In this document: positions 1 to 34,565 of the stretch, one piece after another | Layout: each line of letters opens with the position of its first letter | Position numbering within the stretch: the first letter of the stretch is position 1 | Source: a virus | Lineage: Duplodnaviria > Heunggongvirae > Uroviricota > Caudoviricetes | Reading direction: 5' to 3' (one strand) | IMG/VR virus record: IMGVR_UViG_2537562189_000007 | DNA: 34,565 bases | The notes under the pieces: model-generated | Told to the model about the DNA's origin: nothing | Database searches by the model: none | Seen by the model: only the letters and a program-made list of their open reading frames with translations | Translations under genes and position numbers: made by a program

Positions 1-41
1 ACCTCCATATCCGGCTTCACTTTCCAGCGAAAGGTTTTCAT
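1..41 (-). CDS. M: Minor tail protein M, N-terminal fragment; gene continues beyond window start
   Basis: Reverse complement of 1..41 reads ATG AAA ACC TTT CGC TGG AAA GTG AAG CCG GAT ATG GAG GT (MKTFRWKVKPDME), matching the start of lambda gpM; the ATG overlaps the tape-measure stop (ATGA). Confidence 0.55.
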   Translation of the reverse strand, partial: MKTFRWKVKPDME

Positions 42-2650
42 CGCCCGCTCCCTGATAACATACCGCCATCACGCAACTGCAGCCGGAGTTCATCCTGCGC
101 CCCCTTACGGGCCATGTCATACACCGCCTTCATCAGCTGCGGCCCCGCCTGTCCGTTGATACCGTCGTTCTGAATCACCACGTGATTGTTCTGATTAAAA
201 TTAATACCTTCCGCCCGCCGCATCTGCGCCGGACTTCCGGCACCACCCACATAACCCCCTTCCGCATAGCCGCGCATCAGGCGGTAAAGATTCCCCACAC
301 CTATCCGGCTGGTTGCCTCCTTCGTGAAGACAAACTCCCCGCGGTGAACTATCCCCGCAGGCTCATATTTGCCGCCCGTCCCCGTAAATCCTCCGGTCGC
401 GAAATGGAAGTTCGCCGCCGCAGCCTCAATGGCCGTCCCCGTGGAGGCAGACGCCCCACCACCGAAAGCACCACCAATGGCGCTGCCGATACGCCCGACA
501 ATGCCCACCATGGCCTGTTTAAGCAGGATTTCTGTCATCATGGACAGCACCGAACGGGTGAATCCCCGCCAGTTCTGTTCGCTGCCGGTCAGCATCGCCG
601 CCATATTCTGTGCAATACCGTCAAAGGTCTGCGTGGCCACACTTTTAACCTGCGAAAAACTGTCCGTCGCACTTTCCGCCCACTCCCCCCAGCCGGACTT
701 CAGCCCGGCCAGCCAGTCACCGCGCAGCATGTCTTCATCCGCCCATGTCTGTTTCAGTGCCCCGGTGACCCGGGCCAGCGCCTGCGGATTATCGCCATAC
801 ACGTCACGAAGACGCTGCGCTTCAGACTCCCGCTGCGCCTGACGGTCAGTGAGACCACGGGCTTTTGCGCTGATGGCGGCCTGCTTCGCGCTCTGCTGCT
901 CTTCAAACCGTGCCGCCTGCTGTGCCAGCTCATTCAGGCGTTTCTGGTATTCAACCTTGTCGCCCAGCTCAGCCAGCTGGCGTTTGTACTCCAGCGTCTC
1001 TTTCTCATGGGCCAGCAGGGATTTTTCCTGCCCGGATAACTGTCGTTTCGTGGCGGCCTCTTTCAGGACCGCATACTGACTTTCCGCTTTCCATAAATCA
1101 CGACGCTGCTGGCTGATTTTCTCATTCGCACCGCTGTGCTTCTCCAGCGTCCGGAGCTCAGTTTCAAGCGCCAGCAGGGCTGCATGCGCCCGGTCTTCCT
1201 GACGCTCCCCGGCTGACACTCTGACACCTGACGACTTCGGTTTTTTCTGCGTTGATTCATAATCCTTTTTCGCCGACGCCATCAGCGTGTTGTAATCTGC
1301 CTGCAGGATTTTCCCGTCTTTCAGGGCCTGATTCAGCTCTTTCTGCCGGGCGGTATATTTATCCAGCGGCGACAACAGGCGTTCATACGCTTTCTGCGCC
1401 TCTCCGGTATACTTCAGCTGTGACGCCTCACGCTCAGCCCTGTCCCTTGCCGCCAGTTCACCGGCTTTTTCCATATCCGACTGCAGCGTTGCCGCCGCCA
1501 GCCCCAGACGGGCATTTTCCCGGTCATCCCATGCACCCTGAAGGTTGGCCCGGAAAGAGGAGGTTTTACCGCGGCGCTGGCTCCGGCTCTGGTACCACTG
1601 CCATTTTTTATCCGCCTCATCAAATGCCTTCTGCGCACTGGCGAGCATATCCGCTGAGGATTCAGGACGACCGATATCCAGAATGGCATCCCACATCGAT
1701 TTGAACGCCTTCCCTGTTTTATCTGCCCAGGTTTCCAGCGTCCCCATGTTCTCTTTCAGGCGGCGGGTCTGGTCATCAAAGCCTTTCGTGGCAATATCGT
1801 TCGCCGCCTGTAAGGCACCGGCCTCGTCTCCGGAACGCTGCAGCTGTGCAACATACGCAATCTGCTCTGCCGTCACGTTACGGAACTGGCGCGCCATCGC
1901 CATCAGTCCCGACGTCGGGTCGGTGGTCAGCTTTCCGAAAGCCTCTGCAACCCTGTCCACTTCCACACCGGAGGCAGACGCAAAACGCGCCACACTCTGG
2001 TTAATGGCATCAAACTGCTCACCACCACGCACACCGGCACTGACCAGGGCTGCCAGTGACTCTCCCGCCTGGTTAAACGTCAGCCCTGCTGCCTGTCCGG
2101 CTCTGGAGAGCGCCAGCATGCGATCGGCAGTCAGTCCGGACTGATTACCGGAAAGAACCAGGTTTTTATTAAACGCTGAAAGCGTGGAATCCCCCTGGTA
2201 CCAGGCATACGCCAGCGCACCTGTCGCGGCGACCAGTGATGTGATCCCGACGGCAGGTAGCGAGACGGCTCCCGCCAGTCCCCGGAACATCGGGATAAGA
2301 CCACCGAACGAGTCTTTCACCTGACCGCCCTGTTGCAGCAGGATGAGCCAGGGATTCTGACCACCGGCAAGCTGCGTGGCAACGTCGGTGAACTGCATGG
2401 GTAGCATACGCATGGCGGCTTTATACTGCCCGACGGACATCCCGGCTTTTTGTGCAGCCAGCGCCTGGCGGCTCAGCCCCTGCTCAACGGCAGAGGCCTG
2501 TTTCTTAAAAGACTGGCTGACACGCCCGGCCATCAAATCCGCAAGGTCACTGGTTTCACCCAGTTCTTTCTTTACCCGTGCAGCCTCTTCAGAAAAACGG
2601 GTTGAATCCAGTGTAAGAACAGCTGTCAGATCGGCAAAATTACCCGCCAT
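38..2650 (-). CDS. H: Tail tape measure protein (lambda gpH-like)
   Basis: 873-aa ORF 38..2659 with long stretches that agree with lambda H as recalled (LSRQALAAQKAG, QYKAAMRMLP, KYTARQ, GIVHRGEFVFTKEATSRIGVGNLYRLMRGYA). ORF track start is a GTG at 2659; the ATG at 2650 has better AGGAG spacing. Confidence 0.9.
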   Translation of the reverse strand: MAGNFADLTAVLTLDSTRFSEEAARVKKELGETSDLADLMAGRVSQSFKKQASAVEQGLSRQALAAQKAGMSVGQYKAAMRMLPMQFTDVATQLAGGQNPWLILLQQGGQVKDSFGGLIPMFRGLAGAVSLPAVGITSLVAATGALAYAWYQGDSTLSAFNKNLVLSGNQSGLTADRMLALSRAGQAAGLTFNQAGESLAALVSAGVRGGEQFDAINQSVARFASASGVEVDRVAEAFGKLTTDPTSGLMAMARQFRNVTAEQIAYVAQLQRSGDEAGALQAANDIATKGFDDQTRRLKENMGTLETWADKTGKAFKSMWDAILDIGRPESSADMLASAQKAFDEADKKWQWYQSRSQRRGKTSSFRANLQGAWDDRENARLGLAAATLQSDMEKAGELAARDRAEREASQLKYTGEAQKAYERLLSPLDKYTARQKELNQALKDGKILQADYNTLMASAKKDYESTQKKPKSSGVRVSAGERQEDRAHAALLALETELRTLEKHSGANEKISQQRRDLWKAESQYAVLKEAATKRQLSGQEKSLLAHEKETLEYKRQLAELGDKVEYQKRLNELAQQAARFEEQQSAKQAAISAKARGLTDRQAQRESEAQRLRDVYGDNPQALARVTGALKQTWADEDMLRGDWLAGLKSGWGEWAESATDSFSQVKSVATQTFDGIAQNMAAMLTGSEQNWRGFTRSVLSMMTEILLKQAMVGIVGRIGSAIGGAFGGGASASTGTAIEAAAANFHFATGGFTGTGGKYEPAGIVHRGEFVFTKEATSRIGVGNLYRLMRGYAEGGYVGGAGSPAQMRRAEGINFNQNNHVVIQNDGINGQAGPQLMKAVYDMARKGAQDELRLQLRDGGMLSGSGR

Positions 2651-3095
2651 AGCGTACACCTCCTGGAATTCCCTCAGACACCATCATCAGCATGGCTTCA
2701 TCCTCTGTACTGCTCCGCATGTCATCACTGACCGTAACGATTTCCTTCCCGTCAGCCCCAAAGCGGACACCACCAGAAAGTCCTGCCGCTTTCCGCATCA
2801 GCATATCGTCCTCATCCGGCATCTCCGTCTGCTCATCATCACGTCGGGGTGCCAGCAGACTGAAATCAGAGGGATGCATATCCGGATCGCAAAAAAACAG
2901 GCTGAGTACAGCGTACGTCAGCCCGGAAAAATGCATATCCAGCTGGGTATCATGAAAATAATGCGTGCGGTAAAAACGTCGCCAGTCGGCATATTCGGTG
3001 GATGTCATCCCGGCAAGCATGGCGCGCCAGTCGGGTCTCCCCATCTCACGCGCCAGTCTGAGGGCAAAGTTCAGCTCGCCGTCGAAGACTTTCCC
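2640..3095 (-). CDS. T: T-frame part of tail assembly chaperone GT, expressed as a G-T fusion by -1 ribosomal frameshift
   Basis: -1 frame ORF (MGRPDWRAMLAGMTSTEYADWRRFY...) is open upstream through the G GGA AAG heptamer near the end of G and ends 20 nt inside H, the lambda G/GT arrangement. Confidence 0.75.
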   Translation of the reverse strand, partial: GKVFDGELNFALRLAREMGRPDWRAMLAGMTSTEYADWRRFYRTHYFHDTQLDMHFSGLTYAVLSLFFCDPDMHPSDFSLLAPRRDDEQTEMPDEDDMLMRKAAGLSGGVRFGADGKEIVTVSDDMRSSTEDEAMLMMVSEGIPGGVRYGG

Positions 3096-3502
3096 GCAGA
3101 AAAATCATCATCAGTCAGCGCGTTATTTTTCGCCACTTCAGTAATATCAGTATCCGGACGAACAGCTTCGATCATACCGGACAGGCACAACACCACGTCT
3201 TCCGCCCGGGCAATGGCATCGGCAGGCCAGGTGGTGAGCACTTCCTGCTCTATCTTCATCACGGCCTCATTCATTGACGGTGACTGCGTTTTCTGTGGAT
3301 GGTTATGCCACAGGGACATCGCCACCAGAAACGCGCCGGTTCTGACAAGATCTTCCACACTCACCTGCAGGTTGCCGCTGGCTTCAGCCTCTTCTGCCCG
3401 CCGTTTCAGGAGGGCAAGATGCTCAATACGCTGCAGCGCAGACAGCTCAGAAAGCGTGACAGACACCCCGTTATATTCAAATTGTTCTGTTTTCAGAAAC
3501 AT
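3071..3502 (-). CDS. G: Tail assembly chaperone G
   Basis: 143-aa ORF beginning MFLKTEQFEYNGVSVTLSELSALQRIEHLAL, closely resembling lambda gpG; sits between V and H as in lambda. Confidence 0.85.
   Translation of the reverse strand: MFLKTEQFEYNGVSVTLSELSALQRIEHLALLKRRAEEAEASGNLQVSVEDLVRTGAFLVAMSLWHNHPQKTQSPSMNEAVMKIEQEVLTTWPADAIARAEDVVLCLSGMIEAVRPDTDITEVAKNNALTDDDFSAGKSSTAS
3089..3095 (-). other. Programmed -1 frameshift slippery heptamer G GGA AAG (G to GT)
   Basis: Plus strand ctttccc at 3089..3095 is the reverse complement of GGGAAAG. In the G frame the codons are gcG GGA AAG; the T frame reads GGG AAA GTC and stays open to 2640. Confidence 0.75.
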
Positions 3503-3521
3503 GCTTTATCACTCCCTCAGC

Positions 3522-4271
3522 TTAACCCGCTGCACCATCCGTGACGGTAATTTCCGCCACTGCCGCAAACTCACCATTGCCGGTAACCACAGGGATCTGC
3601 GCTTTACCTGCCGCAACACCTTTCACGGTGATCGTGTTCCCTTTCACGGTAATGGTGGCGAAATTCTGATTCGCCGACGTGGCACGGAAGGTTTTATCCG
3701 TCGCCCCTTCCGGCTGAACAGCCACGGTCAGGGTGATATTCTGACCTTTTGCCACATTGCCCGTTGGTGGCGTCACGGTAATACCGGTGACCGGTGTGAT
3801 GTCCCCCTGATCTTCCGCCAGCGACGGACGACCGATATTGGTGATTTTTACCGTACGGGTGATCACCTCTTTGGCGGTCACCGCTTTACCAATGGCGCTC
3901 ACCCAGCCACGGAACACATCCACCGTACCGTTCGGGAAGCGAATTTTGTAGGCCCGGCTCTCACTGCTGTCAAACCAGGCAATCAAATCGCGCTGCCCTT
4001 TCTCACCCGGCTTCCAGGCCAGCGTAAAACTGGTGTCACCGGCAGATTTCTGCCCCTGCCCGGTGGATACCCAGTCAGCATCCTCATCATCCAGATAGTT
4101 ATCATCGTAGGATTCTGCCGTCATCTCGCCGGGGGTCAGATCCTTCACCTTCGCCAGTCGCTGCCAGTCATCGTCTGACAACGGGTTTGCATAAGCATCA
4201 CCAGTGCCGGTGTACACCCACAGTGTGGTACCGGAACCTTTCACCGGCTCAAGAGGATTTGGTGTTGCCAT
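3522..4271 (-). CDS. V: Major tail protein V with C-terminal Ig-like domain
   Basis: 249 aa; N-terminal two-thirds track lambda gpV ([46 protein letters not shown]); C-terminal ~90 aa ([20 protein letters not shown]...[27 protein letters not shown]) has the Big_2/Ig-like pattern. Confidence 0.9.
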
Positions 4272-4278
4272 ATCGTCC

Positions 4279-4677
4279 TCACATCTCGTAGGTAATTTTC
4301 CACAGGAGATCTGCCGATCCCCACATCATAAACTCATCATCCCGGCGGTAGTCATACCCCTGAAGATTCATTTTCAGCAGTAATGCACTGAGCCCGGGAA
4401 CTGCCTCCAGCGCAGGAAGAATTTTTTCTTCCATCCACATATCCAGTGCCGAGTCCGGTTCTTTTGCCCTGAGAAAAACCTCAATATGCAGTGTCGCCTC
4501 CCAGGTTCCCTCATCAACGAACTCGTCAGCAGCAGACGCATCTGTCAGGTAAACAGCAACAGCAGGCAGTTCCTGTTCATCAATAAAAACCGGGCGACCG
4601 TCAAACCAGCTCACCCTCTCAGAAATATTTTCTTTCAGGGCAGACAGAACTGCCGCCCGTATTTCACGGTGTCTCAT
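4279..4677 (-). CDS. U: Tail terminator protein U
   Basis: 132 aa with lambda gpU-like motifs ([37 protein letters not shown]); position between Z and V. Confidence 0.85.
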
Positions 4678-4689
4678 ACACCCTCCCAG

Positions 4690-5319
4690 TCATTTTCTTT
4701 TCAGCACCAGGCGTAACTGATGCGTCATGGCTTTCATCATCTGCGCCGGTAATTTTTCCCGGTACATCCGGTCCCGTTCACGTTCAAAGGTTTCTGCCAG
4801 CGGTCCGGCAGTCGGAATCTTCACCACTTCGATCGGCAGACGGTGGCGTTTCGGCCTCCCTTTGCTGTCAGCGCCGGTGGACGATGATGCCCACGGCATA
4901 CGCTGCATCACATGCCAGCGTCCGTTAGCCAGCCGGGTGATAAAGGCATCCGGGATCCGTCTTTTCCCCACAATCAGCACGCTGCCACCGCCTTTCGTGA
5001 CCGAACGCTCGCCTTTCTTTCGTCGCTTTCTGCGGGAAAGCAGCACGCTGGCCGTCCCCAGTTTTATGGCGGGCAGATTACCGGTGTTGATGATGACCTT
5101 CGCATAAACCCTGTCTGCGCTGGCCCGTTGCAGGCGGATACGCTCACGGATGAGACGGCGCGGAACCGCCAGCTCCCTGGCAACCGAAGAGGCCGTTTTC
5201 GCGATGATGGACTCCGCCACACGGTTAAGTGTCGTGGCGGCAGCCCGGGGAACGGCACGGCGGTCAATTGCATCCAGATTTTTCATGGCCTGCGCCAGAC
5301 CTTTTATTGCCATACTCAT
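4690..5319 (-). CDS. Z: Tail completion protein Z
   Basis: 209-aa basic protein at the lambda Z position between the head-tail joining gene and U; N-terminal region resembles gpZ-family proteins. Confidence 0.7.
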   Translation of the reverse strand: MSMAIKGLAQAMKNLDAIDRRAVPRAAATTLNRVAESIIAKTASSVARELAVPRRLIRERIRLQRASADRVYAKVIINTGNLPAIKLGTASVLLSRRKRRKKGERSVTKGGGSVLIVGKRRIPDAFITRLANGRWHVMQRMPWASSSTGADSKGRPKRHRLPIEVVKIPTAGPLAETFERERDRMYREKLPAQMMKAMTHQLRLVLKRK

Positions 5320-5597
5320 TCCTGTTCGACAAAAATCCGGGGTTTACCGTTGTACGTGTCATAACGGGTCACCGTCAGTGTGCGCCCCGCAAACACAACA
5401 ACATCATGACGGGCCGGACGGTACCGGGCTGAAAACACCACCAGTGACAACTGGCTGCCCGAAAGCGCCCCCATCTCCGCGGACTCTTCCTCCGGCATCA
5501 CGTCGTACACGACGCCGTTAATCTCCGCCTGTTTGCCCATCATCCGAACGGTCGCCACGTCCATCCGGCAACACATTCGCGTAAACAGATCAGACAT
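5316..5597 (-). CDS. Head-tail joining protein (FII-position)
   Basis: 93-aa ORF translationally coupled between the DUF2190-like gene and Z; assigned by synteny, not by clear lambda FII similarity. Confidence 0.4.
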   Translation of the reverse strand: MSDLFTRMCCRMDVATVRMMGKQAEINGVVYDVMPEEESAEMGALSGSQLSLVVFSARYRPARHDVVVFAGRTLTVTRYDTYNGKPRIFVEQE

Positions 5598-5916
5598 TGA
5601 TTTTTACCGCCACAGCGGCGCTGTTTGCAGGAGCATTTTCCCAGGCTACTCCCGCTGCCACCGCACCGTCTGCAGCCAGCTGCACAACCCCGTCCTTCAG
5701 ATAAACCACCGCGCCGGACTGAATATCGTCAGCAGACTGTTTGGGCAGCAGGAACACGCCTTCGGCAAAACCGTCACCGGCCTCACCGGCAGGAATATCG
5801 GTAATGGCCACGGCCACCATACTGCCGACCACCACCGCAGCACCGCTCAGGATGGTCTGATCTCCGGCATTCACCAGTTCAATGGTGGTACCGTCCTGTA
5901 CAAAATTTTTCGCCAT
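5590..5916 (-). CDS. Small Ala/Val/Gly-rich head protein (DUF2190-like, possible decoration protein)
   Basis: 108 aa, MAKNFVQDGTTIEL...AVVVGSMVAVAITDIPAGEAGDGFAEGVF, composition and position directly after the capsid gene typical of DUF2190 proteins. Confidence 0.45.
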   Translation of the reverse strand: MAKNFVQDGTTIELVNAGDQTILSGAAVVVGSMVAVAITDIPAGEAGDGFAEGVFLLPKQSADDIQSGAVVYLKDGVVQLAADGAVAAGVAWENAPANSAAVAVKINV

Positions 5917-5962
5917 AATGCTGTTTCTCCGGACAGCCCCTGTGGGGCTGTTTTTCAGGCAT

Positions 5963-5981
5963 AAAAAAAGCCCTTTCGGGC
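5963..5981 (-). terminator. Intrinsic terminator downstream of capsid gene
   Basis: Minus strand reads GCCCGAAAGGGC followed by TTTTTTT; a second hairpin (cagcccc-tgt-ggggctg, 5934..5950) followed by TTTTT faces the plus strand. Confidence 0.5.
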
Positions 5982-6003
5982 AGTGATTGTGATAACGCGG
6001 TTA

Positions 6004-7983
6004 TCAGGCCACCGACGAACGCACCAGCCCGCGCCAGTCAAGTGGTGCCACTCCGGCATCAATACGGATTTTTGTGGCAATACCGTCAGTGGTGAAACCT
6101 TCCTGCTGATCAATGTATGGCGTGTCCACACCATCCAGCCAGGCCACTTCAATGGTGTCAGTGCCCTGTGCCGCCGCCAGATACCAGGTTTTCGGATCTG
6201 CCGCATCAAGACGCGCTTCTGCAATCACCTCAGCAAAGTTCTGGATGGGGTTAATGACACCGGCGTTTGCATCCGCCCCTTTCACACTGGCCGATTTGAT
6301 GGTCTGGTTCGCCACCGTCTCCAGTGCCACCGGTACCAGCATAAAGGCCGGACGGATATTCAGGGCGCGATCGCCTTCTTTCTGCAGGCGCATCATCTGA
6401 CGGGCCGCATCCAGTCCGGAAACAGAGATCCCCCCGGTGGCAATATTTTTGTGATCGGCATGGAACAGCGACTTACCGTCGGACAGTTTCGGGTTATCCG
6501 TCAGCACCTTGTAAACCAAGTCACCAATCGTTGCCTTCGCCGCACGCCCCATCTTCATCGGCACGTCCACCAGCATATTCAGATCATCATTGATAATGGC
6601 CTGGCGGGTGATGGAGAAAATCTCCCCGTAGGTGGCCAGAGCAATGGTCTCCTTGCGATCTGAGGTGGTAATGTATTTATACTCCGCCCCCTCACGAACC
6701 TGACGCAGAGAACCAAAACCGCCCATCCCCACGCGATACGCTGTTTTGAAGTCTGACAGGCGTCCCTTACGGGTCCACTTCTGGAAGGTTTCTTCTGATT
6801 CCTCCCAGCCCTGGATCAGCCCCTTGTTCGACACATCCAGCAGGATATTGCCAAAATCAGAGGTGCTGTGCGTAAGCGCCAGCCCGACCATCTGCATGGG
6901 GTTATAACTGGCCACCCCAATACCGCGCTCCGTCAGTGACATACGAGCCCATTCACGCAGGGTCATCCCGTTATAGGCGTTATCCTTCTCGACATTTTCA
7001 AATCCGGCACGGGCCAGCATCGCCTGGCGGATCCCGTCTCCCACAAAATTGCCGTTTCCGGCATAAATATGGGCCGGTGTGTTTTTGTTGGTCGGCGAGG
7101 ACTCCTTGCCCATTTCATTCAGCAGACGTTCACGGGCCATTTCCAGCGAACAGTCAGGATCAGCCACGCACTGTGCCTGAAGCGTCTGATAGCGACCGCC
7201 GAACATGGCAAACAGATCGTTAATGCCTGACATGCGGGCTTTCTGCTCAGCCATAACGCGGGCGCGAATGGTCGCCTCATCAGACACTGCCGGTACCGGT
7301 GATGGTTCTGTTACCGCCGGTGCAGGGATTGTCACTGTGGTATCACGCGGGGCACTGTTGCGTGGTGGAGTAATCATGTTTCGGATGGATTCCGGCATCT
7401 TTTTAAATTCCTCTGTACGTTTTGACTGAATACATGCCATTGCCTCAACAGCGGGTGTCACCTGGTCAGCAAATCCGTGTGCCAGACATTCGGCACCGGA
7501 CATCCAGGTTTCATCCGCCAGCATGGCGGCAATTTCATCGGTGGTTTTTCCGGTTTTCTGCGCATAGGCTGGCAACAGTACCGATTCGACTTTATCCAGC
7601 AAATCAGCATAACTGCGCATATCCTCAGCATCCCCGCCACTGAATCCCCATGGCTTATGGATCATCATGAAGGCATTTTCCGGCATAATGACCGTATCAC
7701 CGGCCATCGCAATCACAGATGCCATCGAGGCGGCAACGCCATCCACATACACGGTAATGGTCGCCCCCTGATTTTTCAGGGAATTAAAAATGGCGATGCC
7801 TTCAAAGACATCGCCACCCGGTGAGTTGATGTGGAGATTAATGTGGGTGATATCACCCAGAGCATTCAGTTCGCTGACAAACTGCTTCGCGGTAACTCCC
7901 CAGAAACCAATCTCGTCATAAATATAAATATCCGCGTCACCCGGCCCCCCAGCCTGCATCCTGAACCAGGATTTATTCTTCAT
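6004..7983 (-). CDS. Prohead protease (ClpP/S14-like) fused to major capsid protein
   Basis: N-terminal ~200 aa have a ClpP-like protease pattern (DADIYIYDEIGFWG, HINSPGGDVFEGIAIFNSL, ASMASVIAMAGD, MMIHKPW); the rest is a long capsid-like domain. The ATG at 7983 (MKNKSWF) overlaps the portal stop; ORF track runs to 8175. Confidence 0.8.
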   Translation of the reverse strand: MKNKSWFRMQAGGPGDADIYIYDEIGFWGVTAKQFVSELNALGDITHINLHINSPGGDVFEGIAIFNSLKNQGATITVYVDGVAASMASVIAMAGDTVIMPENAFMMIHKPWGFSGGDAEDMRSYADLLDKVESVLLPAYAQKTGKTTDEIAAMLADETWMSGAECLAHGFADQVTPAVEAMACIQSKRTEEFKKMPESIRNMITPPRNSAPRDTTVTIPAPAVTEPSPVPAVSDEATIRARVMAEQKARMSGINDLFAMFGGRYQTLQAQCVADPDCSLEMARERLLNEMGKESSPTNKNTPAHIYAGNGNFVGDGIRQAMLARAGFENVEKDNAYNGMTLREWARMSLTERGIGVASYNPMQMVGLALTHSTSDFGNILLDVSNKGLIQGWEESEETFQKWTRKGRLSDFKTAYRVGMGGFGSLRQVREGAEYKYITTSDRKETIALATYGEIFSITRQAIINDDLNMLVDVPMKMGRAAKATIGDLVYKVLTDNPKLSDGKSLFHADHKNIATGGISVSGLDAARQMMRLQKEGDRALNIRPAFMLVPVALETVANQTIKSASVKGADANAGVINPIQNFAEVIAEARLDAADPKTWYLAAAQGTDTIEVAWLDGVDTPYIDQQEGFTTDGIATKIRIDAGVAPLDWRGLVRSSVA

Positions 7984-9475
7984 GCTGGCTTTCGGTGTCA
8001 CGCTGATACTGTCGTTCAGTTCCGGCACTGTTGCCTCCTTTGTCGTTGACGGGGTCAGTATCAAAGACCAGCCCCAGTCTGCTGTTTTCATCAATTTCAG
8101 CCTTGCGGCGACGTTTGACCTCATCCGGATTGCGCCCGCCGGCACGCACCCAGTCAGATTCTGTCGCTGCACCACCCCGGATCTGAATTCTCCAGGCTTC
8201 AGCTTCCTTAACCGGGTCGATCCACGGCATCACCGGACCGGAATACGTCGCGTTATATAGCGTTTTCATCTCCACATCCGCCGGAATTTTCAGCAGACCT
8301 GCCGCAACCACCATATTCAGCCATGTCCGGTACACCGGGCGGGTTACCGCGCCAATAAAACAGTCCTGCAGGATCAGGTAACCATCCGTGGACTCGACCA
8401 GCTCCTGCCGCTGGGCGCTGTAGGTGCCGTTATAGTTACGCGCCGCACTGGAAAAACTCAGACGACTGCCAGCTGCCACTGCACGCAACTGGCCGTTGCG
8501 GAAAGTTTCAAGGTTGGGATTGGGACGGTCAGATTTGACCATGCCGATATCCTCGCCCTTGCGCAAATCGTCATAAATAATACCCGGGGTGATATGGACT
8601 TCCCGCTCGGTTTCTTTGATCCCCGGATCTTCATAGTCCTGTCCGTCACCTTTACGGATATACAGTCCCAGCGCCGCAGCAATACGCGCCGCTGTCAGTT
8701 CCGCATCCTCATACTCTTTAAGGGCACTGATCCGCATCAGCACCCCCGATAACATGGATGAGCCTCGCGTCTGATGCAGACGACGAGTGAACTTCAGGTG
8801 GATCATTTTTCCGGCAGCGATTTCTTTCGTATCACTCTGCCGGCCGCTGACCGGATAATTTTTATAAACCAGATATTTTTTCGGTCTTCCCCACTCATCA
8901 AGAAAAACCCCCTGATTCAGCCCGGCGGATTCATCAGTGCGCATGGGAACAAAATCCGGCTCCATCGCCTCAAGCCAGAATGGCACTCCCGCCGTCCGTT
9001 CCAGACCGTTTCCCGCACCACTGACCATCTGCGCAAACACTTCACCATCCCGCAGCCAGGTCCGCAGCAGTAAACGTTCAAGCACGGGACGGGTATACTG
9101 CCCTGTCACATCCGGACTCACGGACCATTCAGCCCACAACCGGCGGATATCCGCAGCCAGCTCTGCCGCCATTTCCCCGTTTTTTCGTAATGGCTGAGGC
9201 TCCACAATAATTCCCCTGGCACCAATCACCCGCTCTTCCAGCTTGTCAAACACACCAATCACCAGGTCATGATTGATATCCAGAAAACGGGCCTGCTCCC
9301 GCAGGGAAACCGCACCGTATTTACTGAGCTGATCAGCAGAGCGATTTTCCCGCCGGGCTTTATGTGTCCGGGTCGGTTTCACCGCCTCATAGGCCATGAT
9401 TAACGCCCTTGAACGCAGTCTGGCTGCTTTCCATCCGGGGGAAAACACGCCTATCACATCATCAATAATTGCCAT
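7973..9475 (-). CDS. Portal protein
   Basis: 500-aa ORF between W and the protease-capsid gene with a portal-like profile and acidic C-terminus. Confidence 0.85.
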   Translation of the reverse strand: MAIIDDVIGVFSPGWKAARLRSRALIMAYEAVKPTRTHKARRENRSADQLSKYGAVSLREQARFLDINHDLVIGVFDKLEERVIGARGIIVEPQPLRKNGEMAAELAADIRRLWAEWSVSPDVTGQYTRPVLERLLLRTWLRDGEVFAQMVSGAGNGLERTAGVPFWLEAMEPDFVPMRTDESAGLNQGVFLDEWGRPKKYLVYKNYPVSGRQSDTKEIAAGKMIHLKFTRRLHQTRGSSMLSGVLMRISALKEYEDAELTAARIAAALGLYIRKGDGQDYEDPGIKETEREVHITPGIIYDDLRKGEDIGMVKSDRPNPNLETFRNGQLRAVAAGSRLSFSSAARNYNGTYSAQRQELVESTDGYLILQDCFIGAVTRPVYRTWLNMVVAAGLLKIPADVEMKTLYNATYSGPVMPWIDPVKEAEAWRIQIRGGAATESDWVRAGGRNPDEVKRRRKAEIDENSRLGLVFDTDPVNDKGGNSAGTERQYQRDTESQHEE

Positions 9476-9687
9476 TAAAACCTCGCCAGTTTAAATCCCG
9501 GTTTTCCCCGCCTGCGGCTCACCATCGCGGCAAGCCTGCGTTCCCACTCCTGACGTCCGGCGCGGATCTGAGAAAGGCTTTCCAGCGTCAGTTGCTGCCC
9601 GTTGAAGGTGACAGACTTCCCCTCCAGTACAGCCATTTCCGCTTCACGGTACCGCTGTATCATTTCTCTGGCTTCTTCTGTGCTCAC
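9475..9687 (-). CDS. W: Head-tail connector protein gpW-like
   Basis: C-terminus RRRGKPGF resembles lambda gpW (RRRGPAGF). A GTG at 9687 is preceded by AGGAGG and overlaps the terminase stop (GTGA); ORF track start is 9711. Confidence 0.6.
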   Translation of the reverse strand: MSTEEAREMIQRYREAEMAVLEGKSVTFNGQQLTLESLSQIRAGRQEWERRLAAMVSRRRGKPGFKLARF

Positions 9688-11807
9688 AACCAGCCTCCTG
9701 ATGTTATCCATGGATTATCTTCCGCACGCTCCGTCCGCAGTTTTTTCTTCCGGCGACGGCGTTTTTCTGCCCCGGCCGTCAGTTCCGGGGATACCGTTTC
9801 ACCAGAACGCTCCTGCGGGAAGACGAGCCACGTTTCCCGCTGTGCCCAGTCCGGTGCGGAGGGCCAGCGGATCTTTTCATAACCATGCAGAACAGCAAGC
9901 GCATCCGCATAAACCAGCAGGTCAAACGCCTCGTTAGCGCCCCTGCCCGGTTTTCGCCATTTTCCGTCACTGCCGCGCTCTTCATAGGTCAGCTCATCGT
10001 AAAACCACCGCCCCAGCCAGTCGGGAAAGTGGATATAATTCGGCCCTGGTGTGTCACGCCACAGGGCATTATTTACACGGTCCTTAAACGCATCCGTCTG
10101 AACCAGCCACAGCGCAACATCGCCACTGGCTCTGGCACGGCGGGCACTTCTGCCGGTATTATCCGGGAAGGTACGGTTAATCAGCCTGTCACGGCGAAGA
10201 CCATCCCCCTTGAACAGAAACACCCTGTTGCCCAGTCCGTCACTCCGGCAACGACGCCAGAAACGATAGGCGTTATCTGTCACCCCGGCTTCCCCTCCCG
10301 TATCCACCGCCATGGCCATCAGACGCATGCGCACATCCGGATCAGAAGCCAGCGGCCATGTTTTATGGAACACATCCGTCAGCAACAAATCCCAGTCCTC
10401 CGGATATGCCGCCGGATCAACCGGCAGACTTTCACCGTTGGGACTGCAGCGCAGTGAATGCCGGATGTTGTAGCGATCAACAATCCAGCGTTCCCCCTGC
10501 TCTCCGTATCCGGTGATCTGCACAACAAAACGGCGATTTTTACCGCCCTGTACGTCAACCGTTGCCTCAATAAAACGCACACCATCCGGCACAGATCGCC
10601 GGGGAAACGGCTCGGCACGCTGTTCAAGCAGTTCACTTTTACGCTGTTCCGTGGCTGAACGGGGCAGATAGGGTCGTCCGATATCGGTGTTCACCACCGC
10701 TTTCAGGGTCTCTTCACTGCCGGTTCGCTCATACTCTTCTTCTGCCGCCAGCAGTTTAAAAATCAGTTGTTCCCAGGTCTGAAACGCCGCAGCCGGCCCC
10801 TCCATCCAGAATCTCGCTATTCTGGAATTTCGTGGCGTTCCGGTGATACTGCCATCCGCCGCCGCCCGTTCACCTTCACGAAGCCAGATCCCCTGGTTAT
10901 TCAGTTCACGCTTCTGTTCCGGAGCAATCAGGCCGCGGCAGTGCGGACACATCAGGCGGGCCGCCTGCCCGGCAGCCACAAAATCAGGGTTATTCCGGTA
11001 ACCGGTCATGTTATCCATCACCGGCTGAAAATATTCCCCGCAGTGCGGACACGGCCAGTACCACCGGCGGCGGTCTCCCCGGTTATACAGTGACAGGATC
11101 CCCGTTGTTGGCGGTGCCTCATGTGCGCCGCCACAGCGCCATTTGGTGTCAGTGATATCCCGCCCGGGCGAACTTTCGACCAGGGTCATCCCCGAGGACA
11201 TAAAGGTGGTGGTACGCTTTGAGGCCAGGGTGAAGGCATCCCCTTCACCGTCGACGTTCTCAGGAAAACGGTCATAATCCGTCAGCGCCACACGACGGTA
11301 ATCCGAAGAGGAAAATACAGTGATCGACGGCCAGCCAATTTTCAGGAATGAGCCGTCAAGAAACATTTTGTCGTGGACGTTGTTGTCATTACGGGAAGGA
11401 CTGAGGCGCTTACTGACCTCCGGACTGTGGCGAAACGTCCTGGAAAGACGCGTTCTGGAATGCTCACGCGCCTTTGTCTCGGTCATCTGCACCACCAGCA
11501 TATCCGCCGGATCACAGATGATGCCGTACACAATCCAGCCATCAATCAGCCCTTCGGTTTTCCCGGTTCGCGCAGGTCCCACAAACACCACCGCGTCATA
11601 TTCACGGGCTGATAATGTATTAATGGGGTCAATCATATAGGGCGTCAGCGATGACTCCCACGGACCGGAAGTATTGGCTCCCCGTGGTACCCGCATATAA
11701 CGCCTGATGGCTTCCGCTACTGGTAACCGGCCAGGTGGGCGAAACAGCGAGGCCACTTCGCGCCAGATATCGGATGCGCGGCTATGGCTCTCGTTCACCT
11801 GATTCAC
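9684..11807 (-). CDS. Terminase large subunit (lambda gpA family)
   Basis: 707 aa with Walker A-like VFVGPARTGKTE and a zinc-binding CPHCG...CPHC region; GTG start overlaps the small-subunit stop. Confidence 0.9.
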   Translation of the reverse strand: MNQVNESHSRASDIWREVASLFRPPGRLPVAEAIRRYMRVPRGANTSGPWESSLTPYMIDPINTLSAREYDAVVFVGPARTGKTEGLIDGWIVYGIICDPADMLVVQMTETKAREHSRTRLSRTFRHSPEVSKRLSPSRNDNNVHDKMFLDGSFLKIGWPSITVFSSSDYRRVALTDYDRFPENVDGEGDAFTLASKRTTTFMSSGMTLVESSPGRDITDTKWRCGGAHEAPPTTGILSLYNRGDRRRWYWPCPHCGEYFQPVMDNMTGYRNNPDFVAAGQAARLMCPHCRGLIAPEQKRELNNQGIWLREGERAAADGSITGTPRNSRIARFWMEGPAAAFQTWEQLIFKLLAAEEEYERTGSEETLKAVVNTDIGRPYLPRSATEQRKSELLEQRAEPFPRRSVPDGVRFIEATVDVQGGKNRRFVVQITGYGEQGERWIVDRYNIRHSLRCSPNGESLPVDPAAYPEDWDLLLTDVFHKTWPLASDPDVRMRLMAMAVDTGGEAGVTDNAYRFWRRCRSDGLGNRVFLFKGDGLRRDRLINRTFPDNTGRSARRARASGDVALWLVQTDAFKDRVNNALWRDTPGPNYIHFPDWLGRWFYDELTYEERGSDGKWRKPGRGANEAFDLLVYADALAVLHGYEKIRWPSAPDWAQRETWLVFPQERSGETVSPELTAGAEKRRRRKKKLRTERAEDNPWITSGGWL

Positions 11808-12280
11808 ATATCGGCCTCATCACAACAGTCAATGACTGCCTTTTCCAGTGTGTCGCGGATCTCATCAACCACAATCTGTACTTCATTCAGTTGTGATGCG
11901 GTCCACCCCCTGTCCCTCTCCAGCCGGTCAGGCCAGGTTTCCAGTACCTGAACTATCGCTTTCACCACGACAGAAAAGGACCGCCTGACATCACTGACTG
12001 ACACGAGCAGACCGGTTTCCTGCTCAAATTTCAGTCGGTCACGTTCTGACTGGTACCATGCTTTACGCGCATGAGGATCCATTTCCTCGTTATCTACAGG
12101 CAGAGGAGCTTTCATCAGCTCGGCAAGGATATCTGTCAGTCGGTACAGTTTGAGATTGCTCTCATGACCACCGGCTGGGCTTATGTTTTTTACCCGAGCC
12201 GCGACAGTCTGTCGATGAGCACCGGATAATGCAGCCAGTTGGGAAATATTCAGATGCAGATTTTTTAATTCACGATCCAT
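11804..12280 (-). CDS. Terminase small subunit (Nu1-like)
   Basis: 158 aa with N-terminal HTH (LNISQLAALSGAHRQTVAARV), directly upstream of and overlapping the large subunit, about 150 bp from the candidate cosN. Confidence 0.7.
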   Translation of the reverse strand: MDRELKNLHLNISQLAALSGAHRQTVAARVKNISPAGGHESNLKLYRLTDILAELMKAPLPVDNEEMDPHARKAWYQSERDRLKFEQETGLLVSVSDVRRSFSVVVKAIVQVLETWPDRLERDRGWTASQLNEVQIVVDEIRDTLEKAVIDCCDEADM

Positions 12281-12419
12281 AACTTCCCCTGAAAATTATG
12301 TAAATACACGCCAGTGATGAACAAAAACAATCAACTTCGACACTAAAAATTTTTATTATGGTATATATCAATGATTTACACTGGTGGTGATGGTGCCATA
12401 AAAATCAAAAAATGCGCCT

Positions 12420-12445
12420 TTTTCCGCGCCGCCCGCCCCGTGTTC
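12420..12445. other. Candidate cos site (cosN core)
   Basis: Minus strand reads CGGGGCGGGCGGCGCGG, resembling lambda cosN GGGCGGCGACCT, about 150 bp upstream of the Nu1-like start with an A/T-rich stretch between (cosB-like). Confidence 0.4.
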
Positions 12446-12697
12446 AGGCCCATCCCACCAGGAGGACCCGCAAAATAATAATGATTATCATTTTTAATGT
12501 AGTCCGGTTTCTTCCACCATCGCACCGGACAGGCGACTATGAGGGGACAACGCCGCGCTCCGTTAACGCGGTAAACCCCGGTGTGTATCGTTTTTGATTA
12601 TCCCCGCACACTCGCGCAGAGGAGTCTCCCTGTCGGGCTGCGGTCTCTGTTAATGCAGGAATACAGCGACAATACCGCGCATGGATAATAAGGTCGC

Positions 12698-12922
12698 TCA
12701 ACACACTGGCTGTAATGCAGCAGATACCATGCGGCATTTAGCGGCATTCATCGTACACTCAACGGTTAGCTCTTCATTCGTGGCATTCACCTGAAAGGTC
12801 CGGGAGTGTAATTGCGTACATTTACCACTGAACGAACCTTCAACAAGAACACGACCACGCTGCAAAATACGGAACGGAATTGTTCCCTGAAAAGGCTTTA
12901 CGGTTACCAGTAATTTCTTCAT
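12698..12922 (-). CDS. Hypothetical protein downstream of Rz
   Basis: 74-aa ORF whose start overlaps the Rz stop (ATGA); no recognisable motifs. Confidence 0.2.
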
Positions 12923-13413
12923 ATATCTTCCGGATAATAAAAAGACAACTTAATGCACTGAGTACGGATATATTCCTGCGCCCCTTCCAGTTGCTTCTGC
13001 ATCGTCATCAGCCGCTCTCTGAGGGTGAAATAATCCCGTGTAACGGTGTCTGCCAGTTGGGGGCCGGTTGCATTATCCACGCGGGCGGTGCCGGTGGCTT
13101 CACGCACGGGACCTGGACAGGTGGCGTTGATACGCAGGCGCTTACGACCAGCGGCAACGTCAGCGCGAAGAGTTTCATTTTCAGCTCTCGCATCGGCTAA
13201 TTCCCTCGAGTATTTTGCATCGAGCGCAGCAACATCACGCTGGCGCACCTGCATATCAGTAATGGTTGCGTTTGCCAGCTCCAGCTCTCTGGCTTTTTTA
13301 TCGCGCTGCGCTTTGTAAGTGATGGCGTTATCGCGGTAATGATTCAGCCCCAGACTAAGCGCACCACAGGCCACCAGCAGAGCAATGATGACCACACACA
13401 GAACGCGGTTCAT
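12919..13413 (-). CDS. Rz: i-spanin Rz
   Basis: 164 aa with N-terminal TM segment ([16 protein letters not shown]) and coiled-coil periplasmic domain; contains an embedded +1 frame Rz1 ORF. Confidence 0.85.
13008..13193 (-). CDS. Rz1: o-spanin Rz1, embedded in Rz
   Basis: Lipoprotein signal ([15 protein letters not shown]) followed by a proline-rich mature region ([22 protein letters not shown]); wholly inside Rz in another frame. True start probably the internal Met. Confidence 0.75.
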
Positions 13414-13414
13414 T

Positions 13415-13528
13415 TCACCACCAACGGATTGCCCAGATCAGAACAGCAATGGCTATAATACGAATGGCAAAAGCTGCCGCTCTTGTTAAATCCAGACTGG
13501 CTGGCGTCTCCACTTCAATGCCTTTCAT
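13415..13528 (-). CDS. Small membrane peptide (37 aa) immediately upstream of Rz
   Basis: ATG at 13528, [37 protein letters not shown], stop TGA one nt before the Rz ATG; not in the ORF track (below size cutoff). Confidence 0.3.
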
Positions 13529-13621
13529 AATGGACAACCTCAGAAAGAATCTTTTATACTTCCTCACAGGGAAAGCACCTCCCTCACCATAATTTCTCCC
13601 TTGCCTTATCCAAGGTCAGAA

Positions 13622-13655
13622 ACACAAAACCCCGCTTGCTGCCAACAAACGGGGT
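13622..13655. terminator. Bidirectional intrinsic terminator between endolysin and Rz
   Basis: aaaaCCCCGcttgctgccaacaaaCGGGGttttt: GC stem flanked by A-run and T-run, so it can act on either strand. Confidence 0.45.
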
Positions 13656-13748
13656 TTTTACTTTTATTCACTTAGGTTTTGCCAGTTCGCAGGATTTCGT
13701 GTTATCCGTCCGCGTTGGTCAACGTCATTTTTCAGCAAAATATTCTGC

Positions 13749-14282
13749 TTATCTGTCGATTCCCCAGCACGCCAGCGCGCTCTCCTGGTCACGACGGGAT
13801 ACCTGACCGTAACAGTTATTTGAGCGAATACGGCAGTCTCTGCCACCGTCCTTAATCCACCAGCGAATCGCTTCGCATGCTCCCCTGCGATCACCTGCAT
13901 TAATTCGTCTGTAAAACGTCGACGGGAAACACTTACCGGGACCAATGTTGTACGGACAGAATGACGCGATCCCCGCTTTCTGGGGTTCGGTCAGCGGCAC
14001 TCTGATGTTTTTCTCCACCCACGTCAGCGCTTTATCACGCTCAATGGCGTTAACCTGGTCGCATTTCCCCTTCGACAGCTTCATGCCAGGAATCACAGGC
14101 TTACCATCCACCCGGGTGGCTCCACGGCAGATGGTCCAGATACCCGCACCATCACGGTATGCTGTGGTGTGGTTACCTTCTTTTTCGTCAAGCAACTGGT
14201 CGAGGATTTCAGGCGCAGAAGCCCCTGCACCAATCAGCGCCAGAACGGCAGCCGATAAACCATAGCGGAGTTTCCTGCTCAT
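13749..14282 (-). CDS. R: SAR endolysin (T4-lysozyme-like, GH24)
   Basis: N-terminal Gly/Ala-rich signal-anchor-release segment (GLSAAVLALIGAGASAP) followed by lysozyme catalytic region (LDEKEGNHTTAYRDGAGIWTICRGAT). Confidence 0.85.
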   Translation of the reverse strand: MSRKLRYGLSAAVLALIGAGASAPEILDQLLDEKEGNHTTAYRDGAGIWTICRGATRVDGKPVIPGMKLSKGKCDQVNAIERDKALTWVEKNIRVPLTEPQKAGIASFCPYNIGPGKCFPSTFYRRINAGDRRGACEAIRWWIKDGGRDCRIRSNNCYGQVSRRDQESALACWGIDR

Positions 14283-14286
14283 CAGC

Positions 14287-14502
14287 TTACTCTCCCCGCG
14301 CCGCCTTACGACGGTCTTCTTTAATCTTGAAATACAGGTTCGTCAGATATGTCAGCAGCCCAAACAGCAGACTCCCCAGCACACCTATTGCCGCCCACTG
14401 AGACGGGGAAACCCTGTCCAGCAACTGCAGGAACCAGTAGCCCGTTCCCACCGCTGACGTGGTGTATGACACACCTGTTGTGATTTTTTCCATCTGGTAC
14501 AT
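14287..14502 (-). CDS. S: Pinholin (phage 21 S21-like) with dual start
   Basis: 71 aa [71 protein letters not shown], recalled as near-identical in pattern to S21; two Met codons (M1, M4) as in holin/antiholin dual starts. Confidence 0.8.
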
Positions 14503-14578
14503 ACCCCGTCTCCCGCAATCCGGAAGCTCACAACAATATAAAGACCACCGGCACACACCGATGGTCCCTTGCGCATGC

Positions 14579-14824
14579 TTACATCATCATGTCGCTGTCA
14601 GGTGTGGGTTCACCGCCATCTGAAGCACTCCCCTCACCCGCGATGCCTTCCGGCTCCGGAGCTGCCGGTGCGCCCAGCAGTTCATCCAGAATGGCATCCA
14701 CTTCTGCATCAAGACGCAACTCAAGGTTCTGGCGGAGTTTCTGTTTCAGTGCGCTCAGGACTTCTTCAGAGCGCAGGACTTCCTTCACTGCCTCTGCAGT
14801 GACCAGGGATGTGATTTCTGACAT
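14579..14824 (-). CDS. Hypothetical acidic protein (81 aa) upstream of holin
   Basis: Internal ATG at 14824 of ORF 14579..14998 ([17 protein letters not shown]...); acidic Gly/Pro-rich C-terminus; weak RBS. Confidence 0.3.
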
Positions 14825-14870
14825 GGGATTTTCTCGTTGAAAAGGGTTGTTAAGAAAGTTGCCGCTAAAT

Positions 14871-15044
14871 GAGCGGCTCTTCGGGTTTGCTTCCGGCTGA
14901 CTGACTGGCGCTGATTTTCTCTGCGGCCCTTTTATCAATCTGCCTGCGCCAGCAATCGCGCACTGCCCTGTACCCACCCGAAAGAAGATACAGCACACAG
15001 ACCACCGTACAGAAGTACAGCATTAACTGGTTCAGAAATGTCAT
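14871..15044 (-). CDS. Hypothetical small membrane protein (57 aa)
   Basis: ATG at 15044 preceded by GGTGAG; MTFLNQLMLYFCTVVCVLYLLSGGYRAVRDCWRRQ..., one TM segment then a basic tail; not in the ORF track. Confidence 0.3.
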
Positions 15045-15088
15045 GGTTTCTCACCGTGATAGTTGACATGATTTACTTATTTTTGTAG

Positions 15089-15110
15089 AAAAACACCGCA
15101 GACTTCGGTG
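15089..15110 (-). terminator. Intrinsic terminator between nanS-p-like gene and lysis region
   Basis: Minus strand CACCGAAGTCTGCGGTG hairpin followed by TTTTT. Confidence 0.4.
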
Positions 15111-15194
15111 TCATCATGGTCGTTTTACCAGCCGCCAGCATTCATGTAGTGGACAAAGTTCATCCCTTTCCTTCATTGCTGGCGGCCTTTTTTA

Positions 15195-17171
15195 TCATGC
15201 CGCGGCATCCGCGTTGTTCACTTCCACCTTCACACTGTCAATCAGCAACGTATATGTCGCCGCCTTTGATATGTCTGTCAGTTGCAGTTTGTCCGCCGCC
15301 CCTGATGCCGGAGATTTCACCAGTGTGAACGGTGTACCCCGTTTCTCATCCAGTACCGGCGTCACCTGAATGCTGTTGTTTCCGGCAAACTCAAAAGCCA
15401 GTGTGTGCCATCCGTTATCAAAGACCCCGAACGTATCCAGCTTCGCATTCTGCTTCTTGTGGTACATCGCGTTCAGGTTCGTCGCATCCGTCTGCAGGAA
15501 GAAGGACATCAGCATGTCGTTGCCTTCCTCTGACAGCGTCACTCCCTCCGGCAGGGACGACAACTGCCAGTAAATACCCAGGGCAAACTGATTCGGCACC
15601 AGTGCGCCCGGCACCTTAAACCGCACGCTCACACGTCCACCTTTCTTCAGCAACTCTGCTCCCTGCCCGGCGGCATCATGCTCCAGAAACCAGATGTGGC
15701 TTTCCGGTTTGTTCAGTTGCAGGGCCTTACCACCGGTGGCACCCTCATCACTGACCACAGCCTCAGCGATGTTTTTATTAACACTGTCTCCGCTCGCCGG
15801 TTTGTGATAATAGCGCCAGCCCTGTGATGCCAGGTCTTCACCGGACGCCAGCAGACTCATCAGGGTTCGGTTACTGACCGGGGCTTCCGGCTCTCTCTCC
15901 GGGCCTTCACCGGAAGGTCCGGTGGGCTTCACCGTATCAGGCTGTTTTCCGGTAATGAATTCAGCGGTTCTCCCGGCATGCACCAGAATCGCCGTTGCCA
16001 GACGGTCGGAAATAATCCCACGGCGAGCCCATGAACTGAAATGGCTGGCCCTGTCCACAGATGTCCAGGTCTTCTGGTCATTACGCCACTTTGAACCGTA
16101 ATAACCGACGGCTTCCAGGTCCGGGTCTTCTGCCGGGTTATTGGTCTGCACATTCGCACCATTCTCATCCGTCATTAACGGTACAAAGAAAATGTTCTGC
16201 GACTCCTTCCCCTTATACCCTCCGTATACTGATGCATACCCTTCCGCATGACGCTGCTTCCAGAAATACGTTGTGTCCCCGCAAATCCACGGTACCGCTG
16301 ATGCGCTGCCTCCTGTGCTCTGTGATGCCTGACCGGCAAGCTCCGTTCTGAACTGATTCACCATCGCACTAAACAGCCCCGGATGCTGCGCATGCGTCCC
16401 CACTGCCGCATCACCTTCTCCCTGCATCCACACCACCGCAAGCAGACGGTTTTTCGGGTTCTTCGCCAGTGCGGCTTTAGTCCGGCTCACCAAATCCTGA
16501 TACAGCGGCTTACCCACACCCCAGCGCAGTGAATTTTCCGATGCACCGGCTGATTCGCTGTATGTGCCGTCTGCACCCGTTGTGAATGCCGAAGCACCAC
16601 GGCAGCACGGAACCAGCAGAATGCCCGCATTCGCCGGTATAAACGGCAGCAGTTTTTTGGCGATATGCAGCCCCTGCCCCACGGTTCCGTACTGCCCCTT
16701 TGACAGGTCCGCTTTCGGATGGTTAAGACGGCTCATGTCCTGCACATCATGCAGACAATGGTCCGCCGGAATAATGTCGTTATACTTACAGGCGGCACCG
16801 CCCGGTGTCACCGTACTGCGGCGCGCCAGCTGCTTAATACGCGGGTCCGGACGGTCATATGTCTCCGGCAGCGGAAGGCCTTCACCATACGACATGCCGT
16901 TTGACTGCCCTGCCAGAACCACAACAAAGTAATACTCCGGGTCGCTGGTGGCGCTGATTACTGTGCCTTCTCCATCCGACGGCTTCACCACCACAGGTGT
17001 GCTCACATCACCTTCTGCGACAATCGCCTGAATAAGTGCTGCGCCATCATCCGTATACGAAGAAAACGGCCCGCCGTATGGCTGCCATCCTTCACGAATT
17101 TTTTGAGCAAGTGTATCAGCAAGGTCTGACGGCGACGCCGCCCTGACCACGTCATAGTGTTTAAATGCCAT
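15195..17171 (-). CDS. nanS: Prophage sialate O-acetylesterase (NanS-p-like)
   Basis: 658 aa; N-terminal DUF1737-like segment, SASA esterase core with GQSN motif (VVVLAGQSNGMSYGEG), C-terminal carbohydrate-binding-like region; GGGAGG RBS; location between tRNAs and holin as in EHEC lambdoid prophages. Confidence 0.8.
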   Translation of the reverse strand: MAFKHYDVVRAASPSDLADTLAQKIREGWQPYGGPFSSYTDDGAALIQAIVAEGDVSTPVVVKPSDGEGTVISATSDPEYYFVVVLAGQSNGMSYGEGLPLPETYDRPDPRIKQLARRSTVTPGGAACKYNDIIPADHCLHDVQDMSRLNHPKADLSKGQYGTVGQGLHIAKKLLPFIPANAGILLVPCCRGASAFTTGADGTYSESAGASENSLRWGVGKPLYQDLVSRTKAALAKNPKNRLLAVVWMQGEGDAAVGTHAQHPGLFSAMVNQFRTELAGQASQSTGGSASAVPWICGDTTYFWKQRHAEGYASVYGGYKGKESQNIFFVPLMTDENGANVQTNNPAEDPDLEAVGYYGSKWRNDQKTWTSVDRASHFSSWARRGIISDRLATAILVHAGRTAEFITGKQPDTVKPTGPSGEGPEREPEAPVSNRTLMSLLASGEDLASQGWRYYHKPASGDSVNKNIAEAVVSDEGATGGKALQLNKPESHIWFLEHDAAGQGAELLKKGGRVSVRFKVPGALVPNQFALGIYWQLSSLPEGVTLSEEGNDMLMSFFLQTDATNLNAMYHKKQNAKLDTFGVFDNGWHTLAFEFAGNNSIQVTPVLDEKRGTPFTLVKSPASGAADKLQLTDISKAATYTLLIDSVKVEVNNADAAA

Positions 17172-17367
17172 GAATCCTCCCGGCCGGGATAATGTTGTGA
17201 GTCAGATAAGGGGCGGGCTGAAGTCCGGAAGTTACAGGACAATGACAGAAGGAAGACTACAGCCCGCAATACGAAAAAGGCCGCGCAGTTGCGCAGAGTG
17301 ATTACTGTCGGGTATTATTCGCCAGCTGAAAAATTGATTACTTCACGTTTTGTTGTTTATTCCTTGC

Positions 17368-17397
17368 TGCCCGCGTCTCCCGGCGCGGGCTTTTTTT
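17368..17397 (+). terminator. Intrinsic terminator (plus strand)
   Basis: GCCCGCGtctcccggCGCGGGC followed by TTTTTTT. Confidence 0.55.
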
Positions 17398-17427
17398 GCA
17401 TGTAAAAAGGCTCCTGCGATGAGGAGC
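17397..17427 (-). terminator. Intrinsic terminator (minus strand)
   Basis: Minus strand AGGCTCCTcatcgcAGGAGCCT (8-bp stem) followed by TTTTT; back-to-back with the plus-strand terminator. Confidence 0.5.
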
Positions 17428-17456
17428 CTGGATATATGCCTAATCTCTGTATACAG

Positions 17457-17650
17457 CATGATGCCGGGTGCCTCCCGGTGAATTCTGCAATGACCAGACA
17501 GAATCCGCAACTTGCCTATACAATACGCAACCAAACATCTGTCATTATGCCCCTCCGCTCAGGGGGATTCATCATGCAGGATTTTTTTAACAAATGCTCA
17601 GCCAGACAGGCAACCGTCAACTGACTGAATTGTGAGTGATTTAACATTTC
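17457..17650. repeat. Tandem direct repeat, copy 1 (period ~269 bp)
   Basis: Shares with copy 2 the blocks catg(a/g)tgccgggtgcctcccggtga, atgcccctccgc(t/a)cagggggattca(t/c)catgc and ttttaacaaat(g/a)ctcag...gacaggcaac(c/t)gtcaactgactgaattgtgag; the middle ~70 bp is diverged. Confidence 0.6.
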
Positions 17651-17674
17651 ACTGCCCGGTGCCTTCCCCTCATT

Positions 17675-17697
17675 AAAAAGCCCCTCCGGAGAGGGGC
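17675..17697 (-). terminator. Intrinsic terminator between the two repeat copies
   Basis: Palindrome GCCCCTCcggaGAGGGGC preceded on the plus strand by AAAAA, so the minus strand has hairpin plus TTTTT. Confidence 0.55.
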
Positions 17698-17725
17698 TAA
17701 AGCCGCGTATCTGTATCATCATGCG

Positions 17726-17916
17726 CATGGTGCCGGGTGCCTCCCGGTGAGTTCAGTATCAGCACCTGAACCCGCACCAGATAAGGGATATAACCAACCA
17801 CCTGTCGCTGATATGCCCCTCCGCACAGGGGGATTCACCATGCCAGTTTCTTTTAACAAATACTCAGTCTGACAGGCAACTGTCAACTGACTGAATTGTG
17901 AGACATTTAAAATTTT
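17726..17916. repeat. Tandem direct repeat, copy 2
   Basis: See copy 1; begins 269 bp after it with the same conserved blocks. Confidence 0.6.
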
Positions 17917-18005
17917 CGGGGCATGACTGATACCCGGCTAACCACCTGATGCTTCCTTTTTTAGCAACAAACAGGTCCACCAAAGTGAGACAGAAAAAAT
18001 AAGTG

Positions 18006-18082
18006 TGGCGCGTTGTACTGGATTCGAACCAGTGACCGATTGCTTAGAAGGCAATTGCTCTGTCCGGCTGAGCTAACAACGC
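18006..18082 (-). tRNA. argO: tRNA-Arg (anticodon UCU)
   Basis: Minus strand folds as a 77-nt cloverleaf GCGTTGT/ACAACGC acceptor, anticodon loop CUUCUAA, T-loop GGTTCGAATCC, encoded CCA. Confidence 0.8.
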
Positions 18083-18095
18083 TGAATACCGATAA

Positions 18096-18172
18096 TGGAC
18101 CGCCATCGAGGACTCGAACCCCGCGCAACCAGCTTCGAAGGCTGACGCTCTATCCCGATGAGCTAATGGCGG
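18096..18172 (-). tRNA. argN: tRNA-Arg (anticodon UCG)
   Basis: 77-nt cloverleaf with acceptor CCGCCAT/ATGGCGG, anticodon loop CUUCGAA, T-loop GGTTCGAGTCC, encoded CCA. Gene symbol by synteny with the ileZ-argN-argO cluster. Confidence 0.7.
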
Positions 18173-18181
18173 TATGTGATA

Positions 18182-18257
18182 TGGTGGCCCTTGCTGGATT
18201 TGAACCAGCGACCTGGCGATTATGAGTCGCTCGCTCTCACCACTGAGCTAAAGGGCC
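18182..18257 (-). tRNA. ileZ: tRNA with CAU anticodon, ileX-like (tRNA-Ile2; Met not excluded)
   Basis: 76-nt cloverleaf GGCCCTT...AAGGGCC-A-CCA, anticodon loop CUCAUAA; overall close to E. coli ileX as recalled. Confidence 0.65.
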
Positions 18258-18297
18258 GAGTGCAGGATAATAACGGTACGTAACTAATCCTGCAATA

Positions 18298-19356
18298 TCA
18301 TCCGTTCTGACTGGCTAAATCCTGAACTTCCCTGACCGTCTGCTCAAAACGTTCAGTCTCCAGCTCAACACCAGTTGCACGACGCCCCAGTGCCATCGCG
18401 GCTTTGGCTGTCGAACCCGACCCCATGAAAAAATCTGCAACCAGGTCCCCCGGACGACTGCTCGCGCTGATTATCTGCTGCAGCATTTCTGCCGGTTTTT
18501 CGCACGGATGTTTCCCGGGATAGTACTGCACCGGTTTATGCGTCCACACATCGGTGTACGGCACCTGCGCCGTCACGCCAAAATACCGCCGCTGATGCTT
18601 ATATTCACTCTGCAGTTCCGCATACTGCCGGTTCAGTGAAGTATACGTCTCCAGCAGCTGGTGGTGGGGCTTCTCCAGTTCACCCCGCTGATGCTTCTCT
18701 TCTGCCACCCGGGCAAACAGCGCCTGTAATTTCAGATAATCACTTTCGTTCGGCAGTTGCCACTGACTGGCACTGAACCAGTGCGACACCATGTTTTTCT
18801 TTCCTGTGGCATCCACTATCTGTTTTGCCGTTATCCCCAGGGCAGCACGCGCATCACGAAAGTAAGCAATCAGCGGAGCCATCACATGCTGTTTCAGTGC
18901 CCTGCCCTTCGCCTCATACCCGGCATCTTTCGGACGATACGGCCCCTGATAATGTTCCGCGAACAGAATGCGCTCTGTGGCGGGGAAATACGCCCTCAGG
19001 CTTTCCTTGTTGCACCCGTTCCAGCGTCCGGACGGCTTCGCCCAGATAATATGGTTCAGCACACTGAAGCGTTCACGCATCATGATTTCAATGTCAGATG
19101 CCAGGCGATGGCCACAGAACAGGTAAAGACTTCCGGCAGGTTTCAGCACCCGCCAGAACTGCGCAAGACACTGGTCCAGCCACTTCAGGTAATCATCGTC
19201 GCCCTTCCACTGGTTATCCCAGCCCTCAGGCTTCACTTTAAAGTACGGCGGATCCGTGACTATCAGGTCAACAGAATTTTCGGGTAACGACCGGATAAAT
19301 TCCAGGCAGTCGGCGTTGATTAACTCACAACTGGATATTTTTACAGTGTTAAACAT
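18298..19356 (-). CDS. DNA methyltransferase (N6-adenine/N4-cytosine, beta class)
   Basis: 352 aa with motif IV DPPY near the N-terminus (LIVTDPPY) and AdoMet motif I near the C-terminus (DFFMGSGST). Confidence 0.85.
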   Translation of the reverse strand: MFNTVKISSCELINADCLEFIRSLPENSVDLIVTDPPYFKVKPEGWDNQWKGDDDYLKWLDQCLAQFWRVLKPAGSLYLFCGHRLASDIEIMMRERFSVLNHIIWAKPSGRWNGCNKESLRAYFPATERILFAEHYQGPYRPKDAGYEAKGRALKQHVMAPLIAYFRDARAALGITAKQIVDATGKKNMVSHWFSASQWQLPNESDYLKLQALFARVAEEKHQRGELEKPHHQLLETYTSLNRQYAELQSEYKHQRRYFGVTAQVPYTDVWTHKPVQYYPGKHPCEKPAEMLQQIISASSRPGDLVADFFMGSGSTAKAAMALGRRATGVELETERFEQTVREVQDLASQNG

Positions 19357-19492
19357 GGATCATTAAGCCTGTCTCTGATAGGCTCATTCTGCTTTTGCGC
19401 AAAGCAGTGGGCCTGAGGTTTGCTTGTGATCCAGACGCATGAGCAGATGGCTGGTGAGTGCCCCTAACACCCACCAGCCGCCCATTTACCAC

Positions 19493-19516
19493 AAATAAAA
19501 AAGCCTTCATGACTGA
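19493..19516 (-). terminator. Intrinsic terminator after the 77-aa ORF
   Basis: Minus strand GCCTTCAgtcaTGAAGGC followed by TTTTTT. Confidence 0.45.
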
Positions 19517-19740
19517 AGGCGTCTGTAACAACCGAACTGATAGTCTGCCAGACCCGCCATAACAAGCTGGGTCAGTATTAACTGGCAGCGTTCGCGTGAA
19601 AGGTAAGTATTCTGCGCAATCTCCCCGACTGTCGCCGGTTCGGTGACGCTTAATTCATTAAACACCACTCTGGCGGTTTCGGTCATATCCTGCTGTTTCA
19701 GCATGTCTTTTTCCCTTTTCCGGTTAACGTGACACACCAA
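19507..19740 (-). CDS. Hypothetical small protein, possible winged-helix
   Basis: 77-aa ORF (likely start MLKQQDMTETARVVFNEL...) between the candidate tR' and the methyltransferase. Confidence 0.35.
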   Translation of the reverse strand: MVCHVNRKREKDMLKQQDMTETARVVFNELSVTEPATVGEIAQNTYLSRERCQLILTQLVMAGLADYQFGCYRRLQS

Positions 19741-19826
19741 TAACTCTTGTCAAAAAAGCCAGCAAGCTGAAAGACCGGTATTAATAACCACCTGCACATT
19801 TTATGTACTGGCGTGATTTCAGTCAT

Positions 19827-19851
19827 AAAAAAACCCGCCTGGCGACGGGTG
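19827..19851 (-). terminator. Candidate tR' intrinsic terminator
   Basis: Minus strand CACCCGTCGCCAGGCGGG followed by TTTTTTT, about 70 nt downstream of the candidate late promoter. Confidence 0.5.
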
Positions 19852-19896
19852 TAAAAATCTTCTAACGTCAGGCATAAAACGCCCATCGTTAGGGCA

Positions 19897-19924
19897 AATT
19901 TACCACAGATTCGGGAAAAATCAA
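19897..19924 (-). promoter_or_regulatory. Candidate late promoter pR' (with qut region)
   Basis: Minus strand TTGATT - 16 nt - TGGTAAATT (extended -10 like) directly downstream of the Q-like gene stop. Confidence 0.35.
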
Positions 19925-19929
19925 CAAAG

Positions 19930-20751
19930 CTATCTGGTCACCTTTTTCAGTTGTTGTTCTGCCCATGCTTCTTCAATATCAAACTGCACCACCAGCGTAT
20001 CGTAAAAACGTTTAACTGTTTTTTTCCATGTATCAAGAGATATGGCATCGGTTACATTACATATGGCATTAAATGCCTCCGTTGAAGGTAATCTTTCATA
20101 GCCACGCCCACCACAACGCTGGCAGTTTCTGAAAACCGGCACACCCTGTTTTTCCGACTCTTCACGATGAATGGCAACACCGCGCCCACGACAATCTTTA
20201 CAGGCGGTGGAAACCTCCCCCTTTCCGCCACACTCCGGACAGGCAACTTTTACCACCTCCCTGACTTTTTTCCATTCCTCCCAGTAAGACGGATACACGC
20301 CTTTTGTGCACTTTGCCCACACTGGCGGCTTACCATCCGGATACTGGATCTTGTTTGTAAAAACCTCGCTTTCAATAAATTTTTTTCCGTGACAGCAGGG
20401 GCACTGTTTTTTGCTCGCCGCGCTACGGGCATAATCTTCAAACGCATACGAAGCCATAATACGCATCACTGCCGGTTTTATTTCTGCCGGGAGTTTTCTT
20501 AACGCCGCCACGCGATCACACCGACTGAGTGCATATTCTGTCAGCAATTCTGTTGCCCGCTCTCTGTCATTCATACTAATGCCCATTCTCCCAAGGAACG
20601 CAGAAAACCCCATCTCAGCCCGATTCTGTGTCATGCCCTGCGCGGCCATCACATCAGTGATACTCAGCGCATCTTTTGACGTTGAGGCCGATGCATCAGT
20701 CAGGCCGGGGGATTTTGGGGAGTAGTATTTCGGTAAATCTTCCAGTTTCAT
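19930..20751 (-). CDS. Putative late antiterminator Q-like protein with DnaJ-type zinc-finger repeats
   Basis: 273 aa; position (after rusA and DUF968, before pR'/tR'-like elements and the late genes) matches Q; three CxxCxGxG repeats (CPECGGKG, CKDCRGRG, CQRCGGRG) plus CPCCHG. Confidence 0.55.
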   Translation of the reverse strand: MKLEDLPKYYSPKSPGLTDASASTSKDALSITDVMAAQGMTQNRAEMGFSAFLGRMGISMNDRERATELLTEYALSRCDRVAALRKLPAEIKPAVMRIMASYAFEDYARSAASKKQCPCCHGKKFIESEVFTNKIQYPDGKPPVWAKCTKGVYPSYWEEWKKVREVVKVACPECGGKGEVSTACKDCRGRGVAIHREESEKQGVPVFRNCQRCGGRGYERLPSTEAFNAICNVTDAISLDTWKKTVKRFYDTLVVQFDIEEAWAEQQLKKVTR

Positions 20752-21122
20752 TTTTTGACCTGCCCTTCAAGCATTATGGGGTAAATCTTCACCCCCAGAC
20801 GTCCACCAGATACTGGCTGACCACGTACAATATTGATTTCATCAAACTGTTCATCGTCGATAAGCAGTCCCGCATGCGTCAGCGCATCCAGCGGTGCTTT
20901 CAGAATGTTGTCCAGGTCACGACGACGCTTATCCGGTGGCTCTGCAATAATTTTTATTGCCAGCCGTCCGGACAGGCTTAATTTCAGTCGCTGCTGGCGA
21001 ACAATAAACGCCACTGCCCGGCGATAACGCTCCCCGGCTTTTGATACAAAATATGTGCTGCCACGACGTCGCCAGTAAGTATTCACCGTCGGCGGGTAAG
21101 GCAAAACAAACTCTATACACAT
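20748..21122 (-). CDS. rusA: Holliday junction resolvase RusA
   Basis: RusA-like sequence (LPYPPTVNTYW..., PPDKRRRDLDNILKAPLDALTHAGLLIDDEQ); ATG at 21122 preceded by AAGGGGGG. Confidence 0.8.
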   Translation of the reverse strand: MCIEFVLPYPPTVNTYWRRRGSTYFVSKAGERYRRAVAFIVRQQRLKLSLSGRLAIKIIAEPPDKRRRDLDNILKAPLDALTHAGLLIDDEQFDEINIVRGQPVSGGRLGVKIYPIMLEGQVKK

Positions 21123-21135
21123 CAATACCCCCCTT

Positions 21136-22185
21136 TTACCCAAGCACACCGGTTGCAAAGGCGTGATCAAGAAAACGAAAAATTAAATCAACCTGAGAAC
21201 CATGCTTTTCTTCGAACGCCAGCGGATCCGCATGAAGCTCGTTATGATGCTCCCGACACAGCGGTAGCGTGAAAATATCGTGGGCTTTTGTTCCCATTCC
21301 CCCCTGACCATGACCAATCAGGTGATGCGGATCGTCAGCTGGCTTACCACAACACGCACACGGCTGTGTCTTTACCCAGCGCGTGTATTTCTCATTAACC
21401 CAACGGCGATGTTTAGGCCGCTTCATAAACGATTCAGGAGACTCCGGATCAACGGCGATACTGGCAACCGTTTTTTTCTGTGGTGGATTTTGTTGCTGGT
21501 GGACGTGAAGTGGCAGCGCAATATTTTTTGTGCGCTGCTTCAGTATGCTGATGGCTGTCTGTTCTCCCGGTACGATGTCACTCTCACGGTATACGGAGCG
21601 GATTTTTTCCACCGGTAATCCCAGCGAACGACGCGCTACTGCCTCAGGTAGTGCATCCACCACCTGATTGCAGGCCGCCCACCAGGATAATTCGGCCAGC
21701 GATAACTCCCTCTCCTGCGTACCGTTTATTGCGTGACGTATAACATCAATCATCCAGACTGCCAGATTCTGCTGAGCAAGTTGATCGAGTGATTCTGATG
21801 TCTGGTCGCGCAGCTGGTTGTCACAGTGCCAGCACAACACCATCGCGCCGGTACCGTAACGGTGAATGACGGTTTCGCTGTGATGATAATCGCCGTGTGG
21901 CCACTGGCAGGATTTCACGTGACGTAATAACCAGTCAGACAGTGCACCTGCACCACCTGCTGCACGAATAACCCGCTCATCGCTGAAAAATGGCAGTAAT
22001 GTTTTATCCTCTGCCAGCGGCTGGCGAACGGCAGGAACGACTCCGGACGGCAGACCGCGCATGTTTTTCGGTTCCGGCTCCACCAATATTCTGCCGTTAT
22101 GGAATGCTGACATTGATTCACGGCCCGGCTTAAGGAGCACCATCCCGAGTTCCGGTACCAGAACAGGTCGAAGTAATACCCGCAC
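21136..22185 (-). CDS. DUF968-family phage protein with C-terminal HNH-like zinc motif
   Basis: 349 aa; C-terminus CACCGKPADDPHHLIGHGQGGMGTKAHDIFTLPLCREHHNELH; GTG start preceded by GGAGG. Confidence 0.6.
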   Translation of the reverse strand: MRVLLRPVLVPELGMVLLKPGRESMSAFHNGRILVEPEPKNMRGLPSGVVPAVRQPLAEDKTLLPFFSDERVIRAAGGAGALSDWLLRHVKSCQWPHGDYHHSETVIHRYGTGAMVLCWHCDNQLRDQTSESLDQLAQQNLAVWMIDVIRHAINGTQERELSLAELSWWAACNQVVDALPEAVARRSLGLPVEKIRSVYRESDIVPGEQTAISILKQRTKNIALPLHVHQQQNPPQKKTVASIAVDPESPESFMKRPKHRRWVNEKYTRWVKTQPCACCGKPADDPHHLIGHGQGGMGTKAHDIFTLPLCREHHNELHADPLAFEEKHGSQVDLIFRFLDHAFATGVLG

Positions 22186-22186
22186 G

Positions 22187-22519
22187 TTACCTCCAGATAC
22201 GCTGCTGGAATGTGCGGGACGGACGCGGTGGGCGTTCGGAATAAGGGAGCCTGACGGAGATTATCCAGTGACGACGATCGAAGCTGAGATCTTTCTGAAA
22301 CTCGTAACCACGTCTGCGGTAGCACTGGATCAGCCATTCGGCCTGTTCTTCAGTGCATGGGTCATGCTGGAACCAGTCAGATTTGAATGCATGAGAACGC
22401 CGCCCGTGCCTGCTGGCAGGGGCGGCGGAGTTATCCGAATTGTGTAATTTGGTATCTTGCGCCATCGGTTGTCTCTGCTGGCGCAGCAGGTGCCAGTTGT
22501 TCAGGCTGGCGTGCGGCAA
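22187..22519 (-). CDS. Hypothetical nin-region protein
   Basis: 110-aa ORF abutting the DUF968 gene; no confident motif. Confidence 0.35.
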   Translation of the reverse strand: MPHASLNNWHLLRQQRQPMAQDTKLHNSDNSAAPASRHGRRSHAFKSDWFQHDPCTEEQAEWLIQCYRRRGYEFQKDLSFDRRHWIISVRLPYSERPPRPSRTFQQRIWR

Positions 22520-22537
22520 TATTGTCTCTGATTTCTG

Positions 22538-22565
22538 TTGTCGTCAACAGGCAGCGTGCTATCAT
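22538..22565 (+). promoter_or_regulatory. Candidate sigma70 promoter for the parDE moron
   Basis: TTGTCG - 16 nt - TATCAT about 35 nt upstream of the ParD ATG. Confidence 0.3.
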
Positions 22566-22600
22566 CGAATAGTGTTCTATCCTACTCCGTGAGGTTTACC

Positions 22601-22858
22601 ATGCGTACAACCCAACAATTCAGCATTACATTAACTAACGAGATGGCTGACATGGTGCGCGCCCGTGTGGCTTCCGGTGCCTATGCTTCAGAAAGCGAGG
22701 TCATTCGTGAAGGGCTTCGCGCACTGAATGAGCGCGATAAAGCAATCGAAGCGTGGTTAACGCATTCAGCCGCCCCCTCTCTTGATTCTATCCGCGAAAA
22801 CCCAAACAACGGACGCTCCATTTCACAGGTTCGCGCCGCGATTCGATCCGGGAAGTAA
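22601..22858 (+). CDS. parD: ParD-family antitoxin (RHH)
   Basis: 85 aa from ATG 22601 (GAGG 6 nt upstream); FSITLTNEMADMVRARVASGAYASESEVIREGLRAL matches the ParD/COG3609 pattern. Confidence 0.75.
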   Translation: MRTTQQFSITLTNEMADMVRARVASGAYASESEVIREGLRALNERDKAIEAWLTHSAAPSLDSIRENPNNGRSISQVRAAIRSGK

Positions 22859-22863
22859 TCTGC

Positions 22864-23163
22864 ATGACATATGAAGTCATCATTACTCCTGAGGCCGAAC
22901 AACAAATAATCAACCTGCACAGATATATAACGGAGAAAGCAGGGAACATCATTGCTGACAATTATGCCAATGCGCTTCTTGATTATCTTGATGGGTTTTC
23001 TACATTCCCGCATCGGGGCAATAAACGCGATGATATTCGCCAGGGGATGCGGGTAACTCATTTCCGCCACAGAACGATTATTGCTTTTGCCGTTGATGGC
23101 AGAAAAGTCTTTATTGTCGGTATCTATCATGGTGGGCAAAGTTATGAAACCGATTTCTTATAA
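22864..23163 (+). CDS. parE: ParE/RelE-family toxin
   Basis: 99 aa, starts 5 nt after ParD stop; ParE-like sequence (VIITPEAEQQIINLHRYI...FIVGIYHGGQ). Confidence 0.75.
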   Translation: MTYEVIITPEAEQQIINLHRYITEKAGNIIADNYANALLDYLDGFSTFPHRGNKRDDIRQGMRVTHFRHRTIIAFAVDGRKVFIVGIYHGGQSYETDFL

Positions 23164-23244
23164 ACTTTTACCCACATCATTCCGGTGTTAGAATAAACCG
23201 TCTGCCCCTCTCTTACTGCGGATTCGTAGGCTATATAAATCAAA

Positions 23245-23278
23245 GATCCCGGCTCATGTTTGTGGCGGGATCTTTTTT
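23245..23278 (+). terminator. Intrinsic terminator after parE
   Basis: GATCCCG - 14-nt loop - CGGGATC followed by TTTTTT. Confidence 0.55.
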
Positions 23279-23285
23279 CGGCGAT

Positions 23286-23369
23286 TTATCCCCAGCGGCA
23301 AATCGAATACACCACCAGCGCCACCGCCATTGCAATACCAACATTTGAGAAGGCCTCAGGCCAGCTCAT
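23286..23369 (-). CDS. Small hydrophobic peptide (27 aa)
   Basis: ATG overlaps the DUF551 stop (caATGAgc) with AAGGAGG 7 nt upstream; MSWPEAFSNVGIAMAVALVVYSICRWG. Confidence 0.25.
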   Translation of the reverse strand: MSWPEAFSNVGIAMAVALVVYSICRWG

Positions 23370-23719
23370 TGGCGCACCTCCTTCGGCGGTTCTGGTAGCG
23401 GCATCCAGTGTGTGGCTTCACACACGATAGGCGCACCGAAACACTGCGCATACTGGAAGTCACCCGTATTATCCAGGTTAAAACCTGTAAACTGTTCACC
23501 CGTGCTGGACACAAACAGTAGTACATCAACACCAACTGGCGGCATTCGCTCACTACAGCTTATCCAACCATCCGGAGTTACCGGAGAATTGCCAGCCTTG
23601 CGCATGGCAATCTCCATGATTTCAACCATATCCCTTGGTGGAATTTTACAATGCTGACCAGTATGCTTCTGCTGCCTGGCATATTCGAGGATGTGCTCCA
23701 GCTTGATACGATTAATCAT
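23366..23719 (-). CDS. DUF551-family phage protein
   Basis: 117 aa ending ...CEATHWMPLPEPP, the characteristic DUF551 C-terminal pattern. Confidence 0.55.
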   Translation of the reverse strand: MINRIKLEHILEYARQQKHTGQHCKIPPRDMVEIMEIAMRKAGNSPVTPDGWISCSERMPPVGVDVLLFVSSTGEQFTGFNLDNTGDFQYAQCFGAPIVCEATHWMPLPEPPKEVRQ

Positions 23720-24069
23720 GATTTATCTCCCTGAAGCATGGCTTCGCGGCAGTCGTTCCAGCCTTCAGCATAATCACTATATGCAAGAGGCCAACCGTTT
23801 CTGTATTCACGCGGCAACTTACTAGGCACTGGCGGGGCGGCGTAAAGCTGGTGCGTTCCATCAGGCAGCGAGTGACCAACATACTCACCGAACCCGTCAA
23901 CACACATGCCCCCATCTTCAATAATACATGAAGCTACAGGCTTCGCTTCCAGCGATGCCAGCGCGATAAGCGCCAGCTCACGAATTTCACCGCCGTCTAT
24001 ATCGTCAATGTCATCGCGGCCAGAAATGTTAGCCAGCCATTGCAGTCGCTCTTTGGTAATAGTGGTCAT
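23716..24069 (-). CDS. Hypothetical phage protein
   Basis: 117-aa ORF translationally coupled to neighbours. Confidence 0.45.
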   Translation of the reverse strand: MTTITKERLQWLANISGRDDIDDIDGGEIRELALIALASLEAKPVASCIIEDGGMCVDGFGEYVGHSLPDGTHQLYAAPPVPSKLPREYRNGWPLAYSDYAEGWNDCREAMLQGDKS

Positions 24070-24070
24070 C

Positions 24071-24415
24071 TCACTCTCCTTCTATGCGAATACCAGCAGC
24101 AGTCAGTGCGGCATTGACCTCATCAGCGTAGTAGTACGTTAATCCACTTGATGATTTAGCCAGCTTGAATGGTTCTGGTAACTTCACTATGCGGGACTCC
24201 TGCTCGTCGATACGCTGTTTTGCTTCCTCCAGTTCATCCAGCAAATCAGCGATAATATCCACTTCACGATGACGGATTTCACGCTTAAACGCAGCCAAAG
24301 CTGCATCACAATCCTGCTCAGCGTTTGGACTGTCTGGTTTCTCCTGATACCACGCCAGCATCGACTGATAGTTTTGTGCCGCCTCACGCAGCGCCTGATA
24401 ATTAATCCCACTCAC
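24071..24415 (-). CDS. Hypothetical coiled-coil protein
   Basis: GTG at 24415 preceded by AGGAGG; ORF track start 24442 would overlap the DUF4406 gene. Confidence 0.4.
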   Translation of the reverse strand: MSGINYQALREAAQNYQSMLAWYQEKPDSPNAEQDCDAALAAFKREIRHREVDIIADLLDELEEAKQRIDEQESRIVKLPEPFKLAKSSSGLTYYYADEVNAALTAAGIRIEGE

Positions 24416-24707
24416 TGGTTGCCTCCTGGAAAATAACTGCATGCCCCAGTTTCTCCGCCAGTGCCAGTTCTGCCTTAGCGCCTGCCGACCGCTGCCAGCC
24501 TTTCAGCATATAAACCGCATCCACACAACGAATCATTGCCATGCAAATATCCATGTAATGTGGCTGAGTCAGCCCGTCCGGAAGTACTGACGGGTTTAAA
24601 ACGGTATGCCCTTCCCGTTTCAGTGCTTCTTCCGCCTTGTGAAATGCCTCGCGGTTGAAATTTTCATATCCCGTCATTGGACCGGCGATATAAATTCTCA
24701 CCCTCAC
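24402..24707 (-). CDS. DUF4406 / nucleoside 2-deoxyribosyltransferase-like protein
   Basis: 101 aa, VRIYIAGPMTGYENFNREAF... pattern; GTG start preceded by AGGAGGG. Confidence 0.55.
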   Translation of the reverse strand: MRVRIYIAGPMTGYENFNREAFHKAEEALKREGHTVLNPSVLPDGLTQPHYMDICMAMIRCVDAVYMLKGWQRSAGAKAELALAEKLGHAVIFQEATSEWD

Positions 24708-24958
24708 GCCTGAACCCTCCTGTCGAAATAAACGTAGTTATTCACTATGCGCAGCGGCATGCCTAATTTTCTGGCAATTTCCCTTCTTTGCATGCCTCTC
24801 TGATGCAGTTGCCGCGCCTGCTCAATATCACGCTGAGAATATTTTGCTGACTGGTGAAAATCACCACGTAACATCATGCTGATGCCCAACTCCCGTGCCT
24901 TCGTTCTCACTGCCGCTTCAGTTCGTCCGATAAGTGCGCCAATGCTTTTTACCTTCAT
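24704..24958 (-). CDS. Small HTH DNA-binding protein
   Basis: Internal ATG 24958 (MKVKSIGALIGRTEAAVRTKARELG...RREIARKLGMPLRIVNNYV), two HTH-like segments. Confidence 0.4.
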   Translation of the reverse strand: MKVKSIGALIGRTEAAVRTKARELGISMMLRGDFHQSAKYSQRDIEQARQLHQRGMQRREIARKLGMPLRIVNNYVYFDRRVQA

Positions 24959-25017
24959 TGTTCCCGCGCACTGCCGGAGTATCAGAATTTCAGCCCGGCA
25001 CCACGTCTTCCACCCAC

Positions 25018-25734
25018 TCACCGCTGCTGTTCTCTGGTGGCGGTAATATCCCGGAGAATATCCCGGCACTTGTTCAGCTCCCGCAGCGCGGCGCAGACTC
25101 GCTCCCACTTCTGAACCTGACCTTTTGCCCGGCGCAGCTCGCGGTTAGCCACATGCAGCGATGGTAGAATCAGGTCATCTGCTTTCGTTTCGGTGACCGA
25201 TGGCTGTAACTTCACAATGTCTTCCACGATTTCTGTTTTCATTTCTTCCTGTGTCGTCGTTTCCTGGACTGGTAACGCAACACCTGCTGGCTGAGGAAAG
25301 GCTTTACCATCGGTTTCCGCTACGGATGCAGCTTCCGGCTCTGCCGGTAAATCAGCGCCCGGTATGCAGTAACGAAATTTACCGCCCTGATTTACGCGAA
25401 TCAGACGCCCTTTGCTGATTGCCATGGCCAGCGATGAATTCGCCCGGCGGGAGGTAATCCCGAACATAAGTGCCAGCTCATCCGCCGTTTGTGGGCCATG
25501 TTGTTCAATCGCCTCAGTCAGCATTTGCGCTGTCACTTTCGGTACCGGTGACACTGGTTCACTTTCACCTGCCTGAGTCAGCCACCACATCGACCCCTTG
25601 TTATCCGCTTCACCACGGCGCTTCAGTTTCCACAGTTCGTTGACCGCATCTTCACGGCTGATTCCAAGGCGGGCCGCCACTACCTGTGAAGAGGCTCTTT
25701 TCAGTGCTTTCAGTGCGTCAAATACGGTTTCCAT
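25018..25734 (-). CDS. Hypothetical phage protein with N-terminal winged-helix-like region
   Basis: ATG 25734 preceded by GGAGGAAA ([31 protein letters not shown]...); C-terminal coiled coil. Confidence 0.45.
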
Positions 25735-25767
25735 TAAAATTTCCTCCGACAAAATCGTTTCCCAGAT

Positions 25768-26430
25768 TCAAATAAAACCAGCAGCCTTCCGGCGTTCGTA
25801 TTCCTGTTTCAGCCGTTCAATTGGCGTTGGCCCTTGCGGGTGTTTCGCCCCTTCCAGTTGTCGTCGCACTGGCGGAACACTCATCCCGTTACCAACATGC
25901 TTTGCCCATTTCGTCAGTTGCCGTTCCGCAAGTCGTTTTAACTCACCCTGCGTCATCTGGCGCTCAATCCCTCTGGTACGCATTTCGAGGCAGATGTGGT
26001 ACAGCACAGGCTGTGGCCACGGGTATTTATCACTCCCGTCGTATCGCCAGGATTCATTGCGCCAGCGCCGGTACTCTTCCATCACGGCATCCACCGTAAG
26101 ACCAAATGGATTTGCCCCACTCTCCGAAATCAGTGCAACAAACTCAGCCAGGTCCGGGGGCCACGTTTCACCCGCCCGGCAGCGGTCCATGCACTGACGG
26201 CAGACCAGACGGATTTGCTGTTCAGTCATCGCACCAATCTGGGCAATCCAGAGCTTCGAAGGTGCGGCCCCGTTCTTCTGAGTCCAGCGGTTCGAATACA
26301 CCTCCCCCATAAGCTCCCACAGCTTCCAGGCCGTTTCCGTTGCTGATAAATCCGTTGTCACGTTCCCACTGTTCGCGTGCTGCCCGGATTTCCTGAACTG
26401 CCCGTGATGCCGTGCCACCTGATGCTGCAT
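25768..26430 (-). CDS. Replication protein P-like (helicase loader)
   Basis: 220-aa ORF downstream of the O-like gene with lambda P-like segments (YPWPQPVLYHICLEMRTRGIERQMTQGELKRLAERQ); start uncertain because the first ~70 codons overlap the O-like gene. Confidence 0.55.
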   Translation of the reverse strand: MQHQVARHHGQFRKSGQHANSGNVTTDLSATETAWKLWELMGEVYSNRWTQKNGAAPSKLWIAQIGAMTEQQIRLVCRQCMDRCRAGETWPPDLAEFVALISESGANPFGLTVDAVMEEYRRWRNESWRYDGSDKYPWPQPVLYHICLEMRTRGIERQMTQGELKRLAERQLTKWAKHVGNGMSVPPVRRQLEGAKHPQGPTPIERLKQEYERRKAAGFI

Positions 26431-27259
26431 GGCTTACCCCCTTGCTGACTGGTTTTACCTGTGCCCAGACGTGCTGCACGTGACGGGCAAATTTCTGCTC
26501 CCACTGAACCTGCGTGAAAACCTTCCCCTCTGCCATCCAGTAATCCCGGAATGCGGCAAGCTCAGCAGGTGTAAATTCCGGCTCAGGCAGAGCCATACCC
26601 CACACTGCTGCCCGTTGTCGAAAATCCGGCGACGGCTGCCAGACAGTAGTCATCGAAAATTTCCCGATGGGTTCGCTCAGGCCGTCCAGGTATTCAGGTT
26701 CGGCTGTCTGCAACGGCGCACCATTCGACTCACTGGTCGGAATACTCTCGCGCGCGTTATGTGTGGGGTTTAATTCTGTATCTGTATCTTTATCTGTCGT
26801 GACTTGTCGTGACAGATGCGTGACACGTCGTGACTCATCGTGACAATCAGCATTATGTTTCCGCAGCTTTTCCCGCTCCCGCTGCGCTCTCTTACGCTCT
26901 GCCGGGGATTTTGCCGTTTGCGAAACGTTACCATTGTCCTCTTTCAGCACCTGACGTTTTTCCCATCCGGAAATAAGGTCACCATCCAGAACCCGCCCCT
27001 GCATTGCATGCAAAATTGAATCAATTACGTCTTCCGTCACATCAAGCGCACTTGCTAAATCTTCCGTCGTGACATCAATGTGACCACGTAGTGACACGCC
27101 GTGACATGTCGTGACATTTCGTGACGCGCTCACCAGAAGGTGGATATACACTGCCATCACTGTTGCGATTGGCTGTCCTGATACCCTGGCAATCGTTCGC
27201 CACTTGGGGTCATTTGGCATGTCATGCCACAATCTGAGCCAGGCATTAGCCATACTCAC
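26222..27259 (-). CDS. Replication initiator (lambda O-like), carrying ori-type iterons
   Basis: 345 aa at the O position after ydaS/ydaT-like genes; two arrays of CGTGAC direct repeats at helical periodicity inside the coding sequence. Confidence 0.55.
   Translation of the reverse strand: MSMANAWLRLWHDMPNDPKWRTIARVSGQPIATVMAVYIHLLVSASRNVTTCHGVSLRGHIDVTTEDLASALDVTEDVIDSILHAMQGRVLDGDLISGWEKRQVLKEDNGNVSQTAKSPAERKRAQREREKLRKHNADCHDESRRVTHLSRQVTTDKDTDTELNPTHNARESIPTSESNGAPLQTAEPEYLDGLSEPIGKFSMTTVWQPSPDFRQRAAVWGMALPEPEFTPAELAAFRDYWMAEGKVFTQVQWEQKFARHVQHVWAQVKPVSKGVSHAASGGTASRAVQEIRAAREQWERDNGFISNGNGLEAVGAYGGGVFEPLDSEERGRTFEALDCPDWCDD
26777..26844. repeat. Iteron array 1 (5 x ~10.4-bp CGTGAC repeats) with adjacent tctgta repeats
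   Basis: CGTGAC ends at 26803, 26813, 26824, 26834, 26844; preceded by tctgtatctgtatctttatctg. Confidence 0.6.
27044..27124. repeat. Iteron array 2 (6 x GTGAC repeats plus one inverted copy)
   Basis: GTGAC ends at 27072, 27083, 27094, 27104, 27114, 27124 (spacing 10-11 bp); inverted CGTCAC at 27044..27049. Confidence 0.6.
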
Positions 27260-27321
27260 CTCTTCTGATACCGAACTTTACCCACGAACTTCCGGAAGAA
27301 ATCCGGTATAAATATTGTTGG

Positions 27322-27747
27322 TCAATGCACAACAACTGCATTACCAGGCTGACCACCACTGTTAGTCAGGGTGCCCCAGGCGATCGCTACAGCGACAAAA
27401 TCATCCACATCTTTCACCAGCCGATCCCGTCGTTCGACGATCTCCCGGTAATATTCAGAACTGTGACTGCGCATACGGGCCACCAGCAAAGGCGGCATCG
27501 CCTTTTCGATCGCCGGTAACAGCGCCTGAATTTTTTCAACAGCATCAGACGTGTCCTTCTCCACCCAGCGGAAAATTTTCTGGGTATTACGAGCCAGGGC
27601 TTCCGGATGGCTGTCGTCGTACAGTTCCGGGAACGTCATCCCCAGCTCGAAATAAATCCGGGCTATTTCAGCTGCGGGAACTTTCTCACCATCAGGATGT
27701 GCCCAGGCATTCATCGCCATGCGGATGTGTTCATGCTTGATTTTCAT
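27322..27747 (-). CDS. ydaT: YdaT-like regulator
   Basis: 141 aa beginning MKIKHEHI and ending VVVH, resembling Rac YdaT as recalled; downstream of ydaS-like gene. Confidence 0.65.
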   Translation of the reverse strand: MKIKHEHIRMAMNAWAHPDGEKVPAAEIARIYFELGMTFPELYDDSHPEALARNTQKIFRWVEKDTSDAVEKIQALLPAIEKAMPPLLVARMRSHSSEYYREIVERRDRLVKDVDDFVAVAIAWGTLTNSGGQPGNAVVVH

Positions 27748-27750
27748 GAA

Positions 27751-28032
27751 TCAACCTCCATCAGCCTTTTTGGTGTTAAGTTCATATTTGTGACGTGAAG
27801 GGGACGTGATTCCAGTGTATTCGGGCCATATAAGCTCCCAGTCATTAGGTCTCAATTCTCGTCTTGTAACATGTCCTCCAGTTTCTGCTTCTATCATCAA
27901 CGCACGAACAGGAGACACAGGTGAAGTTCCAGATGCCATTTGGGACAAGAAAGACGGAGACACACCAAGATTGGTCGCAAATTTTTTTGCTTCTCCAGTT
28001 TTTAATGATTTGATGAATTCCTTTAGCGTCAT
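27751..28032 (-). CDS. ydaS: YdaS-like Cro-type HTH regulator
   Basis: 93 aa with HTH and ...GHVTRRELRPNDWELIWPE; first gene of the rightward operon, divergent from the repressor genes. Confidence 0.65.
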   Translation of the reverse strand: MTLKEFIKSLKTGEAKKFATNLGVSPSFLSQMASGTSPVSPVRALMIEAETGGHVTRRELRPNDWELIWPEYTGITSPSRHKYELNTKKADGG

Positions 28033-28067
28033 AATTTTTATCTCAGCACATTTAGAACAAGTAAAAG

Positions 28068-28095
28068 TTTATACACAACTAAATAAACCAGTCAA
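28068..28095 (-). promoter_or_regulatory. Candidate pR-like promoter for ydaS, overlapped by an inverted-repeat operator
   Basis: Minus strand TTGACT - 16 nt - TATAAA; inverted repeat GTTTAT(N10)ATAAAC at 28067..28088 covers the -10 and spacer. Confidence 0.45.
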
Positions 28096-28099
28096 GTAT

Positions 28100-28128
28100 T
28101 TGCTTATTTTGCGATTACTAAAGATAAT
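28100..28128 (+). promoter_or_regulatory. Candidate pRM-like promoter giving a leaderless repressor mRNA
   Basis: TTGCTT - 17 nt - GATAAT; predicted start ~7 nt downstream coincides with the A of the ATG at 28135; no SD sequence. Confidence 0.4.
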
Positions 28129-28134
28129 GTATGT

Positions 28135-28506
28135 ATGGAAACAAAAGAGATTCGGCGTTTACGCCTCAAAGAGTGGTTCAAAGACAGGACTTTGCCGCCT
28201 AAAGAGAAAAGTTACTTATCTCAGTTAATGAGCGGTAAAGCTACGTTTGGCGAAAAGGCAGCTAGACGTATTGAACAAACATATGGGATGCCTGGGGGAT
28301 ATCTTGATATTGAACCAGAAGACATAACAGAGTCTCCATCATCAAGATCTATAGCATTAACCCCTAACCAATTAGAATTGCTACAAATATTTAGTGCTTT
28401 CCCTGATAATGAGCAGCAGGAGATCATAAAAGAACTAAAAAACAAAAAAGAGGCTATGGAAGATCTTGTCGCACGTTGGTTGGCACGACAAGGTCGCCGA
28501 GCCTGA
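28135..28506 (+). CDS. HTH repressor-like protein, paralog of the downstream PaaR2-like regulator
   Basis: 123 aa; N-terminal HTH; C-terminal 45 aa (LTPNQLELLQIFSAFPDNEQQEIIKELKNKKEAMEDLVARWLA) closely parallels the C-terminus of the next gene. Confidence 0.6.
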   Translation: METKEIRRLRLKEWFKDRTLPPKEKSYLSQLMSGKATFGEKAARRIEQTYGMPGGYLDIEPEDITESPSSRSIALTPNQLELLQIFSAFPDNEQQEIIKELKNKKEAMEDLVARWLARQGRRA

Positions 28507-28525
28507 CGGGATATATAGATATCAG

Positions 28526-28987
28526 ATGGGCGTACTCGAAATTAGTGCTCTTAGAATTAAGATGCTTCTATTGGCAAAAGGCTGGAGCCAAGCAGGACTT
28601 GCGCGCAGAATTGGTATTGCTCAACAATCCGTGCAACGGTGGGTTTGTGGTATCTCAAGCCCTACGGCAGCTAATCTAGATAAACTATCTGAAGTAACGG
28701 GACTTCCTCAGTATTGGTTTTTCTTACCATTAAATGAAGAAAAAAAAGACAGGGCACAGGATATATTAAAAATAACCCCTAATCAAAAGGAACTACTTCA
28801 AACATTTGAGGCATTTCCAGAGGAAGATCAACAGCAAATGCTTAAAGATATGAAGGAGAAAAAAGAAGCAATGGATCGTATAGTTGCAAGGTGGTTAGCA
28901 GCACAACAAAAAGTCAACCAAGCAGAATACCAGCACTTACAAAACGAGGTTCACCATGAACACAGCCCTTTCACCGATGGTTTCTGA
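28526..28987 (+). CDS. paaR2: PaaR2-like HTH transcriptional regulator
   Basis: Internal ATG 28526 (MGVLEISALRIKMLLLAKGWSQAGLARRIGIAQQSVQRWV...); directly precedes the antitoxin-toxin pair, as in three-component paaR-paaA-parE systems. Confidence 0.65.
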   Translation: MGVLEISALRIKMLLLAKGWSQAGLARRIGIAQQSVQRWVCGISSPTAANLDKLSEVTGLPQYWFFLPLNEEKKDRAQDILKITPNQKELLQTFEAFPEEDQQQMLKDMKEKKEAMDRIVARWLAAQQKVNQAEYQHLQNEVHHEHSPFTDGF

Positions 28988-29147
28988 ATTTGAAACTGTC
29001 GAGCAAGAAAACAGTTACAACGAATGGCTGCGTGCGAAAGTAGCAGCGAGCCTTGCAGATCCGCGCCCAGCAATTCCCCATGACGAGGTTGAGCGTAGAA
29101 TGGCAGAACGCTTTGCTAAAATGCGCAAGGAACGGAGTGAGCAGTAA
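28956..29147 (+). CDS. paaA2: PaaA2-like antitoxin
   Basis: 63 aa (MNTALSPMVSEFETVEQENSYNEWLRAKVAASLADPRPAIPHDEVERRMAERFAKMRKERSEQ), GAGG RBS; stop overlaps toxin start (TAAATG). Confidence 0.7.
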   Translation: MNTALSPMVSEFETVEQENSYNEWLRAKVAASLADPRPAIPHDEVERRMAERFAKMRKERSEQ

Positions 29148-29435
29148 ATGTTACCCGTGTTATGGCTTGAAAGCGCAGATACCGACTTGGATGATATAAC
29201 CAGCTATATTGCACGCTTTGACATAGATGCGGCAGAACGTTTATGGAAACGCTTAAGGACTTGCGTTCAGCCATTATCTGAGCATCCGTATTTATACCCG
29301 CCAAGTGACAGAGTGCCAGGTTTGCGTGAAATTGTAGCTCACCCCAATTACATTATTCTGTACCGAGTGACAATTTCAGGCATTGAAATTGTTAACGTAG
29401 TTCACGCCCGCCGACAGTTCCCTGTAACACCTTAA
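29148..29435 (+). CDS. parE2: ParE-family toxin (ParE2-like)
   Basis: 95 aa with ParE/RelE-like features (LPVLWLESADTDLDDITSYIARFD...IVNVVHARR). Confidence 0.75.
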   Translation: MLPVLWLESADTDLDDITSYIARFDIDAAERLWKRLRTCVQPLSEHPYLYPPSDRVPGLREIVAHPNYIILYRVTISGIEIVNVVHARRQFPVTP

Positions 29436-29452
29436 TCCCCCTAAAGCAAAAC

Positions 29453-29482
29453 CTTCCCCCTCTCAAGAGGGAGGGTTATTCC
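29453..29482 (+). terminator. Possible intrinsic terminator after parE2
   Basis: C-rich/G-rich hairpin (ccttccccctc tcaa gagggaggg) followed by ttatt; weak U-tract. Confidence 0.3.
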
Positions 29483-29627
29483 CGCCCATCAGTTAAGTTA
29501 GATATTGACCGTTTAGTTTATTTTTGTATAAACTAATTTCACCAACCCACCCTGCCCCACAGAACGCCAGGCAATACTTCGAGTTACCCGGCAGTGGTCA
29601 GGGGTTAAGTAGCCAGCCCGAGGCGTA

Positions 29628-29656
29628 TGAACATGACGGCGGGAACACTTTATATA
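29628..29656 (+). promoter_or_regulatory. Candidate sigma70 promoter
   Basis: TGAACA - 17 nt - TATATA, about 55 nt upstream of the 50-aa ORF. Confidence 0.3.
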
Positions 29657-29712
29657 ACAGCGCAGCAGGTTTTTAGTTCCGCGCCCCGGCGTTAAGGGGA
29701 AATGAGGTCAAC

Positions 29713-29865
29713 ATGGATACGCTCAATCTTGGCAACAACGAATCTCTGGTATGCGGTGTGTTCCCTAACCAGGACGGCACGTTTACCGCGATGACGTATA
29801 CCAAAAGTAAAAAGTTTAAAACCGAAGCTGGCGCGCGTCGCTGGTTAGCCAGAAACACTAACTGA
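29713..29865 (+). CDS. Hypothetical small protein (50 aa)
   Basis: ATG with GAGG 5 nt upstream; MDTLNLGNNESLVCGVFPNQDGTFTAMTYTKSKKFKTEAGARRWLARNTN; not in the ORF track. Confidence 0.3.
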   Translation: MDTLNLGNNESLVCGVFPNQDGTFTAMTYTKSKKFKTEAGARRWLARNTN

Positions 29866-30354
29866 TTAGCACCAGTAAAAACAGGTTGCCACTGGTTAAT
29901 TTACCCTGAAAAGTCAGGGCATAACACGAAAGCGCACGGCGAAGTTCGTATATCTGTACGGCGTCGTTAAATTTTCTTCGACCGTGCACTTCCGGTTGTG
30001 GCAATCCGCGAAATGGCGCGGCGGTAAGTATGGCTGGGGTTTCCTCCATTGCTCCAGAAAATGCACCGGGTTGTCAGGTTGACCATACGCTTAAGTGACA
30101 GCCCCGCCACAATACCCATGTGTAGTCTTTGGTGGCATCAGTTCTACTCCGTGACTGCTCTGCCACCCTTTTTAAAGTGAATTTTGTGATGCGGTGAATG
30201 CGGCTAAGCGCACGCGGAACAGTTAAAACCGTAAAGTGGTCTTTTACTGGCGTAACAGACATCAACTAACAATCCGGCGTTAATTGTTAACTGGTTAACG
30301 TCACCTGGAGGCACCAGGCACCACATCACAAAATTCATTGTTGAGGACGCGATA

Positions 30355-30543
30355 ATGGAAACGTCACTACCAAACGTTAATACGTCTGAAGGGTGTTTTA
30401 ATATTGGTATTCTGCTCAGTAACCGGGAGTTTACTGAGGACGCCATCAGGATGAGAAAATATGAGCCTTATCTTCTCAATGATAATTCCATACTCTCCAG
30501 AATTGCCCTTCTTGAACTTGGCATTTTCGGAGGGCAGCAGTGA
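30355..30543 (+). CDS. Hypothetical small protein (62 aa)
   Basis: ATG with GAGGA RBS; stop overlaps the next gene's GTG (GTGA). Confidence 0.35.
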   Translation: METSLPNVNTSEGCFNIGILLSNREFTEDAIRMRKYEPYLLNDNSILSRIALLELGIFGGQQ

Positions 30544-30728
30544 GTTCAGCGTTTGCACTGATGATGACGGTTTTTCTTATAACAGGTGAGCCACAGAATG
30601 TGATTACCGGAATTTATGCCAGTAAAGGATCCTGCCTCCAGGCAAGAGACGAGCAAAAAATTTCTGGTGAATGTCTCCCGTTAAACAAAGTATCGCTGTA
30701 CCTGAATAACGAAACACCGGCTGGATAA
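30540..30728 (+). CDS. Hypothetical small protein with hydrophobic N-terminus
   Basis: GTG start preceded by GGAGGG; MSSAFALMMTVFLITG... then two Cys (signal-peptide-like). Confidence 0.4.
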   Translation: MSSAFALMMTVFLITGEPQNVITGIYASKGSCLQARDEQKISGECLPLNKVSLYLNNETPAG

Positions 30729-30823
30729 CCCACCAGCCATATTAACGCCATACCAACGGATTAAAAATGCCAGCAATGGCAGGGATTCGTTCACCCTGAA
30801 ATCTGTAATGAGGTTTAAACACA

Positions 30824-33259
30824 ATGAGTAAAATATTTATTTGCGCCGCCATTCCTGACGAACAGGCAATAAAAAACGAGGGCGCTGTTGCTGTGGCCAC
30901 TGCCATTAAAGCCGGTGATGAACGTCGCGCCCGCGCAAAATTTCACTGGCAATTCCTTGAACATTATCCGGCTGCTCAGGACTGCGCTTATAAATTTCTT
31001 GTCTGTGAGGATAAACCCGGTACACACCGCCCAGCCCTCGACTCCTGGGATGCTGAATATATGCTGGAAAACCGCTGGGATGAGGAGTCTGCTTCCTTTG
31101 TCCCGGTTGAGACTGAATCAGATCCTATGAACGTCACTTTTGACAAGCTGTCCCCTGAAGTACAGAACGCTGTCATGGTTAAGTTCGATACATGTGAAAA
31201 CATCACCGTTGATATGGTGATTAGCGCACAGGAATTGTTGCAGGAAGACATGGCAACCTTCGACGGACATATCGTTGAAGCGTTGATGAAAATGCCAGAA
31301 GTTAACGCCATGTATCCGGAGATTAAACTGCATGCCATCGGGTGGGTTAAGCATAAATGTAAGCCTGGTGCCAAATGGCCAGAAATTCAGGCAGAGATGC
31401 GCATCTGGAAAAAACGTCGCGAAGGTGAACGCAAGGAAACCGGAAAATACACGTCTGTTGTTGATCTCGCCCGCGCCAAAGCCAATCAACAGTACACTGA
31501 AAATTCAACAGGAAAAATCAGCCCGGTCATTGCTGCCATTCATCGCGAATACAGGCAGACATGGAAAACACTGGATGACGAACTGGCCTACGCTCTCTGG
31601 CCTGGTGATGTGGATGCCGGAAACATTGACGGCAACATCCATCGCTGGGCAAAAAAAGAAGTTATCGACAACGACCGCGAAGACTGGAAGCGTATCTCGG
31701 CATCAATGCGCAAACAACCTGATGCACTTCTATACAGCCGTCAGACTATTTTCGGCCTTGTTCGTGAACGTCCGATCGACATTCATAAAGATCCCGTGGC
31801 GCTGAACAAATACATCACTGAATACCTGACTACAAAGGGCGTATTTGAACATGAAGAAACAGACCAGAGCCCTGCTGATGCTCTCCACCTGTCAGCAGAA
31901 CAAACTGATTCAGTGGAGACGGCAGAATCCGATACTCAAAAAAATGAAATCCTGGTGGAAGCTGAACCATCTGTAGAGCGTGAAGGGCCTTTTTATTTCG
32001 TCTTTACCGATAAGGACGGGGAAAAATACGGTCGCGCAAACAAACTTTCTGGTCTGGACAAGGCGCTGGCTGCCGGGGCTACTGAAATCACGAAAGAAGA
32101 ATATTTTGCCCGCAAAAACGGCACATACACGGGCTTACCGCAAAATACAGATATATCTGAACATTCAGAACAACCAGAGCCGGTAAAAGTTACCGCTGAC
32201 GAAGTAAACAAAATTATGCAGGCAGCCAATATCAGCCAGCCTGACTCCGATAAGTTGCTTGCTGCATCACGTGGTGAGTTTGTTGAAGGGATTAGCGACC
32301 CGAATGATCCGAAATGGGTGAAGGGGATTGAAACCTGCGATTCTGTGAACCAGAACCAGTCAGAAACGGAACAGAACGACCAAAAAGCGGAACAAAACAG
32401 CCCAAATGCGTTACAAGACGAGCCAGAAACGAAACAATCCGAACCAGTAGCGCAACAGGAAGAGGAAAAAGTCTGTACCGCCTGCGGTCAGAGCAGTGGC
32501 GGCAACTGCCCTGATTGTGGCGCGGTGATGGGCAACGCAACCTACCAGGAAACACTCGATGAAGAAAATCAGGCTGCAGCTCAGGAGGAAATGGAAGGCT
32601 CTGGCGGCGATCACTACCACACCACAGATAATGAAAGTGGCGAGACAGCAAATCCCTTAATTAAGGTGAACGGTCATCGTGAAAGCACATCCACCAGCAG
32701 GTTGTGGCACCATCTGATGATTGACCTTGAAACAATGGGCAAAAATCCTGATGCCCCAATAAACGCTCTGGCCGGTAAGTTTTTTGATCCGGCAACCGGA
32801 GAGATGGGGCCAGAATTCAGCAAAACTATCGATCTGGAAACCGCAGGCGGAGTCATCGATCGGGACACCATTAAGTGGTGGCTGAAACAGTCACGGGAAG
32901 CACAATCAGCCATTCTGACCGATGAAATCCCGTTGGATGACGCACTGTTGCAATTACGGGAATTTATCGACGAAAACTCCGGTGAATTTTTTGTTCAGGT
33001 CTGGGGAAATGGAGCCAACTTCGACAACGTGATTTTACGCCGTTCATATGAACGGCAGGAGATCCCCTGCCCGTGGCGTTACACCAATGATCGTGATGTA
33101 AGAACGATTGTTGCCCTGGGGCTGGTGATGGATTTCGATGCTCGAAGTGTCATCACATTTGAGGGTGAACGCCATAATGCCCTGCACGATGCGCGTTACC
33201 AGGCAAAATACGTTTCAGCTATCTGGCAAAAACTGTTCCCGAATCAGGCTGATTTTTAA
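30824..33259 (+). CDS. Multidomain exonuclease with C-terminal DnaQ-like (DEDDh) 3'-5' exonuclease domain
   Basis: 811 aa; C-terminal ~180 aa carry Exo I (LMIDLETMG), Exo II (VWGNGANFDNVIL) and Exo III (HNALHDARYQAKY) motifs; upstream acidic linker and a Cys4 cluster (CTACGQSSGGNCPDCG); occupies the recE/exo position of the early-left operon. Confidence 0.75.
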   Translation: MSKIFICAAIPDEQAIKNEGAVAVATAIKAGDERRARAKFHWQFLEHYPAAQDCAYKFLVCEDKPGTHRPALDSWDAEYMLENRWDEESASFVPVETESDPMNVTFDKLSPEVQNAVMVKFDTCENITVDMVISAQELLQEDMATFDGHIVEALMKMPEVNAMYPEIKLHAIGWVKHKCKPGAKWPEIQAEMRIWKKRREGERKETGKYTSVVDLARAKANQQYTENSTGKISPVIAAIHREYRQTWKTLDDELAYALWPGDVDAGNIDGNIHRWAKKEVIDNDREDWKRISASMRKQPDALLYSRQTIFGLVRERPIDIHKDPVALNKYITEYLTTKGVFEHEETDQSPADALHLSAEQTDSVETAESDTQKNEILVEAEPSVEREGPFYFVFTDKDGEKYGRANKLSGLDKALAAGATEITKEEYFARKNGTYTGLPQNTDISEHSEQPEPVKVTADEVNKIMQAANISQPDSDKLLAASRGEFVEGISDPNDPKWVKGIETCDSVNQNQSETEQNDQKAEQNSPNALQDEPETKQSEPVAQQEEEKVCTACGQSSGGNCPDCGAVMGNATYQETLDEENQAAAQEEMEGSGGDHYHTTDNESGETANPLIKVNGHRESTSTSRLWHHLMIDLETMGKNPDAPINALAGKFFDPATGEMGPEFSKTIDLETAGGVIDRDTIKWWLKQSREAQSAILTDEIPLDDALLQLREFIDENSGEFFVQVWGNGANFDNVILRRSYERQEIPCPWRYTNDRDVRTIVALGLVMDFDARSVITFEGERHNALHDARYQAKYVSAIWQKLFPNQADF

Positions 33260-33325
33260 TGTTCAACCCATATCGCCGCCCACCAGCTATAGTGGCGGCG
33301 GTCATGCTGTAAGGCACGTGACCAC

Positions 33326-33577
33326 ATGTACGAATTAACTCTATCGCCAGCAGAAATTCAAGAGATCACGAGATACGAACGGTATACAAAACAGCAACAA
33401 CAGTTAAGGTTGCACGGTATCCCATTTGTACCCGGTCCTAAAAACGAACCAATAGTTCTTCGCAGTGATGTCCCGCGCGGACTGACTGCGATACCGAAAG
33501 TATCTGAACTGGTTTCTGCTGACCCCGATTTTGAGGCGCTGAACAATGGGAAGACCAAGAAAAAACAAAAAAGATAA
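33326..33577 (+). CDS. Excisionase-like protein
   Basis: 83-aa basic protein immediately upstream of and overlapping int. Confidence 0.45.
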   Translation: MYELTLSPAEIQEITRYERYTKQQQQLRLHGIPFVPGPKNEPIVLRSDVPRGLTAIPKVSELVSADPDFEALNNGKTKKKQKR

Positions 33578-34565
33578 TGCACTACCGCCACGTGTTAGAT
33601 CGAATGGTTACAGTTACGTATGGAAACCCGAAGGAAGCACAAAAACTATAGGGCTCGGAAGAGTGCGGGAAACCACCATAGCTAAAGTCTGGCAGAATTA
33701 TGAACTGGAAAAAGCAAAACGCCACAACATAATGACCGTCGCTAAATTATGGCACATGTTTATGGATTCCCCCGCATTTACAGAACTGGCCCCCAGAACC
33801 CAAAAAGATTATCGGCAACATCAGAGGGCGTTGCTGGCAGTCTTCGGAAAAGTACTGGCTGATAATGTAAAAATTGAGCAGGTAAGAATTTTCATGGATA
33901 AACGGGGGATTGAGAGCAAGACCCAGGCAAACCATGAACTGGCAAGTCTCAGTCGTGTATACGGGTGGGGATATGAACGTGGATATGTGAAGAATAACCC
34001 ATGCAAAGGAGTCAGGAAATTTACGCTTAAAGCCCGCACTGTTTACATCACAGATGAACAGTATGCGGCGATATATGCGGAAGCAATACCACAGTTACGC
34101 ATTGCAATGGAGATATCCTATCTTTGTGCGGCAAGACTCGGTGATGTGCTCGAGCTGAAATGGCAGGATATTATGGATAAAGGGATCTACATTGAGCAAA
34201 ACAAGACCGGCACCAAACAAATCAAGGAATGGTCTCCACGATTACGAACCGCGATCCAGTTAGCCAGAAATGTATCTTCAGGCACATGTGAATATGTGAT
34301 CAACACAACCAAGGGCGGGAAGGTCATAGCTAAAACGCTAAACAACTGGTGGAACCAAGCTAAACACGCAGCCGAGAAAAAATCCGGCGTCCCGTTTGGG
34401 TGCAATTTCCATGACATAAAAGCCAAAGGGATATCAGATTACGAAGGAAGCAGTCGCGACAAACAGATTTTCAGTGGACATAAAACAGAAAATCAGGTGT
34501 TGATTTATGATCGTAAAACAAAAATCACGCCGACACTGGATTTGCCACTTGTGGTCAGCAAGTAG
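33546..34565 (+). CDS. int: Tyrosine integrase (complete)
   Basis: 339 aa with a tyrosine-recombinase C-terminal catalytic region (CNFHDIKAKG..., GHKTENQVLIYDRK with candidate catalytic Tyr); stop codon is the last triplet of the window. Confidence 0.85.
   Translation: MGRPRKNKKDNALPPRVRSNGYSYVWKPEGSTKTIGLGRVRETTIAKVWQNYELEKAKRHNIMTVAKLWHMFMDSPAFTELAPRTQKDYRQHQRALLAVFGKVLADNVKIEQVRIFMDKRGIESKTQANHELASLSRVYGWGYERGYVKNNPCKGVRKFTLKARTVYITDEQYAAIYAEAIPQLRIAMEISYLCAARLGDVLELKWQDIMDKGIYIEQNKTGTKQIKEWSPRLRTAIQLARNVSSGTCEYVINTTKGGKVIAKTLNNWWNQAKHAAEKKSGVPFGCNFHDIKAKGISDYEGSSRDKQIFSGHKTENQVLIYDRKTKITPTLDLPLVVSK

Follow-up and report, generated by a model that had tools for sequence, protein, structure and literature searches.

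Few gene sets have been studied as closely as the lysis cassettes of lambdoid phages, whose usual description is a holin, an endolysin and a spanin; in Stx prophages, the release of Shiga toxin is timed by lysis. Accessory lysis genes can lie beside the endolysin or spanin genes, as P2 lysA, the Mu releasin gp25 and the phiKT disruptin gp28 do, and small single-pass membrane proteins encoded by morons, such as HK97 gp15, can block phage DNA entry. The type I TA system hokW-sokW of the Stx2 prophage Sp5 promotes phage release (PMC8621323). Late prophage regions of EHEC and EPEC also contain many sRNA genes (PMC4104026; bioRxiv 10.64898/2026.05.13.724894).

The window, by which we mean the whole 34,565-nucleotide stretch that was analysed, carries the lysis cassette of an E. 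coli prophage on its minus strand (Table 1), with a spacer of exactly 335 bp (13414-13748) between the endolysin gene R and the spanin gene Rz. Its matches elsewhere mark this spacer as a module, conserved and mobile, that sits where the endolysin and spanin genes of lambdoid prophages meet. The coordinates given in the initial annotation for the spacer, the ORF and the hairpin all hold, those of the hairpin to within a few bases, and the spacer does behave as an added unit when compared with cassettes whose R and Rz overlap. Such a gap-free overlap is present in Sakai prophage Sp3. The accompanying premise, that S-R-Rz cassettes are normally free of gaps, fails for this phage group: part of the spacer is matched in 2030 of 5426 complete E. 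coli genomes, and 674 of them carry at least 80% of it.

Table 1. Features of the lysis cassette and the R-Rz spacer, by position in the window
Feature	Position	Strand	Remarks
Rz i-spanin gene, downstream neighbour	12919..13413	-	PF03245, E 1e-48
Rz1, embedded in Rz	13008-13193	-	PF06085, E 1e-19
Stop/start junction TGA-A-ATG, peptide gene to Rz	13411..13417	-	TGA one base before the Rz ATG
37-aa hydrophobic peptide gene	13415..13528	-	ATG start; SD GAGG at 13538-13541
Alternative 50-aa reading from in-frame GTG	13415..13567	-	VRKYKRFFLRLSI + the 37 aa
Sigma-70-like site TGGACA-N18-TATACT, pointing at the hairpin	13531..13560	+	Opposite the peptide gene
8-codon uORF MVREVLSL	13564..13590	-	Behind SD AAGGGAG (13596-13602), read from sequence
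Predicted cis-antisense RNA, ~96 nt	13567..13662	+	From ~7 nt after TATACT to the T-run
Hairpin with A-run and T-run	13626..13658	both	Terminator-like by scanner; minus strand scored 13658-13626
86-nt 3' flank of R	13663..13748	-	Common to nearly all Stx-phage R genes
Endolysin R, 177 aa, upstream neighbour of the module	13749..14282	-	PF00959, E 4e-24; phrog_7 endolysin
S21-type holin	14287-14502	-	MYQM dual start

The 86-nt flank of R is matched by ~300 phage records, including carriers of the antirepressor gene (ant) in place of the hairpin, and in Sakai Sp10 the similarity to the spacer stops just short of the hairpin position; by these matches, the flank moves together with R and not with the module. 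The N-terminus of R itself (MSRKLRYGLSAAVLALIGAGASA) looks like a SAR or signal segment. PADLOC gave no matches to defence systems.

The 37-codon ORF abutting Rz, put forward in the initial annotation as a membrane-peptide gene, proved to be a genuine hydrophobic-peptide gene by its codon-position pattern, its dN/dS and its relationship to PHROG 4493, a phage family of unknown function that the 37-aa form matches at E 1.1e-15. Across ~80 related loci, the 33 variable columns of the ORF are distributed 8/0/25 over the three codon positions (chi-square P = 3.7e-7), and dN/dS is ~0.03-0.2. The bias persists at long distances, with pS = 0.70 and pN = 0.06 against the L084 lineage and pS = 0.72 and pN = 0.33 against L170, and the ORF is intact in 82 of the 83 loci examined. 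Such substitution patterns show the peptide gene to be under purifying selection. Its product is RefSeq WP_000675930.1, and ECs_1094 of Sakai is an allele of the same gene; the 90%-identity cluster of the 37-aa form includes sequences found on ~1000 contigs each. Diverged relatives of 37-38 aa all begin at this Met and finish in [RK]WW, and even relatives that are ~50% identical keep the same length. With a Kyte-Doolittle maximum of 2.64 (15-residue window), the peptide presumably inserts in the membrane, and it may affect lysis or the cell; a lysis-timing regulator, a spanin accessory factor and a small toxin are the candidate roles named in the initial annotation.

The 37-aa peptide has no Pfam match at E up to 0.01, nor does a 60-aa relative at E up to 0.1, and NCBIfam returned nothing. 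A Hok/Gef identity was rejected, both on the Pfam and NCBIfam results and because HokW is a different protein, located elsewhere in Sp5. No holin family in PHROG or Pfam matched the peptide, and two in-frame starts alone do not define holin membership. A spanin identity was likewise discarded, as the peptide is 37-50 aa long, has no lipobox and extends just 3 residues past its hydrophobic segment. A complete Rz/Rz1 pair comes after the peptide gene, so the peptide does not replace the spanin here.

The link to the following gene is constant. In all Rz-linked and lipoprotein-linked loci, and in L170 and L171, the stop codon of the peptide gene is separated from the next start by a single base (TGA-N-ATG, where N is A, T or C), and the next gene is either Rz or a 60-aa lipobox protein, phrog_7528. 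Because of this one-base arrangement, the next gene, here Rz, is probably translationally coupled to the peptide gene.

Lambdoid prophages with the module, Stx-type prophages included, occur in more than 10% of complete E. coli genomes. The hairpin, the leader and the ORF recur together behind a PF00959 lysozyme, a GH108 endolysin (phrog_315) and an M15 peptidase (phrog_465), always within lysis cassettes. The presence of the peptide alongside non-SAR endolysins, and in cassettes that have the 60-aa lipoprotein in place of Rz, speaks against a function that depends strictly on Rz or on a SAR endolysin. At the R-Rz junction of other relatives, we found ant together with another small hydrophobic ORF, and both phrog_4906 and the Stx2_14040 ORF are further small hydrophobic ORFs in the same slot before Rz. 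Absence of the ORF from otherwise identical cassettes had been named as a mark against it, and on this point the evidence is divided: near-identical R genes do precede different sequences, in which small hydrophobic ORFs are again found ending just before Rz. Since a scan of species-representative genomes gave no confirmed relative and an exhaustive HMMER search returned 22 matches only, the peptide family appears to be narrow and enterobacterial. Literature searches on ECs1094 and on genes between R and Rz yielded nothing relevant, and no paper or curated family describes the module.

At the upstream end of the module, the hairpin pairs 13630-13638 with 13646-13654 around a loop at 13639-13645, and is flanked by A4 (13626-13629) and T5 (13655-13659). 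It has the features of an intrinsic terminator, with 9 stem pairs (15 counting the flanking A-T pairs) followed by TTTTT on the plus strand and by TTTTGTGTTT on the minus strand. Paired changes preserve the stem in diverged lineages (TTG:CAA vs. CTG:CAG, or GACTG:CAGTC), indicating that the hairpin is more than chance. The bidirectional terminator of the initial annotation stands: by its predicted structure, the hairpin can serve as an intrinsic terminator for both strands. The two directions are not equivalent in every lineage. In the R-linked lineage, the sense (minus) RNA hairpin reaches -13 to -16 kcal/mol vs. about -9 kcal/mol on the other strand, the G-U wobbles of the sense hairpin becoming C-A mismatches on the opposite strand, and the Stx2_14040 hairpin is convincing only on the sense strand. 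From the greater stability of the sense form in these two cases, the hairpin may primarily be a terminator after R. In L170, the T-run is found only on the opposite (antisense) strand.

Three features went beyond the initial annotation: a conserved, opposite-strand promoter-like site for which the hairpin would serve as terminator, an in-frame upstream GTG start with a uORF, and the recurrence of the whole unit as a mobile module in hundreds of E. coli genomes. The promoter-like site was the sole match to a sigma-70 consensus on either strand of 12300-15200. On the sense strand, the same consensus scan gave no sigma-70-like promoter in this interval, and the terminator precedes the ORF. The site is identical in 23 of 23 distinct leader versions, and is retained in the same relative place, with 10 of 12 matches, in L084 and L170 (both TGGACA-18-TATACT) and in L171 (CCGACA-18-TATAAT). 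Counting against an antisense RNA, the match falls to 9/12 in 60-aa relatives and to ~8/12 in L172, and is absent in L173/174.

The region around this site is conserved beyond its surroundings. The 39 nt upstream of the ATG, within which the site falls, are 92% identical, vs. 78% for the ORF, 61% for the leader and 64% for the hairpin, at a distance where synonymous sites are saturated. Third positions differ at 1 of 13 sites in the 39-nt stretch vs. 20 of 37 in the ORF (P = 0.004), and one Tyr codon, the wobble base of which pairs with the critical -11 A, reads TAT in six of six lineages. Some of the conservation has another source, since the 39 nt include the SD GAGG of the 37-aa ORF and encode the conserved peptide KYKR..LRL. 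In L171, the codons overlapping the site have changed non-conservatively (KYK to NYI), and the -10 hexamer became the consensus TATAAT. Taken as an alignment result, conservation of the promoter-like site and of the module architecture is shown across lineages with saturated synonymous sites.

From the promoter-like site and the terminator together, we infer a cis-antisense RNA. Its predicted length is 91-98 nt in 22 of 23 leader versions and 125 nt in the remaining one (L061), which has an insertion, and its predicted fold consists of a 5' stem-loop and the terminator stem. Against the RNA families of Rfam 15 (AgvB, AsxR, Sok and STnc100 included), nothing in the spacer reached the gathering score, and a permissive scan of 13300-13900 also stayed below threshold; the best score there, 25.6 bits for the rimP-leader against a cut-off of 47, was driven by the terminator. 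The Hfq-CRAC data list no peak at the homologous site in Sakai Sp4, which counts against the antisense RNA, but cis-antisense RNAs are often Hfq-independent. This Sp4 copy of the module spans 1184614-1184947 of NC_002695.2, and the RNA predicted from it would lie on the plus strand at about 1184766-1184862. Two sets of described RNAs were considered for this gap and rejected. In Sakai Sp10 and Sp9, the Hfq-CRAC peaks EcOnc11 and EcOnc12 in fact map immediately downstream of Rz. The AgvB/AsxR anti-sRNAs and PasA/PasC are placed by the literature upstream of the holin gene, in the interval following the PR' region or the sialate esterase gene, rather than in the R-Rz gap, and the window lacks the AgvB/AsxR core motif.

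The predicted RNA would lie over the start of a second, longer reading of the peptide gene. The 50-aa form covers the PHROG 4493 profile from end to end (positions 1-54 of 56) at E 2.9e-24, the 60-aa relatives preserve its N-terminal extension at the protein level (MEKYKRILLRLT-M...), and the GTG codon is replaced by ATG in two alleles (L005 and L061). Just upstream, the TGA of the uORF overlaps the in-frame GTG as GTGA. The uORF is also present in the L084 and L170 lineages, where it ends at or just past the GTG, and its ATG and SD are equivalent to those from which the 60-aa homologue of phage PhiR5_2 starts. A hok-like folded sense leader, or a hairpin that sequesters the SD, was tried and abandoned: the leader folds no better than shuffled sequences (z = -0.5, -0.1, +2.1 and +0.2).

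We tentatively propose, at a little under even chances, that the module encodes a late, spanin-coupled membrane peptide whose upstream start is under the control of a hok/sok-like cis-antisense RNA. Three parts would make up the module: a hairpin that terminates transcription both ways; a membrane-peptide gene on the late (minus) strand, which would share the Q-antiterminated late transcript of S, R and Rz, given that no sigma-70-like promoter of its own was detected; and an opposite-strand sigma-70-type promoter, overlapping the 5' end of the peptide gene, whose ~96-nt antisense RNA would end at the hairpin. Fully complementary to the leader, this RNA would cover the uORF's ATG with its SD, together with the in-frame GTG that opens the 50-aa form; the ATG of the 37-aa form and its SD would stay accessible. 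Early in induction or in the lysogen, the antisense RNA could block uORF-coupled initiation of the long form, or trigger cleavage of stray sense transcripts, until massive late transcription would outrun it. The logic would resemble that of hok/mok/sok, placed inside a lysis cassette. A bolder version, which we consider doubtful, would make the unit a mobile "antisense-gated lysis peptide" module, in which a lysogen-made cis-antisense sRNA silences a membrane-active peptide with long and short isoforms, and the peptide released in late transcription is a new lysis effector or timer that also sets the spanin level by translational coupling.

Much of this evidence could also be accommodated without antisense control, if the peptide gene is an ordinary late lysis-accessory gene and the hairpin is a terminator or 3'-end stabiliser after R, read through by Q-modified polymerase. 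The peptide would then be produced alongside Rz and would influence how the holin, the endolysin or the spanin acts, or would merely bring ribosomes to Rz; the promoter-like match would arise incidentally from the SD, from the conserved KYKR..LRLSI codons and from the A/T-richness of the translation initiation region. The more stable sense-strand hairpin of the R-linked lineage agrees with such a gene, as do the SD within the conserved stretch and the peptide's conservation in the 60-aa relatives, the decay of the promoter motif in L172 and its loss in L173/174, the lack of an Hfq-CRAC peak in Sakai Sp4, the confinement to lysis cassettes, and the similar placement of phrog_4906 and the Stx2_14040 ORF. 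However, coding does not explain the scarcity of third-position changes upstream of the ATG, nor the non-conservative codon changes of L171 that improved its -10 hexamer to consensus; the L170 T-run serves the antisense strand only, and the hairpin moves along with the peptide gene, and not with R, into cassettes with unrelated endolysins. We hold this reading to be possible but on the unlikely side. In another reading, the peptide gene is a remnant. Relative to PhiR5_2, extra bases right behind the ancestral SD and ATG leave the 8-codon uORF, and the C-terminal half is unlike the 60-aa protein, so that the locus might be a functionless, decaying copy of the 60-aa gene phrog_1115, disrupted by a ~23-nt insertion and with a replaced C-terminus. 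The intact 37-codon unit with its dN/dS of 0.03-0.18, the length kept in distant relatives, and the wide distribution of the 37-aa form among contigs and complete genomes make this very improbable.

The remaining explanations keep a functional module. A trans-acting, opposite-strand moron sRNA, to which the peptide ORF is secondary, might regulate host or phage mRNAs, as other EHEC prophage sRNAs do. The promoter and terminator do flank ~96 nt without an ORF, the late regions of EHEC and EPEC prophages are rich in sRNA genes, and the same window contains the STnc100 and DicF genes (Rfam). Yet the body of the RNA is only ~61% identical between lineages and contains indels, so it offers no conserved seed region; this, the missing Hfq-CRAC peak at the Sakai Sp4 copy, the lack of any matching Rfam family and the strong purifying selection on the ORF itself render a trans-acting sRNA improbable. 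Slightly less probable again is a moron protein expressed in the lysogen and unrelated to lysis, acting for example in superinfection exclusion or membrane protection. The precedent of small moron membrane proteins that block phage DNA entry speaks for it, and the junction is a hot spot for added genes (ant and phrog_4906), but no sense promoter-like site lies between R and the ORF, a terminator stands in front of it, the sole promoter-like site faces the other way, and TGA-N-ATG always locks the ORF to the next late gene.

If a spanin-coupled peptide under antisense control is the correct reading, the lambdoid cassette would have a conserved fourth component, antisense-controlled and spanin-locked, that adds a regulatory layer to lysis timing. 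Hundreds of E. coli genomes of clinical origin carry the module, that of O157:H7 Sakai (ECs_1094) among them. Even on the plainest reading, strong purifying selection marks a 37-codon "hypothetical protein" as a real gene, and small membrane-protein genes have landed repeatedly at the R-Rz junction.

How does the module compare with known systems? Like hok/mok/sok, it combines a small hydrophobic peptide (37 or 50 aa, under 60 aa), a short upstream frame overlapping the point where the long form of the peptide starts, and a cis-antisense RNA that is predicted to have a promoter and terminator of its own and to cover the upstream start region; like hokW-sokW, it resides in a Stx-type prophage. 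As to the antisense RNA expected of a type I TA system, the promoter-like site and terminator occur on the opposite strand in four lineages, and Sakai Sp4 shows no Hfq-CRAC peak. Unlike hok/mok/sok, the peptide has no sequence relationship to Hok/Gef, its leader has no supported hok-like folding, and its gene lies inside a late lysis operon, joined to the spanin gene; nor does the gene have a sense promoter of its own by the consensus scan of 12300-15200, as a type I TA gene would.

Dual-start holin/antiholin genes (lambda S105/S107, phage 21 S68/S71) are similar in encoding a small predicted membrane protein from two in-frame starts in a lysis cassette, and in giving the longer form extra N-terminal positive charge (RKYKRFFLRLSI, with five basic residues). 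In contrast to these holins, which have two or three hydrophobic segments and extensions of 2-3 residues, the peptide has one segment and an extension of 13 residues; its gene follows the endolysin gene and matches no holin family, and the window already has its own S21-type holin. With P2 lysA, Mu gp25 and phiKT gp28, the peptide shares its cassette position, small size and membrane-active or cationic character, but no homology was detected. The peptide differs from such accessory lysis genes in that it also occurs with soluble GH108 and M15 endolysins; as it accompanies these as well as the lysozyme, it is not specific to SAR endolysins.

The module is also reminiscent of lambdoid morons, since an opposite-strand sigma-70-like promoter and an intrinsic terminator sit between R and Rz, genes that overlap in Sakai Sp3; unlike in morons, the promoter-terminator unit contains no ORF, and the protein gene is on the other strand and promoterless. 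Two families stand closest in the cassette itself, and both are uncharacterised. The 43-48 aa phrog_4906 (e.g. Sakai ECs_1966) occupies the same slot just before Rz, with no detectable similarity to the peptide. Finally, the 60-aa phrog_1115 is a true homologue, having in common the N-terminal KYKR..LRL and LxxxRAxAFAI[RK] motifs, the hairpin and the promoter-like site, and differing in that it starts at the ancestral ATG without a uORF and has a longer, different C-terminal hydrophobic segment.

The 37-codon ORF between the endolysin gene R and the spanin gene Rz lies in the late region of a lambdoid prophage, which occupies the minus strand of the window. Re-reading the sequence bore out, to within a few bases, the 335-bp spacer, terminator and ORF that the initial annotation had placed there. 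Opposite sides of the spacer hairpin carry an A-run and a T-run, so that it looks like a terminator in both directions. The ORF is preceded, 9 nt upstream, by a Shine-Dalgarno (SD) sequence, GAGG, and its stop meets the Rz start as TGA-A-ATG, with one base between them.

Features of the lysis region and related sites (window coordinates unless a related locus, L-number, is named)
Feature	Position	Strand	Remark
Sialate esterase gene	15195-17171	minus
S21-type holin	14287-14502	minus	MYQM dual start
Endolysin R	13749-14282	minus
R-Rz spacer	13414-13748		exactly 335 bp
Spacer hairpin	13630-13638 / 13646-13654		9-bp core stem
Peptide ORF	13415-13528	minus	37 codons
Rz	12919-13413	minus	164 aa
Rz1	13008-13193	minus	embedded in Rz
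Terminase genes	downstream of Rz/Rz1		late region
Sigma-70-like site	13531-13560	plus	TGGACA-N18-TATACT
Predicted antisense RNA	~13567-13662	plus	~96 nt
Terminator-like hairpin	14540-14569	minus	13 pairs
ORF overlapping Rz end	12698-12922	minus	74 aa
STnc100 copies	17398-17606; 17668-17872	minus	183 and 146 bits; the site also takes in 18009-18257 (minus)
DicF sRNA gene	30117-30168	plus	full-length; 61 bits, Rfam RF00039
phrog_4906 ORFs	L085 1325-1471 (Sakai ECs_1966); L003 2171-2302		directly upstream of Rz in Sp9, Sp10 and PhiR5_2-type phages

The 37-codon ORF is a real gene. It matches the function-unknown family PHROG 4493 (E 1e-15), and an identical copy is the RefSeq hypothetical protein WP_000675930.1; public sources label the peptide 'hypothetical' or 'putative transmembrane protein', and no Pfam, NCBIfam or PADLOC model matches it. 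Among 80 fetched related viral loci, the window and two annotated loci there are 11 alleles, all of the same length, with the stop lost in only one. The 33 variable columns fall at third (25), first (8) and second (0) codon positions (chi-square P = 3.7e-7), and comparison with the most diverged allele group gives pS 0.70 and pN 0.06. Changes in the C-terminal hydrophobic half are limited to I/V/L swaps. An exhaustive HMMER search added two further lineages (pN ~0.3, synonymous sites saturated); these distant relatives are ~50% identical, 37-38 aa long, share the start Met and end in [RK]WW. The ORF itself was already annotated in RefSeq, and what is new here is that it is demonstrably under selection.

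Nor is the spacer a private insert: hairpin, leader and ORF form a module and move as one set. At least 80% of the 335-bp spacer is present in 674 of 5426 complete E. coli genomes and at least its R-proximal part in 2030 of them; the first 86 nt past the R stop go with R in nearly all Stx phages. The module follows a window-type lysozyme and precedes Rz in ~60 loci. In ~22 loci it follows a GH108 endolysin (phrog_315), an M15 peptidase endolysin (phrog_465) or a 93-aa ORF, and the next gene is a 60-aa lipobox protein (phrog_7528) rather than Rz; two still more distant lineages likewise adjoin lysis genes. In every case the ORF meets the following gene as TGA-N-ATG, with a variable middle base and fixed spacing, an arrangement that suggests translational coupling of the peptide gene to its neighbor. 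Also new here is that the ORF is part of a mobile unit of hairpin, promoter and ORF that is tied to lysis cassettes.

The phrog_7528 protein (MSRKHWTHRMPR...LLVGC...) fills the expected spanin slot at 2649-2831 of the related locus L084 and in some 20 similar loci whose endolysin is of the GH108 or M15 type. No Rz-like gene was seen in L084, the one phrog_7528-type locus with ORFs listed, and the gene tables of the related loci L173-L175 hold no match to Rz (PF03245). Prophage Sp4 of strain Sakai (O157:H7) also holds the module (R, ECs_1096; peptide gene, ECs_1094; Rz, ECs_1092). Compared with the tRNA and esterase genes, its holin-endolysin-peptide-Rz block (L088, 1184145-1186375) has the inverted orientation, and it is flanked by IS629 and pchA at one end and by ISEc8 at the opposite end; this copy therefore sits in a rearranged, probably defective, prophage.

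The initial annotation took lysis cassettes normally to run without gaps, a premise that fails in this phage group because other relatives carry ORFs at the R-Rz junction, which is a hot spot for inserted content. R and Rz overlap in Sakai Sp3. Sp9 and Sp10 have an antirepressor gene after R and then a 48-aa hydrophobic ORF (phrog_4906) ending 7 nt before Rz, while phage PhiR5_2 has R, the same hairpin, a 60-aa homologue of the peptide (phrog_1115), a phrog_4906 ORF and Rz. phrog_4906, a second family of small hydrophobic ORFs (43-48 aa, some after an antirepressor gene), is unrelated to the peptide. A third kind follows the hairpin in Stx2a phage Stx2_14040 (L002 2360-2500), MAEKLST*KFILIWLVFVIMVSGYFIGQIRWW, with an in-frame TAG interruption and the same RWW-TGA-A-ATG(Rz) ending; the shared RWW is probably read-through of the conserved Rz ribosome-binding region, GGTGGTGA. 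Small hydrophobic ORFs thus turn up repeatedly immediately ahead of Rz.

Several other features of the region were recorded. The terminator-like hairpin just upstream of the holin start is strong, continues into TTTATATTGTTGT, and lies between the esterase and holin genes, where published work locates the PasA/PasC sRNA genes; the window lacks the AgvB/AsxR core motif. The tandem STnc100 sRNA copies, upstream of the esterase gene, adjoin three tRNA genes, and a 2026 preprint ties STnc100 to the PasD sRNAs of EPEC. With a full-length DicF gene, the prophage also has a dicB-type cell-division inhibition region. Most relatives have a 155-aa Rz ending in ...QCIP or ...QCLN; the different ending in the window (12919-12950), together with an overlapping ORF whose match to the 291-position profile phrog_2571 is confined to positions 100-172, suggests that Rz has a deletion or recombination joint at its very 3' end. 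Finally, the Hfq-CRAC peaks EcOnc11 and EcOnc12 (Tree et al., 2014) fall at L085 ~2019-2067 and L086 ~2022-2069 (Sakai Sp10 and Sp9), ~75 nt downstream of the Rz stop and antisense to the late operon, and would be another candidate sRNA site at the cassette edge.

The peptide may have two forms. The 60-aa homologue starts at an SD-ATG and reads MEKYKRILLRLT-MKNG; the equivalent codon in the window is an in-frame GTG (13567), replaced by ATG in two alleles, that gives a 50-aa product matching the PHROG 4493 profile end to end (E 3e-24). Relative to the homologue, ~23 extra bases directly follow the ancestral SD and ATG in the window. That ATG (13590) now begins an 8-codon uORF, and the TGA of this uORF shares bases with the GTG (GTGA); a uORF ending at or just after the in-frame GTG also occurs in the L084 and L170 lineages. 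The diverged 37-aa relatives speak for the short form as a genuine product; protein-level conservation of the extension speaks for synthesis of the long form as well, at present or in the past.

On the opposite strand lies the one sigma-70-like match (10/12) that a promoter scanner found across both strands of 12300-15200. It overlaps the peptide gene at its 5' end and aims at the hairpin ~65 nt off, after which the plus strand reads TTTTTACTTTTATT. The site is identical in 23 of 23 distinct leader versions, although the stretch from there to the hairpin has diverged strongly. Between the window and L084 lineages, identity is 64% in the hairpin, 61% in the leader (17 gapped columns), 78% in the ORF and 43% past the stop, vs. 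92% in the 39 nt holding both hexamers, where 1 of 13 third positions of the reading frame differ, compared with 20 of 37 in the ORF (Fisher P = 0.004). Independent scans recovered sites of 10/12 in the corresponding place, each the sole or best match of its region, in L084, L170 (both TGGACA-18-TATACT) and L171 (CCGACA-18-TATAAT). In L171 the overlapping codons are non-conservatively altered (KYK to NYI) and the −10 hexamer is now consensus; the Tyr codon is TAT in six of six lineages, its wobble base complementing the critical −11 A. The L170 hairpin has a T-run on the antisense strand only. From the conserved site and hairpin we predict an antisense RNA, 91-98 nt long for 22 of 23 versions; the remaining one, L061, carries an insertion and gives 125 nt. 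Its complementarity would span the uORF, the uORF SD and the GTG start while leaving the SD and ATG for the 37-aa form uncovered. The module would thereby carry conserved signals for antisense control, likewise new here.

The most economical account, judged from sequence, is a small membrane peptide made late, whose translation would feed ribosomes into the spanin gene and whose upstream start would be controlled by the cis-antisense RNA. Its main competitor is an ordinary accessory lysis gene preceded by an ordinary terminator, in which case overlapping signals for translation and coding would account for the promoter-like match; the short-form SD lies within the conserved 39 nt, which also encode conserved peptide. 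For the predicted antisense RNA, the Hfq-CRAC peaks listed for Sakai include none in the Sp4 copy. Among the 60-aa relatives the promoter-like site weakens (TAGTCA or TGGTCA); in L172 it is degenerate, and the rearranged L173/174 lack it. As sense-strand RNA the hairpin of the R-linked lineage reaches −13 to −16 kcal/mol vs. ~−9 on the other strand, because G-U wobbles turn into C-A mismatches, and a likely additional or even main role is to end non-antiterminated transcription downstream of R.

Three other readings are less likely: a moron sRNA acting in trans, an exclusion protein expressed in the lysogen, and a decaying remnant. A literature search found no paper on ECs1094 or on genes between R and Rz in these phages, and no Rfam, Pfam, NCBIfam or PADLOC model covers parts of the module. 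The module is real, widespread and cheap to test, its mechanism being read from sequence alone.

Membership among type I toxin-antitoxin systems is not established, because the peptide lacks homology to known toxins and no sense-strand promoter for its gene was found in 12300-15200. Sense leaders fold no better than shuffled sequence, so hok-like mRNA folding is not claimed. The regulatory logic of the proposed peptide/antisense arrangement resembles that of hok/mok/sok, and a true Hok-family system, hokW-sokW, in the Stx2 prophage Sp5 aids phage release (PMC8621323).

Follow-up and report, generated by a model that had tools for sequence, protein, structure and literature searches.

The two small genes between the prophage sialate O-acetylesterase gene nanS-p and the pinholin gene S of a lambdoid prophage are intact members of the DUF1378 and DUF826 families, both under purifying selection, and together they form an optional module that is mobile between phage backbones. 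We suggest, at a probability of roughly 0.4, that the pair serves as a non-essential, holin-independent accessory of the lysis or release phase at the inner membrane, a reading that takes in the firmer parts discussed below (late transcription, membrane insertion and a partnership of the two products). Both families are already catalogued, and no function has been assigned to either.

The window, by which we mean the entire stretch of 34,565 nucleotides that was analysed (IMG/VR record IMGVR_UViG_2537562189_000007), is an stx-negative lambdoid prophage of the Stx-phage type, as no stx gene lies between Q and nanS-p; over this region, its nearest relatives among complete E. coli genomes share 98-99% identity with it. 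On the minus strand, the late operon runs from Q through a DNA methylase, three tRNAs, two STnc100 sRNA copies and nanS-p to DUF1378 and DUF826, followed by a terminator-like hairpin, S, R and Rz/Rz1 (Table 1). An Rfam scan of positions 12000-21000 returned no RNA family inside 14500-15250.

Table 1. Late-region features of the window, in order of transcription
Feature	Position	Strand	Details
Antiterminator Q	20751..19930	-	
DNA methylase	19356..18298	-	
Three tRNAs	18257..18006	-	
nanS-p, prophage sialate O-acetylesterase	15195..17171	-	658 aa; Pfam DUF1737 + SASA + DUF6645
Spacer nanS-p to DUF1378			150 nt
A7 run and GC-rich hairpin	15131..15193		just after nanS-p stop; arms 15186..15178 and 15139..15131
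Weak hairpin and U-run (the originally predicted terminator)	15088..15111	-	hairpin 15111..15093
Shine-Dalgarno-like GGTGAG	15050..15055	-	5 nt ahead of DUF1378 ATG; read from sequence
DUF1378 gene	14865..15044	-	59 aa; Pfam PF07125, 131.5 bits; phrog_494
Spacer DUF1378 to DUF826	14825..14864	-	40 nt
DUF826 gene	14579..14824	-	81 aa; Pfam PF05696, 137.2 bits; phrog_311
S leader			76 nt; between DUF826 and S
Terminator-like hairpin and U-rich run in S leader	14530..14569	-	13-bp stem, 14569..14540
S, S21-type class II holin (pinholin)	14287..14502	-	71 aa; two start codons (MYQM); Pfam Phage_holin_2_1, 112.8 bits
Endolysin (SAR type)	13749..14282	-	177 aa; hydrophobic N-terminal segment; Pfam Phage_lysozyme; N-terminus MSRKLRYGLSAAVLALIGAGASAP
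Rz1 lipoprotein ORF	13008..13193	-	embedded in Rz; from ORF list
Rz i-spanin	12919..13413	-	Pfam Phage_lysis, 164.7 bits

The homology search that had been proposed as a check gave full-length matches for both proteins, in Pfam as in the PHROGs. DUF1378 aligns over residues 1-59 to profile positions 1-59 of 59 (E 1e-38) and DUF826 over residues 1-75 to profile positions 1-75 of 75 (E 2e-40), both far above chance and scored against a cut-off of 25 bits (Table 1). The window DUF1378 shares with Pfam DUF1378 and PHROG 494 its length, the N-terminal hydrophobic helix, the LYFCTxVCxLYLxSGGY motif and the basic KIDxxAAEK helix, and differs from the family by a few substitutions only (e.g. F31C). 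Pairwise Nei-Gojobori comparison of distinct alleles from the 148 related loci gave dN/dS values of 0.23-0.28 for DUF1378 (36-61 distinct DNA alleles) and of 0.18-0.49 for DUF826 (46-48 distinct DNA alleles), so that both are conserved protein-coding genes under purifying selection. DUF826 probably owes its higher values to the variable tail, whose length shifts by in-frame indels while the first 50 residues are almost invariant.

An overlap of the two ORFs in different frames had been predicted. In fact they are separated by the 40-nt spacer, and the only overlap is with a 139-aa ORF call, which is the DUF826 frame stretched upstream to a GTG at 14998 and across the 3' half of DUF1378. We rejected this longer ORF as a real gene because the Pfam profile begins at Met1 of the 81-aa form and the extension is not conserved, the stretch that is open upstream of the DUF826 ATG being 66, 62, 35, 27 or 5 codons long depending on the locus. 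The same artefact has entered databases as over-extended entries (phrog_8301, P0004, P0024 and the 148-aa ST933Wp43 of phage 933W), and in the 933W RefSeq record the long call masks DUF1378, which is present in the DNA yet unannotated. Such calls, together with the overlap that they create, are what might lead one to see in the pair chance ORFs or a frameshifted remnant of one larger gene. This can be dismissed with near certainty, as each ORF has its own full-length profile match and its own signature of purifying selection, the extension stays open for very different lengths from locus to locus, and the two genes occur apart or in reversed order elsewhere.

The genes had also been presented as unannotated. 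RefSeq/PGAP, however, names both in 1,012-1,025 of 5,426 complete E. coli genomes (median per carrier, 3 copies), and ORFs of DUF826 and DUF1378 between nanS-p and S have been reported before, termed proteins of unknown function (PMC10462455). Literature searches on 933W locus names and on lysis-cassette descriptions yielded no functional data, and NCBIfam has no family for DUF1378 or DUF826. Another literature match to "DUF1378" turned out to be a misprint for DUF1738.

The product of DUF1378 had been described as a 57-aa protein with a single transmembrane (TM) segment; the one strongly hydrophobic segment is there, but the length is 59 aa. The most hydrophobic 19-residue window comprises residues 3-21 (Kyte-Doolittle 1.98), and the protein is laid out as an N-terminal TM helix (~residues 3-24), a GGY junction, a basic cytoplasmic helix and a short disordered tail, with one continuous helix (residues 2-49) in the AF2 model. 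Residues 25-59 have a pI of 9.6 and include R26, R29, R33, R34, K38, R39 and K43. On the grounds of hydropathy and the positive-inside rule, DUF1378 is predicted with fair confidence to be a bitopic inner-membrane protein in N-out/C-in orientation, which would leave ~3 residues in the periplasm and place the basic helix (net about +4) on the cytoplasmic face. L9, F11, V15, L20, S22, G23, G24 and Y25 are invariant in or just past the helix, and the invariant polar or small residues among them (S22, G23, G24 and Y25) suggest that the TM segment may make a specific contact within the membrane. The GGTGAG motif that had been proposed as a ribosome-binding site is present, with GGTAAG, GGAAAG or GGGAGG in its place in other alleles.

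The second protein is acidic as predicted (pI 4.05; 18 D+E vs 6 K+R; net -12), and "Gly/Pro-rich" is a fair description of its tail, residues 51-81, which hold all 6 Gly and 5 Pro of the protein. The AF2 model shows helices at residues 2-17 and 20-49, then a disordered acidic tail, with a pLDDT of 90-98 for residues 21-50 (10-residue block means). DUF826 is predicted to be a soluble, strongly acidic two-helix protein. It shares with Pfam DUF826 and PHROG 311 the same 50-residue helical core and the variable acidic tail ending in MMM or MML, of which the window carries a short variant (81 aa). Copies elsewhere are 84-90 aa long, 56 aa in one Mu-like group and 127 aa in a single locus (L147); their tails end in MMM, MML, MM or MMQ in lambdoid and Mu-like copies alike, the window copy in MMM. 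A weak GAG(A) ribosome-binding site lies in the spacer before the DUF826 ATG. This spacer is 25-40 nt long elsewhere (28-43 nt if counted from the stop codon), and its 3' part, CGAGAAAATCCCATG, is kept in 9 of 10 variants, the exception being L147.

No PDB entry matched the DUF826 model in a Foldseek search, and profiles of both families run against the sequences of solved structures gave nothing meaningful (best hit, a tail-spike coiled coil at E 0.24). Both models are simple helices.

Upstream of DUF1378, a terminator had been predicted at 15089..15110. A hairpin followed by UUUUCU is indeed found at this site, but it is weak and its stem is not conserved: the stem of 6-7 bp has a folding energy of -9.4 kcal/mol (z -1.2), a stability that 25 of 200 shuffled sequences reach too, and the hairpin escaped the consensus scan. 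We compared 35 variants of the stretch ahead of DUF1378, and only the allele group to which the window belongs has an intact stem; the 3' arm is altered without compensation in the nearest alleles (CGGTGT to CGATAT or CGACAT), and most alleles have no hairpin adjacent to DUF1378 at this place. What is invariant here, Mu-like and P2-like copies included, is a T-run ~45-50 nt and a GTCAA box ~20-28 nt before the DUF1378 ATG. For the hairpin just after the nanS-p stop, 8 far-diverged copies from three backbones gave folding energies of -19 to -29 kcal/mol, and its two arms have changed together; it has no U-run on the late strand, and the plus strand reads as a hairpin followed by T6-7.

The strong hairpin on the other side of the pair (-19 to -20.5 kcal/mol; 3 compensatory pairs in 6 sequences) is found in every allele, including those of prophages without DUF1378 and DUF826, with a different stem at the same place in 933W. 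It is therefore part of the S leader and not of the module, and it would block transcription unmodified by Q from reaching the lysis genes. A crude consensus scan for sigma-70-like promoters on the coding strand found none, either in the window or in the copy of an Stx2a phage. The pair thus shows neither an own promoter nor an own terminator of the kind that marks a moron, although this is a weak result given the crudeness of the scan.

We fetched 148 loci and typed their neighbours by tblastn and Pfam. The DUF1378 family is tiny, comprising 41 clusters at E <= 1e-3 in a HMMER search of 1.84 billion cluster representatives, and the named homologues of both families come nearly all from Escherichia or Shigella. 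Searches of genome contigs with alignment A3 and then P0262, and of metagenomes with P0270 and P0269, yielded no confirmed relative; the DUF1378 relatives most distant from the window copy (P0270, P0268 and P0274) found nothing when run against IMG/VR, and an alignment of distant members was too divergent for a pattern search. Narrow as it is, the family occurs in seven gene arrangements (A to G) on lambdoid, Mu-like, P2-like and podovirus backbones, and the pair is co-oriented with the late genes in all 148 loci.

Arrangement A, that of the window and ~85 further lambdoid loci, reads nanS-p - DUF1378 - DUF826 - S (P21 type) - R - Rz. Across these loci nanS-p is 56-99% identical and S lies at varying distances from R, whereas the DUF1378-DUF826-S spacing is near constant, a few loci (e.g. 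L002, L007, L009 and L034) being off by ~9-12 nt. In 27 Mu-like loci (B; L120-L146) the order is gin - nanS-p-like - DUF1378 - DUF826 - com/mom, and in 25 loci of podoviruses like "Stenotrophomonas phage" BUCT709 (C) DUF1378 follows a P21-type holin, a SAR endolysin and Rz/Rz1 and precedes the tailspike gene. Its start overlaps the Rz stop (ATGA) in one of the latter (L082), and tblastn places it at the same coordinates in the 24 others. A second Mu-like group of seven loci (D) has tail fibre - tail-fibre assembly - [DUF826] - DUF1378 - Dam methylase, with DUF826 present in three of the seven (L108-L110) and the order of the two genes then reversed. Two loci (E; L115/L116) show an HP1-type holin, a SAR-type lysozyme, Rz/Rz1 and DUF1378, and three (F; L117-L119) a lambda-S-type holin, a GH108 endolysin, DUF7940, Rz, Rz1 and DUF1378; within the latter, the Rz1 stop and the DUF1378 start overlap in L117 (ATGA), and an extra 74-aa ORF separates the two genes in L119. 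These five loci are the source of the contexts of a "GGW" subfamily. A single P2-like locus (G), finally, reads lysB/lysC-like - nanS-p-like - DUF1378 - gpR - gpS - baseplate genes.

DUF1378 hence adjoins a lysis cassette in five of its seven arrangements, in the company of three holin families and of SAR as well as soluble endolysins. DUF826 was seen only beside DUF1378, in either order (81 of 81 fetched loci that have DUF826, plus the Mu-like L120-L146), and DUF1378 often occurs without it. No lysis gene was found in the Mu-like prophages within the 2-4 kb of flanking DNA examined on each side of DUF1378.

The original prediction saw in these small proteins candidates for antiholin-like or lysis-control functions, which could make them regulators dedicated to the adjacent S21-type pinholin. 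The pair does lie immediately upstream of S, one of its members is a small membrane protein, and the spacing up to S is nearly fixed where nanS-p identity and the S-to-R distance vary; further to this, the two Met codons in the N-terminal extension of S (MYQM) enclose no basic residue. An antiholin, however, would be expected wherever its holin is found and with one holin family only. By megablast, the S gene of the window maps to 8,845 places in 2,435 E. coli genomes and the DUF1378-DUF826 module to 2,649 places in 1,012 genomes, and ~70% of the closely related S21-type holin genes in E. coli have no pair nearby, a figure which is approximate as megablast misses copies below ~85% identity. 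Holins without the pair bear the same MYQM or MDQM start as those with it, so the presence of the pair tracks no feature of the holin. DUF1378 is also found in the company of holins of the HP1 and lambda-S types and of a non-SAR GH108 endolysin, the Mu-like loci have no holin nearby, and in the window a terminator-like hairpin stands between the pair and S. We therefore regard a role as dedicated antiholin as very unlikely. DUF1378 itself matched no holin family in Pfam or the PHROGs; it has one predicted TM domain and a charged C-terminus, and every lysis-cassette context in which it is found already has a bona fide holin.

The sites without the pair are informative in their own right. In an ST131 prophage, nanS-p runs directly into the S-leader hairpin and then S, and another prophage has a nanS-p remnant alone at that site. 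We conclude that DUF1378 and DUF826 are an optional two-gene cargo module inserted between nanS-p and a hairpin-guarded S leader. Being optional and spread over unrelated phages, the pair is not needed by the neighbouring holin, and any effect on lysis is dispensable, since most S21-type holins do without it. Moreover, as the holins, endolysins and backbones that accompany DUF1378 all differ, it has no specific protein partner among them.

A constant companion might instead be sought upstream. nanS-p lies directly before DUF1378, at a spacer of 135-150 nt, on three unrelated backbones (lambdoid, Mu-like and P2-like), and this linkage holds even though the proteins have diverged to ~60% identity; the spacer, too, retains the covarying hairpin, the T-run and the GTCAA box. 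It could be imagined that DUF1378, with DUF826 where present, serves NanS-p, an esterase without a signal peptide, as a small membrane device that aids its passage to or out of the envelope or links its release to lysis. We consider this quite unlikely: DUF1378 occurs without nanS-p in four arrangements, ST131-type prophages have nanS-p directly before S without the pair, and a 59-aa single-helix protein has none of the features of a known exporter. Block co-transfer of neighbouring genes would explain the linkage equally well.

A more serious possibility, though one we still hold to be rather improbable, is that the pair is moron-type cargo unrelated to lysis, whose membrane protein acts on a target in the host or in an incoming phage, for instance in superinfection exclusion at the inner membrane or by modulating a host membrane protein. 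Each of the seven arrangements places the genes at a module junction (Q-S, Rz-terminase, Rz-tailspike, lysC-gpR, Tfa-Dam and gin-mom among them), where unrelated cargo also gathers, so adjacency to lysis genes could be incidental and merely reflect the insertions that junctions tolerate. The optional nature of the module would fit such cargo, as would the several copies in carrier genomes and the small size and narrow taxonomic range of a family found nearly always in Escherichia/Shigella prophages. On the other hand, the scan showed no promoter specific to the pair, the terminator-like hairpin that follows it is part of the S leader, and neither protein matched a PADLOC defence model at E <= 0.1. 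The overlaps of the DUF1378 start with a spanin stop in two lineages (L082 and L117) are the packing of an operon member and not of a self-contained moron.

We thus favour, tentatively, a lysis- or release-phase accessory, in which steps of different firmness are to be distinguished. With fair confidence, the pair would be carried, like the late genes, on the Q-modified pR' transcript, because no own promoter was detected and because of the two spanin stop/start overlaps. DUF1378 would then insert into the inner membrane with its predicted N-out/C-in topology, and DUF826 would most likely dock on its basic helix. We have fair confidence in a partnership of the two proteins, given their strict co-occurrence in the sample and their complementary charge, but loci without DUF826 keep the same KIDxxAAEK helix, which speaks against docking. 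Most speculatively, the pair, with DUF1378 as its core, may be a dispensable aid to lysis or release that works at the inner membrane late in infection, and might tune the timing or efficiency of envelope disruption whatever the type of holin. The five arrangements that adjoin a lysis cassette argue for this, while the Mu-like copies, which lie between gin and com/mom or behind the gene for tail-fibre assembly, argue against it, as does the gathering of unrelated cargo at module junctions.

By architecture and gene position, the closest functional analogue of DUF1378 is the Mu releasin gp25 (PMC9239132). This late-expressed N-out/C-in anchor has an anionic cytoplasmic part, and its gene follows those of the spanins. 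Like DUF1378, as far as the predicted topology of the latter goes, gp25 (DUF2730) is a small type I membrane protein with very few periplasmic residues (~4) and a basic membrane-cytoplasm junction. DUF1378 lies downstream of the endolysin gene in four arrangements and upstream of it in the window. Mu gp25 bears its own anionic cytoplasmic domain, whereas the cytoplasmic part of DUF1378 is short and basic; here the separate acidic DUF826 could supply such a part. There are further differences: the phage in the window has a pinholin and therefore needs no releasin, and DUF1378 also accompanies a soluble GH108 endolysin. A comparison of DUF1378 with the DUF2730 profile gave no match at E <= 0.1, and BLASTP against Mu gp25 gave no alignment.

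Mycobacteriophages provide a second likeness, Ms6 Gp5 being a single-helix holin partner of these phages. LysF1b is described as another (PMC13056207). Such partners resemble DUF1378 in being a second, single-TM-domain protein of the lysis region beside a holin-like protein with two TM domains, and they regulate the lysis event; the hosts and sequences are unrelated, so the likeness is architectural only. For DUF826, the counterparts by description would be the cytoplasmic antiholin factors P1 LydB and T4 RIII (for RIII, see PMC8385771), all of them small, soluble cytoplasmic proteins (in the case of DUF826, predicted) of phages with regulated lysis. Unlike these two, DUF826 tracks DUF1378 and not a holin.

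The result is chiefly one of clean-up: the genes are real, catalogued and often mis-annotated, and the antiholin idea is unsupported, so that the original observation stands for the most part and its interpretation for the most part does not. The comparative pattern is that of a core membrane protein found repeatedly next to lysis cassettes or behind nanS-p in phages of four backbone types, whose acidic partner did not occur apart from it in this sample. It is not a discovery, but a useful lead for families that previously had no functional lead. About one in five complete E. coli genomes carries the pair, often more than once. In Stx phages, both the toxin and NanS-p exit the cell via phage lysis, and any conserved factor in the timing or efficiency of lysis therefore bears on toxin release. 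It seems unlikely to us, yet worth stating, that DUF1378 and a detachable acidic subunit, DUF826, could represent a new, membrane-tethered class of holin-independent lysis accessory, with a function akin to that of the Mu releasin or of single-helix holin partners; if so, the pair would set when, or how fully, the envelope gives way and thereby influence how Shiga toxin, NanS-p and virions are released from the many EHEC prophages with this module.

The spacer between nanS-p and DUF1378 contains conserved elements. The hairpin that directly follows the nanS-p stop codon recurs in a related locus, L001 (~2892-2930), and just past the nanS-p stop in Mu-like prophages L120 and L139, in related locus L147, and in P2-like prophage L149, and its structure is kept with both arms altered across the lambdoid, Mu-like, and P2-like copies. 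Read on the opposite strand, the element looks like a canonical terminator, with a hairpin followed by T7. Closer to DUF1378, the T-run and the GTCAA box are invariant across eight deeply diverged spacers (alignment A8); the hairpin preceding the T-run, which the original prediction had taken for a terminator, shows no such conservation.

Coordinates of the features discussed in the window and in related phages
Feature	Sequence	Coordinates	Strand	Remarks
STnc100 sRNA (Rfam RF02076), tandem copies	window	17398-17606, 17668-17872	-	183 and 146 bits
Terminator-like hairpins	window	17429..17408, 17698..17679	-	one in 3' part of each STnc100 copy
A7 run and strong GC-rich hairpin	window	15131-15193		directly 3' of nanS-p stop codon
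T-run	window	15088-15092	-	~45-50 nt upstream of DUF1378 start
GTCAA box	window	~15062-15066	-	~20-28 nt upstream of DUF1378 start
Small 6-bp hairpin GCCGCTCATTTAGCGGC	window	14861-14877	-	across DUF1378 stop codon
DUF826 C-terminal end	window	14579-14590	-	
Conserved hairpin and U-run	window	14530-14569	-	leader of S21-type holin genes
Two in-frame holin start codons (MYQM)	window	14491-14502	-	
P21-type holin, 71 aa, start MKM	L082 (BUCT709, OM816835.1)	2721-2936		unannotated in GenBank; Pfam 75 bits
Embedded Rz1-like lipoprotein ORF	L082 (BUCT709, OM816835.1)	3697-3891		unannotated in GenBank
DUF1378 and ST933Wp43 (148-aa ORF)	L083 (933W, NC_000924)	3525-3701 and 3571-4017		

The gene neighborhood itself extends beyond lambdoid phages. 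Genes for nanS-p-like esterases (SASA and DUF6645) are present in Mu-like prophages (L120-L146), flanked by gin and com/mom, and in the P2-like prophage, flanked by lysB/lysC and gpR, with DUF1378 lying directly 3' of the esterase gene in all of these cases. On the other side of nanS-p in the window, two copies of STnc100, a prophage-associated sRNA family, separate it from the tRNA cluster.

The hairpin at the DUF1378 stop codon is missing from some alleles, such as the L012 type. In lambdoid and Mu-like copies alike, the DUF826 protein has an acidic linker, rich in Pro and variable, that leads into a terminal MMM, MML, MM, or MMQ (alignments A1 and A5; L120, L122, and L139); this ending may constitute a short C-terminal motif. 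In 933W the DUF1378 gene is intact and 97% identical to the window copy, yet it is omitted from the RefSeq annotation, where ST933Wp43, a single ORF of 148 aa, is an over-extended DUF826 call. BUCT709, a "Stenotrophomonas phage", has, besides its unannotated genes, an endolysin whose N-terminus is very similar to the one on the window's endolysin, which comes from an E. coli prophage; the stated host of BUCT709 therefore merits checking.

The S21 and BUCT709 holins begin with MK.M, whereas the window holin has no basic residue between its two start codons. The hairpin and U-run in the S leader are also found in related loci L150 and L151 (~2940-2985) and in 933W (~4030-4065), and are kept both with and without the DUF1378/DUF826 pair. 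Three compensatory base pairs occur within this hairpin, which probably shields the lysis genes from non-antiterminated transcription.

Follow-up and report, generated by a model that had tools for sequence, protein, structure and literature searches.

A tandem repeat beside an empty moron site in a lambdoid prophage comprises two STnc100-family small RNA genes

Small RNA genes described at the moron site

Convergent pairs of Hfq-bound small RNA (sRNA) genes lie downstream of PR', at the moron insertion site, in eight lambdoid prophages of strain Sakai (Tree et al. 2014, PMC4104026). EcOnc27 on the late strand and AsxR/EcOnc02 on the opposite strand make up the pair of the Stx2 phage (PMC4104026). 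EcOnc27, which is sRNA103 of EDL933 and is encoded just downstream of stx2B, has been crosslinked to Hfq and confirmed by Northern analysis (PMC4104026, PMC7873438); the only effects reported for it are those of overexpression, which raised the levels of the fimZ and espA transcripts (PMC7873438). It overlaps an Infernal STnc100 call downstream of stx2B, and variants at this place were HUS-predictive features in a machine-learning study (PMC12711010). Another study located STnc100 at a distance of 75 nt on the downstream side of the stx2 operon and found it in outer-membrane vesicles (PMC12370729). EDL933 carries 11 STnc100 copies, all of which were transcribed in uninduced culture and one of which was verified by Northern analysis (PMC5331693). 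The convergent partners of STnc100-type genes, AgvB, AsxR and EcOnc03, measure 51-60 nt, and their genes run counter to late transcription (PMC4104026).

In EPEC E2348/69, the related RNAs PasD1 and PasD2, whose EHEC counterpart is EcOnc13, are 172-173 nt long, depend on Hfq and have targets identified by RIL-seq, with the seed UGUGAG located just upstream of the terminator; PasD pairs mostly with mRNAs (PMC8550237). Zhu, Shabalina and Storz argue that PasD and STnc100 have a common ancestor (bioRxiv 10.64898/2026.05.13.724894). A further EPEC Hfq-associated sRNA, 'E2348C_1409.E2348C_1408.IGR', was also defined by RIL-seq (PMC8550237 table S6).

Here we describe a locus of this type in a stretch of 34,565 nucleotides (IMG/VR virus record IMGVR_UViG_2537562189_000007), which we call the window. 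It holds an upstream copy (A) and a downstream copy (B) of an STnc100-family gene. The STnc100 family, its adjacency to stx, Hfq binding and the convergent sRNA partner are all already published; modestly new are the conserved A/B pair and its exact recombinant, the recurrent arrays of two to four copies and the occurrence of the core fold between dicF and dicB.

Two STnc100-family genes make up the repeat

A reading of the letters alone, hereafter the sequence-only reading, had noted two imperfect repeats with conserved ends and a diverged middle between an ileZ-argN-argO-like tRNA cluster and a nanS-p-like gene. It took them for two paralogous non-coding RNA genes, to be checked against Rfam and by covariation of the hairpins, and held that they stood where a toxin gene would be. 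The imperfect direct repeat was confirmed at this place, with a period of 266-269 bp. The repeat search returned a 104-nt pair (17546-17649 / 17812-17915; 88% identity, spacing 266 bp) and a 30-nt pair (17456-17485 / 17725-17754; 93% identity, spacing 269 bp). When 17390-17660 and 17660-17930 were aligned with gaps in minus-strand orientation, column identity was 82%; the 5' third and a central 20-nt block of the units were kept, and the stretches in between had diverged. The repeat region contained 5 terminator-like sites, compared with 1.1 ± 1.2 in shuffles.

The flanking genes were likewise as described. Three minus-strand tRNAs were found, and the CAT tRNA is annotated as tRNA-Ile by PGAP in the homologous locus L003. 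The tRNA cluster is the upstream part of the late transcription unit, and a DNA methylase gene and the Q antiterminator gene lie upstream of it in the minus-strand sense. The nanS-p-like gene is an esterase ORF with the domain content given in the table; it is the conserved ORF downstream of the sRNA cluster and is followed by holin and lysozyme ORFs. As had been claimed, the interval from the tRNAs to the esterase is free of toxin genes, since 17172-18005 contains no ORF longer than 70 aa. Over the 12 kb around the repeat, the window was 96-98% identical to STEC prophages, including an Stx2b prophage, over 81-89% of the length. Complete E. coli genomes gave no match above 93% to the repeat locus itself.

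Features of the repeat locus and its surroundings in the window
Feature	Position	Strand	Basis
NanS-p-type esterase, 658 aa, DUF1737 + SASA + DUF6645	15195..17171	-	Pfam
Third sRNA gene, convergent with copy B, antisense to esterase 5' UTR	17212..17397	+	Homology, terminator scan
STnc100-family sRNA gene, copy B (downstream)	17402..17606	-	Rfam 17606->17398; R1 172.2 bits
Intrinsic terminator of copy B, AGGCUCCUCAUCGCAGGAGCCU then UUUUU; 8 pairs	17408..17429	-	Terminator scan, consensus structure
Core hairpin UCACCGGGAGGCACCCGGCA	copy B 17455..17474; copy A counterpart 17724-17743	-	Repeat search, alignment A2
Candidate promoter and upstream block, copy B: TTGCCT-18-TAAAAA with upstream TG	17581..17660	-	Inferred from alignments
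STnc100-family sRNA gene, copy A (upstream)	17673..17872	-	Rfam 17872->17668; R1 184.4 bits
Intrinsic terminator of copy A, AGCCCCUCUCCGGAGGGGCU then UUUUU; 8 pairs	17679..17698	-	Terminator scan
Candidate promoter and upstream block, copy A: TTGCCT-like -35, TGnTAAAAG -10-like, conserved block CTCACAATTCAGTCAGTTGACA	17847..17925	-	Anchored upstream alignment
Empty moron (stx) site, 63 bp	17906..17968		blastn vs L247
tRNA cluster (CAT/ileZ-type, Arg-TCG, Arg-TCT)	18006..18257	-	ARAGORN; Rfam tRNA
Q antiterminator (PF03589)	19930-20751		Pfam

An Rfam scan of the whole window assigned both units to RF02076 (STnc100). Copy B scored 183.0 bits (E 4e-42) and copy A 146.2 bits (E 1e-32), far above the gathering score of 47 bits, and both spanned model positions 1-206. 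As the two matches are full-length, each repeat unit consists of one STnc100-family gene and a conserved upstream segment of ~45-70 bp. Two neighbouring STnc100-family sRNA genes thus make up the repeat. A covariance model of our own, R1, built from seven sequences, delimited the structured RNA as 17846->17672 in copy A and 17580->17402 in copy B.

The consensus fold was obtained with RNAalifold from the two copies and five homologues, and single-sequence folds agreed with it. A closing stem (GCAUGGUG/CACCAUGC) encloses three hairpins. From the start of this stem, a CCCCC/GGGGG hairpin comes first; a stretch that is variable and unpaired separates it from a hairpin of 8 bp that covaries, and an invariant CCGGG-AGGCA-CCCGG hairpin follows. 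An unpaired linker of ~25 nt and a terminator with its U tail make up the 3' part. The core hairpin is the same in copies A and B and invariant in all seven sequences of alignment A2. Both the MFE and the centroid fold of copy A show the closing stem, the three hairpins and the terminator. Both copies share with the STnc100 consensus structure the closing stem with its hairpins and the 3' terminator hairpin. The two minus-strand terminators that the sequence-only reading had placed at 17675..17697 and 17397..17427 were found at 17698-17679 and 17429-17408, each followed by TTTTT. That of copy A is helix 5 of the consensus structure and carries compensatory changes.

RNAalifold on the seven sequences detected 6 compensatory pairs, and the folding z-scores of the single RNAs were modest (-1.3 and -1.5). 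Covariation was evaluated on an alignment of 127 distinct sequences from ~110 Enterobacterales loci, fitted to the covariance model. Here, 93.9% of the cells could pair, compared with 38-52% when the partners were slid by 1-3 columns. Double-sided changes occurred in 30 of the 34 pairs, and none of 500 shuffles attained the observed values. The loci had been gathered by an exact 19-mer from helix 4, so that the invariance of this helix is by construction; the covariation evidence rests on helices 1, 3 and 5. Together with the Rfam matches, the lack of a conserved reading frame and the detection of homologues as Hfq-binding sRNAs, this supports the proposal of two paralogous non-coding RNA genes.

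The upstream regions of both copies contain TTGCCT and, 18 nt further on, TAAAAA or TAAAAG preceded by TG, and that of copy B carries the conserved block of copy A as well. A block upstream, CTCACAATTCAGTCAGTTGACn, is conserved among E. coli alleles. The arrangement has the geometry of the PasD2 promoter (TTGACT-18-TAAAAA-7-G+1), which serves the RNA-seq start of PasD2 at the G of GCAUGG (PMC8550237 table S6). On the strength of this common geometry, we place the 5' ends near 17843-17858 for A and 17577-17592 for B. The -10-like elements are without the usual final T, a generic sigma-70 scan called no minus-strand promoter in the region, and family-wide only a weak A/T-rich signal is conserved, ~10 nt upstream of the closing stem. 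The predicted transcripts likely extend from these 5' ends to ~17673 (A) and ~17402 (B), and the RNAs are probably ~170-190 nt long. The earlier figure of 200-250 nt is likely too high, the conserved 5' block of each repeat being mostly promoter and upstream DNA; the first ~28 positions of the Rfam STnc100 model are probably promoter too.

Relation to stx and to the convergent sRNAs

The sequence-only reading saw the repeat as standing instead of stx. Comparison with toxin-carrying phages did not bear this out. The Stx2a phage Stx2_14040 has a 1,336-bp stx2AB cassette in place of window positions 17906-17968, and the homology breaks at window 17905/17969, equivalent to 3841/5178 of locus L247 (blastn). 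The position of the break means that stx2AB corresponds to only 63 bp, upstream of copy A. On the same backbone, the order in Stx2_14040 is Q, methylase, three tRNAs, stx2A, stx2B, one STnc100 copy (116.7 bits), esterase and holin. The phage phiSTEC1589-Stx1c has two tandem STnc100 copies, the same A-B pair, downstream of stx1B, and E. coli JNEC-KY176 has the pair with neither stx nor tRNAs. Stx1 and Stx2 phages carry the same sRNA gene or genes directly downstream of stxB. Because STnc100 copies are present with or without stx at these loci, the repeat is a constant neighbour of the moron site and not a substitute for the toxin gene. In this prophage group, the sRNA cassette accompanies the stx/moron site irrespective of stx, and what had been an unannotated intergenic repeat in the window is now assigned to a curated RNA family, with the idea of a toxin stand-in corrected.

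The window copies resemble STnc100/EcOnc27 in their full-length gathering-score matches, in fold, in lying on the strand of late transcription, in their convergent partner and in their slot, which is downstream of Q/PR', the tRNAs and any moron and upstream of the NanS-p-type esterase gene. They differ from the stx2-linked EcOnc27 in being two diverged tandem copies rather than one, without stx upstream, and from the stx2-linked allele in the variable middle and the 3' linker (78-81% identity). PasD1 and PasD2 share with them the slot (Q ... sRNA ... esterase/holin), the size class, the closing stem (GCAUGGUGAAUCC...) and the promoter geometry; their dependence on Hfq is a further likeness if, as we infer from homologues, the window sRNAs bind Hfq as well. 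The core hairpin of PasD is altered (AGCGGGAGGCGCC), however, and PasD scores 34-35 bits with R1 and below the Rfam STnc100 threshold. Inspection of both window RNAs for the seed UGUGAG of PasD was negative, so PasD does not share sequence identity, seed included, with A and B and is a distant relative at the level of the model.

The locus also has the convergent partner expected from the pairs of Tree et al. (2014). The locus occupies their position, downstream of Q/PR' with the moron site on one side and the conserved downstream ORF on the other, and an opposite-strand sRNA gene with a facing terminator is present at 17212-17397. This plus-strand segment is 95% identical to E2348/69 1444789-1445029 and is the homologue of 'E2348C_1409.E2348C_1408.IGR', whose EHEC homologues are EcOnc08/21/42. 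Its strong terminator (17369-17390) faces that of copy B (17429-17408), and the same convergent dyad is found in the EPEC prophage PP6. With this third sRNA gene present, the locus consists of the known convergent sRNA pair and one further copy on the late strand. The sequence-only reading had let its repeat region begin at 17368 and had thereby included 17369-17390, the terminator of the separate, convergent plus-strand sRNA gene.

The same reading had drawn a parallel to the prophage anti-sRNAs known from EHEC late regions. Like the window locus, AgvB and AsxR belong to a convergent sRNA pair at a lambdoid moron site, and they bind Hfq, in which the window sRNAs would resemble them to judge from homologues. 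They are, however, short opposite-strand RNAs of unrelated sequence, and partners rather than members of the STnc100 type; the slot they would take is filled here by the plus-strand gene. The 51-60 nt length, the conserved 3' region of ~42 nt and the antisense orientation to the late transcript that mark AgvB, AsxR and EcOnc03 are not found in the repeats, which share the strand of the late transcript and have about three times the length. AgvB (RF02702) and AsxR (RF02703) gave no gathering-score match in the window and none at E<=10 in 17100-18100. An identity of the repeats with AgvB or AsxR was rejected for want of an Rfam match and because strand and size are wrong.

IpeX of the cryptic prophage DLP12, a prophage sRNA of the Q-to-lysis region encoded downstream of nmpC, was also considered and rejected: the quuD-nmpC-essD region of K-12 DLP12 gave neither an Rfam STnc100 nor an R1 match, and we found no similarity.

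Probable function of the two RNAs

We consider it likely that A and B are Hfq-dependent, trans-acting base-pairing sRNAs that are made from their own promoters in the lysogen, share a scaffold, differ in their targets and are read through under the action of Q. Each gene would be expressed from its own weak sigma-70-type promoter, and with such predicted promoters, transcription in the lysogen is possible independently of the Q-dependent late promoter. Hfq would be bound through the module of terminator and U tail, as suggested by the homologues; with only 5 nt, the U tails of A and B are short for a strong interaction with Hfq. Pairing in trans with mRNAs of host and prophage may be effected by the unpaired variable stretches, chiefly the linker that precedes the terminator, where the relative PasD has its seed. 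As the linker and the internal variable region are not the same in A and B, the two should recognise different sets of targets and may form a regulatory cassette of two genes instead of a redundant duplicate pair. In the lytic cycle, RNA polymerase that started at PR' and was modified by Q would pass both terminators and transcribe on into the genes for the esterase and for lysis; in a lysogen, the same terminators would add insulation. New alleles arise by recombination in the invariant core, which swaps 5' and 3' modules.

Tandem duplicated sRNA genes are known from the core genome in OmrA/OmrB and PrrF1/PrrF2, whose regulators and targets are known. These work in a similar way, as adjacent paralogues with their own promoters and terminators, some segments being common and others differing. 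They are unrelated to the window pair in sequence and fold; the window pair is prophage-borne, and its common part is a 5' structural scaffold.

Insulation could also be the main purpose of the units, which would then act in cis as a double terminator that shields the genes for the esterase and for lysis in the lysogen from transcripts leaking past tR' and the tRNAs, the released RNAs being by-products with no role in trans. Late transcription does meet two intrinsic terminators immediately before these genes, at a conserved position downstream of PR' and Q, and a trans target has been established for no STnc100-type member. We nevertheless regard this as improbable. A terminator needs ~30 nt, whereas here a covarying multi-hairpin domain of ~120 nt is conserved across many genera; the terminators are the most variable part of the units, and the same core fold occurs without a terminator between dicF and dicB. 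Moreover, the homologues occur in abundance, bound to Hfq and with mRNAs as partners (PMC8550237, PMC4104026). A and B could also be sponges, titrating core-genome sRNAs in analogy to AgvB and AsxR: sponging has been documented for sRNAs at this type of locus (PMC4104026), but the studied relative PasD pairs mostly with mRNAs. Since the documented sponges are the short convergent RNAs of the other strand (PMC4104026), whose Rfam models match nothing here and whose slot is taken by the plus-strand sRNA, we hold a sponge function for A and B to be just as improbable.

We attach very little probability to the remaining explanation, that the repeat is coding or decayed coding DNA, be it for small proteins, a type I toxin-antitoxin array or the remnant of a moron gene. 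ORFs of 32-70 aa do overlap the units, and hypothetical proteins have been called at homologous loci by some annotators; ribosome footprints were found on some EDL933 STnc100 copies (PMC5331693). The statement of the sequence-only reading that the small ORFs have no RBS is not strictly true, as an SD-like sequence precedes three of them, among these sequences the conserved GGGAGG of the hairpin, 11 nt ahead of an AUG that is part of the closing stem; yet no ORF is conserved. Of 278 distinct sequences, only 53 keep the AUG after GGAGG; the ORF that begins there reads through the terminator and yields peptides unrelated between alleles. None of the small ORFs in the repeats had a Pfam match, and the spacing between conserved anchors is distributed evenly over the three frames (80/72/62). 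The substitutions track base-pairing and not codons. The small ORFs were rejected as genes on these grounds, and the decayed protein-coding gene that had been named as the finding that would overturn the RNA interpretation did not appear. DUF3927, a small gene, is annotated at many homologous E. coli loci and also upstream of PasD; tblastn found it absent from the window.

For STEC biology, the locus is of modest relevance: a statistical link to HUS has been reported for variation in the STnc100/EcOnc27 gene that lies downstream of stx2 (PMC12711010).

Recombination, arrays and the core fold

The two copies differ in type, and the difference recurs. In three tandem loci, the upstream copy has an A-type 3' end with the terminator CCCCUCUCCGGAGGGG, and the downstream copy has a B-type 3' end with the linker GUAUACAGAGAUUAGGCAUAUA and the terminator ...CUCAUNGCAG.... 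These common 3' ends indicate that the two-gene arrangement is conserved across prophage backgrounds. Across the A-B junction, several STEC genomes give a contiguous match (89%).

Among complete E. coli genomes, the one closest to the window at this locus, that of strain 04-00955, has a single STnc100 copy. We compared it with A and B at the 82 columns that distinguish them. It was identical to A in 43/43 columns (positions 3-145) and to B in 39/39 (positions 166-229), and the switch from A to B lies inside the invariant 20-mer of the core hairpin. To judge by these columns, the copy is the product that would be expected of a core-core recombination deleting one 269-bp unit. Such an exact chimera of an A 5' part and a B 3' part demonstrates that the 5' and 3' modules can enter new combinations. 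The A/B pair and its exact recombinant are natural material for asking which module, the variable region, the 3' linker or the scaffold, sets the targets.

The 19-mer from helix 4 (CACCGGGAGGCACCCGGCA) was present in at least 120 stretches of a one-genome-per-species bacterial collection and in at least 120 of IMG/VR. The matches listed come from Escherichia, Shigella, Salmonella, Citrobacter, Enterobacter, Klebsiella, Kosakonia, Pantoea, Erwinia, Rahnella and others; also listed are a few GC-rich chance matches in actinomycetes. In the loci collected in this way (at least 240), R1 found 315 copies. Among the matches listed, which derive from Enterobacterales genomes and viral contigs, the copies formed 262 clusters, with 18 pairs, 13 triplets and 3 quadruplets and a median spacing of 255 nt.

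This wide distribution, the recurrent arrays and the occurrence between dicF and dicB suggest a function of the scaffold beyond the carriage of a seed. The scaffold around the invariant CCGGG-AGGCA-CCCGG hairpin is possibly a protein-binding or stabilising domain. We raise as a tentative idea, with more doubt than confidence, that the STnc100/PasD core is a general-purpose prophage RNA scaffold, in which the 3' seed and terminator are exchanged at the 19-20-mer, which is carried in arrays of two to four genes and which is used in cis between dicF and dicB. If so, the arrays would diversify target repertoires, and the window would be a snapshot of the shuffling, an A-B pair whose exact recombinant exists elsewhere. 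The core fold between dicF and dicB, which is without a terminator, is present both in the window (30186-30330) and in K-12 Qin; it scored 36.6 bits with R1 and 34.4 bits with Rfam STnc100, the latter below threshold.

Recombination between the tandem STnc100 copies

We compared the two tandem STnc100 (RF02076) sRNA genes of the window, copies A and B, with family members at collected loci. The single STnc100 copy of E. coli 04-00955 (L003, 4103-4278) was an exact chimera of the two: its 5' part agreed with copy A at 43/43 informative columns, its 3' part with copy B at 39/39, and the crossover lay inside the invariant 20-mer of the core hairpin. This indicates that one repeat unit was deleted through recombination. 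Of 262 clusters of STnc100-family matches on the contigs collected from Enterobacterales genomes and from IMG/VR viruses, 34 were arrays, with two to four family members at a median spacing of 255 nt (among the matches listed). Tandem arrays were present at L051, L083, L099, L052, L040, L136, L145, L158, L195 and L144, among others.

Upstream of each predicted promoter lies a block of ≈ 45 nt, AAATnnCTCACAATTCAGTCAGTTGACnGTTGCC, which is more strongly conserved between copies A and B than are the middles of the RNAs. Within this block is CUCACA, the motif targeted by the seed of the PasD sRNAs, distant STnc100 relatives from EPEC. The block may be a second promoter, an operator or a piece of a longer transcript. 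The invariant hairpin contains GGGAGG, and the closing stem has an AUG 11 nt 3' of it, which resembles an SD–AUG arrangement; the ORFs 3' of this GGGAGG are not conserved and extend through the terminators. The GGA-containing hairpins might be protein-binding sites.

Features analyzed (window coordinates unless another locus is named)
Feature	Position	Strand	Remark
Third sRNA gene	17212-17397	+	95% identity to EPEC RIL-seq sRNA E2348C_1409.E2348C_1408.IGR
Its strong terminator	17369-17390	+	
Invariant hairpin	17455-17474; 17724-17743	-	copy B; copy A
Upstream block	17607-17650; 17873-17916	-	
Empty moron site	17906-17968		comparison with Stx2a phage Stx2_14040
Q antiterminator	19930-20751	-	PF03589, 171.6 bits
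DicF sRNA gene	30117-30168	+	RF00039, 61.1 bits
STnc100/PasD core fold, between dicF and dicB start codon	30186-30330	+	
Same, K-12 Qin	L249 1953-2125		

A convergent sRNA gene and the empty moron site

The third sRNA gene converges on copy B and lies antisense to the 5' UTR of the esterase gene. Its EPEC relative is a homologue of EHEC EcOnc08/21/42; the Rfam models of the anti-sRNAs AgvB and AsxR did not match the gene. The same dyad was found in prophage PP6 of EPEC E2348/69 (L248, 1612-3293). Here, the 5' end of the STnc100-type copy is damaged: both its closing stem and its first hairpin contain mismatches. An ISEc13 transposase gene is annotated directly upstream. The convergent partner is intact, and its expression was reported by RIL-seq (PMC8550237).

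In Stx2_14040, a 1,336-bp stx2AB cassette replaces the 63 bp of the empty moron site; the backbone is otherwise collinear with the window (methylase, three tRNAs and esterase). The Q antiterminator also matched the DnaJ CXXCXGXG zinc-finger domain, but at 29.8 bits, below the cut-off of 32.7.

A related core fold at dicF–dicB

A dicB-like ORF starts at ≈ 30356, downstream of the DicF gene; therefore, the prophage has a Qin-type dicBF module. The core fold within it consists of a closing stem (GUGAUGCGGUG/CACCACAUCAC) and a hairpin (CACCUGGAGGCACCAGGCA) and lacks its own terminator. With R1, a covariance model built from seven STnc100-family sequences, the window fold scored 31.4 bits and the K-12 fold 36.6 bits; the Rfam STnc100 model gave the K-12 fold 34.4 bits, which is under the Rfam threshold. 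The differences between window and K-12 in the closing stem preserve pairing.

Follow-up and report, generated by a model that had tools for sequence, protein, structure and literature searches.

Late control region and the question it raises

The late-gene control region of a lambdoid prophage, with all of its features on the minus strand, lies in the window (i.e., the whole stretch of DNA analysed, 34,565 nucleotides), and the 573-nt spacer between its Q-like gene and its methyltransferase gene holds the same ten bases, TGTGGTAAAT, at two places. The question is whether the second copy is a further control site of late transcription, since an earlier note on this DNA had proposed for it either a duplicated Q-utilisation site or a second late promoter. 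We consider it probable that the whole arrangement consists of a lambda-type pR'/tR' pair together with a second motif that lies by coincidence inside a conserved late-leader RNA. The genes and the transcription signals concerned are the following:

19930..20751, minus strand: Q antiterminator gene, 273 aa (ORF, Pfam PF03589, PDB 7UBM)
19919..19924, minus strand: -35 hexamer TTGATT of pR' (aligns with lambda TTGACT and SfV-type TTGCAT)
19898..19907, minus strand: motif 1, TGTGGTAAAT (exact-match search)
19897..19902, minus strand: -10 hexamer TAAATT of pR', identical to that of lambda pR'
19885..19890, minus strand: predicted +1 and sigma70-dependent pause element AACGAT, then GGG (lambda-like sequence and distance)
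19827..19890, minus strand: predicted short terminated pR' transcript, ~63 nt (5' stem-loop and terminator hairpin)
19827..19850, minus strand: intrinsic terminator tR' (7-bp GC-rich stem, 4-nt loop, T7)
19507..19704, minus strand: small ORF, 65 aa, TrmB-like winged-helix protein, PHROG 331, function unknown (ORF and profile search)
19493..19520, minus strand: t2, hairpin GCCTTCA-GTCA-TGAAGGC followed by TTTTTTATTT (terminator search, folding)
18298..19356, minus strand: beta-class N6-adenine DNA methyltransferase, M.EcoGII family (Pfam PF01555)

The first site is a lambda-type pR'/tR' pair

The Q protein matches PF03589 (3.8e-51) and, in the PDB, lambda Q (7UBM, E 2.5e-41, with residues 1-113 and 182-273 aligned), and by this similarity the gene is a member of the lambda-Q family. 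A Q21-type direct-repeat binding site had been considered as PF03589 was first taken to be the Q21 family, and it was set aside when the PDB search pointed to a lambda-Q-like protein. The promoter-like TTGATT-16 element seen after the Q stop codon (19930-19932) in the earlier note is real: the -35 hexamer begins 5 nt beyond this stop, and the layout TTGATT-16-TGG-TAAATT, with TG at -15/-14, continues with a 6-nt gap and AACGATGGG. Motif 1 thus straddles the boundary between promoter spacer and -10 hexamer, with the five final spacer bases (the extended -10 TG among them) followed by the five leading bases of the hexamer. Note that this promoter, with 8/12 matches to the consensus, was missed by a generic promoter scan (threshold 9). 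When aligned, the window (TTGATT-16-TAAATT-TGCCCT-AACGATGGG), lambda (TTGACT-17-TAAATT-TGACTC-AACGATGGG) and SfV (TTGCAT-17-TAAGAT-TTTTCC-AACGATGGG) display one architecture, which, including the -10/6 nt/AACGATGGG signature, is also found 3' of ~30 distinct lambda-Q-family genes. Among these loci, the spacer sequence differs by Q subtype, and the spacer TTTCCCGAATCTGTGG is conserved with the Q subtype of the window (loci L002, L009, L011 and L101). The CCCGAATC spacer, the putative Q-binding zone of pR', differs from that of lambda. The lambda-Q gene, the lambda -10 hexamer, the 6-nt gap and AACGATGGG strongly support homology of the promoter to lambda pR', as well as the pR'/tR' arrangement that had been assigned to this site. 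The pair represents a new allele of a well-known lambda arrangement, and the start site, pause, termination efficiency and Q dependence of pR' are predicted by homology.

Both terminators announced in the earlier note, tR' at 19827-19850 and t2 at 19493-19520, are also real and have the form of Rho-independent terminators (i.e., a GC-rich hairpin directly followed by a U-tract). The tR' stem spans 19833-19850, with a T-run to 19827 and a dG of -12.0 kcal/mol; this terminator is kept across phages with different Q types, and its orthologous site carries a terminator annotation in SfV. The t2 hairpin has a 7-bp stem at 19503-19520, a 4-nt loop, T6AT3 to 19493 and a dG of -11.2 kcal/mol, and the stop codon of the small ORF sits inside it. 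At the t2 position of distinct relatives, a hairpin is found in 58/66 and the U-rich tract in only 16/66.

The predicted ~63-nt pR' RNA folds at -21.3 kcal/mol (z -3.1) and has no match in Rfam. Short RNAs of prematurely terminated pR' transcripts are represented by StxS and lambda 6S RNA (PMC7547250), of which we infer that the ~63-nt RNA would be an analogue; the likeness concerns the arrangement only, i.e., a constitutive late promoter and a near terminator, which together should yield plenty of a short RNA that ends in a terminator hairpin with a U-tail. StxS differs by its size (258 nt processed to 74 nt) and belongs to another Q/pR' type. HnrS, compared by description only, is a 66-nt RNA of a prophage late region that pairs with AGAAG, and the pR' RNA is unlikely to be HnrS because it contains AGAAG itself. 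In addition, a terminator-like hairpin at 19880-19896 was rejected as a part of the pR' RNA, in which it is impossible because the predicted start site falls within it.

The second copy lies in a conserved leader RNA

Within the 34.5-kb window, TGTGGTAAAT occurs exactly twice, on the minus strand in both cases, at 19898-19907 and 19484-19493. The two motifs of the earlier note therefore both exist, although the second copy had been placed a few bases off, at ~19475-19490; its description as downstream of a terminator and upstream of the methyltransferase holds, with t2 at 19493-19520 and the methylase start at 19356. A direct repeat of at least 10 nt arises anywhere in the 573-nt spacer in 13% of dinucleotide shuffles, and a repeat overlapping the -10 hexamer in 0.9% of them, the latter in a post hoc test. 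The repeat is real, but as a duplication it is not statistically compelling. Motif 2 is the 5' edge of a conserved folded leader and not a duplicate control site, and its sharing of ten bases with motif 1 is quite likely a coincidence of this lineage. The elements of the leader are as follows:

19354..19498, minus strand: conserved structured late-leader RNA, ~140 nt (alignment, covariation, folding, covariance model)
19484..19493, minus strand: motif 2, TGTGGTAAAT, in the 5' single-stranded/P0 segment of the leader
19439-19485, minus strand: hairpin D1, ~20 bp with an internal loop (leader fold)
19471..19478, minus strand: Chi sequence GCTGGTGG, which forms the 5' strand of D1
19357-19432, minus strand: compound hairpin D2 (leader fold), whose 3' strand abuts the methylase AUG

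The leader starts where t2 ends, finishes at the methylase start codon and reaches a minimum free energy of -58.2 kcal/mol (z -4.7). In alignment A1, which groups 48 distinct sequences from Escherichia to Proteus, the mean column identity is 83%, and nucleotide identity amounts to 80% for the leader versus 72% for the methylase coding sequence. Helix cells are paired at 93% in the true register versus 31-43% when slid, and 14 double-change pairs were observed versus 5.4 in shuffles (0/500). However, covariation events are few and the sequences are related, since much of the leader is invariant and the compensatory changes often come from few lineages (Proteus/Providencia, lambda and P22). G-U pairs are abundant in the helices, and therefore the sense strand is the structured strand. 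Helices 1:2 and 3:4 compete with 2:3, and covariation is found in both sets; in the window, helix 2:3 would join 19436-19441 to 19418-19423, and helix 3:4 would join 19421-19432 to 19357-19369. As an example of covariation, the alternative helix pair 57-81 is CG23/AU9/UA8/UG4. The bases of motif 2 fit a conserved pairing, UGUGR:UCACA, which in the window would be UGUGG:UCACA (19489-19493 with 19425-19429), and the family consensus at its position is YTGTGRAAATGGGCGG. When segment 1 was blocked in a thermodynamic test, the fold switched in the relative L014 and stayed unchanged in the sequence of the window, which leaves the switch unproven. Altogether, the leader is a conserved, covariation-supported, sense-strand RNA.

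The covariance model built on it has a single match in the window (128.8 bits), and 72/80 viral matches show a fixed linkage of +76 nt to the methylase; the small ORF stands directly upstream of the leader in 64/72 viral loci. Rfam 15 has no family for this leader, the best scores of 17-18 bits (microRNA and P26 models, thresholds 36-100) being noise, and the element is unannotated in every record examined, with no published annotation found.

The leader is also found in lambda and P22

The covariance model matches lambda at 45013-45140 (34 bits, E 3e-8), the P22 equivalent lies at 38012-38126, and the element is present in 184 phage records, P22 included, between Q/gene 23 and the holin. Like the window leader, the lambda and P22 segment follows tR' and precedes the first late gene (holin S / gene 13), and it has in common with that leader GUGAAA-(N2)-GGG-Y-GGC, the long D1 hairpin (compensated), the UUUUGCCCGUG segment and GGUCACGAACAAAUC. 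The D1 pairing survives wholesale sequence change. Unlike the window leader, their 3' half is diverged and shorter, with neither AUG nor Chi, and the element stops ~45-55 nt short of the holin start whereas that of the window abuts the start codon; masking of a start codon is therefore not its universal function. The late region of DLP12 in E. coli K-12 gave no match. RNase III processing is said to have been reported in the lambda late leader by Daniels et al. 1988, and it is possible that 45013-45140 is the site of this processing; the lambda records NC_001416 and J02459 carry no RNase III site annotation.

The leader likely functions in RNase III processing or in RNA stability, and/or in the masking of the methylase start. 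More tentatively, and with slightly less confidence than an even judgement would imply, motif 2 may be the opening strand of an undescribed class of structured RNA, a lambdoid 'late-leader element' common to lambda, P22, SfV, Stx phages and many Enterobacterales prophages and placed beyond the late terminators, ahead of the first late gene. In the phages that carry the methylase, its competing helices would gate translation of this enzyme and/or direct RNase III processing of the late transcript.

Alternative explanations

The proposal that motif 2 is a duplicated Q-utilisation site, i.e., a second place for Q loading, draws on the ten bases that it shares with pR', where they cover the last part of the Q-binding spacer together with the -10, yet on sequence grounds it is already contradicted and its probability appears next to negligible. 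Indeed, there is no -35 hexamer and no AACGAT-type pause element 6 nt after the motif 2 -10 or within 30 nt (the downstream sequence is GGGCGGCTGGTGG), the family-wide -10/6 nt/AACGATGGG signature is absent, no similarity to the CCCGAATC spacer was found, and the flanks outside the 10-mer have 12/50 bases common to both sites (24%), which is the chance level. Moreover, the 10-mer is present in only 3/65 distinct orthologous leaders and missing in 62/65, among them leaders from other genera whose Q is of the same type; the others carry TGTGAAAAT, TGTGGAAAT or TGTGAAAT, with indels. The second late promoter also suggested by the earlier note is not supported. A reading of this kind would be a weak or activator-dependent extended -10 promoter that would serve the methyltransferase independently of pR', with an RNA start at the foot of D1: TG-n-GGTAAAT or TGTGAAAAT looks like an extended -10, the 3' 'AAT' is retained in nearly all variants of motif 2, the position right after t2 would provide insulation, shuffled sequences seldom contain a repeat that covers the pR' -10, and a winged-helix protein, a possible activator, is encoded just upstream. 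Still, no -35 candidate agrees with the consensus at more than 3/6 positions, the -10 would read TAAATG or GTAAAT, without T-7 (the key final T) or A-11, the indels of relatives move the TG relative to the hexamer, and the promoter scan missed motif 2. At the homologous place, lambda and P22 carry CGTGAAAGC and CGTGAAGAT, respectively, M.EcoGII-type methylases are unexpressed in lysogens (PMC5778455), and the bases fit the conserved RNA pairing mentioned above. We regard this promoter as unlikely, and motif 2 is better read as the edge of the leader RNA.

For the leader itself, a DNA-level element, either a recombination site centred on Chi or a site of protein binding, is decidedly improbable. 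Chi has the orientation found for 11 of the window's 14 Chi sites, the 5' strand GGCTGGTGGGTG varies less than the strand with which it pairs, and mosaic junctions cluster 3' of Chi; against this, many G-U pairs of the helices would become A-C mismatches if the opposite strand were read, the hairpin persists without Chi in lambda, P22 and Proteus, and conservation runs ~100 nt past Chi with covarying helices. A translational attenuator, in which a ribosome translating a leader peptide (MGGWWVL...) from an AUG at 19483-19485, which overlaps motif 2, would open the structure, seems very unlikely and was rejected as a candidate. The AUG is found in 65/65 methylase-type leaders, a 7-codon ORF ends in the D1 loop in 31/65, and the 1:2 / 2:3 / 3:4 helix layout recalls erm/trp-type attenuators, but the ORF varies in length (7, 33, 18, 44 and other values) and in frame through frame-shifting indels, no usable Shine-Dalgarno sequence precedes it, lambda has no AUG there (AGCGGG), and blocking segment 1 leaves D2 closed in the window sequence. 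The structured late-leader RNA thus remains our preferred reading.

Small ORF and methylase

No homology was found between the small ORF and lambda orf-64. Two candidates for a promoter of its own were discarded, namely ATGACT-17-TAAAAT (19798-19826), which is not conserved in the closest relatives, and TTGACA (19748-19753), which stands without a -10 partner. The methylase is 99% identical to that of phage 1720a-02, which has been named very similar to M.EcoGII (PMC5778455), and by this similarity it belongs to the M.EcoGII family, closely related to M.EcoGII/M.EcoGI, with a predicted non-specific activity. Methylases of this type are toxic and silent in lysogens (PMC5778455). The start codon (AUG 19354-19356) has no Shine-Dalgarno sequence.

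Proposed mechanism

In the model that we propose, pR' would act as a constitutive sigma70 late promoter right after the Q gene, and its first transcribed bases would hold the polymerase in a pause with sigma still attached, because AACGAT mimics a -10 element. Q bound to the promoter spacer would then load onto the paused polymerase, in line with the role described for the sigma-dependent pause element in Q loading (PMC9388147). Without Q, transcription would stop at tR' and yield the ~63-nt RNA, and polymerases leaking through tR' would meet t2 as a second terminator. With Q, the polymerase would presumably pass both tR' and t2 and transcribe the winged-helix ORF, the toxic non-specific methylase, three tRNAs and the lysis and morphogenesis genes. 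In this late transcript, the 3' strand of D2 would cover the bases just before the AUG, and this strand would come free when segment 2:3 or UGUGR:UCACA pairs instead, so that the leader may serve for RNase III processing or RNA stability and/or as a translational gate by which the toxic methylase is kept low.

Relation to known systems

Translational control of modification and methylase genes is known from Mu com-mom and from erm-type systems. The window resembles them in having a toxic DNA-modification gene after a small ORF and a predicted start-covering RNA structure whose helices would be mutually exclusive, and differs from them in the absence of homology and in its small protein, which is a winged-helix protein and not a zinc-finger RNA binder. 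Several features of the lambda pR'/qut/tR' cassette (Q-lambda, 6S RNA) recur in the window, namely a lambda-Q-family gene directly before the promoter, TAAATT as the -10, six nucleotides between this hexamer and AACGATGGG, an intrinsic terminator that would give a short constitutive RNA, and late genes downstream. In contrast, the spacer, i.e., the Q-binding zone, differs in sequence and in length (17 nt in lambda, 16 in the window), tR' stands ~190 nt downstream in lambda and ~40 nt in the window, and the short RNA is roughly 190 nt for lambda 6S versus the predicted ~63 nt. In addition, the window Q has a ~68-aa extra zinc-finger insert within its DNA-binding 'arm' (arm boundaries after PMC9388147), and unlike lambda, the window places a second terminator, the small ORF, the methylase and tRNAs before the lysis genes.

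A close arrangement is that of Shigella phage SfV and of the E. coli Stx2 and cdtI phages, which have the same order, Q - terminator - orf47 - DNA methyltransferase (orf48), and whose tR', small ORF, leader and methylase are orthologues of those in the window (72-96% nucleotide identity). They differ in their Q/pR' part, with either a 250-aa Q and TTGCAT-17-TAAGAT or unrelated Q types of 120-126 aa, in motif 2, which is TGTGAAAAT, and in a poorer U-tract of t2.

The value of the pR'/tR' pair lies mainly in annotation. In related phages this module governs the expression of Shiga toxin, and Stx2_EH1910 carries exactly the same Q/pR'/leader, upstream of stx2. Past the late terminators, the DNA ahead of the first late gene encodes a folded RNA whose conservation exceeds that of the adjacent coding sequence. 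If this leader controls late-transcript processing or an M.EcoGII-type methylase, it would add a layer of control over late genes and anti-restriction in very well-studied phages, and such a role would be directly testable in lambda.

The modules of this region are also mosaic, since many phages have the segment from tR' to the methylase in common and other Q/pR' modules. One junction lies at ~19854, just upstream of tR', and a recurrent one at ~19467, just 3' of Chi.

Late-region gene order

Every gene around the finding lies on the minus strand. Listed 5′ to 3′, they are arranged as in the late region of lambdoid and Stx prophages:

21136-22185, minus strand, DUF968 gene
20748-21170, minus strand, rusA
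19930-20751, minus strand, Q antiterminator (273 aa)
between the Q gene and the methyltransferase, minus strand, 573-nt spacer with the finding
18298-19356, minus strand, N6-adenine DNA methyltransferase
18006-18257, minus strand, three tRNAs
after the tRNAs, minus strand, two STnc100 sRNA copies
after the STnc100 copies, minus strand, nanS-p-like esterase

Phage Stx2_EH1910 shares the Q, spacer, methylase and tRNAs and has stx2AB after them. Of 5426 complete E. coli genomes, 2368 have matches to the 573-nt spacer, as do 64 phage records. As reported earlier, the window holds just two copies of TGTGGTAAAT, both on the minus strand (motif 1, 19898-19907; motif 2, 19484-19493). Taken as a bare repeat, the 10-mer carries little weight: 13% of dinucleotide shuffles of the spacer contain a direct repeat of at least 10 nt (0.9% contain one that overlaps the −10, a post hoc test), and of the 50 positions flanking the 10-mer, 12 agree between the two sites, which is the chance level.

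A lambda-type pR′/tR′ at site 1

Lambda Q binds within the promoter spacer, and the lambda AACGAT is both the transcript start and the sigma70-dependent pause element where Q loads. The Q protein of the window belongs to PF03589, and in a comparison with solved structures its residues 1-113 and 182-273 align to lambda Q (7UBM, E 2.5e-41); the ~68 extra residues between them (114-181) carry CxxC pairs and lie at the position of the lambda zinc-ribbon ‘arm’ (residues 114-152), which contacts the Q-binding element in the lambda Q cassette described in PMC9388147. Note that the insertion displays CxxC/CxxCxGxG motifs with a DnaJ-type zinc finger match below threshold, and that the cognate promoter spacer of the insertion-bearing Q differs accordingly.

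Directly after the Q stop codon, the window reads TTGATT, 16 nt, TGG-TAAATT, TGCCCT and AACGATGGG, compared to TTGACT, 17 nt, TAAATT, TGACTC and AACGATGGG in the lambda record and TTGCAT, 17 nt, TAAGAT, TTTTCC and AACGATGGG in the SfV type. When the sequence 3′ of each lambda-Q-family gene in the fetched loci was extracted, ~30 distinct versions followed the same pattern (−35, 16-17 nt, TAnnnT, 6 nt, AACGATGGG), with a promoter spacer that varies by Q subtype. Judged by its sequence, site 1 is a lambda-type pR′, and because it matches this pattern, motif 1 comprises the last five spacer bases, among them the extended −10 TG, and the first five bases of the −10. The pR′/tR′ arrangement proposed in the earlier note thus holds, with a lambda-Q-family gene upstream, a lambda-like promoter with AACGATGGG, and the tR′ terminator downstream (stem 19833-19850, T-run to 19827, −12.0 kcal/mol). 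Termination at tR′ would yield a ~63-nt RNA with a 5′ stem-loop (predicted fold −21.3 kcal/mol, z −3.1), analogous to lambda 6S RNA and StxS (PMC7547250), and we infer Q-dependent read-through at this terminator. Considered as late control, this region of the window represents a new allele of a familiar type. A sigma70-like site (ATGACT-17-TAAAAT, 9/12) was also seen immediately after tR′ (19798-19826, minus strand); it is confined to the window sequence, the closest relatives reading CAGTAAACGCGCTGG there.

Many phages that share the sequence from the tR′ hairpin onward (phiP27, 1720a-02, cdtI, Stx2a and Stx2c phages) have unrelated Q genes and promoters, and the Q-side mosaic junction (~19854, just upstream of the hairpin) recurs in phages and prophages. 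Conversely, one E. coli prophage retains this Q/pR′/tR′ and then runs straight into tRNAs. Together, these cases argue for two separate modules, the Q-pR′ unit and the downstream unit, which meet at tR′.

Site 2: part of a leader rather than a credible promoter

The second terminator, t2, is present as described (stem 19503-19520 followed by T6AT3, −11.2 kcal/mol). Among relatives its hairpin is kept in 58 of 66 and its U-tract in only 16 of 66; in the window's lineage, t2 is a strong terminator. The suggestion that motif 2 is a duplicated Q-utilisation site or a second late promoter is not supported. As a promoter, site 2 offers a best −35 match of 3/6 and a hexamer that would be TAAATG or GTAAAT, without T-7 or A-11. 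TGTGGTAAAT itself is found there in only 3 of 65 distinct orthologous sequences (the window lineage and E. albertii), the others reading TGTGAAAAT (25), TGTGGAAAT (17), TGTGAAAT, TGTGGAAT and further variants that differ by single-base indels. The gene downstream also argues against a promoter, since M.EcoGII-type methylases are reported to be silent in lysogens and toxic once expressed (PMC5778455); the methylase of the window has 99% identity to its counterpart in phage 1720a-02, named as a close relative of M.EcoGII in the same study. As a second Q-utilisation site, it has neither an AACGAT-like element nor similarity to the pR′ spacer CCCGAATC.

A conserved leader RNA upstream of the methylase

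Loci fetched via the methylase protein show nucleotide-level conservation of the ~140 nt that precede the methylase start codon, from Escherichia, Klebsiella, Enterobacter, Salmonella, Erwinia and Mixta to Providencia and Proteus. The 48 distinct sequences align with 83% mean column identity, and identity to the window is 80% for this leader versus 72% for the methylase coding sequence. The leader is non-coding, because it contains frame-shifting indels and the AUG-opened ORF has 7, 33, 18, 44 or other codon counts. A 15-mer from it matched 80 viral contigs, with the methylase at a fixed +76 nt in 72 and the small winged-helix ORF preceding it in 64. No Rfam family matched the leader.

The leader folds into two large hairpins (−58.2 kcal/mol, z −4.7 in the window), which recur in relatives folded individually. 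In this two-hairpin structure, 93% of cells pair versus 31-43% with partners slid, and 14 pairs changed on both sides versus 5.4 ± 1.5 in shuffles (0/500); since G-U pairs are frequent, the structure belongs to the sense strand. The motif-2 bases UGUGR can pair with an invariant UCACA (93.6% of cells paired, one-sided changes only), the lambda counterpart being CGUGA:UCACG. A mutually exclusive helix between UUCGCU (segment 2) and AGCGAA (segment 3) is also supported, one of its pairs occurring as C-G (23), A-U (9), U-A (8) and U-G (4). A conformational switch is plausible but unproven, since one relative, but not the window sequence, changed its structure under constrained folding. In the second hairpin, the 3′ strand stops two bases short of the methylase AUG, a start codon that lacks a Shine-Dalgarno sequence.

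A covariance model built from the 48-sequence alignment has one match in the window (19354-19498, 128.8 bits) and, unexpectedly, also matches lambda (34.3 bits; E 6e-6 in the batch, 3e-8 for lambda alone). The lambda-type element occurs in 184 phage records, including P22:

lambda 45013-45140 (1214-1341 of fetched locus L090), between tR′ and holin gene S
P22 38012-38126 (~1201-1315 of fetched locus L214), between gene 23 and holin gene 13

The lambda element folds at −50 kcal/mol (z −5.1) and carries no annotation in the lambda records. A six-way alignment has in common GUGAAA, GGG-Y-GGC, a fully compensated long hairpin, UUNUGCCCRUG and GRUCACRRRCAAAYC. The lambda and P22 elements lack the AUG and Chi, whereas methylase-type leaders have both in the hairpin. 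The element is older than its methylase association. Shorter leaders were noticed ~90 nt upstream of the methylase in Xenorhabdus/Photorhabdus (fetched loci L055-L086), which retain GGTGAAATGG as well as the first hairpin, in many cases with Chi, lack the second domain and reach only 15-19 bits with the model.

Proposed mechanism

On strong homology to lambda, pR′ would fire constitutively and polymerase would pause at AACGAT with sigma still bound. Without Q, transcription would end at tR′, t2 catching leak-through; with Q, polymerase would pass both terminators and go on to transcribe the small ORF, leader, methylase, tRNAs and late genes. The leader would then act at the RNA level, in a role that we infer. 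RNase III processing was reportedly described in lambda late RNA in a 1988 study (Daniels et al.), and the obvious candidate site is the ~20-bp hairpin, which has an internal loop. Our best guess is an RNase III processing or stability site, the function that it would share with lambda and P22; in methylase-bearing phages, the leader may additionally mask the start codon lacking a Shine-Dalgarno sequence and keep the toxic enzyme low. The value of follow-up lies in this unannotated, deeply conserved late-leader RNA, which lambda and P22 also have.

Additional observations

Chi (GCTGGTGG) occurs 14 times in the whole window versus 1.5 expected (0/100 shuffles), 11 of the 14 on the minus, late-gene sense strand (e.g., 19471-19478 and 19989-19996). 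A second recurrent junction (~19467) lies 4 nt 3′ of the leader Chi (e.g., in phage PhiR5_1 and several E. coli genomes), and relatives have an additional Chi directly 3′ of tR′, at a place where the window has GCAGGTGG. The tandem STnc100 pair (17398-17606 and 17668-17872, minus strand; 183 and 146 bits), between the tRNAs and the nanS-p-like esterase, occupies the place of stx2AB in the otherwise collinear Stx2_EH1910. The first of the three tRNAs (18182-18257, minus strand) was called Met (CAT) by ARAGORN and is probably a lysidine-modified Ile tRNA, because its orthologues are annotated tRNA-Ile (ileZ-like) in phiP27 and one E. coli prophage. Finally, two adjacent small plus-strand ORFs, opposite to the phage genes (22538-22858, 106 aa; 22864-23163, 99 aa), resemble by eye, from the ORF list only, an antitoxin/toxin pair (ribbon-helix-helix-like and ParE/RelE-like).

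What the first reader, a model, noticed from the sequence alone, without database searches (positions are those of the whole stretch)
19930..20751. Q-position protein carrying DnaJ-type CxxCxGxG zinc-finger repeats
The protein at the antiterminator position has three CxxCxGxG repeats and an extra CPCCHG, the signature of the DnaJ cysteine-rich domain rather than the single zinc finger of lambda Q. Either it is a distinct antiterminator family or a different late regulator.
Basis: partly seen in the sequence, partly recalled or inferred. Interest (0 to 1): 0.5.

Follow-up and report, generated by a model that had tools for sequence, protein, structure and literature searches.

The report
Lambda-type Q antiterminator, two-zinc form
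This gene encodes an ordinary, already-annotated member of the phage lambda Q family of late-gene antiterminators. Like phage phi80 Q, it has an extra zinc-binding hairpin inserted next to the lambda-type zinc finger, so it is not a new kind of regulator.

Summary
The 273-aa ORF at 19930-20751 (minus strand) carries C117PCCHG, C171PECGGKG, C184KDCRGRG and C210QRCGGRG. No shuffle out of 200,000 gives three such motifs, and all eight motif cysteines are essentially invariant in 224 relatives.

The protein is a clear lambda-Q-family member:
- Pfam PF03589, E = 3.8e-51.
- Lambda Q structure 7UBM, E = 2.5e-41.

Lambda Q's own zinc ribbon is built from two CxxCxGxG motifs, which correspond to motifs 3 and 4 here. 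What differs is a 68-residue insertion (residues 114-181) that adds motifs 1 and 2 around a long beta-hairpin. Phi80 Q and hundreds of enterobacterial Q proteins share this insertion.

Directly downstream lies a lambda-like late promoter. Its pause element AACGATGGG is identical to lambda's and equally spaced from the -10 hexamer, and a terminator follows. This module recurs downstream of most related Q genes examined, 47 of 79 on a strict pattern match.

The protein differs by one residue from RefSeq WP_000762902.1, annotated "antitermination protein", which sits upstream of stx2 in other E. coli prophages. No second Q gene was found.

Verdict: already known, low interest.

The parts
19930..20751 (-). 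Q gene: 273-aa lambda-Q-family (PF03589) transcription antiterminator, long (phi80-like) form
20620..20751 (-). Residues 1-44, homologous to the lambda Q N-terminal segment that refolds into the 'torus/nozzle' in the RNA-exit channel
   Evidence: Residues 1-113 align colinearly with lambda Q 1-113, 84.5 bits. G39 is invariant in the three-way alignment with lambda and phi80 Q. Role of lambda residues 1-44 taken from PMC9388147.
20209..20412 (-). 68-residue insertion relative to lambda Q (residues 114-181): motif 1, a long beta-hairpin with a variable tip, motif 2. Predicted second Cys4 zinc site
   Evidence: Gap opposite lambda Q, present in phi80 Q. AF2 strands 125-136 and 159-170 are flanked by the two motifs. 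The hairpin tip is hypervariable in length while the motifs are invariant.
20380..20403 (-). Motif 1: C117-P-C-C-H-G-K-K (CxxCxG; a full CxxCxGxG in most relatives)
20218..20241 (-). Motif 2: C171PECGGKG
20179..20202 (-). Motif 3: C184KDCRGRG, equivalent to lambda Q C118RDCHGTG (first knuckle of the lambda Q zinc-ribbon 'arm')
20101..20124 (-). Motif 4: C210QRCGGRG, equivalent to lambda Q C144GRCKGVG (second knuckle of the lambda Q arm)
19897..19924 (-). PR'-like late promoter: -35 TTGATT (19924-19919), 16-nt spacer TTTCCCGAATCTGTGG holding the putative Q-binding element (19918-19903), -10 TAAATT (19902-19897)
   Evidence: Sequence. Same layout as lambda PR' and as the annotated phi80 pR' with its Q site between -35 and -10. 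Spacer TTTTCC(C/G)GAATCTGTG is shared by loci whose Q is at least 55% identical and differs in other clades. The simple promoter scan did not flag it.
19882..19890 (-). Sigma-dependent pause element AACGAT followed by GGG, 6 nt after the -10 hexamer
   Evidence: Identical 9-mer and spacing in lambda PR'. A strict pattern finds it in 47 of 79 related genome loci, and variants occur in most of the rest.
19826..19850 (-). tR'-like intrinsic terminator: stem 19850-19833 plus a T7 run. Predicted terminated transcript of about 64 nt
   Evidence: Terminator scan. RNA fold -21.3 kcal/mol, z = -2.5. The L084 terminator differs at two opposed stem positions and still forms a GC stem plus U run. A terminator lies 40-70 nt after the pause element in most related loci.
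18006..19704 (-). First downstream genes that read-through would express: a 65-aa winged-helix-like ORF (19704-19507), DNA methyltransferase (19356-18298), tRNA-Ile2(CAT)/Arg/Arg (18257-18006)
   Evidence: In L084 the same arrangement continues into stx2AB.
20748..21170 (-). Upstream rusA, whose stop overlaps the Q start (ATGA). PGAP starts the gene further in

Best explanation
The ORF encodes the late-gene antiterminator Q of a lambdoid, Stx-phage-like E. coli prophage. It belongs to the lambda Q family.

By homology with lambda Q, the inferred mechanism is as follows:
1. The helical body with its helix-turn-helix, plus the zinc-ribbon arm (motifs 3 and 4), bind a Q-binding element between the -35 and -10 hexamers of the late promoter. 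That promoter lies immediately downstream at 19924-19897.
2. RNA polymerase pauses there under sigma-70 control, because of the -10-like AACGAT at +1 to +6.
3. Q loads onto the paused complex.
4. With NusA, the N-terminal roughly 44 residues refold into a nozzle in the RNA-exit channel.
5. The modified polymerase reads through the terminator at 19850-19826.
6. It continues into the methylase, the tRNAs, the esterase and the lysis and morphogenesis genes. In sister prophages it also continues into stx2.

Compared with lambda Q, the protein has a 68-residue insertion at the body-arm junction. Motifs 1 and 2 flank a long beta-hairpin and most likely bind a second zinc ion. Together with the lambda-type site this forms a double-zinc module that weakly resembles the DnaJ cysteine-rich domain. 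Phi80 Q and most enterobacterial relatives retrieved here share this long form.

Shown here: family membership, motif conservation, predicted fold, the promoter/pause/terminator module and its conservation.
Inferred: zinc stoichiometry, the pairing of the motifs, the exact Q-binding element, and the antitermination activity itself.
For: - Pfam PF03589: 171.6 bits against a 26.7-bit cut-off, E = 3.8e-51. No hit to the other Q families.
- PHROG Q-like families, E about 1e-112.
- phmmer against the PDB: lambda Q 7ubm_Q E = 2.5e-41. The two colinear blocks are query 1-113 with lambda 1-113, and query 182-273 with lambda 116-207.
- Phi80 Q is 42% identical (alignment A1) and has the same insertion. 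Its GenBank record annotates pR', the Q binding site and terminators.
- All eight motif cysteines are invariant in 224 relatives.
- Downstream promoter: TAAATT, 6 nt, then AACGATGGG, identical to lambda PR'. A terminator follows.
- The same module was matched in 47 of 79 loci of related Q genes across Enterobacterales. The -35/-10 spacer sequence changes with the Q clade.
- dN/dS of 0.10-0.13 against 90-94% identical alleles.
- The protein is one residue from WP_000762902.1, 'antitermination protein'. That protein lies upstream of stx2c in NZ_AP042564.1.
- More than 1,000 E. coli genomes carry the DUF968-RusA-Q-methylase-tRNA block.
- No second Q gene was found in the window's nin region or in the near-identical annotated prophage.
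- Mechanistic roles of the lambda Q parts are taken from PMC9388147.
Against: - No functional data exist for this allele. Antitermination, zinc content and the DNA site are all inferred.
- The consensus promoter scan did not flag the proposed PR': the -35 is TTGATT, the -10 is TAAATT and the spacer is 16 nt.
- The role of the 68-residue insertion is unknown.
- Model coordinates could not be inspected, so the pairing motif 1+2 and motif 3+4 rests on indirect grounds. These are homology to lambda Q, the predicted secondary structure, and the fact that motifs 1 and 2 always occur together.
- The paper on phi80 Q (Guo & Roberts 2004) could not be read here.
Confidence: 0.93

Rival explanations
1. 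It is a lambda-family Q whose extra zinc hairpin changes the loading mechanism. For example, the hairpin could read additional bases of a longer Q-binding element, or contact sigma region 4 or the beta flap. The long form would then be a mechanistic variant rather than a decorated lambda Q.
For: - The insertion sits at the body-arm hinge. In lambda Q this hinge swings about 75 degrees on DNA binding (PMC9388147).
- The knuckles and the strand bases of the hairpin are strongly conserved while the tip is hypervariable.
- The spacer sequences co-vary with the Q clade.
Against: - The promoter, pause element and terminator geometry are the same as in lambda.
- The N-terminal nozzle segment and the C-terminal body are conserved.
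- Nothing here shows that the insertion touches DNA or polymerase.
Confidence: 0.25
2. It is a DnaJ-like zinc-finger chaperone or holdase, or some other non-antiterminator late regulator, that merely occupies the Q slot.
For: - Sub-threshold Pfam DnaJ_CXXCXGXG hit: E = 7e-7, 29.8 bits against a cut-off of 32.7.
- Weak TIGR02349 DnaJ hit: 23 bits against a cut-off of 377.
- One homologue is named 'chaperone protein DnaJ' by its source (P0032).
Against: - No J domain and no DnaJ C-terminal domain hit.
- About 205 of the 273 residues are colinear with lambda Q.
- The whole-protein fold match is to lambda Q.
- A cognate lambda-type promoter/pause/terminator lies directly downstream.
- No other Q candidate exists in the prophage.
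Confidence: 0.02
3. It is an inert relic in a defective prophage and is no longer used.
For: - The window's prophage lacks stx at the usual slot, so it may be a cryptic element.
- No expression data are available.
Against: - The reading frame is full length.
- dN/dS is about 0.1.
- Promoter, pause element and terminator are intact and identical to those of an stx2c-carrying sister prophage.
- Clusters P0002 and P0004 (97% and 90% identical to the query) hold thousands of member sequences.
Confidence: 0.05

Closest known systems
Bacteriophage lambda Q (Pfam PF03589; PDB 4MO1, 7UBJ-7UBN)
   Same: - Homologous over residues 1-113 and 182-273, at about 40% identity.
- Same N-terminal nozzle segment, helical HTH body and Cys4 zinc-ribbon arm built from two CxxCxGxG motifs with identical 26-residue spacing.
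- Same gene position.
- Same PR' layout, with an identical AACGATGGG pause element.
   Different: - 273 aa against 207 aa. A 68-residue insertion at the body-arm junction adds two more Cys motifs and a long beta-hairpin.
- Different -35/-10 spacer, so presumably a different Q-binding element.
- A much shorter terminated leader: about 64 nt here, against a lambda terminator that lies well over 150 nt downstream of the promoter.
Bacteriophage phi80 Q (gp17, YP_007947979.1)
   Same: - Same long architecture with the same insertion and four Cys motifs; 42% identity.
- Its pR', Q site and terminator are annotated directly downstream in the GenBank record.
- It was studied alongside lambda Q by Guo & Roberts 2004, which is cited in PMC9388147 but could not be read here.
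   Different: - Phi80's third motif is CxC (C-R-C-H-G-K-G) instead of CxxC.
- Its first motif is a full CxxCxGxG.
- Different spacer and Q-binding-element sequence, and AACGCT rather than AACGAT.
RefSeq WP_000762902.1 'antitermination protein' of E. coli Stx and Stx-like prophages (annotated quuQ in Stx2a phage Stx2_EH1910)
   Same: - Identical except R55K.
- Same flanking genes.
- In NZ_AP042564.1 the same Q-methylase-tRNA block is followed by stx2c.
   Different: The window's prophage carries two STnc100 sRNA copies instead of stx between the tRNAs and the esterase.
DnaJ/Hsp40 cysteine-rich domain (PF00684; PDB 1EXK) and relatives BSD2 and anti-TRAP
   Same: - CxxCxGxG repeats in a set of four that presumably bind two zinc ions.
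   Different: - No J domain or DnaJ C-terminal domains.
- The Pfam score is below its cut-off.
- The inferred pairing is sequential (1+2, 3+4), whereas DnaJ is nested (1+4, 2+3; from knowledge of DnaJ). At best this is a permuted analogue.
- The function is DNA and polymerase binding, not chaperoning.
Q21 (PF06530), Q82 (PF06323) and AlpA antiterminators
   Same: - Same regulatory role and gene position.
- PMC9371919 notes that lambda Q resembles AlpA with a zinc finger inserted.
   Different: No sequence match to PF06530 or PF06323. Those families lack the zinc ribbon.

Membership tests
Lambda Q family (Pfam PF03589 'Antiterm') | Profile match above the curated cut-off | tested here: met
   171.6 bits against 26.7, E = 3.8e-51.
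Lambda Q family (Pfam PF03589 'Antiterm') | Colinear homology to lambda Q, including the N-terminal nozzle-forming segment and the C-terminal HTH body | tested here: met
   Query 1-113 aligns with lambda 1-113, and query 182-273 with lambda 116-207; E = 2.5e-41. Invariant G39, L268 and T272 in the three-way alignment.
Lambda Q family (Pfam PF03589 'Antiterm') | Cys4 zinc ribbon ('arm') formed by two CxxC knuckles | tested here: met
   C184, C187, C210 and C213 align with lambda C118, C121, C144 and C147 with the same spacing. They are invariant in 224 relatives. Zinc binding itself was not measured.
Lambda Q family (Pfam PF03589 'Antiterm') | Three-dimensional fold of lambda Q | tested here: met
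Lambda Q family (Pfam PF03589 'Antiterm') | Gene placed between the nin/rusA region and the late operon, followed by a constitutive-type promoter with a Q-binding element between -35 and -10, a sigma-dependent pause element, and a terminator | tested here: met
   The pause element is identical to lambda's, and the module was matched in 47 of 79 related loci. The identity of the Q-binding element is inferred only.
Lambda Q family (Pfam PF03589 'Antiterm') | Q-binding-element-dependent antitermination activity on RNA polymerase | not testable with these tools
   Requires in vitro transcription or reporter assays.
DnaJ/Hsp40 (type I) chaperones | J domain with the HPD motif | tested here: not met
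   No PF00226 hit in the Pfam scan. TIGR02349 scores 23.4 bits against a cut-off of 377.2, covering only residues 163-218.
DnaJ/Hsp40 (type I) chaperones | Cysteine-rich domain PF00684 above the curated cut-off | tested here: not met
   29.8 bits against 32.7, covering residues 171-218 on profile positions 1-52 of 65.
DnaJ/Hsp40 (type I) chaperones | Nested two-zinc topology (motifs 1+4 and 2+3) | tested here: inconclusive
Q21 family (PF06530) / Q82 family (PF06323) | Profile match | tested here: not met
   Neither family is reported at E <= 0.01.

The most novel reading that the evidence does not exclude
The conserved motif 1-hairpin-motif 2 insertion of long-form lambda-family Q proteins may be a functional second zinc module. 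With the lambda-type arm it would form a circularly permuted analogue of the DnaJ cysteine-rich domain. It might give these Q proteins an extra DNA or RNA-polymerase contact, with the variable hairpin tip as a specificity determinant. In that case the best-studied Q (lambda) would be the reduced form of the family.
Probability: 0.2. Interest if true: 0.35.

Novelty: already known. Interest (0 to 1): 0.13.

Why it matters
The value is mainly in correct annotation. The gene is the prophage's lambda-type late-gene switch. The identical protein controls read-through towards stx2 in sister prophages, so this allele and its promoter/terminator are relevant to Shiga-toxin expression typing. The one open point is what the second zinc hairpin does. 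It is absent from lambda Q, the only member with solved structures, yet present in most enterobacterial relatives retrieved here. This is a modest structural question, not a new system.

Tried and rejected
1. Internal duplication as the origin of the insertion. An hhalign comparison of the insert profile (112-181) against the arm profile (180-222) aligned only 11 columns around a single CxxCxGxG(F/Y) motif, at probability 49%. This gives no support beyond motif-level similarity.
2. A second Q gene. Pfam scans of the other nin-region ORFs found DUF551, Ead/Ea22, DUF4406, an HTH protein and DUF1627. The PGAP annotation of the 99%-identical prophage shows none either.
3. Reading Guo & Roberts 2004 (PMC415771) and Vorobiev 2014 (PMC3951671). 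Neither is held in the library. A phrase search for phi80 Q literature found nothing useful.
4. Inspecting cysteine-cysteine distances in the AF2 model. Coordinates are not exposed to the sandbox, so zinc-site pairing remains an inference.
5. NCBIfam gave only sub-threshold DnaJ, anti-TRAP and zinc-ribbon hits and has no Q-specific model hit.
6. The generic promoter scan missed the proposed PR'. It was identified by comparison with lambda and phi80 and by conservation.

Full report
**The observation**

The ORF at 19930-20751 on the minus strand encodes 273 residues. A regex scan finds C117PCCHG(KK), C171PECGGKG, C184KDCRGRG and C210QRCGGRG.

This is not a composition effect. Among 200,000 shuffles of the protein's own residues, 0.2% had one such motif and none had three.

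In 224 full-length relatives the eight motif cysteines are present in 223-224 sequences. The residue that is K124 here is G in 204 of them, so the first motif is a full CxxCxGxG in most of the family.

**What the protein is**

- Pfam places it in PF03589 ('Antitermination protein Q') at 171.6 bits, against a cut-off of 26.7. The DnaJ cysteine-rich model PF00684 scores 29.8 bits, below its 32.7-bit cut-off. No J domain, Q21-family or Q82-family model is hit.
- PHROGs gives 'anti-termination protein Q-like' at E about 1e-112.
- Against PDB sequences the best match is lambda Q itself (7ubm_Q, E = 2.5e-41). It aligns in two colinear blocks: query 1-113 with lambda 1-113, and query 182-273 with lambda 116-207.
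- PMC9388147 states that PF03589 is the lambda Q family, distinct from Q21 (PF06530) and Q82 (PF06323). It also states that lambda Q consists of a helical HTH 'body' (61-113, 153-207), a zinc-ribbon 'arm' (114-152) and an N-terminal segment (1-44) that refolds into a nozzle in the RNA-exit channel.

The alignment shows that lambda Q's own zinc ribbon is built from two CxxCxGxG motifs, CRDCHGTG and CGRCKGVG. These are the counterparts of motifs 3 and 4 here, with the same 26-residue spacing. The motif type is therefore a family trait, not a departure from lambda Q.

**What differs from lambda Q**

Residues 114-181 are an insertion at the body-arm junction that carries motifs 1 and 2.

- Phi80 Q (42% identical in alignment A1) has the same insertion.
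- So do the 224 full-length relatives retrieved from Escherichia, Salmonella, Klebsiella, Enterobacter, Yersinia, Serratia, Pantoea, Proteus, Xenorhabdus and others.
- In the phage collection, 131 of 249 matching records cover at least 80% of the query, which is the long form.

An AlphaFold2 model built from 89 sequences has mean pLDDT 87.4. It places motif 1 just before a 12-residue strand (125-136) and motif 2 just after its partner strand (159-170). A lambda-like arm follows: motif 3, a short hairpin plus helix, then motif 4. The hairpin tip is hypervariable in length, whereas the knuckles and strand bases are conserved.

I infer that motifs 1+2 form a second zinc site and motifs 3+4 keep the lambda site. 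The grounds are homology to lambda Q, the hairpin geometry, and the fact that motifs 1 and 2 are always present or absent together. That is sequential pairing, at best a permuted analogue of DnaJ's nested arrangement. I could not check it on coordinates. A profile-profile test gave no evidence that the insertion arose by duplication of the arm.

**Context and the likely target**

The gene follows DUF968 and rusA, overlapping the rusA stop as ATGA. The minus strand immediately after the TAG stop reads:

TTGATT, then 16 nt (TTTCCCGAATCTGTGG), then TAAATT, then TGCCCT, then AACGATGGG.

About 40 nt further on comes a GC-rich hairpin with a T7 run at 19850-19826.

Lambda PR' reads TTGACT, 17 nt, TAAATT, TGACTC, AACGATGGG. 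The -10 hexamer, the spacing and the 9-nt pause element are identical. The phi80 record annotates the Q binding site between the -35 and -10 hexamers of its pR', followed by a terminator.

Related Q genes were collected from 79 genome loci. A strict pattern (-10-like hexamer, 5-8 nt, AACGAT-like, GG) matched in 47, and most others show variants by eye. A terminator usually follows within 40-70 nt. The -35/-10 spacer is shared within Q clades and differs between them:
- TTTTCC(C/G)GAATCTGTG in loci whose Q is at least 55% identical to this one
- GTGGCGGAATTTGGC in an Atlantibacter/Klebsiella clade
- TTCGCGGAAAAACTGGA in the phi80 clade

This is the pattern expected of a cognate binding element. 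The predicted terminated transcript is about 64 nt and folds into a 5' hairpin plus the terminator.

Downstream lie a 65-aa ORF, a DNA methyltransferase, tRNA-Ile2/Arg/Arg, a NanS-p-like esterase and the lysis genes.

**Identity with known entries**

- The window is 99.2% identical over 17997-23415 to an E. coli prophage where PGAP calls this gene 'antitermination protein' WP_000762902.1. The window's protein differs only by R55K.
- The same protein, promoter and pause element lie upstream of methylase-tRNAs-stx2c in NZ_AP042564.1. Its terminator differs at two opposed stem positions and still forms a GC stem plus U run.
- An Stx2a phage annotates a 97%-identical gene as quuQ.
- More than 1,000 E. 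coli genomes carry the block.
- dN/dS against 90% and 94% identical alleles is 0.13 and 0.10.
- No other Q-family gene is present.

**Mechanism**

By homology with lambda Q (PMC9388147), the steps are:
1. Q binds the element in the PR' spacer through its HTH body and zinc arm.
2. It engages RNA polymerase paused by sigma-70 at the AACGAT element.
3. With NusA it forms a nozzle from its N-terminal segment.
4. The polymerase becomes resistant to the 19850-19826 terminator and to later terminators.

Family membership and the cis-element architecture are shown here. Activity, the exact DNA site, zinc stoichiometry and the role of the inserted hairpin are inferred or unknown.

**Verdict**

The contrast with lambda Q, and the suggestion of a new family or a different regulator, are not. 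This is a known, widely annotated lambda-family Q of the phi80-like long form. The only mildly open question is the function of the second zinc hairpin.

Noticed in passing
window 17398-17606 and 17668-17872 (minus strand): Two tandem full-length copies of the sRNA STnc100 (Rfam RF02076; 183 and 146 bits against a gathering score of 47). They lie between the tRNA trio and the NanS-p-like esterase, the slot where sister prophages carry stx2AB.
   Followed up: partly
window 19824-19890 (minus strand): The predicted 5' end of the PR' transcript pairs AACG of the pause element with a downstream CGUU, around a GGGCGU/AUGCCU stem. A matching (T/A)CGTT about 15-20 nt after AACGAT recurs in lambda and in most related loci. 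Its significance was not examined.
   Followed up: no
L002 (phi80) and many P-ids; alignment A3 columns around motif 3: In the phi80 clade the third motif is C-R-C-H-G-K-G (CxC), one residue shorter than the CxxC of lambda Q and of this protein. This is an unusual knuckle for a zinc ribbon.
   Followed up: no
window 19507-19704 (minus strand): A conserved 65-aa ORF with a weak winged-helix (TrmB-like) match, E = 0.002. It has its own terminator-like hairpin at 19520-19503 and lies between tR' and the DNA methyltransferase. RefSeq annotates it as hypothetical.
   Followed up: partly
window 22538-22858 and 22864-23163 (plus strand): A ParD/ParE-type toxin-antitoxin pair is embedded in the nin region on the opposite strand to its neighbours.
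   Followed up: no
window 18182-18257 (minus strand): ARAGORN calls the CAT-anticodon tRNA 'Met', whereas RefSeq annotates the identical gene as tRNA-Ile. It is the first of the tRNA trio that sits upstream of stx in the sister prophage L084.
   Followed up: partly
L078 (Actinomadura rugatobispora assembly, 667-bp contig) and L059 ('uncultured Bacteroides sp.' MAG): Enterobacterial-type long-form Q genes occur in assemblies of unrelated taxa, on very short contigs. The cause is probably contamination or mis-binning.
   Followed up: no
P0039 (fragment): A 272-aa homologue has many extra Cys, Phe, Leu and Val substitutions across the zinc region (for example CCGCGVVIYCEE). It looks like a damaged or error-rich sequence rather than a real variant.
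   Followed up: no
window 18298-19356 (minus strand): A 352-aa N6/N4 DNA methyltransferase (PF01555, E = 1e-44) sits inside the late operon between Q and the tRNAs. It is conserved in the stx2-carrying sister prophages.
   Followed up: no

Follow-up and report, generated by a model that had tools for sequence, protein, structure and literature searches.

Our results reveal, in a 34,565-nucleotide stretch of Caudoviricetes DNA from a lambda-like E. coli prophage (hereafter, the window), two adjacent genes that likely form a canonical two-gene type II ParD/ParE toxin-antitoxin operon, organized as a self-contained cassette with a mechanism that can be drawn by analogy from better-studied ParDE systems. 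The components of this cassette, along with its flanking genes and a second toxin-antitoxin module of the same window, are as follows.

22187-22465, minus strand: 92-aa gene of unassigned function (phrog_1212), left border of the slot that the cassette occupies
about 22516-23285, parD and parE on the plus strand: whole parDE cassette
22516-22550, minus strand: left edge of the cassette, with an isrK-type divergent promoter remnant and the palindrome CTGTTG-N4-CAACAG
22538-22565, plus strand: candidate sigma-70 promoter of parDE, from a consensus scan and conservation among copies
22569-22585, plus strand: candidate ParD operator, an imperfect palindrome
22591-22594, plus strand: putative parD ribosome-binding site, GAGG, 5' of the ATG
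22601-22858, plus strand: parD, 85-aa ribbon-helix-helix (RHH) antitoxin, with its ATG at 22601
22864-23163, plus strand: parE, 99-aa ParE-type toxin
23242-23278, plus strand: intrinsic-terminator-like hairpin and T run predicted by folding, right edge of the cassette
23286-23369, minus strand: flanking 27-codon hydrophobic ORF, MSWPEAFSNVGIAMAVALVVYSICRWG, read off the sequence
23366-23719, minus strand: DUF551 gene, flanking the cassette
28466-29435, plus strand: PaaR2-PaaA2-ParE2 three-component module, identified by PDB matches to PaaA2 and ParE2, with a helix-turn-helix (HTH) regulator upstream

The two genes of the cassette are co-oriented, with the antitoxin gene first and a 5-nt gap between them, whereas all of their neighbors (DUF551, the 92-aa gene, and the DUF968, RusA, and antiterminator genes, which the 92-aa gene precedes) lie on the opposite strand. 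This agrees with an earlier sequence-only reading of the window, which had proposed a ParD-like RHH antitoxin and a ParE toxin encoded on the plus strand against a minus-strand early operon, and both ORFs passed the cut-offs of their families. That reading gave the module as 22538-23280; the strand of the genes stands, but parD does not begin at 22538, where the -35 hexamer and a longer, TTG-initiated ORF start. The short hydrophobic ORF to the right of the cassette is outside the toxin-antitoxin module proper; its ATG overlaps the stop codon of the DUF551 gene (ATGA), and an O157:H7 prophage has an annotated, homologous CDS of 34 aa at the equivalent position.

For the antitoxin, the curated cut-offs of both Pfam PF03693 (32.1 bits, cut-off 21) and NCBIfam TIGR02606 (53.8 bits, cut-off 46.2) were exceeded, and PDB sequence searches aligned its N-terminal half with the RHH domains of ParD1, ParD2, ParD3, and PrpA. 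The best fold matches of its AlphaFold model (pLDDT 89) were likewise ParD RHH domains, including those of ParD1 (3kxe), ParD2 (7b22), M. tuberculosis ParD1 (8c24), and PrpA, over which the model reached a TM(target) of 0.75-0.83 at an rmsd of 1.4-3.8 Å. Profiles, PDB sequence, and predicted fold agree in placing an RHH DNA-binding domain at the N terminus. Further, the gene lies directly upstream of, and co-oriented with, parE, an arrangement that recurs in R751 and in at least 11 of 17 distant loci encoding relatives of the toxin, which span Enterobacterales, Burkholderiales, Xanthomonadales, Desulfovibrio, and Beijerinckiaceae; the pairing of parD with parE is conserved from Enterobacterales to Burkholderiales and Desulfovibrio. 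When eight diverse ParD sequences were aligned, all 28 invariant positions fell within the first 53 residues, while the C-terminal half co-varied with the toxin clade.

The cassette appears to be equipped with expression signals of its own. Upstream of parD, a promoter-like site comprises a -35 hexamer, TTGTCG (22538-22543), a 16-nt spacer, and a -10 hexamer, TATCAT (22560-22565), with an extended -10 TG at 22557-22558 (TGcTATCAT). Its match of 9/12 positions is not significant alone, as four such sites occur in 2 kb, compared with 1.9 expected from shuffled sequence. Support for the promoter comes instead from its conservation: the Salmonella and Yersinia similis copies show hardly any change from the -35 hexamer through the start codon, and the -10 variants found among the E. 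coli, Salmonella, and Yersinia copies (TATCAT, TATTAT, and TAAAAT) all retain T1, A2, and T6. At the opposite end, folding predicts a hairpin with the arms AAAGAUCCCG (23242-23251) and CGGGAUCUUU (23267-23276), followed by U residues, which a simple terminator scanner missed because of its long loop and which is kept in the Stx2a phage ArgO145. Both the candidate promoter, TTGTCG-16-TATCAT, and the terminator, placed at 23245..23278, that the sequence-only reading had ascribed to the module could thus be located, the former with cross-genus conservation and the latter by folding.

Downstream of the -10 hexamer and ahead of the ribosome-binding site lies a 17-bp palindrome, ATAGTGTTCTATCCTAC (ATAGTGT-TCT-ATCCTAC, 22569-22585), which, judging from its distribution among related loci, is probably the operator recognized by ParD. 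Specifically, the form GTAGGAT-N3-ATCCTAC was found 295-363 nt upstream of parE with 0-2 mismatches in 12 of the 17 distant loci, and with 3 mismatches in 3 more, and it stands 20-50 nt upstream of parD wherever the parD start is known. In R751, the palindrome ATAGGATTGAATCCTAT (ATAGGAT-TGA-ATCCTAT) occupies the corresponding position, just upstream of the start of the antitoxin gene kluA. At up to 2 mismatches, the 34.5-kb window contains a single match, compared with 0.12 expected by chance, and this site is invariant among the enterobacterial copies, although its left half is degenerate in this clade and agrees with the R751 half-site at 5 of 7 positions. A perfect palindrome further upstream, CTGTTG-N4-CAACAG (22535-22550), was also considered for this role and was dropped, because it has no counterpart in the distant homologues, which share the downstream GTAGGAT-N3-ATCCTAC instead; it is better explained by the parDE and isrK promoters, whose -35 hexamers stand back-to-back.

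The cassette occupies a slot in which different genes are found in related prophages. When compared with an O157:H7 prophage carrying hokD in this slot, homology on the left flank ends at 22515/6 and resumes at ~23280, just past the terminator. The slot holds hokD in O157:H7 lambdoid prophages and rem-hokD-relE-relB in K-12 Qin; lambdoid prophages differ in which module, parDE, hokD, or relBE-hokD, they have at this one site of the nin region. The cassette itself (22518-23369) recurs at 96.5% identity in ArgO145 in a different context, with an anti-repressor gene on one side and an HNH-region gene on the other, and homology with both ArgO145 and the orphan parD copies described below starts at 22518. 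Variable presence at one site with sharp junctions, together with the other context in ArgO145, fits the proposal of the sequence-only reading that the module is an opposite-strand moron; its promoter-like site and hairpin may allow expression from the repressed prophage.

The previous surroundings of the cassette can be traced through its left edge. ArgO145-like phages, Salmonella, and Yersinia have the cassette in divergent orientation to an isrK-C4-antirepressor unit. On the side of that unit, a TTGACG-18-TATATT promoter has its -35 hexamer back-to-back with the one of parDE; 7 nt beyond this promoter, in the Salmonella, Yersinia, and Stx2a-phage copies, begins a full Rfam match to isrK, and the C4 RNA comes next. 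Only a weakened remnant of the isrK promoter is present in the window (minus strand; -35 TTGACG at 22547-22542, 18-nt spacer, -10 AATATT at 22523-22518), which accounts for the perfect palindrome noted above. These patterns suggest that the cassette recombined into the nin region from an isrK-C4-antirepressor immunity-region context. The motif GGGGT.C.AATCCCG, found upstream of parD in the Salmonella, Yersinia, and Stx2a-phage copies, was also considered as a tRNA 3' remnant or att site; ARAGORN found no tRNA, and Rfam assigned the motif to the isrK sRNA, followed by the C4 RNA. As for Shiga toxin, the stx position of the window lacks ORFs of ≥85 aa; this leaves no StxA-sized ORF, while a StxB-sized ORF would fall just above the 85-aa cut-off.

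The toxin scored 40.7 bits against Pfam PF05016 (cut-off 23). An AlphaFold2 model, built from 19 homologues and searched against the PDB with Foldseek, had a pLDDT of 87 and displayed two N-terminal helices (residues 9-26 and 28-46) on a three-stranded antiparallel sheet (62-67, 71-78, and 81-89), which is the fold of the RelE/ParE superfamily. Its best 23 PDB fold matches were of the ParE type without exception (TM 0.72-0.83), and they include Mesorhizobium ParE3, PfiT, M. tuberculosis ParE1/ParE2, PrpT, Vibrio ParE2, Pseudomonas ParE, Caulobacter ParE1, and O157 ParE2.

A mode of action can be proposed from RK2 ParDE, Caulobacter ParDE1, Vibrio cholerae ParDE2, and M. tuberculosis ParDE1, which are experimentally characterized, gyrase-poisoning ParE systems. 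By this analogy, ParD dimers would bind the palindrome through their RHH domain and repress the operon, and the C-terminal half of ParD would wrap and neutralize ParE, a role to which its co-variation with the toxin clade and its faster evolution once parE is lost lend indirect support. In the lysogen, expression would depend on the promoter of the module itself, because parDE is antisense to the early-right operon. Were the labile ParD no longer replenished, for example because the prophage is lost or because an infecting phage shuts off host transcription, ParE would be freed, poison DNA gyrase, and stop growth, and the outcome would be to favor retention of the prophage or to abort competing infections.

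Gyrase is not certain to be the target of this ParE, because PrpT and PfiT, which match its model equally well, reportedly act otherwise than by classic gyrase poisoning. One potential alternative is that the ParE-fold toxin is not mainly a gyrase poison and that the pair tunes the life cycle of its element (induction, replication, or virion production), as is said to be the case for PfiT/PfiA of the Pseudomonas prophage Pf4 and PrpT/PrpA of Pseudoalteromonas plasmids. We consider this quite unlikely, although several observations speak for it: PfiT (9w3a) and PrpT (7ycs) are among the top fold matches, with TM values (0.80-0.83) on par with those of classic ParE proteins; PrpT is also matched by the family profile; and the cassette adjoins the isrK-C4-antirepressor immunity region in other phages and lies inside the early operon here. 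Modulation of Pf4 propagation by PfiAT, as described in PMC13048266, counts in the same direction. However, the best sequence and profile matches of the toxin are Mesorhizobium ParE3 and M. tuberculosis ParE1, and its homologues are common on plasmids and chromosomes without any phage context, which suggests a generic toxin-antitoxin rather than a phage-specific function.

The evolutionary record bears on whether the cassette is a maintained operon. The toxin family comprises 2,318 representatives at E ≤ 1e-3 in a library clustered at 50% identity. Among 5,426 complete E. coli genomes, parD is present in 365 and parE in 328, every copy being chromosomal. Relative to the Salmonella copy, dN/dS was 0.07 for parD and 0.10 for parE, values that point to purifying selection on both genes. 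It is very unlikely, in our estimation, that parDE is a passively carried and possibly silent relic, with neither a lysogen transcript of its own nor a selective role. Such a relic would accord with a promoter match that does not by itself rise above chance, and parE has indeed decayed in some relatives, through a frameshift in Yersinia similis and by outright deletion in Stx2a phages; against it stand the intact ORFs with dN/dS of about 0.1, the retention of promoter, operator-like palindrome, and ribosome-binding site between genera, and the fact that, among the E. coli copies listed, all are annotated as intact CDSs.

The name of the toxin family leaves room for a different activity, as neither PF05016 nor the RefSeq/PGAP name "RelE/ParE family" distinguishes RelE from ParE. 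That the toxin acts as a ribosome-dependent mRNA endonuclease of the RelE type, a reading to which these shared labels and the genuine relBE in the same slot of K-12 Qin lend some color, is scarcely credible and is rejected on the fold and profile rankings, since the RelE-like RNases YoeB, HigB2, YafQ, and RelK reached a TM of only 0.42-0.64 to the toxin model and ranked below the ParE structures, the family profile retrieved ParE-type chains only from the PDB and no RelE-type chain even at E ≤ 10, and the partner antitoxin is a ParD-family RHH protein rather than RelB. Placement of the toxin in the ParE branch of the RelE/ParE superfamily, nearer to ParE than to the RelE, YoeB, HigB, or YafQ RNases, is thus supported by the family profile and the modeled fold, even though its identity to structurally solved ParE proteins is only about 13-24%. 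Taken with the curated cut-offs, the restriction of PDB sequence and fold matches to ParD and ParE, the pairing across phyla, and the signature of purifying selection, this bears out the ParD/ParE identity originally assigned to the two genes.

A recent paper has drawn attention to an "orphan ParD" in EHEC phages (PMC12502783), and the cassette offers a source for it. Sequence comparison indicates that the orphan parD of O157:H7-type Stx2a phages derives from this cassette by deletion of parE. Specifically, the orphan copy retains the promoter, the operator candidate, and the first five codons of parE, and its RHH half is identical in amino-acid sequence. After the loss of parE, the C-terminal half of parD evolves faster (dN/dS 0.28 versus 0.11). 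A full parDE was seen in 5 of 42 orphan-bearing genomes, compared with 6% of the other genomes, a difference that is not significant (Fisher p = 0.11). A broader scenario, which we regard as speculative and on balance unlikely, would have the nin slot act as a hotspot of toxin-antitoxin exchange and the cassette take part in conflict between prophages, with orphan ParD possibly serving as an anti-addiction or anti-exclusion factor and antisense transcription possibly releasing ParE. If this were true, orphan ParD could neutralize the ParE, or repress the parDE, of resident prophages such as the present one, and antisense early transcription through parDE upon induction could reduce the supply of ParD, thereby freeing ParE. 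The proposed origin makes experiments on cross-neutralization between co-resident Shiga-toxin-type prophages easy to design.

Beyond the cassette, the window encodes a second ParE-family toxin, as the sequence-only reading had anticipated. PDB matches confirmed PaaA2 (28956-29147; 3zbe, E = 9e-35) and ParE2 (29148-29435; 5cw7_B, E = 6e-56) as parts of a PaaR2-PaaA2-ParE2 module. Like the cassette, this module, known from O157:H7, is prophage-borne and has a ParE-fold toxin (TM about 0.79 to the toxin of the cassette), and both reside on the same element. Unlike the cassette, it has three components, including a separate HTH regulator, and its antitoxin, PaaA2, is annotated as RelB-family rather than ParD-family and, at 63 aa, is too short for a DNA-binding domain and a toxin-binding domain together. 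The cassette does not belong to the PaaR-PaaA-ParE type, in that it has two genes only, an antitoxin with its own RHH domain, and a toxin in which BLASTP detected no similarity to ParE2. Cross-neutralization between the two ParE systems is predicted to be unlikely, because the toxins lack BLASTP similarity and the antitoxins are of different types.

The pair is already annotated as ParDE by standard pipelines, and its identification here confirms an earlier reading and is no discovery. RefSeq lists the proteins as a ParD family antitoxin (WP_001260978.1) and a RelE/ParE family toxin (WP_000220597.1) and annotates the pair in about 328 complete E. coli genomes, GenBank records it as toxin-antitoxin components in ArgO145, and PHROGs classes both members as "moron" (phrog_6494 for the antitoxin and phrog_5232 for the toxin). 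A catalogued anti-phage defense system was considered and set aside, as the PADLOC-DB 2.0 models matched neither ParD/ParE nor PaaA2/ParE2 at E ≤ 0.01; a defense role is hence without support from this database. A literature search returned no experimental study of this parDE module. The characterized ParDE of Yersinia pYV was considered as the same system but differs in its published description, its ParD being of 80 aa with an 8-nt gene overlap (PMC10203498), in contrast to the 85 aa and 5-nt gap found here. Only three points are new, and their value is modest: a candidate ParD operator, a slot at which toxin-antitoxin modules are exchanged, and a source for orphan ParD. Of these, an operator candidate shared across phyla lends itself directly to a DNA-binding experiment for this ParD subfamily.

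Among known systems, the closest named relative that we found is KluA/KluB of the IncP-1beta plasmid R751 and its relatives, annotated as a ParD antitoxin and a RelE-ParE toxin, in which KluB is 47% identical to the ParE of the cassette over 96 residues. The two systems share their gene order, a highly conserved RHH half of the antitoxin, and a palindrome upstream of the antitoxin gene, while kluAB differs in being plasmid-borne and in the longer C terminus of KluA. The kluAB promoter region of R751 presumably also contains KorA/KorB-type operators. No experimental paper on kluAB was retrieved in our literature search. The best PDB match by both sequence and fold is ParD3/ParE3 of Mesorhizobium opportunistum (5ceg, 6x0a), whose ParE3 was found at E = 0.008 with the single sequence and at 1e-5 with the profile, with a TM of 0.80-0.83; it likewise pairs an RHH antitoxin with a ParE toxin, but it is chromosomal, alphaproteobacterial, and non-phage, and its toxin is only about 22-24% identical. 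The relBE-hokD of Qin and the hokD of O157:H7 prophages resemble parDE in being toxin-antitoxin modules of the same slot (from the 92-aa gene/DUF968 to the upstream early genes) and in sharing its left junction. They belong to other families (the RelE mRNase and type I Hok/Sok) and follow the strand of the early operon, whereas parDE lies on the opposite strand. Finally, RK2 ParDE, Caulobacter ParDE1, Vibrio cholerae ParDE2, and M. tuberculosis ParDE1 share with the cassette the toxin fold, the gene order, and the RHH antitoxin, with toxins that are 13-21% identical to the ParE of the cassette in structural alignments.

Beyond the complete toxin-antitoxin cassette of the window, our results revealed an 86-87% identical "orphan" parD in 53 Stx2a phage records and in 42 complete E. 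coli genomes, most of the latter O157:H7. The orphan retains the promoter, the palindrome that is the candidate ParD operator, parD itself and the five opening codons of parE (MAYEV). Because homology breaks immediately thereafter, it is a parE-deletion derivative of the window cassette. Its ribbon-helix-helix (RHH) half, codons 1-47, shows zero amino-acid changes at a dS of 0.34, and dN/dS in the C-terminal half is 0.28. Orphan and full parDE occurred together in five genomes, a co-occurrence that was not significant (p = 0.11). Orphan ParD and orphan HigA genes have previously been noted in EHEC phages, and were left unexplained (PMC12502783). Within the window-type ParDE subfamily, a case of toxin decay is found in Yersinia similis (locus L017, 4001-4284), where parE is frameshifted after approximately 24 codons and parD is intact.

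Comparison loci outside the window
L002 (Stx2a phage LC727840), 3021-3360: orphan parD, counterpart of window 22518-22877
L004 (K-12 Qin prophage), 4133-5354: rem-hokD-relE-relB, in the nin-region slot that precedes the 92-aa gene and DUF968
L003 (O157:H7 prophage), 2234-2739: hokD, in the same slot
L023 (plasmid R751), 2110-2235: kluA/kluB promoter region, containing a ParD-type palindrome

The nin-region slot thus repeatedly receives toxin-antitoxin modules, from three different families: parDE in the window, rem-hokD-relE-relB in the Qin prophage and hokD in prophages of O157.

Features of the window
17172-18260: stx position, between three tRNA genes (18009-18257) and a nanS-p-like esterase gene (15195-17171)
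17398-17606 and 17668-17872, minus strand: STnc100 sRNA, present twice in tandem in place of stx
22518-22547, minus strand: the cassette's left edge, where a remnant of the promoter for isrK sRNA survives
23167-23194, plus strand: extended -10 promoter-like site (TTTACC-16-TGtTAGAAT), directly past the parE stop codon
23286-23369, minus strand: hydrophobic 27-codon ORF (MSWPEAFSNVGIAMAVALVVYSICRWG)
30117-30168, plus strand: antisense RNA DicF, matched over its full length by Rfam (61 bits)

On the left, the isrK remnant now points toward the 92-aa gene, DUF968, rusA and the antiterminator gene, and its activity is doubtful, given that its -10 (AATATT) has lost the first T. An intact version drives isrK-C4-antirepressor in Salmonella, Yersinia and Stx2a phages (loci L006, 3572-3684; L017; L002). 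On the right, the promoter-like site lies some 50 nt ahead of the cassette terminator, and the two, as read from sequence, could delimit an sRNA of about 75 nt (23167-23278, plus strand). This putative unit has no Rfam match and is conserved only in the copy in the Stx2a phage ArgO145, which is near-identical and hence uninformative. The 27-codon ORF, whose ATG overlaps the stop codon of the DUF551 gene (ATGA), has no PHROG match; it travels with the cassette in ArgO145, and an annotated 34-aa homologue occupies the equivalent place beside hokD in the O157:H7 prophage. DicF lies downstream of the second ParE-family module, PaaR2-PaaA2-ParE2.

The usual stx position holds no ORF of at least 85 aa, hence none of StxA size, and the window is thus an stx-negative relative of Stx phages; the nearest complete genome carries stx2b there.

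Finally, the kluA/kluB promoter region of R751 contains TTTAGCTAAAC, which we take to be a KorA operator, and TTTAGCCGCTAAA, presumably a KorB operator. If so, kluAB, a ParDE homologue, would fall under the IncP global regulon.

Follow-up and report, generated by a model that had tools for sequence, protein, structure and literature searches.

The window, by which we mean the whole 34,565-nucleotide stretch of viral DNA analysed here, is an E. coli Stx-phage-like lambdoid prophage with the gene context YdaS/YdaT, O, P, the block under study, parDE, DUF968, RusA, Q, a methylase, tRNAs, and an esterase. The block consists of seven minus-strand genes that fill positions 23286-25734, with P on one side and a convergent parDE pair on the other; all seven small ORFs that the initial annotation had placed here are present. 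The genes, and the terminator that follows them, are:

25018-25734, minus strand: g1, DUF1627 (YdaW-family) protein of 238 aa (ATG start, GGAGG SD, Pfam PF07789)
24704-25021, minus strand: g2, small DNA-binding-type protein of 105 aa with two HTH-like segments (probable GTG start, phrog_323)
24402-24707, minus strand: g3, DUF4406 protein of 101 aa (GTG start, Pfam PF14359)
24071-24415, minus strand: g4, Ead/Ea22-like N-terminal coiled-coil module of 114 aa (GTG start, Pfam PF13935)
23716-24069, minus strand: g5, family-less modular protein of 117 aa (phrog_5117)
23366-23719, minus strand: g6, DUF551 protein of 117 aa (Pfam PF04448)
23286-23369, minus strand: g7 (ORF27), hydrophobic peptide of 27 aa, predicted single helix (ATGA start and strong SD)
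23242-23275, both strands: bidirectional hairpin terminator (inverted repeat I1)

A gap of 33 nt separates P from g1. From there, stop and start codons overlap as GTGA at both g1/g2 and g2/g3, g3 and g4 overlap by 14 nt, g4 and g5 are 1 nt apart (TGAgATG), and ATGA overlaps join g5 to g6 and g6 to g7, in agreement with the chain of putatively coupled genes first described. At the g6/g7 junction, AAGGAGGT lies upstream of the g7 ATG with a spacing of 6 nt; the g1/g2 junction lacks a good SD. Are the seven ORFs real genes? Because homologues are numerous (2304 for g1, 627 for g5, 5093 for g6, and 11956 cluster representatives for g3), conservation indicates that they are genuine and not chance ORFs. 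For the block as a whole, an Rfam scan returned no RNA family, an NCBIfam search of the proteins gave no matches, PDB sequence searches with g1, g3, g5, and g6 yielded nothing useful, and, the terminator apart, a repeat search found no repeats of note.

The block occupies the position of the lambda nin region, between P and DUF968/RusA/Q, and contains Ead/Ea22 and DUF551 modules, as the initial annotation had recognised in calling it a nin/ead-type region. Like the lambda nin region (ren, ninA-ninI), whose genes are dispensable, it lies between P and Q downstream of O and P and is made of packed small genes with frequent stop/start overlaps; lambda ren has the position held here by g1. Unlike the nin region, the block has ea-type content and no tR2-like terminator after P, and none of its proteins is detectably homologous to ren or the nin genes in Pfam and PHROG scans or, for g1 and lambda Ren, by BLASTP.

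The g1 protein matched Pfam PF07789 along the complete profile (272.3 bits against a gathering cut-off of 28.1 bits; positions 1-155 of 155), and identity was at least 82% in all 120 homologues among the matches listed. As with ydaW of the Rac prophage, this full-length DUF1627 gene follows the replication genes; unlike K-12 ydaW, which is presumably a truncated pseudogene, g1 is intact in the window and coupled to an HTH gene. Weak, sub-threshold winged-helix matches at residues 2-48 and 64-125 (AbiEi_4, TrmB, HTH_11, and MarR-type and Ren-like PHROGs, among them phrog_142 ‘Ren-like’ at E = 3.6e-5) suggest that g1 probably has two winged-helix-like segments and, after them, an acidic/coiled C-terminal part. 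The g2 protein matched phrog_323 ‘transcriptional regulator’ (E = 9e-25), and its residues 60-98 were matched just below the cut-offs by HTH_7 (22.9 bits, cut-off 23.8), Sigma70_r4_2, HTH_23, and HTH_3. Curated HTH models thus matched both g1 and g2 only under cut-off, and a PDB sequence search with g2 gave TPR noise only.

PGAP annotates a shorter product of 93 aa in relatives of g2. Comparison of 22 loci points to a probable g2 start at the GTG (25021) within the GTGA shared with the g1 stop, because the internal ATG (24958) is ATA or AGG in some loci, because protein conservation (W..W.RAEI[LM]ILRQCAGTM) reaches upstream of that ATG, and because the GTGA overlap is kept in diverged loci. 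One probable start codon is hereby corrected. With respect to gene order, the DUF1627 gene lies directly downstream of a helicase-loader gene in 54 of 60 informative loci (22 P-type and 32 DnaC-type), and the gene after it is one of two alternatives, a g2-type HTH gene or DUF977, between which we detected no similarity. This arrangement indicates that g1 and g2 are conserved companions of the replication module and not hypervariable cargo.

The g3 protein matched Pfam PF14359 at 125.7 bits (cut-off 22; profile positions 2-91 of 91). Its AlphaFold2 model (pLDDT 93.6) retrieved almost exclusively NDT, DNPH1, or MilB structures among the top 30 Foldseek matches in the PDB, with MilB/BcmB among the top matches; TM scores were 0.71-0.77 on the query and only ∼0.5 on the targets. 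At the sequence level, g3 scored 15.1 bits against PF05014 (NDT), under the 28.8 cut-off, and the DUF4406 family profile reached T. brucei NDT at E = 0.001 only. The family profile aligned S-x-G-A-x2-E80 of g3 to D-C-G-T-A-F-E of T. brucei NDT and S-P-G-T-H-I-E of BcmB. Glu80, conserved in at least 90% of sequences, thereby aligns with the glutamate that we take to be the catalytic nucleophile of NDT/BcmB-type enzymes. With its Rossmann-like fold, its N-terminal YIAGP motif, and this glutamate, g3 models as a minimal nucleoside 2'-deoxyribosyltransferase/DNPH1/MilB-like fold with Glu80 as candidate nucleophile, and its substrate is probably a nucleoside or nucleotide. It differs from these enzymes in length (101 aa against 130-160 aa) and in having Ser where they have Asp before G-x-x-x-E. 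The solved NDT/DNPH1 enzymes are covered by g3 only to about one half; g3 would therefore lack parts of the active site and of the oligomer interface, and catalysis is not assured. A Pfam scan of the extra parts in fused DUF4406 proteins found no domain. DUF4406 gains a concrete fold, as modelled, and a candidate catalytic residue.

The three genes that follow g3 are of ea type. The g4 protein matched PF13935 (Ead_Ea22) at 33 bits (cut-off 27) over profile positions 1-87 of 139, and it therefore corresponds to the N-terminal coil only; its C terminus is short and unrelated. PGAP makes an identical 345-nt call for g4 in relatives. The g5 protein had no match in Pfam, NCBIfam, or the PDB and matched phrog_5117 at E = 2e-27; every one of its 627 homologues is called ‘hypothetical’. 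Its sequence is a series of short, exchangeable segments: a variable helix at the N terminus, IALASLEA-PVA, SCIIEDGGMCVDGFGEYVGHSLPDGTHQLY, a linker of the form APP..VP, and YAEGWN-CR-AML. Some homologues are fused N-terminally to DUF551 (e.g., P0044 and P0082) or to DUF550, and g5 therefore probably works physically with g6. The g6 protein matched the whole of PF04448 (58.8 bits, cut-off 22; positions 1-68 of 68) and has a conserved helical N-terminal part (1-60), a hypervariable core (∼61-100), and a conserved THWMPLPEPP tail. Its DUF551 fold may be a small barrel or small beta-domain, and the protein is probably a binding module.

These modules recall the exo-xis or ‘ea’ region of lambda, P22, and Stx phages (Ea22, Ead, EaA; PMC10834534): g4 has the Ead_Ea22 N-terminal coil, the V2 variant of Ea22 carries DUF551 as g6 does (PMC10834534), modules are shuffled alike, and the ea region of 933W and PhiR12_4 has the same 27-codon ORF last. 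The two differ in that the ea region is a leftward operon and the block belongs to a rightward, replication-side operon, and in that the parts fused there in one Ea22-type protein are separate coupled cistrons here.

How widely is the block distributed? Of the 5426 complete E. coli genomes searched, 3829 contain parts of it, and only 13 have at least 80% of it at one place; among 116 viral contigs, the gene neighbours are likewise shuffled. The hypervariability claimed in the initial annotation stood as strong mosaicism across E. coli prophages and failed for g1 and g2, which are stable. The block thus has two layers, a stable g1 with its g2 or DUF977 partner and the shuffled ea-type cargo g3-g6. 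DUF1627 and its partner, the HTH gene or DUF977, accompany the replication module, and the rest is swappable; the annotation of a very common STEC prophage segment is thereby tidied, its stable parts told apart from its cargo.

Could the block, or at least g3-g7, be an anti-defence or host-takeover island whose proteins neutralise host immunity or redirect physiology early in lytic growth? The initial annotation had proposed such cargo, and position, predicted early expression, small genes, and extreme mosaicism are typical of it. The hypervariable core of DUF551 within conserved flanks resembles an arms-race pattern, and an NDT/DNPH1-like fold such as that modelled for g3 could degrade nucleotide-derived molecules. 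In addition, DUF551 occurs fused to MazZ, a dATP/dGTP pyrophosphohydrolase described as inhibiting host restriction enzymes (PMC10834534). Direct support was nevertheless absent. No PADLOC model matched above noise, the single hit being that of g1 against SWIM_XIII (E = 0.004, 13.7 bits) and the other six proteins having none, and literature searches on these families gave no anti-defence link. Published phenotypes are instead pro-lysogenic for Ea22, and those of YfdS, a DUF551 protein, and of its cluster relate to oxidative stress or replication (PMC10834534, PMC4776307), and g1 and g2 act as conserved replication-module companions. We also checked whether all ORFs match characterised housekeeping phage functions, an outcome that had been named as contrary to the proposal, and they do not. 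Taken together, an anti-defence island is possible, with the odds against it.

We then turn to g7, the last gene of the block. Relatives were gathered by tblastn against phages, which matched 96 records, and by two degenerate DNA patterns. The consensus is M[ST]WPEAF..VGIAMAVALVVYSICRWG, and the best 17-residue hydropathy window of 1.9-2.5 predicts a single membrane-spanning helix. In all 116 of the 116 C-terminal-pattern hits that give a 27-aa ORF ending in CRWG or CRWR, the start codon overlaps the stop of the preceding gene as ATGA. An independent scan with the N terminus and SD gave 136 hits, 122 of them exactly 27 aa long and nearly all with the YSICRW tail; about 10 of the remaining 14 were unrelated genomic chance matches. 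The same length, ATGA overlap, and YSICRW tail are thus kept in >100 viral contigs. The genes upstream of g7 are unrelated among loci, and hok (72 of 116 loci), parDE, or int lies downstream. We found g7 in Stx phages including 933W and VT2-Sakai, in phage-plasmids, and in the virulent phage Av-05 (Vequintavirus). A 191-nt query over g7 (window positions 23230-23420) gave partial matches in ∼2000 of the 5426 complete E. coli genomes. Qin, the one K-12 prophage examined, lacks g7, and phage POCJ13 has an in-frame TAG at codon 3. The exact-sequence cluster has been deposited as ‘hypothetical protein’ only (e.g., BAI35516.1), and the database cluster of g7 also contained unrelated DUF551 proteins. 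A full-text literature search for the motif VVYSICRW returned nothing, and the literature under ‘LygF’ comprised unrelated papers only.

One alternative is that g7 is not a functional protein gene and that its conservation reflects an element at the DNA or RNA level, either a junction at which modules recombine or sequence that goes with the hok promoter. Homology with relatives ends exactly at the g7 start and at the g7 stop, as might be expected of a junction; the frequency of hok downstream points the same way, as do two loci (L001 and L003) that carry TTGCGG-16-TAGAAT ∼9 nt past the stop, read as a putative hok promoter, and the lack of a g7 call in the RefSeq annotation of the three genomes inspected. 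Coding conservation argues otherwise. Of ∼126 true hits from the scan that made no use of the C terminus, 122 are 27 codons long, and the SD and ATGA start are always present. Third codon positions are ∼2.5-fold more variable than first and second ones (0.128 versus 0.053 and 0.042), and in a diverged copy (L005), four of four changes in the codons of the VVYSICRWG tail are synonymous. Furthermore, g7 is also found where hok is absent: ahead of parDE, ahead of int, and in the middle of an operon in the virulent phage. In the N-terminal codons, those not used for retrieval, pN/pS was 0.43, a sign of constraint that is moderate and not strong. RNA folding gave no significant structure that would sequester the SD at the g7 start (z = -1.46), and Rfam gave neither a family nor an antisense RNA at or near g7. 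We consider a nucleic-acid element improbable. The codon pattern and the retained architecture indicate that g7 is a genuine conserved gene, representing a widely spread and mostly unannotated family of tiny putative membrane peptides.

In size and hydrophobicity, to judge from composition only, g7 resembles the small single-helix membrane proteins of enterobacteria and their phages, such as the type I toxins Hok, DinQ, and TisB and the regulators MgtS and AcrZ, and hok is its frequent neighbour; its sequence is not similar to that of any of the five. It also differs from type I toxins, which have their own repressed mRNA: g7 shows ATGA coupling to the upstream gene in every one of the 116 loci, would be expressed from a lytic operon, and has no Rfam antisense RNA. 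If made, g7 would be among the most widespread unstudied phage micro-proteins of pathogenic E. coli.

Beyond g7, the block shares the hairpin at 23242-23275 with parDE, the pair convergent to it. This hairpin folds at -19.7 kcal/mol on the minus strand and -22.4 kcal/mol on the plus strand (z = -2.7 and -2.6), and its U-tract reads UUUGAUUU on the strand of the block and UUUUUU on that of parDE. In relatives with hok instead of parDE, homology is lost 1 nt past the g7 stop, and by this comparison the terminator belongs to the parDE insert and not to the block module. A promoter and terminator scan inside the block found nothing above chance expectation.

On the basis of these results, we propose, with a probability of about 0.7, that the block is the accessory segment at the nin position in the early rightward operon of a lambdoid, Stx-phage-like prophage of E. 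coli and that it has three layers. In the lysogen, all seven genes would be silent; upon induction, they would be co-transcribed from the cro-side promoter through O and P, and translation would be handed from gene to gene by stop/start overlap, with SDs embedded in the preceding gene. The first layer would be g1, with its tandem winged-helix-like segments, and g2, a stable and probably DNA-binding pair of the replication module at the ren position. The second would be the freely shuffled ea-type cargo of portable modules: g3 as a minimal N-glycosidase-type fold of the NDT/DNPH1 kind, with the candidate nucleophile glutamate retained and a nucleoside or nucleotide as the probable substrate, g4 as an oligomerising coil of the Ea22 type, g5 as an adaptor-like module and probable physical partner of g6, and g6 as a small DUF551 beta-domain that probably serves in binding. 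The third layer would be g7, a conserved 27-residue membrane peptide synthesised in step with any preceding gene and usually the last of such modules, directly before a toxin-antitoxin insert or int. Overall, the block is an ordinary, heavily shuffled accessory operon, and its fresh point is the g7 small-protein family, which is modestly new.

A bolder version of this three-layer reading, which we regard as unlikely, makes g7 a functional membrane micro-protein that stays constant while its partner, an ‘adaptor’ gene, varies (DUF551, a KLPDKAMDYL-type tail, or the 933W p77 type). If this were true, the ea/nin cargo would be a modular pair that acts on the host envelope: a soluble binder that varies and a membrane effector that does not. 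Takeover, exclusion, or counter-defence would be possible roles, and the system would extend from Stx phages and phage-plasmids to a virulent Vequintavirus.

Is the block instead a decaying remnant of a cryptic prophage, its small ORFs being fragments of once larger Ea22/EaA-type genes? The partial match of g4 to the Ead_Ea22 model would fit such decay, as would the correspondence of g5 and g6 to parts that are fused in other phages, and one relative (L002) has frameshifted genes and one fragmentary gene in the region. Yet every ORF in the block is intact and has an SD and a coupled start (the SD at the g1/g2 junction not being good), same-size, full-length homologues number in the hundreds to thousands, and several complete STEC genomes are annotated with the same split gene organisation at 97% identity. 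Decay is, on this evidence, very improbable.

Least probable is that -1 ribosomal frameshifting where g6 ends appends g7 to the DUF551 protein as a C-terminal membrane anchor: the g7 frame is -1 relative to g6 and has no stop for at least 15 codons before the ATG (partial proteins P0002 and P0004), with a strong SD just upstream of g7, but we rejected this candidate because the last g6 codons, read by eye, hold no slippery heptamer X XXY YYZ; g7 also follows unrelated genes with different 3' ends, database clusters contain no in-frame fused protein, and the canonical ATG with an SD at optimal spacing is a simpler account of expression. As a separate observation, the Pas sRNAs for which DUF1627 is named as a neighbour are located elsewhere, by esterase and lysis genes.

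The window belongs to the Stx-phage type of E. coli prophage, and the block of seven minus-strand genes between the replication gene P and a convergent parDE pair is ordinary for such a prophage. The gene order runs from YdaS/YdaT-type regulators through an O-like initiator and P into the block, which lies where the lambda map has its nin region; beyond it come the convergent parD/parE, DUF968, RusA, Q, genes for a methylase and three tRNAs, a pair of STnc100 copies and an esterase of the NanS-p type. Segments of several STEC chromosomes match the block at 97% identity, and in them RefSeq annotates these six larger genes. What our analysis adds is a two-layer architecture, a corrected start for g2, a fold and candidate catalytic residue for DUF4406, a fusion link between g5 and DUF551, and evidence that the 27-codon ORF closing the block is a gene that is widespread and constrained, and mostly missing from annotations.

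Listing ORFs and reading the minus strand over window positions 23100-25900 revealed seven consecutive genes (g1 to g7) that exactly fill 23286-25734. The initial annotation had placed a chain of overlapping small genes at these coordinates, and the ORF list and junctions agree with it in every detail of observation.

Genes of the block, their junctions with the preceding gene (computed from the sequence), and the terminator.
25018-25734, minus strand: g1, 238 aa, ATG start; 33-nt gap after P, with GGAGG 5' of the start
24704-25021, minus strand: g2, 105 aa from the favoured GTG start; GTGA overlap with g1
24402-24707, minus strand: g3, 101 aa, GTG start; GTGA overlap with g2, GGAGGG upstream
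24071-24415, minus strand: g4, 114 aa, GTG start; 14-nt overlap with g3, AGGAGG upstream
23716-24069, minus strand: g5, 117 aa, ATG start; 1-nt gap after g4, AAGGAG upstream
23366-23719, minus strand: g6, 117 aa, ATG start; ATGA overlap with g5
23286-23369, minus strand: g7, 27 aa, ATG start; ATGA overlap with g6, AAGGAGGT 6 nt upstream
23242-23275, both strands: 15-bp inverted repeat that folds as a terminator on each

Promoter and terminator scans found nothing above chance inside the block, and a scan for structure after P found no convincing hairpin. Because of these results and the terminator at 23242-23275, the simplest reading is that one early-right transcript would span the block, with translation passed from gene to gene. 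The mechanical ORF for P (25768-26430, minus strand, 220 aa) shares ∼200 nt with the O-like gene; RefSeq relatives use a start equivalent to 26229, which gives 153 aa and an 8-nt overlap with the O stop.

For the HTH gene g2, RefSeq relatives call a 93-aa product (L001, a related locus, 7435-7716) whose start codon is CTG in the window, and an internal ATG at 24958 would yield 84 aa. Comparison of 22 related loci favours a start at 25021, the GTG within the GTGA overlap, because the 24958 ATG is ATA or AGG in some loci, the protein sequence encoded 5' of it (W..W.RAEI[LM]ILRQCAGTM) is preserved, the changes being synonymous, and the overlap with the g1 stop is retained despite diverged surroundings. 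The GTGA chain described earlier thus holds at this junction, and the 93-aa call is probably a systematic start-site mis-call.

Pfam scans assigned g1 to DUF1627 (272 bits), g4 to Ead_Ea22 (33 bits, first 87 profile positions only) and, as the initial annotation had stated, g3 to DUF4406 (126 bits) and g6 to DUF551 (59 bits). Pfam and PHROG scans gave weak winged-helix signals in two segments of g1. Several HTH models matched g2 residues 60-98 slightly under the Pfam threshold, and g2 matched phrog_323 'transcriptional regulator' at 9e-25. The sole match of g5 in the two scans was phrog_5117, leaving it without a Pfam family, and g7 had no match in either; NCBIfam, PADLOC and PDB sequence searches returned nothing further.

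An AlphaFold2 model of g3 (pLDDT 93.6), built from 62 aligned, diverse DUF4406 proteins out of 11,956 cluster representatives, best matched solved structures of nucleoside 2'-deoxyribosyltransferases (NDT), human DNPH1 and the CMP N-glycosidases MilB/BcmB, with a TM of 0.71-0.77 on the query but only ∼0.5 on the targets. In profile searches, the DUF4406 motifs YIAGP and S-x-G-A-x-x-E aligned with YIAGP and D-C-G-T-A-F-E of Trypanosoma brucei NDT, and the second also with S-P-G-T-H-I-E of BcmB. Because of this pairing, the nearly invariant Glu80 falls at what we take to be the site of the nucleophile glutamate in NDT/BcmB-type enzymes. We conclude that g3 is a stripped-down member of the NDT/DNPH1/MilB superfamily, for which N-glycosidase or transferase chemistry is plausible but unproven. 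It falls under the PF05014 cut-off and for that reason is not filed as an NDT.

Of 5426 complete E. coli genomes, 3829 contain pieces of the 2.6-kb block query, at a median of two places per genome, and only 13 have at least 80% of it in one place; none of the phage records in the collection reaches 80% coverage. When 116 viral contigs were aligned on g7, the genes upstream formed many combinations from one pool that includes DUF1627, the HTH gene, DUF4406, an Ea22 coil, g5, DUF551, a 933W p77-type gene and the KLPDKAMDYLKRNGLISVEDVLR-tail family. Of 60 informative loci, 54 have DUF1627 directly 3' of the helicase-loader gene (P-type 22, DnaC-type 32), and just two alternatives occur after DUF1627, a g2-type HTH gene (26) or DUF977 (39). 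Because of this fixed arrangement, g1 and g2 are not cargo; they move together with the replication module and take the place that ren has in lambda, and the true shuffled cargo is g3 to g6 only. Pairwise comparison of g1 with lambda Ren found no similarity. The proposed hypervariable nin/ead-type region consequently stands for map position and for the mosaic g3 to g6, but not for g1 and g2.

Like the block, lambda nin and the exo-xis 'ea' regions of lambda and Stx phages consist of tightly packed early genes that overlap, look dispensable and are exchanged by recombination as modules. By homology the block does not belong to the lambda nin gene set; it belongs to the ea-type pool through Ead_Ea22, DUF551 and the terminal micro-ORF, which also closes the 933W ea region. 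That the genes are anti-defence or host-takeover cargo, as first proposed, is a possibility rather than the best-supported reading; our search of the literature on these families found no link to anti-defence.

All 627 homologues of g5 are unnamed and from Enterobacteriaceae, and their alignment is built from short segments recombining independently. Because its N-terminal part is joined to DUF551 or DUF550 in some phages, g5 and g6 may act together. DUF551 has been described as a portable domain, present in one variant of Ea22, in YfdS and in a MazZ-type pyrophosphohydrolase, and Ea22 as favouring lysogeny (PMC10834534); the yfdQRST cluster has been tied to inhibition of replication initiation (PMC4776307). 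Another portable end-module is a C-terminal stretch of ∼45 aa, ELTMLVKQL..KLPDKAMDYLKRNGLISVEDVLR, common to many otherwise unrelated proteins upstream of the micro-ORF (viral loci L008, L018, L039, L045, L081, L112 and others); L081 and L106 have it joined to the N-terminal half of a g2-type HTH protein.

The g7 peptide is, as noted initially, hydrophobic (best 17-residue Kyte-Doolittle window 1.9-2.5) and served by a strong RBS; its N-terminus is acidic and its C-terminus basic-aromatic. With tblastn it was detected in 96 phage records, 933W, VT2-Sakai, Min27 and numerous Stx phages among them, and blastn matched part of the surrounding 191-nt region in 1989 of 5426 E. coli genomes. Many of the blastn matches are bounded exactly by the ORF (query positions 56/57-140), and homology between the window and its closest relatives ends one base past the g7 stop codon. 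Searching with a degenerate pattern for the C-terminal codons yielded 126 loci; of these, the 116 giving a 27-aa ORF with a CRWG/CRWR end all have an ATGA start on the upstream stop, and the commonest 16-mers 5' of the ORF contain GGAGG or a near variant. A second, independent pattern from the SD and first seven codons only gave exactly 27 codons in 122 of 136 matches (∼10 of the rest were unrelated genomic chance matches), with a YSIC[RS]W[GW] tail in nearly all of these ORFs. At codons outside the retrieval pattern, variability was 0.128 at third positions versus 0.053 at first and 0.042 at second, and pN/pS was 0.43; in the diverged L005 copy, all four tail-codon changes are synonymous.

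The gene upstream of g7 falls into at least four unrelated classes, and the first recognisable gene 3' of it is hok (72), convergent parE (12), int (8) or DUF968 (3). The micro-gene is also intact in phage-plasmids (MSWPEAFATVGIVMAAALGLYSICRWW) and in the virulent Vequintavirus Av-05 (L127 842-1581), where it lies mid-operon. Because spread, module boundaries, both retrievals, codon bias and varied neighbours agree, the comparative evidence argues that g7 is a real, conserved protein-coding micro-gene. Its product is probably a single-pass membrane peptide, by prediction, whose amount would follow that of the preceding gene's product. A non-coding junction or hok-linked element is unlikely given the codon pattern, fixed length and hok-free contexts, and a type I toxin is similarly improbable for an ORF coupled within an operon at a locus with no antisense RNA. 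A -1 frameshift anchor for DUF551 can be given little weight, with no slippery site and with upstream genes unrelated to each other.

The N-terminal pattern of this micro-gene occurred, at species level, only in Escherichia and Shigella genomes and in one 369-nt Acinetobacter-labelled contig, probably contamination. The POCJ13 copy (L126 1501-1581) has TAG for TGG at codon 3 with the remainder recognisable, which is either a sequencing error or the mark of a recent pseudogene. A few older annotations deposit g7 as 'hypothetical protein'; it is uncalled in the three RefSeq genomes and four phage records inspected. In Av-05, which is strictly lytic, the micro-ORF follows a gene ending in the g5-type motif YVDGWNACRAAML; these modules thus move between temperate and virulent coliphages. 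A short translated match, LGLFSICRW, in the hok/sok leader (L003 2660-2686, L004 2647-2673), lying on the ORF's own strand or on the opposite one, resembles the YSICRW tail (E = 0.17), probably by chance.

The convergent parD/parE (22538-23163, plus strand) has its own bidirectional terminator at 23242-23275. Because its place is taken in close relatives by hok/sok, sometimes accompanied by ygiW, or by a RelE/HTH pair, the slot directly 3' of the 27-codon ORF counts as a hotspot of toxin-antitoxin insertion. The parD start probably lies ∼21 codons inside the mechanical TTG ORF, since the PHROG match begins at residue 22. Between parDE and DUF968, a 110-aa ORF (22187-22519, minus strand) had no Pfam or PADLOC match; relatives have a ∼90-aa hypothetical protein annotated there.

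In Stx phages, stx occupies the position of this STnc100/tRNA/esterase region. The STnc100 tandem pair (17398-17606 and 17668-17872, minus strand; 183 and 146 bits) lies between three tRNA genes (18009-18257, minus strand) and the NanS-p-type esterase (15195-17171); a 2026 preprint connects STnc100 with the PasD sRNAs found in pathogenic E. coli. A DicF sRNA gene (30117-30168, plus strand; 61 bits), present also in the K-12 Qin prophage, confirms that the early-left region is Qin/Rac-like.
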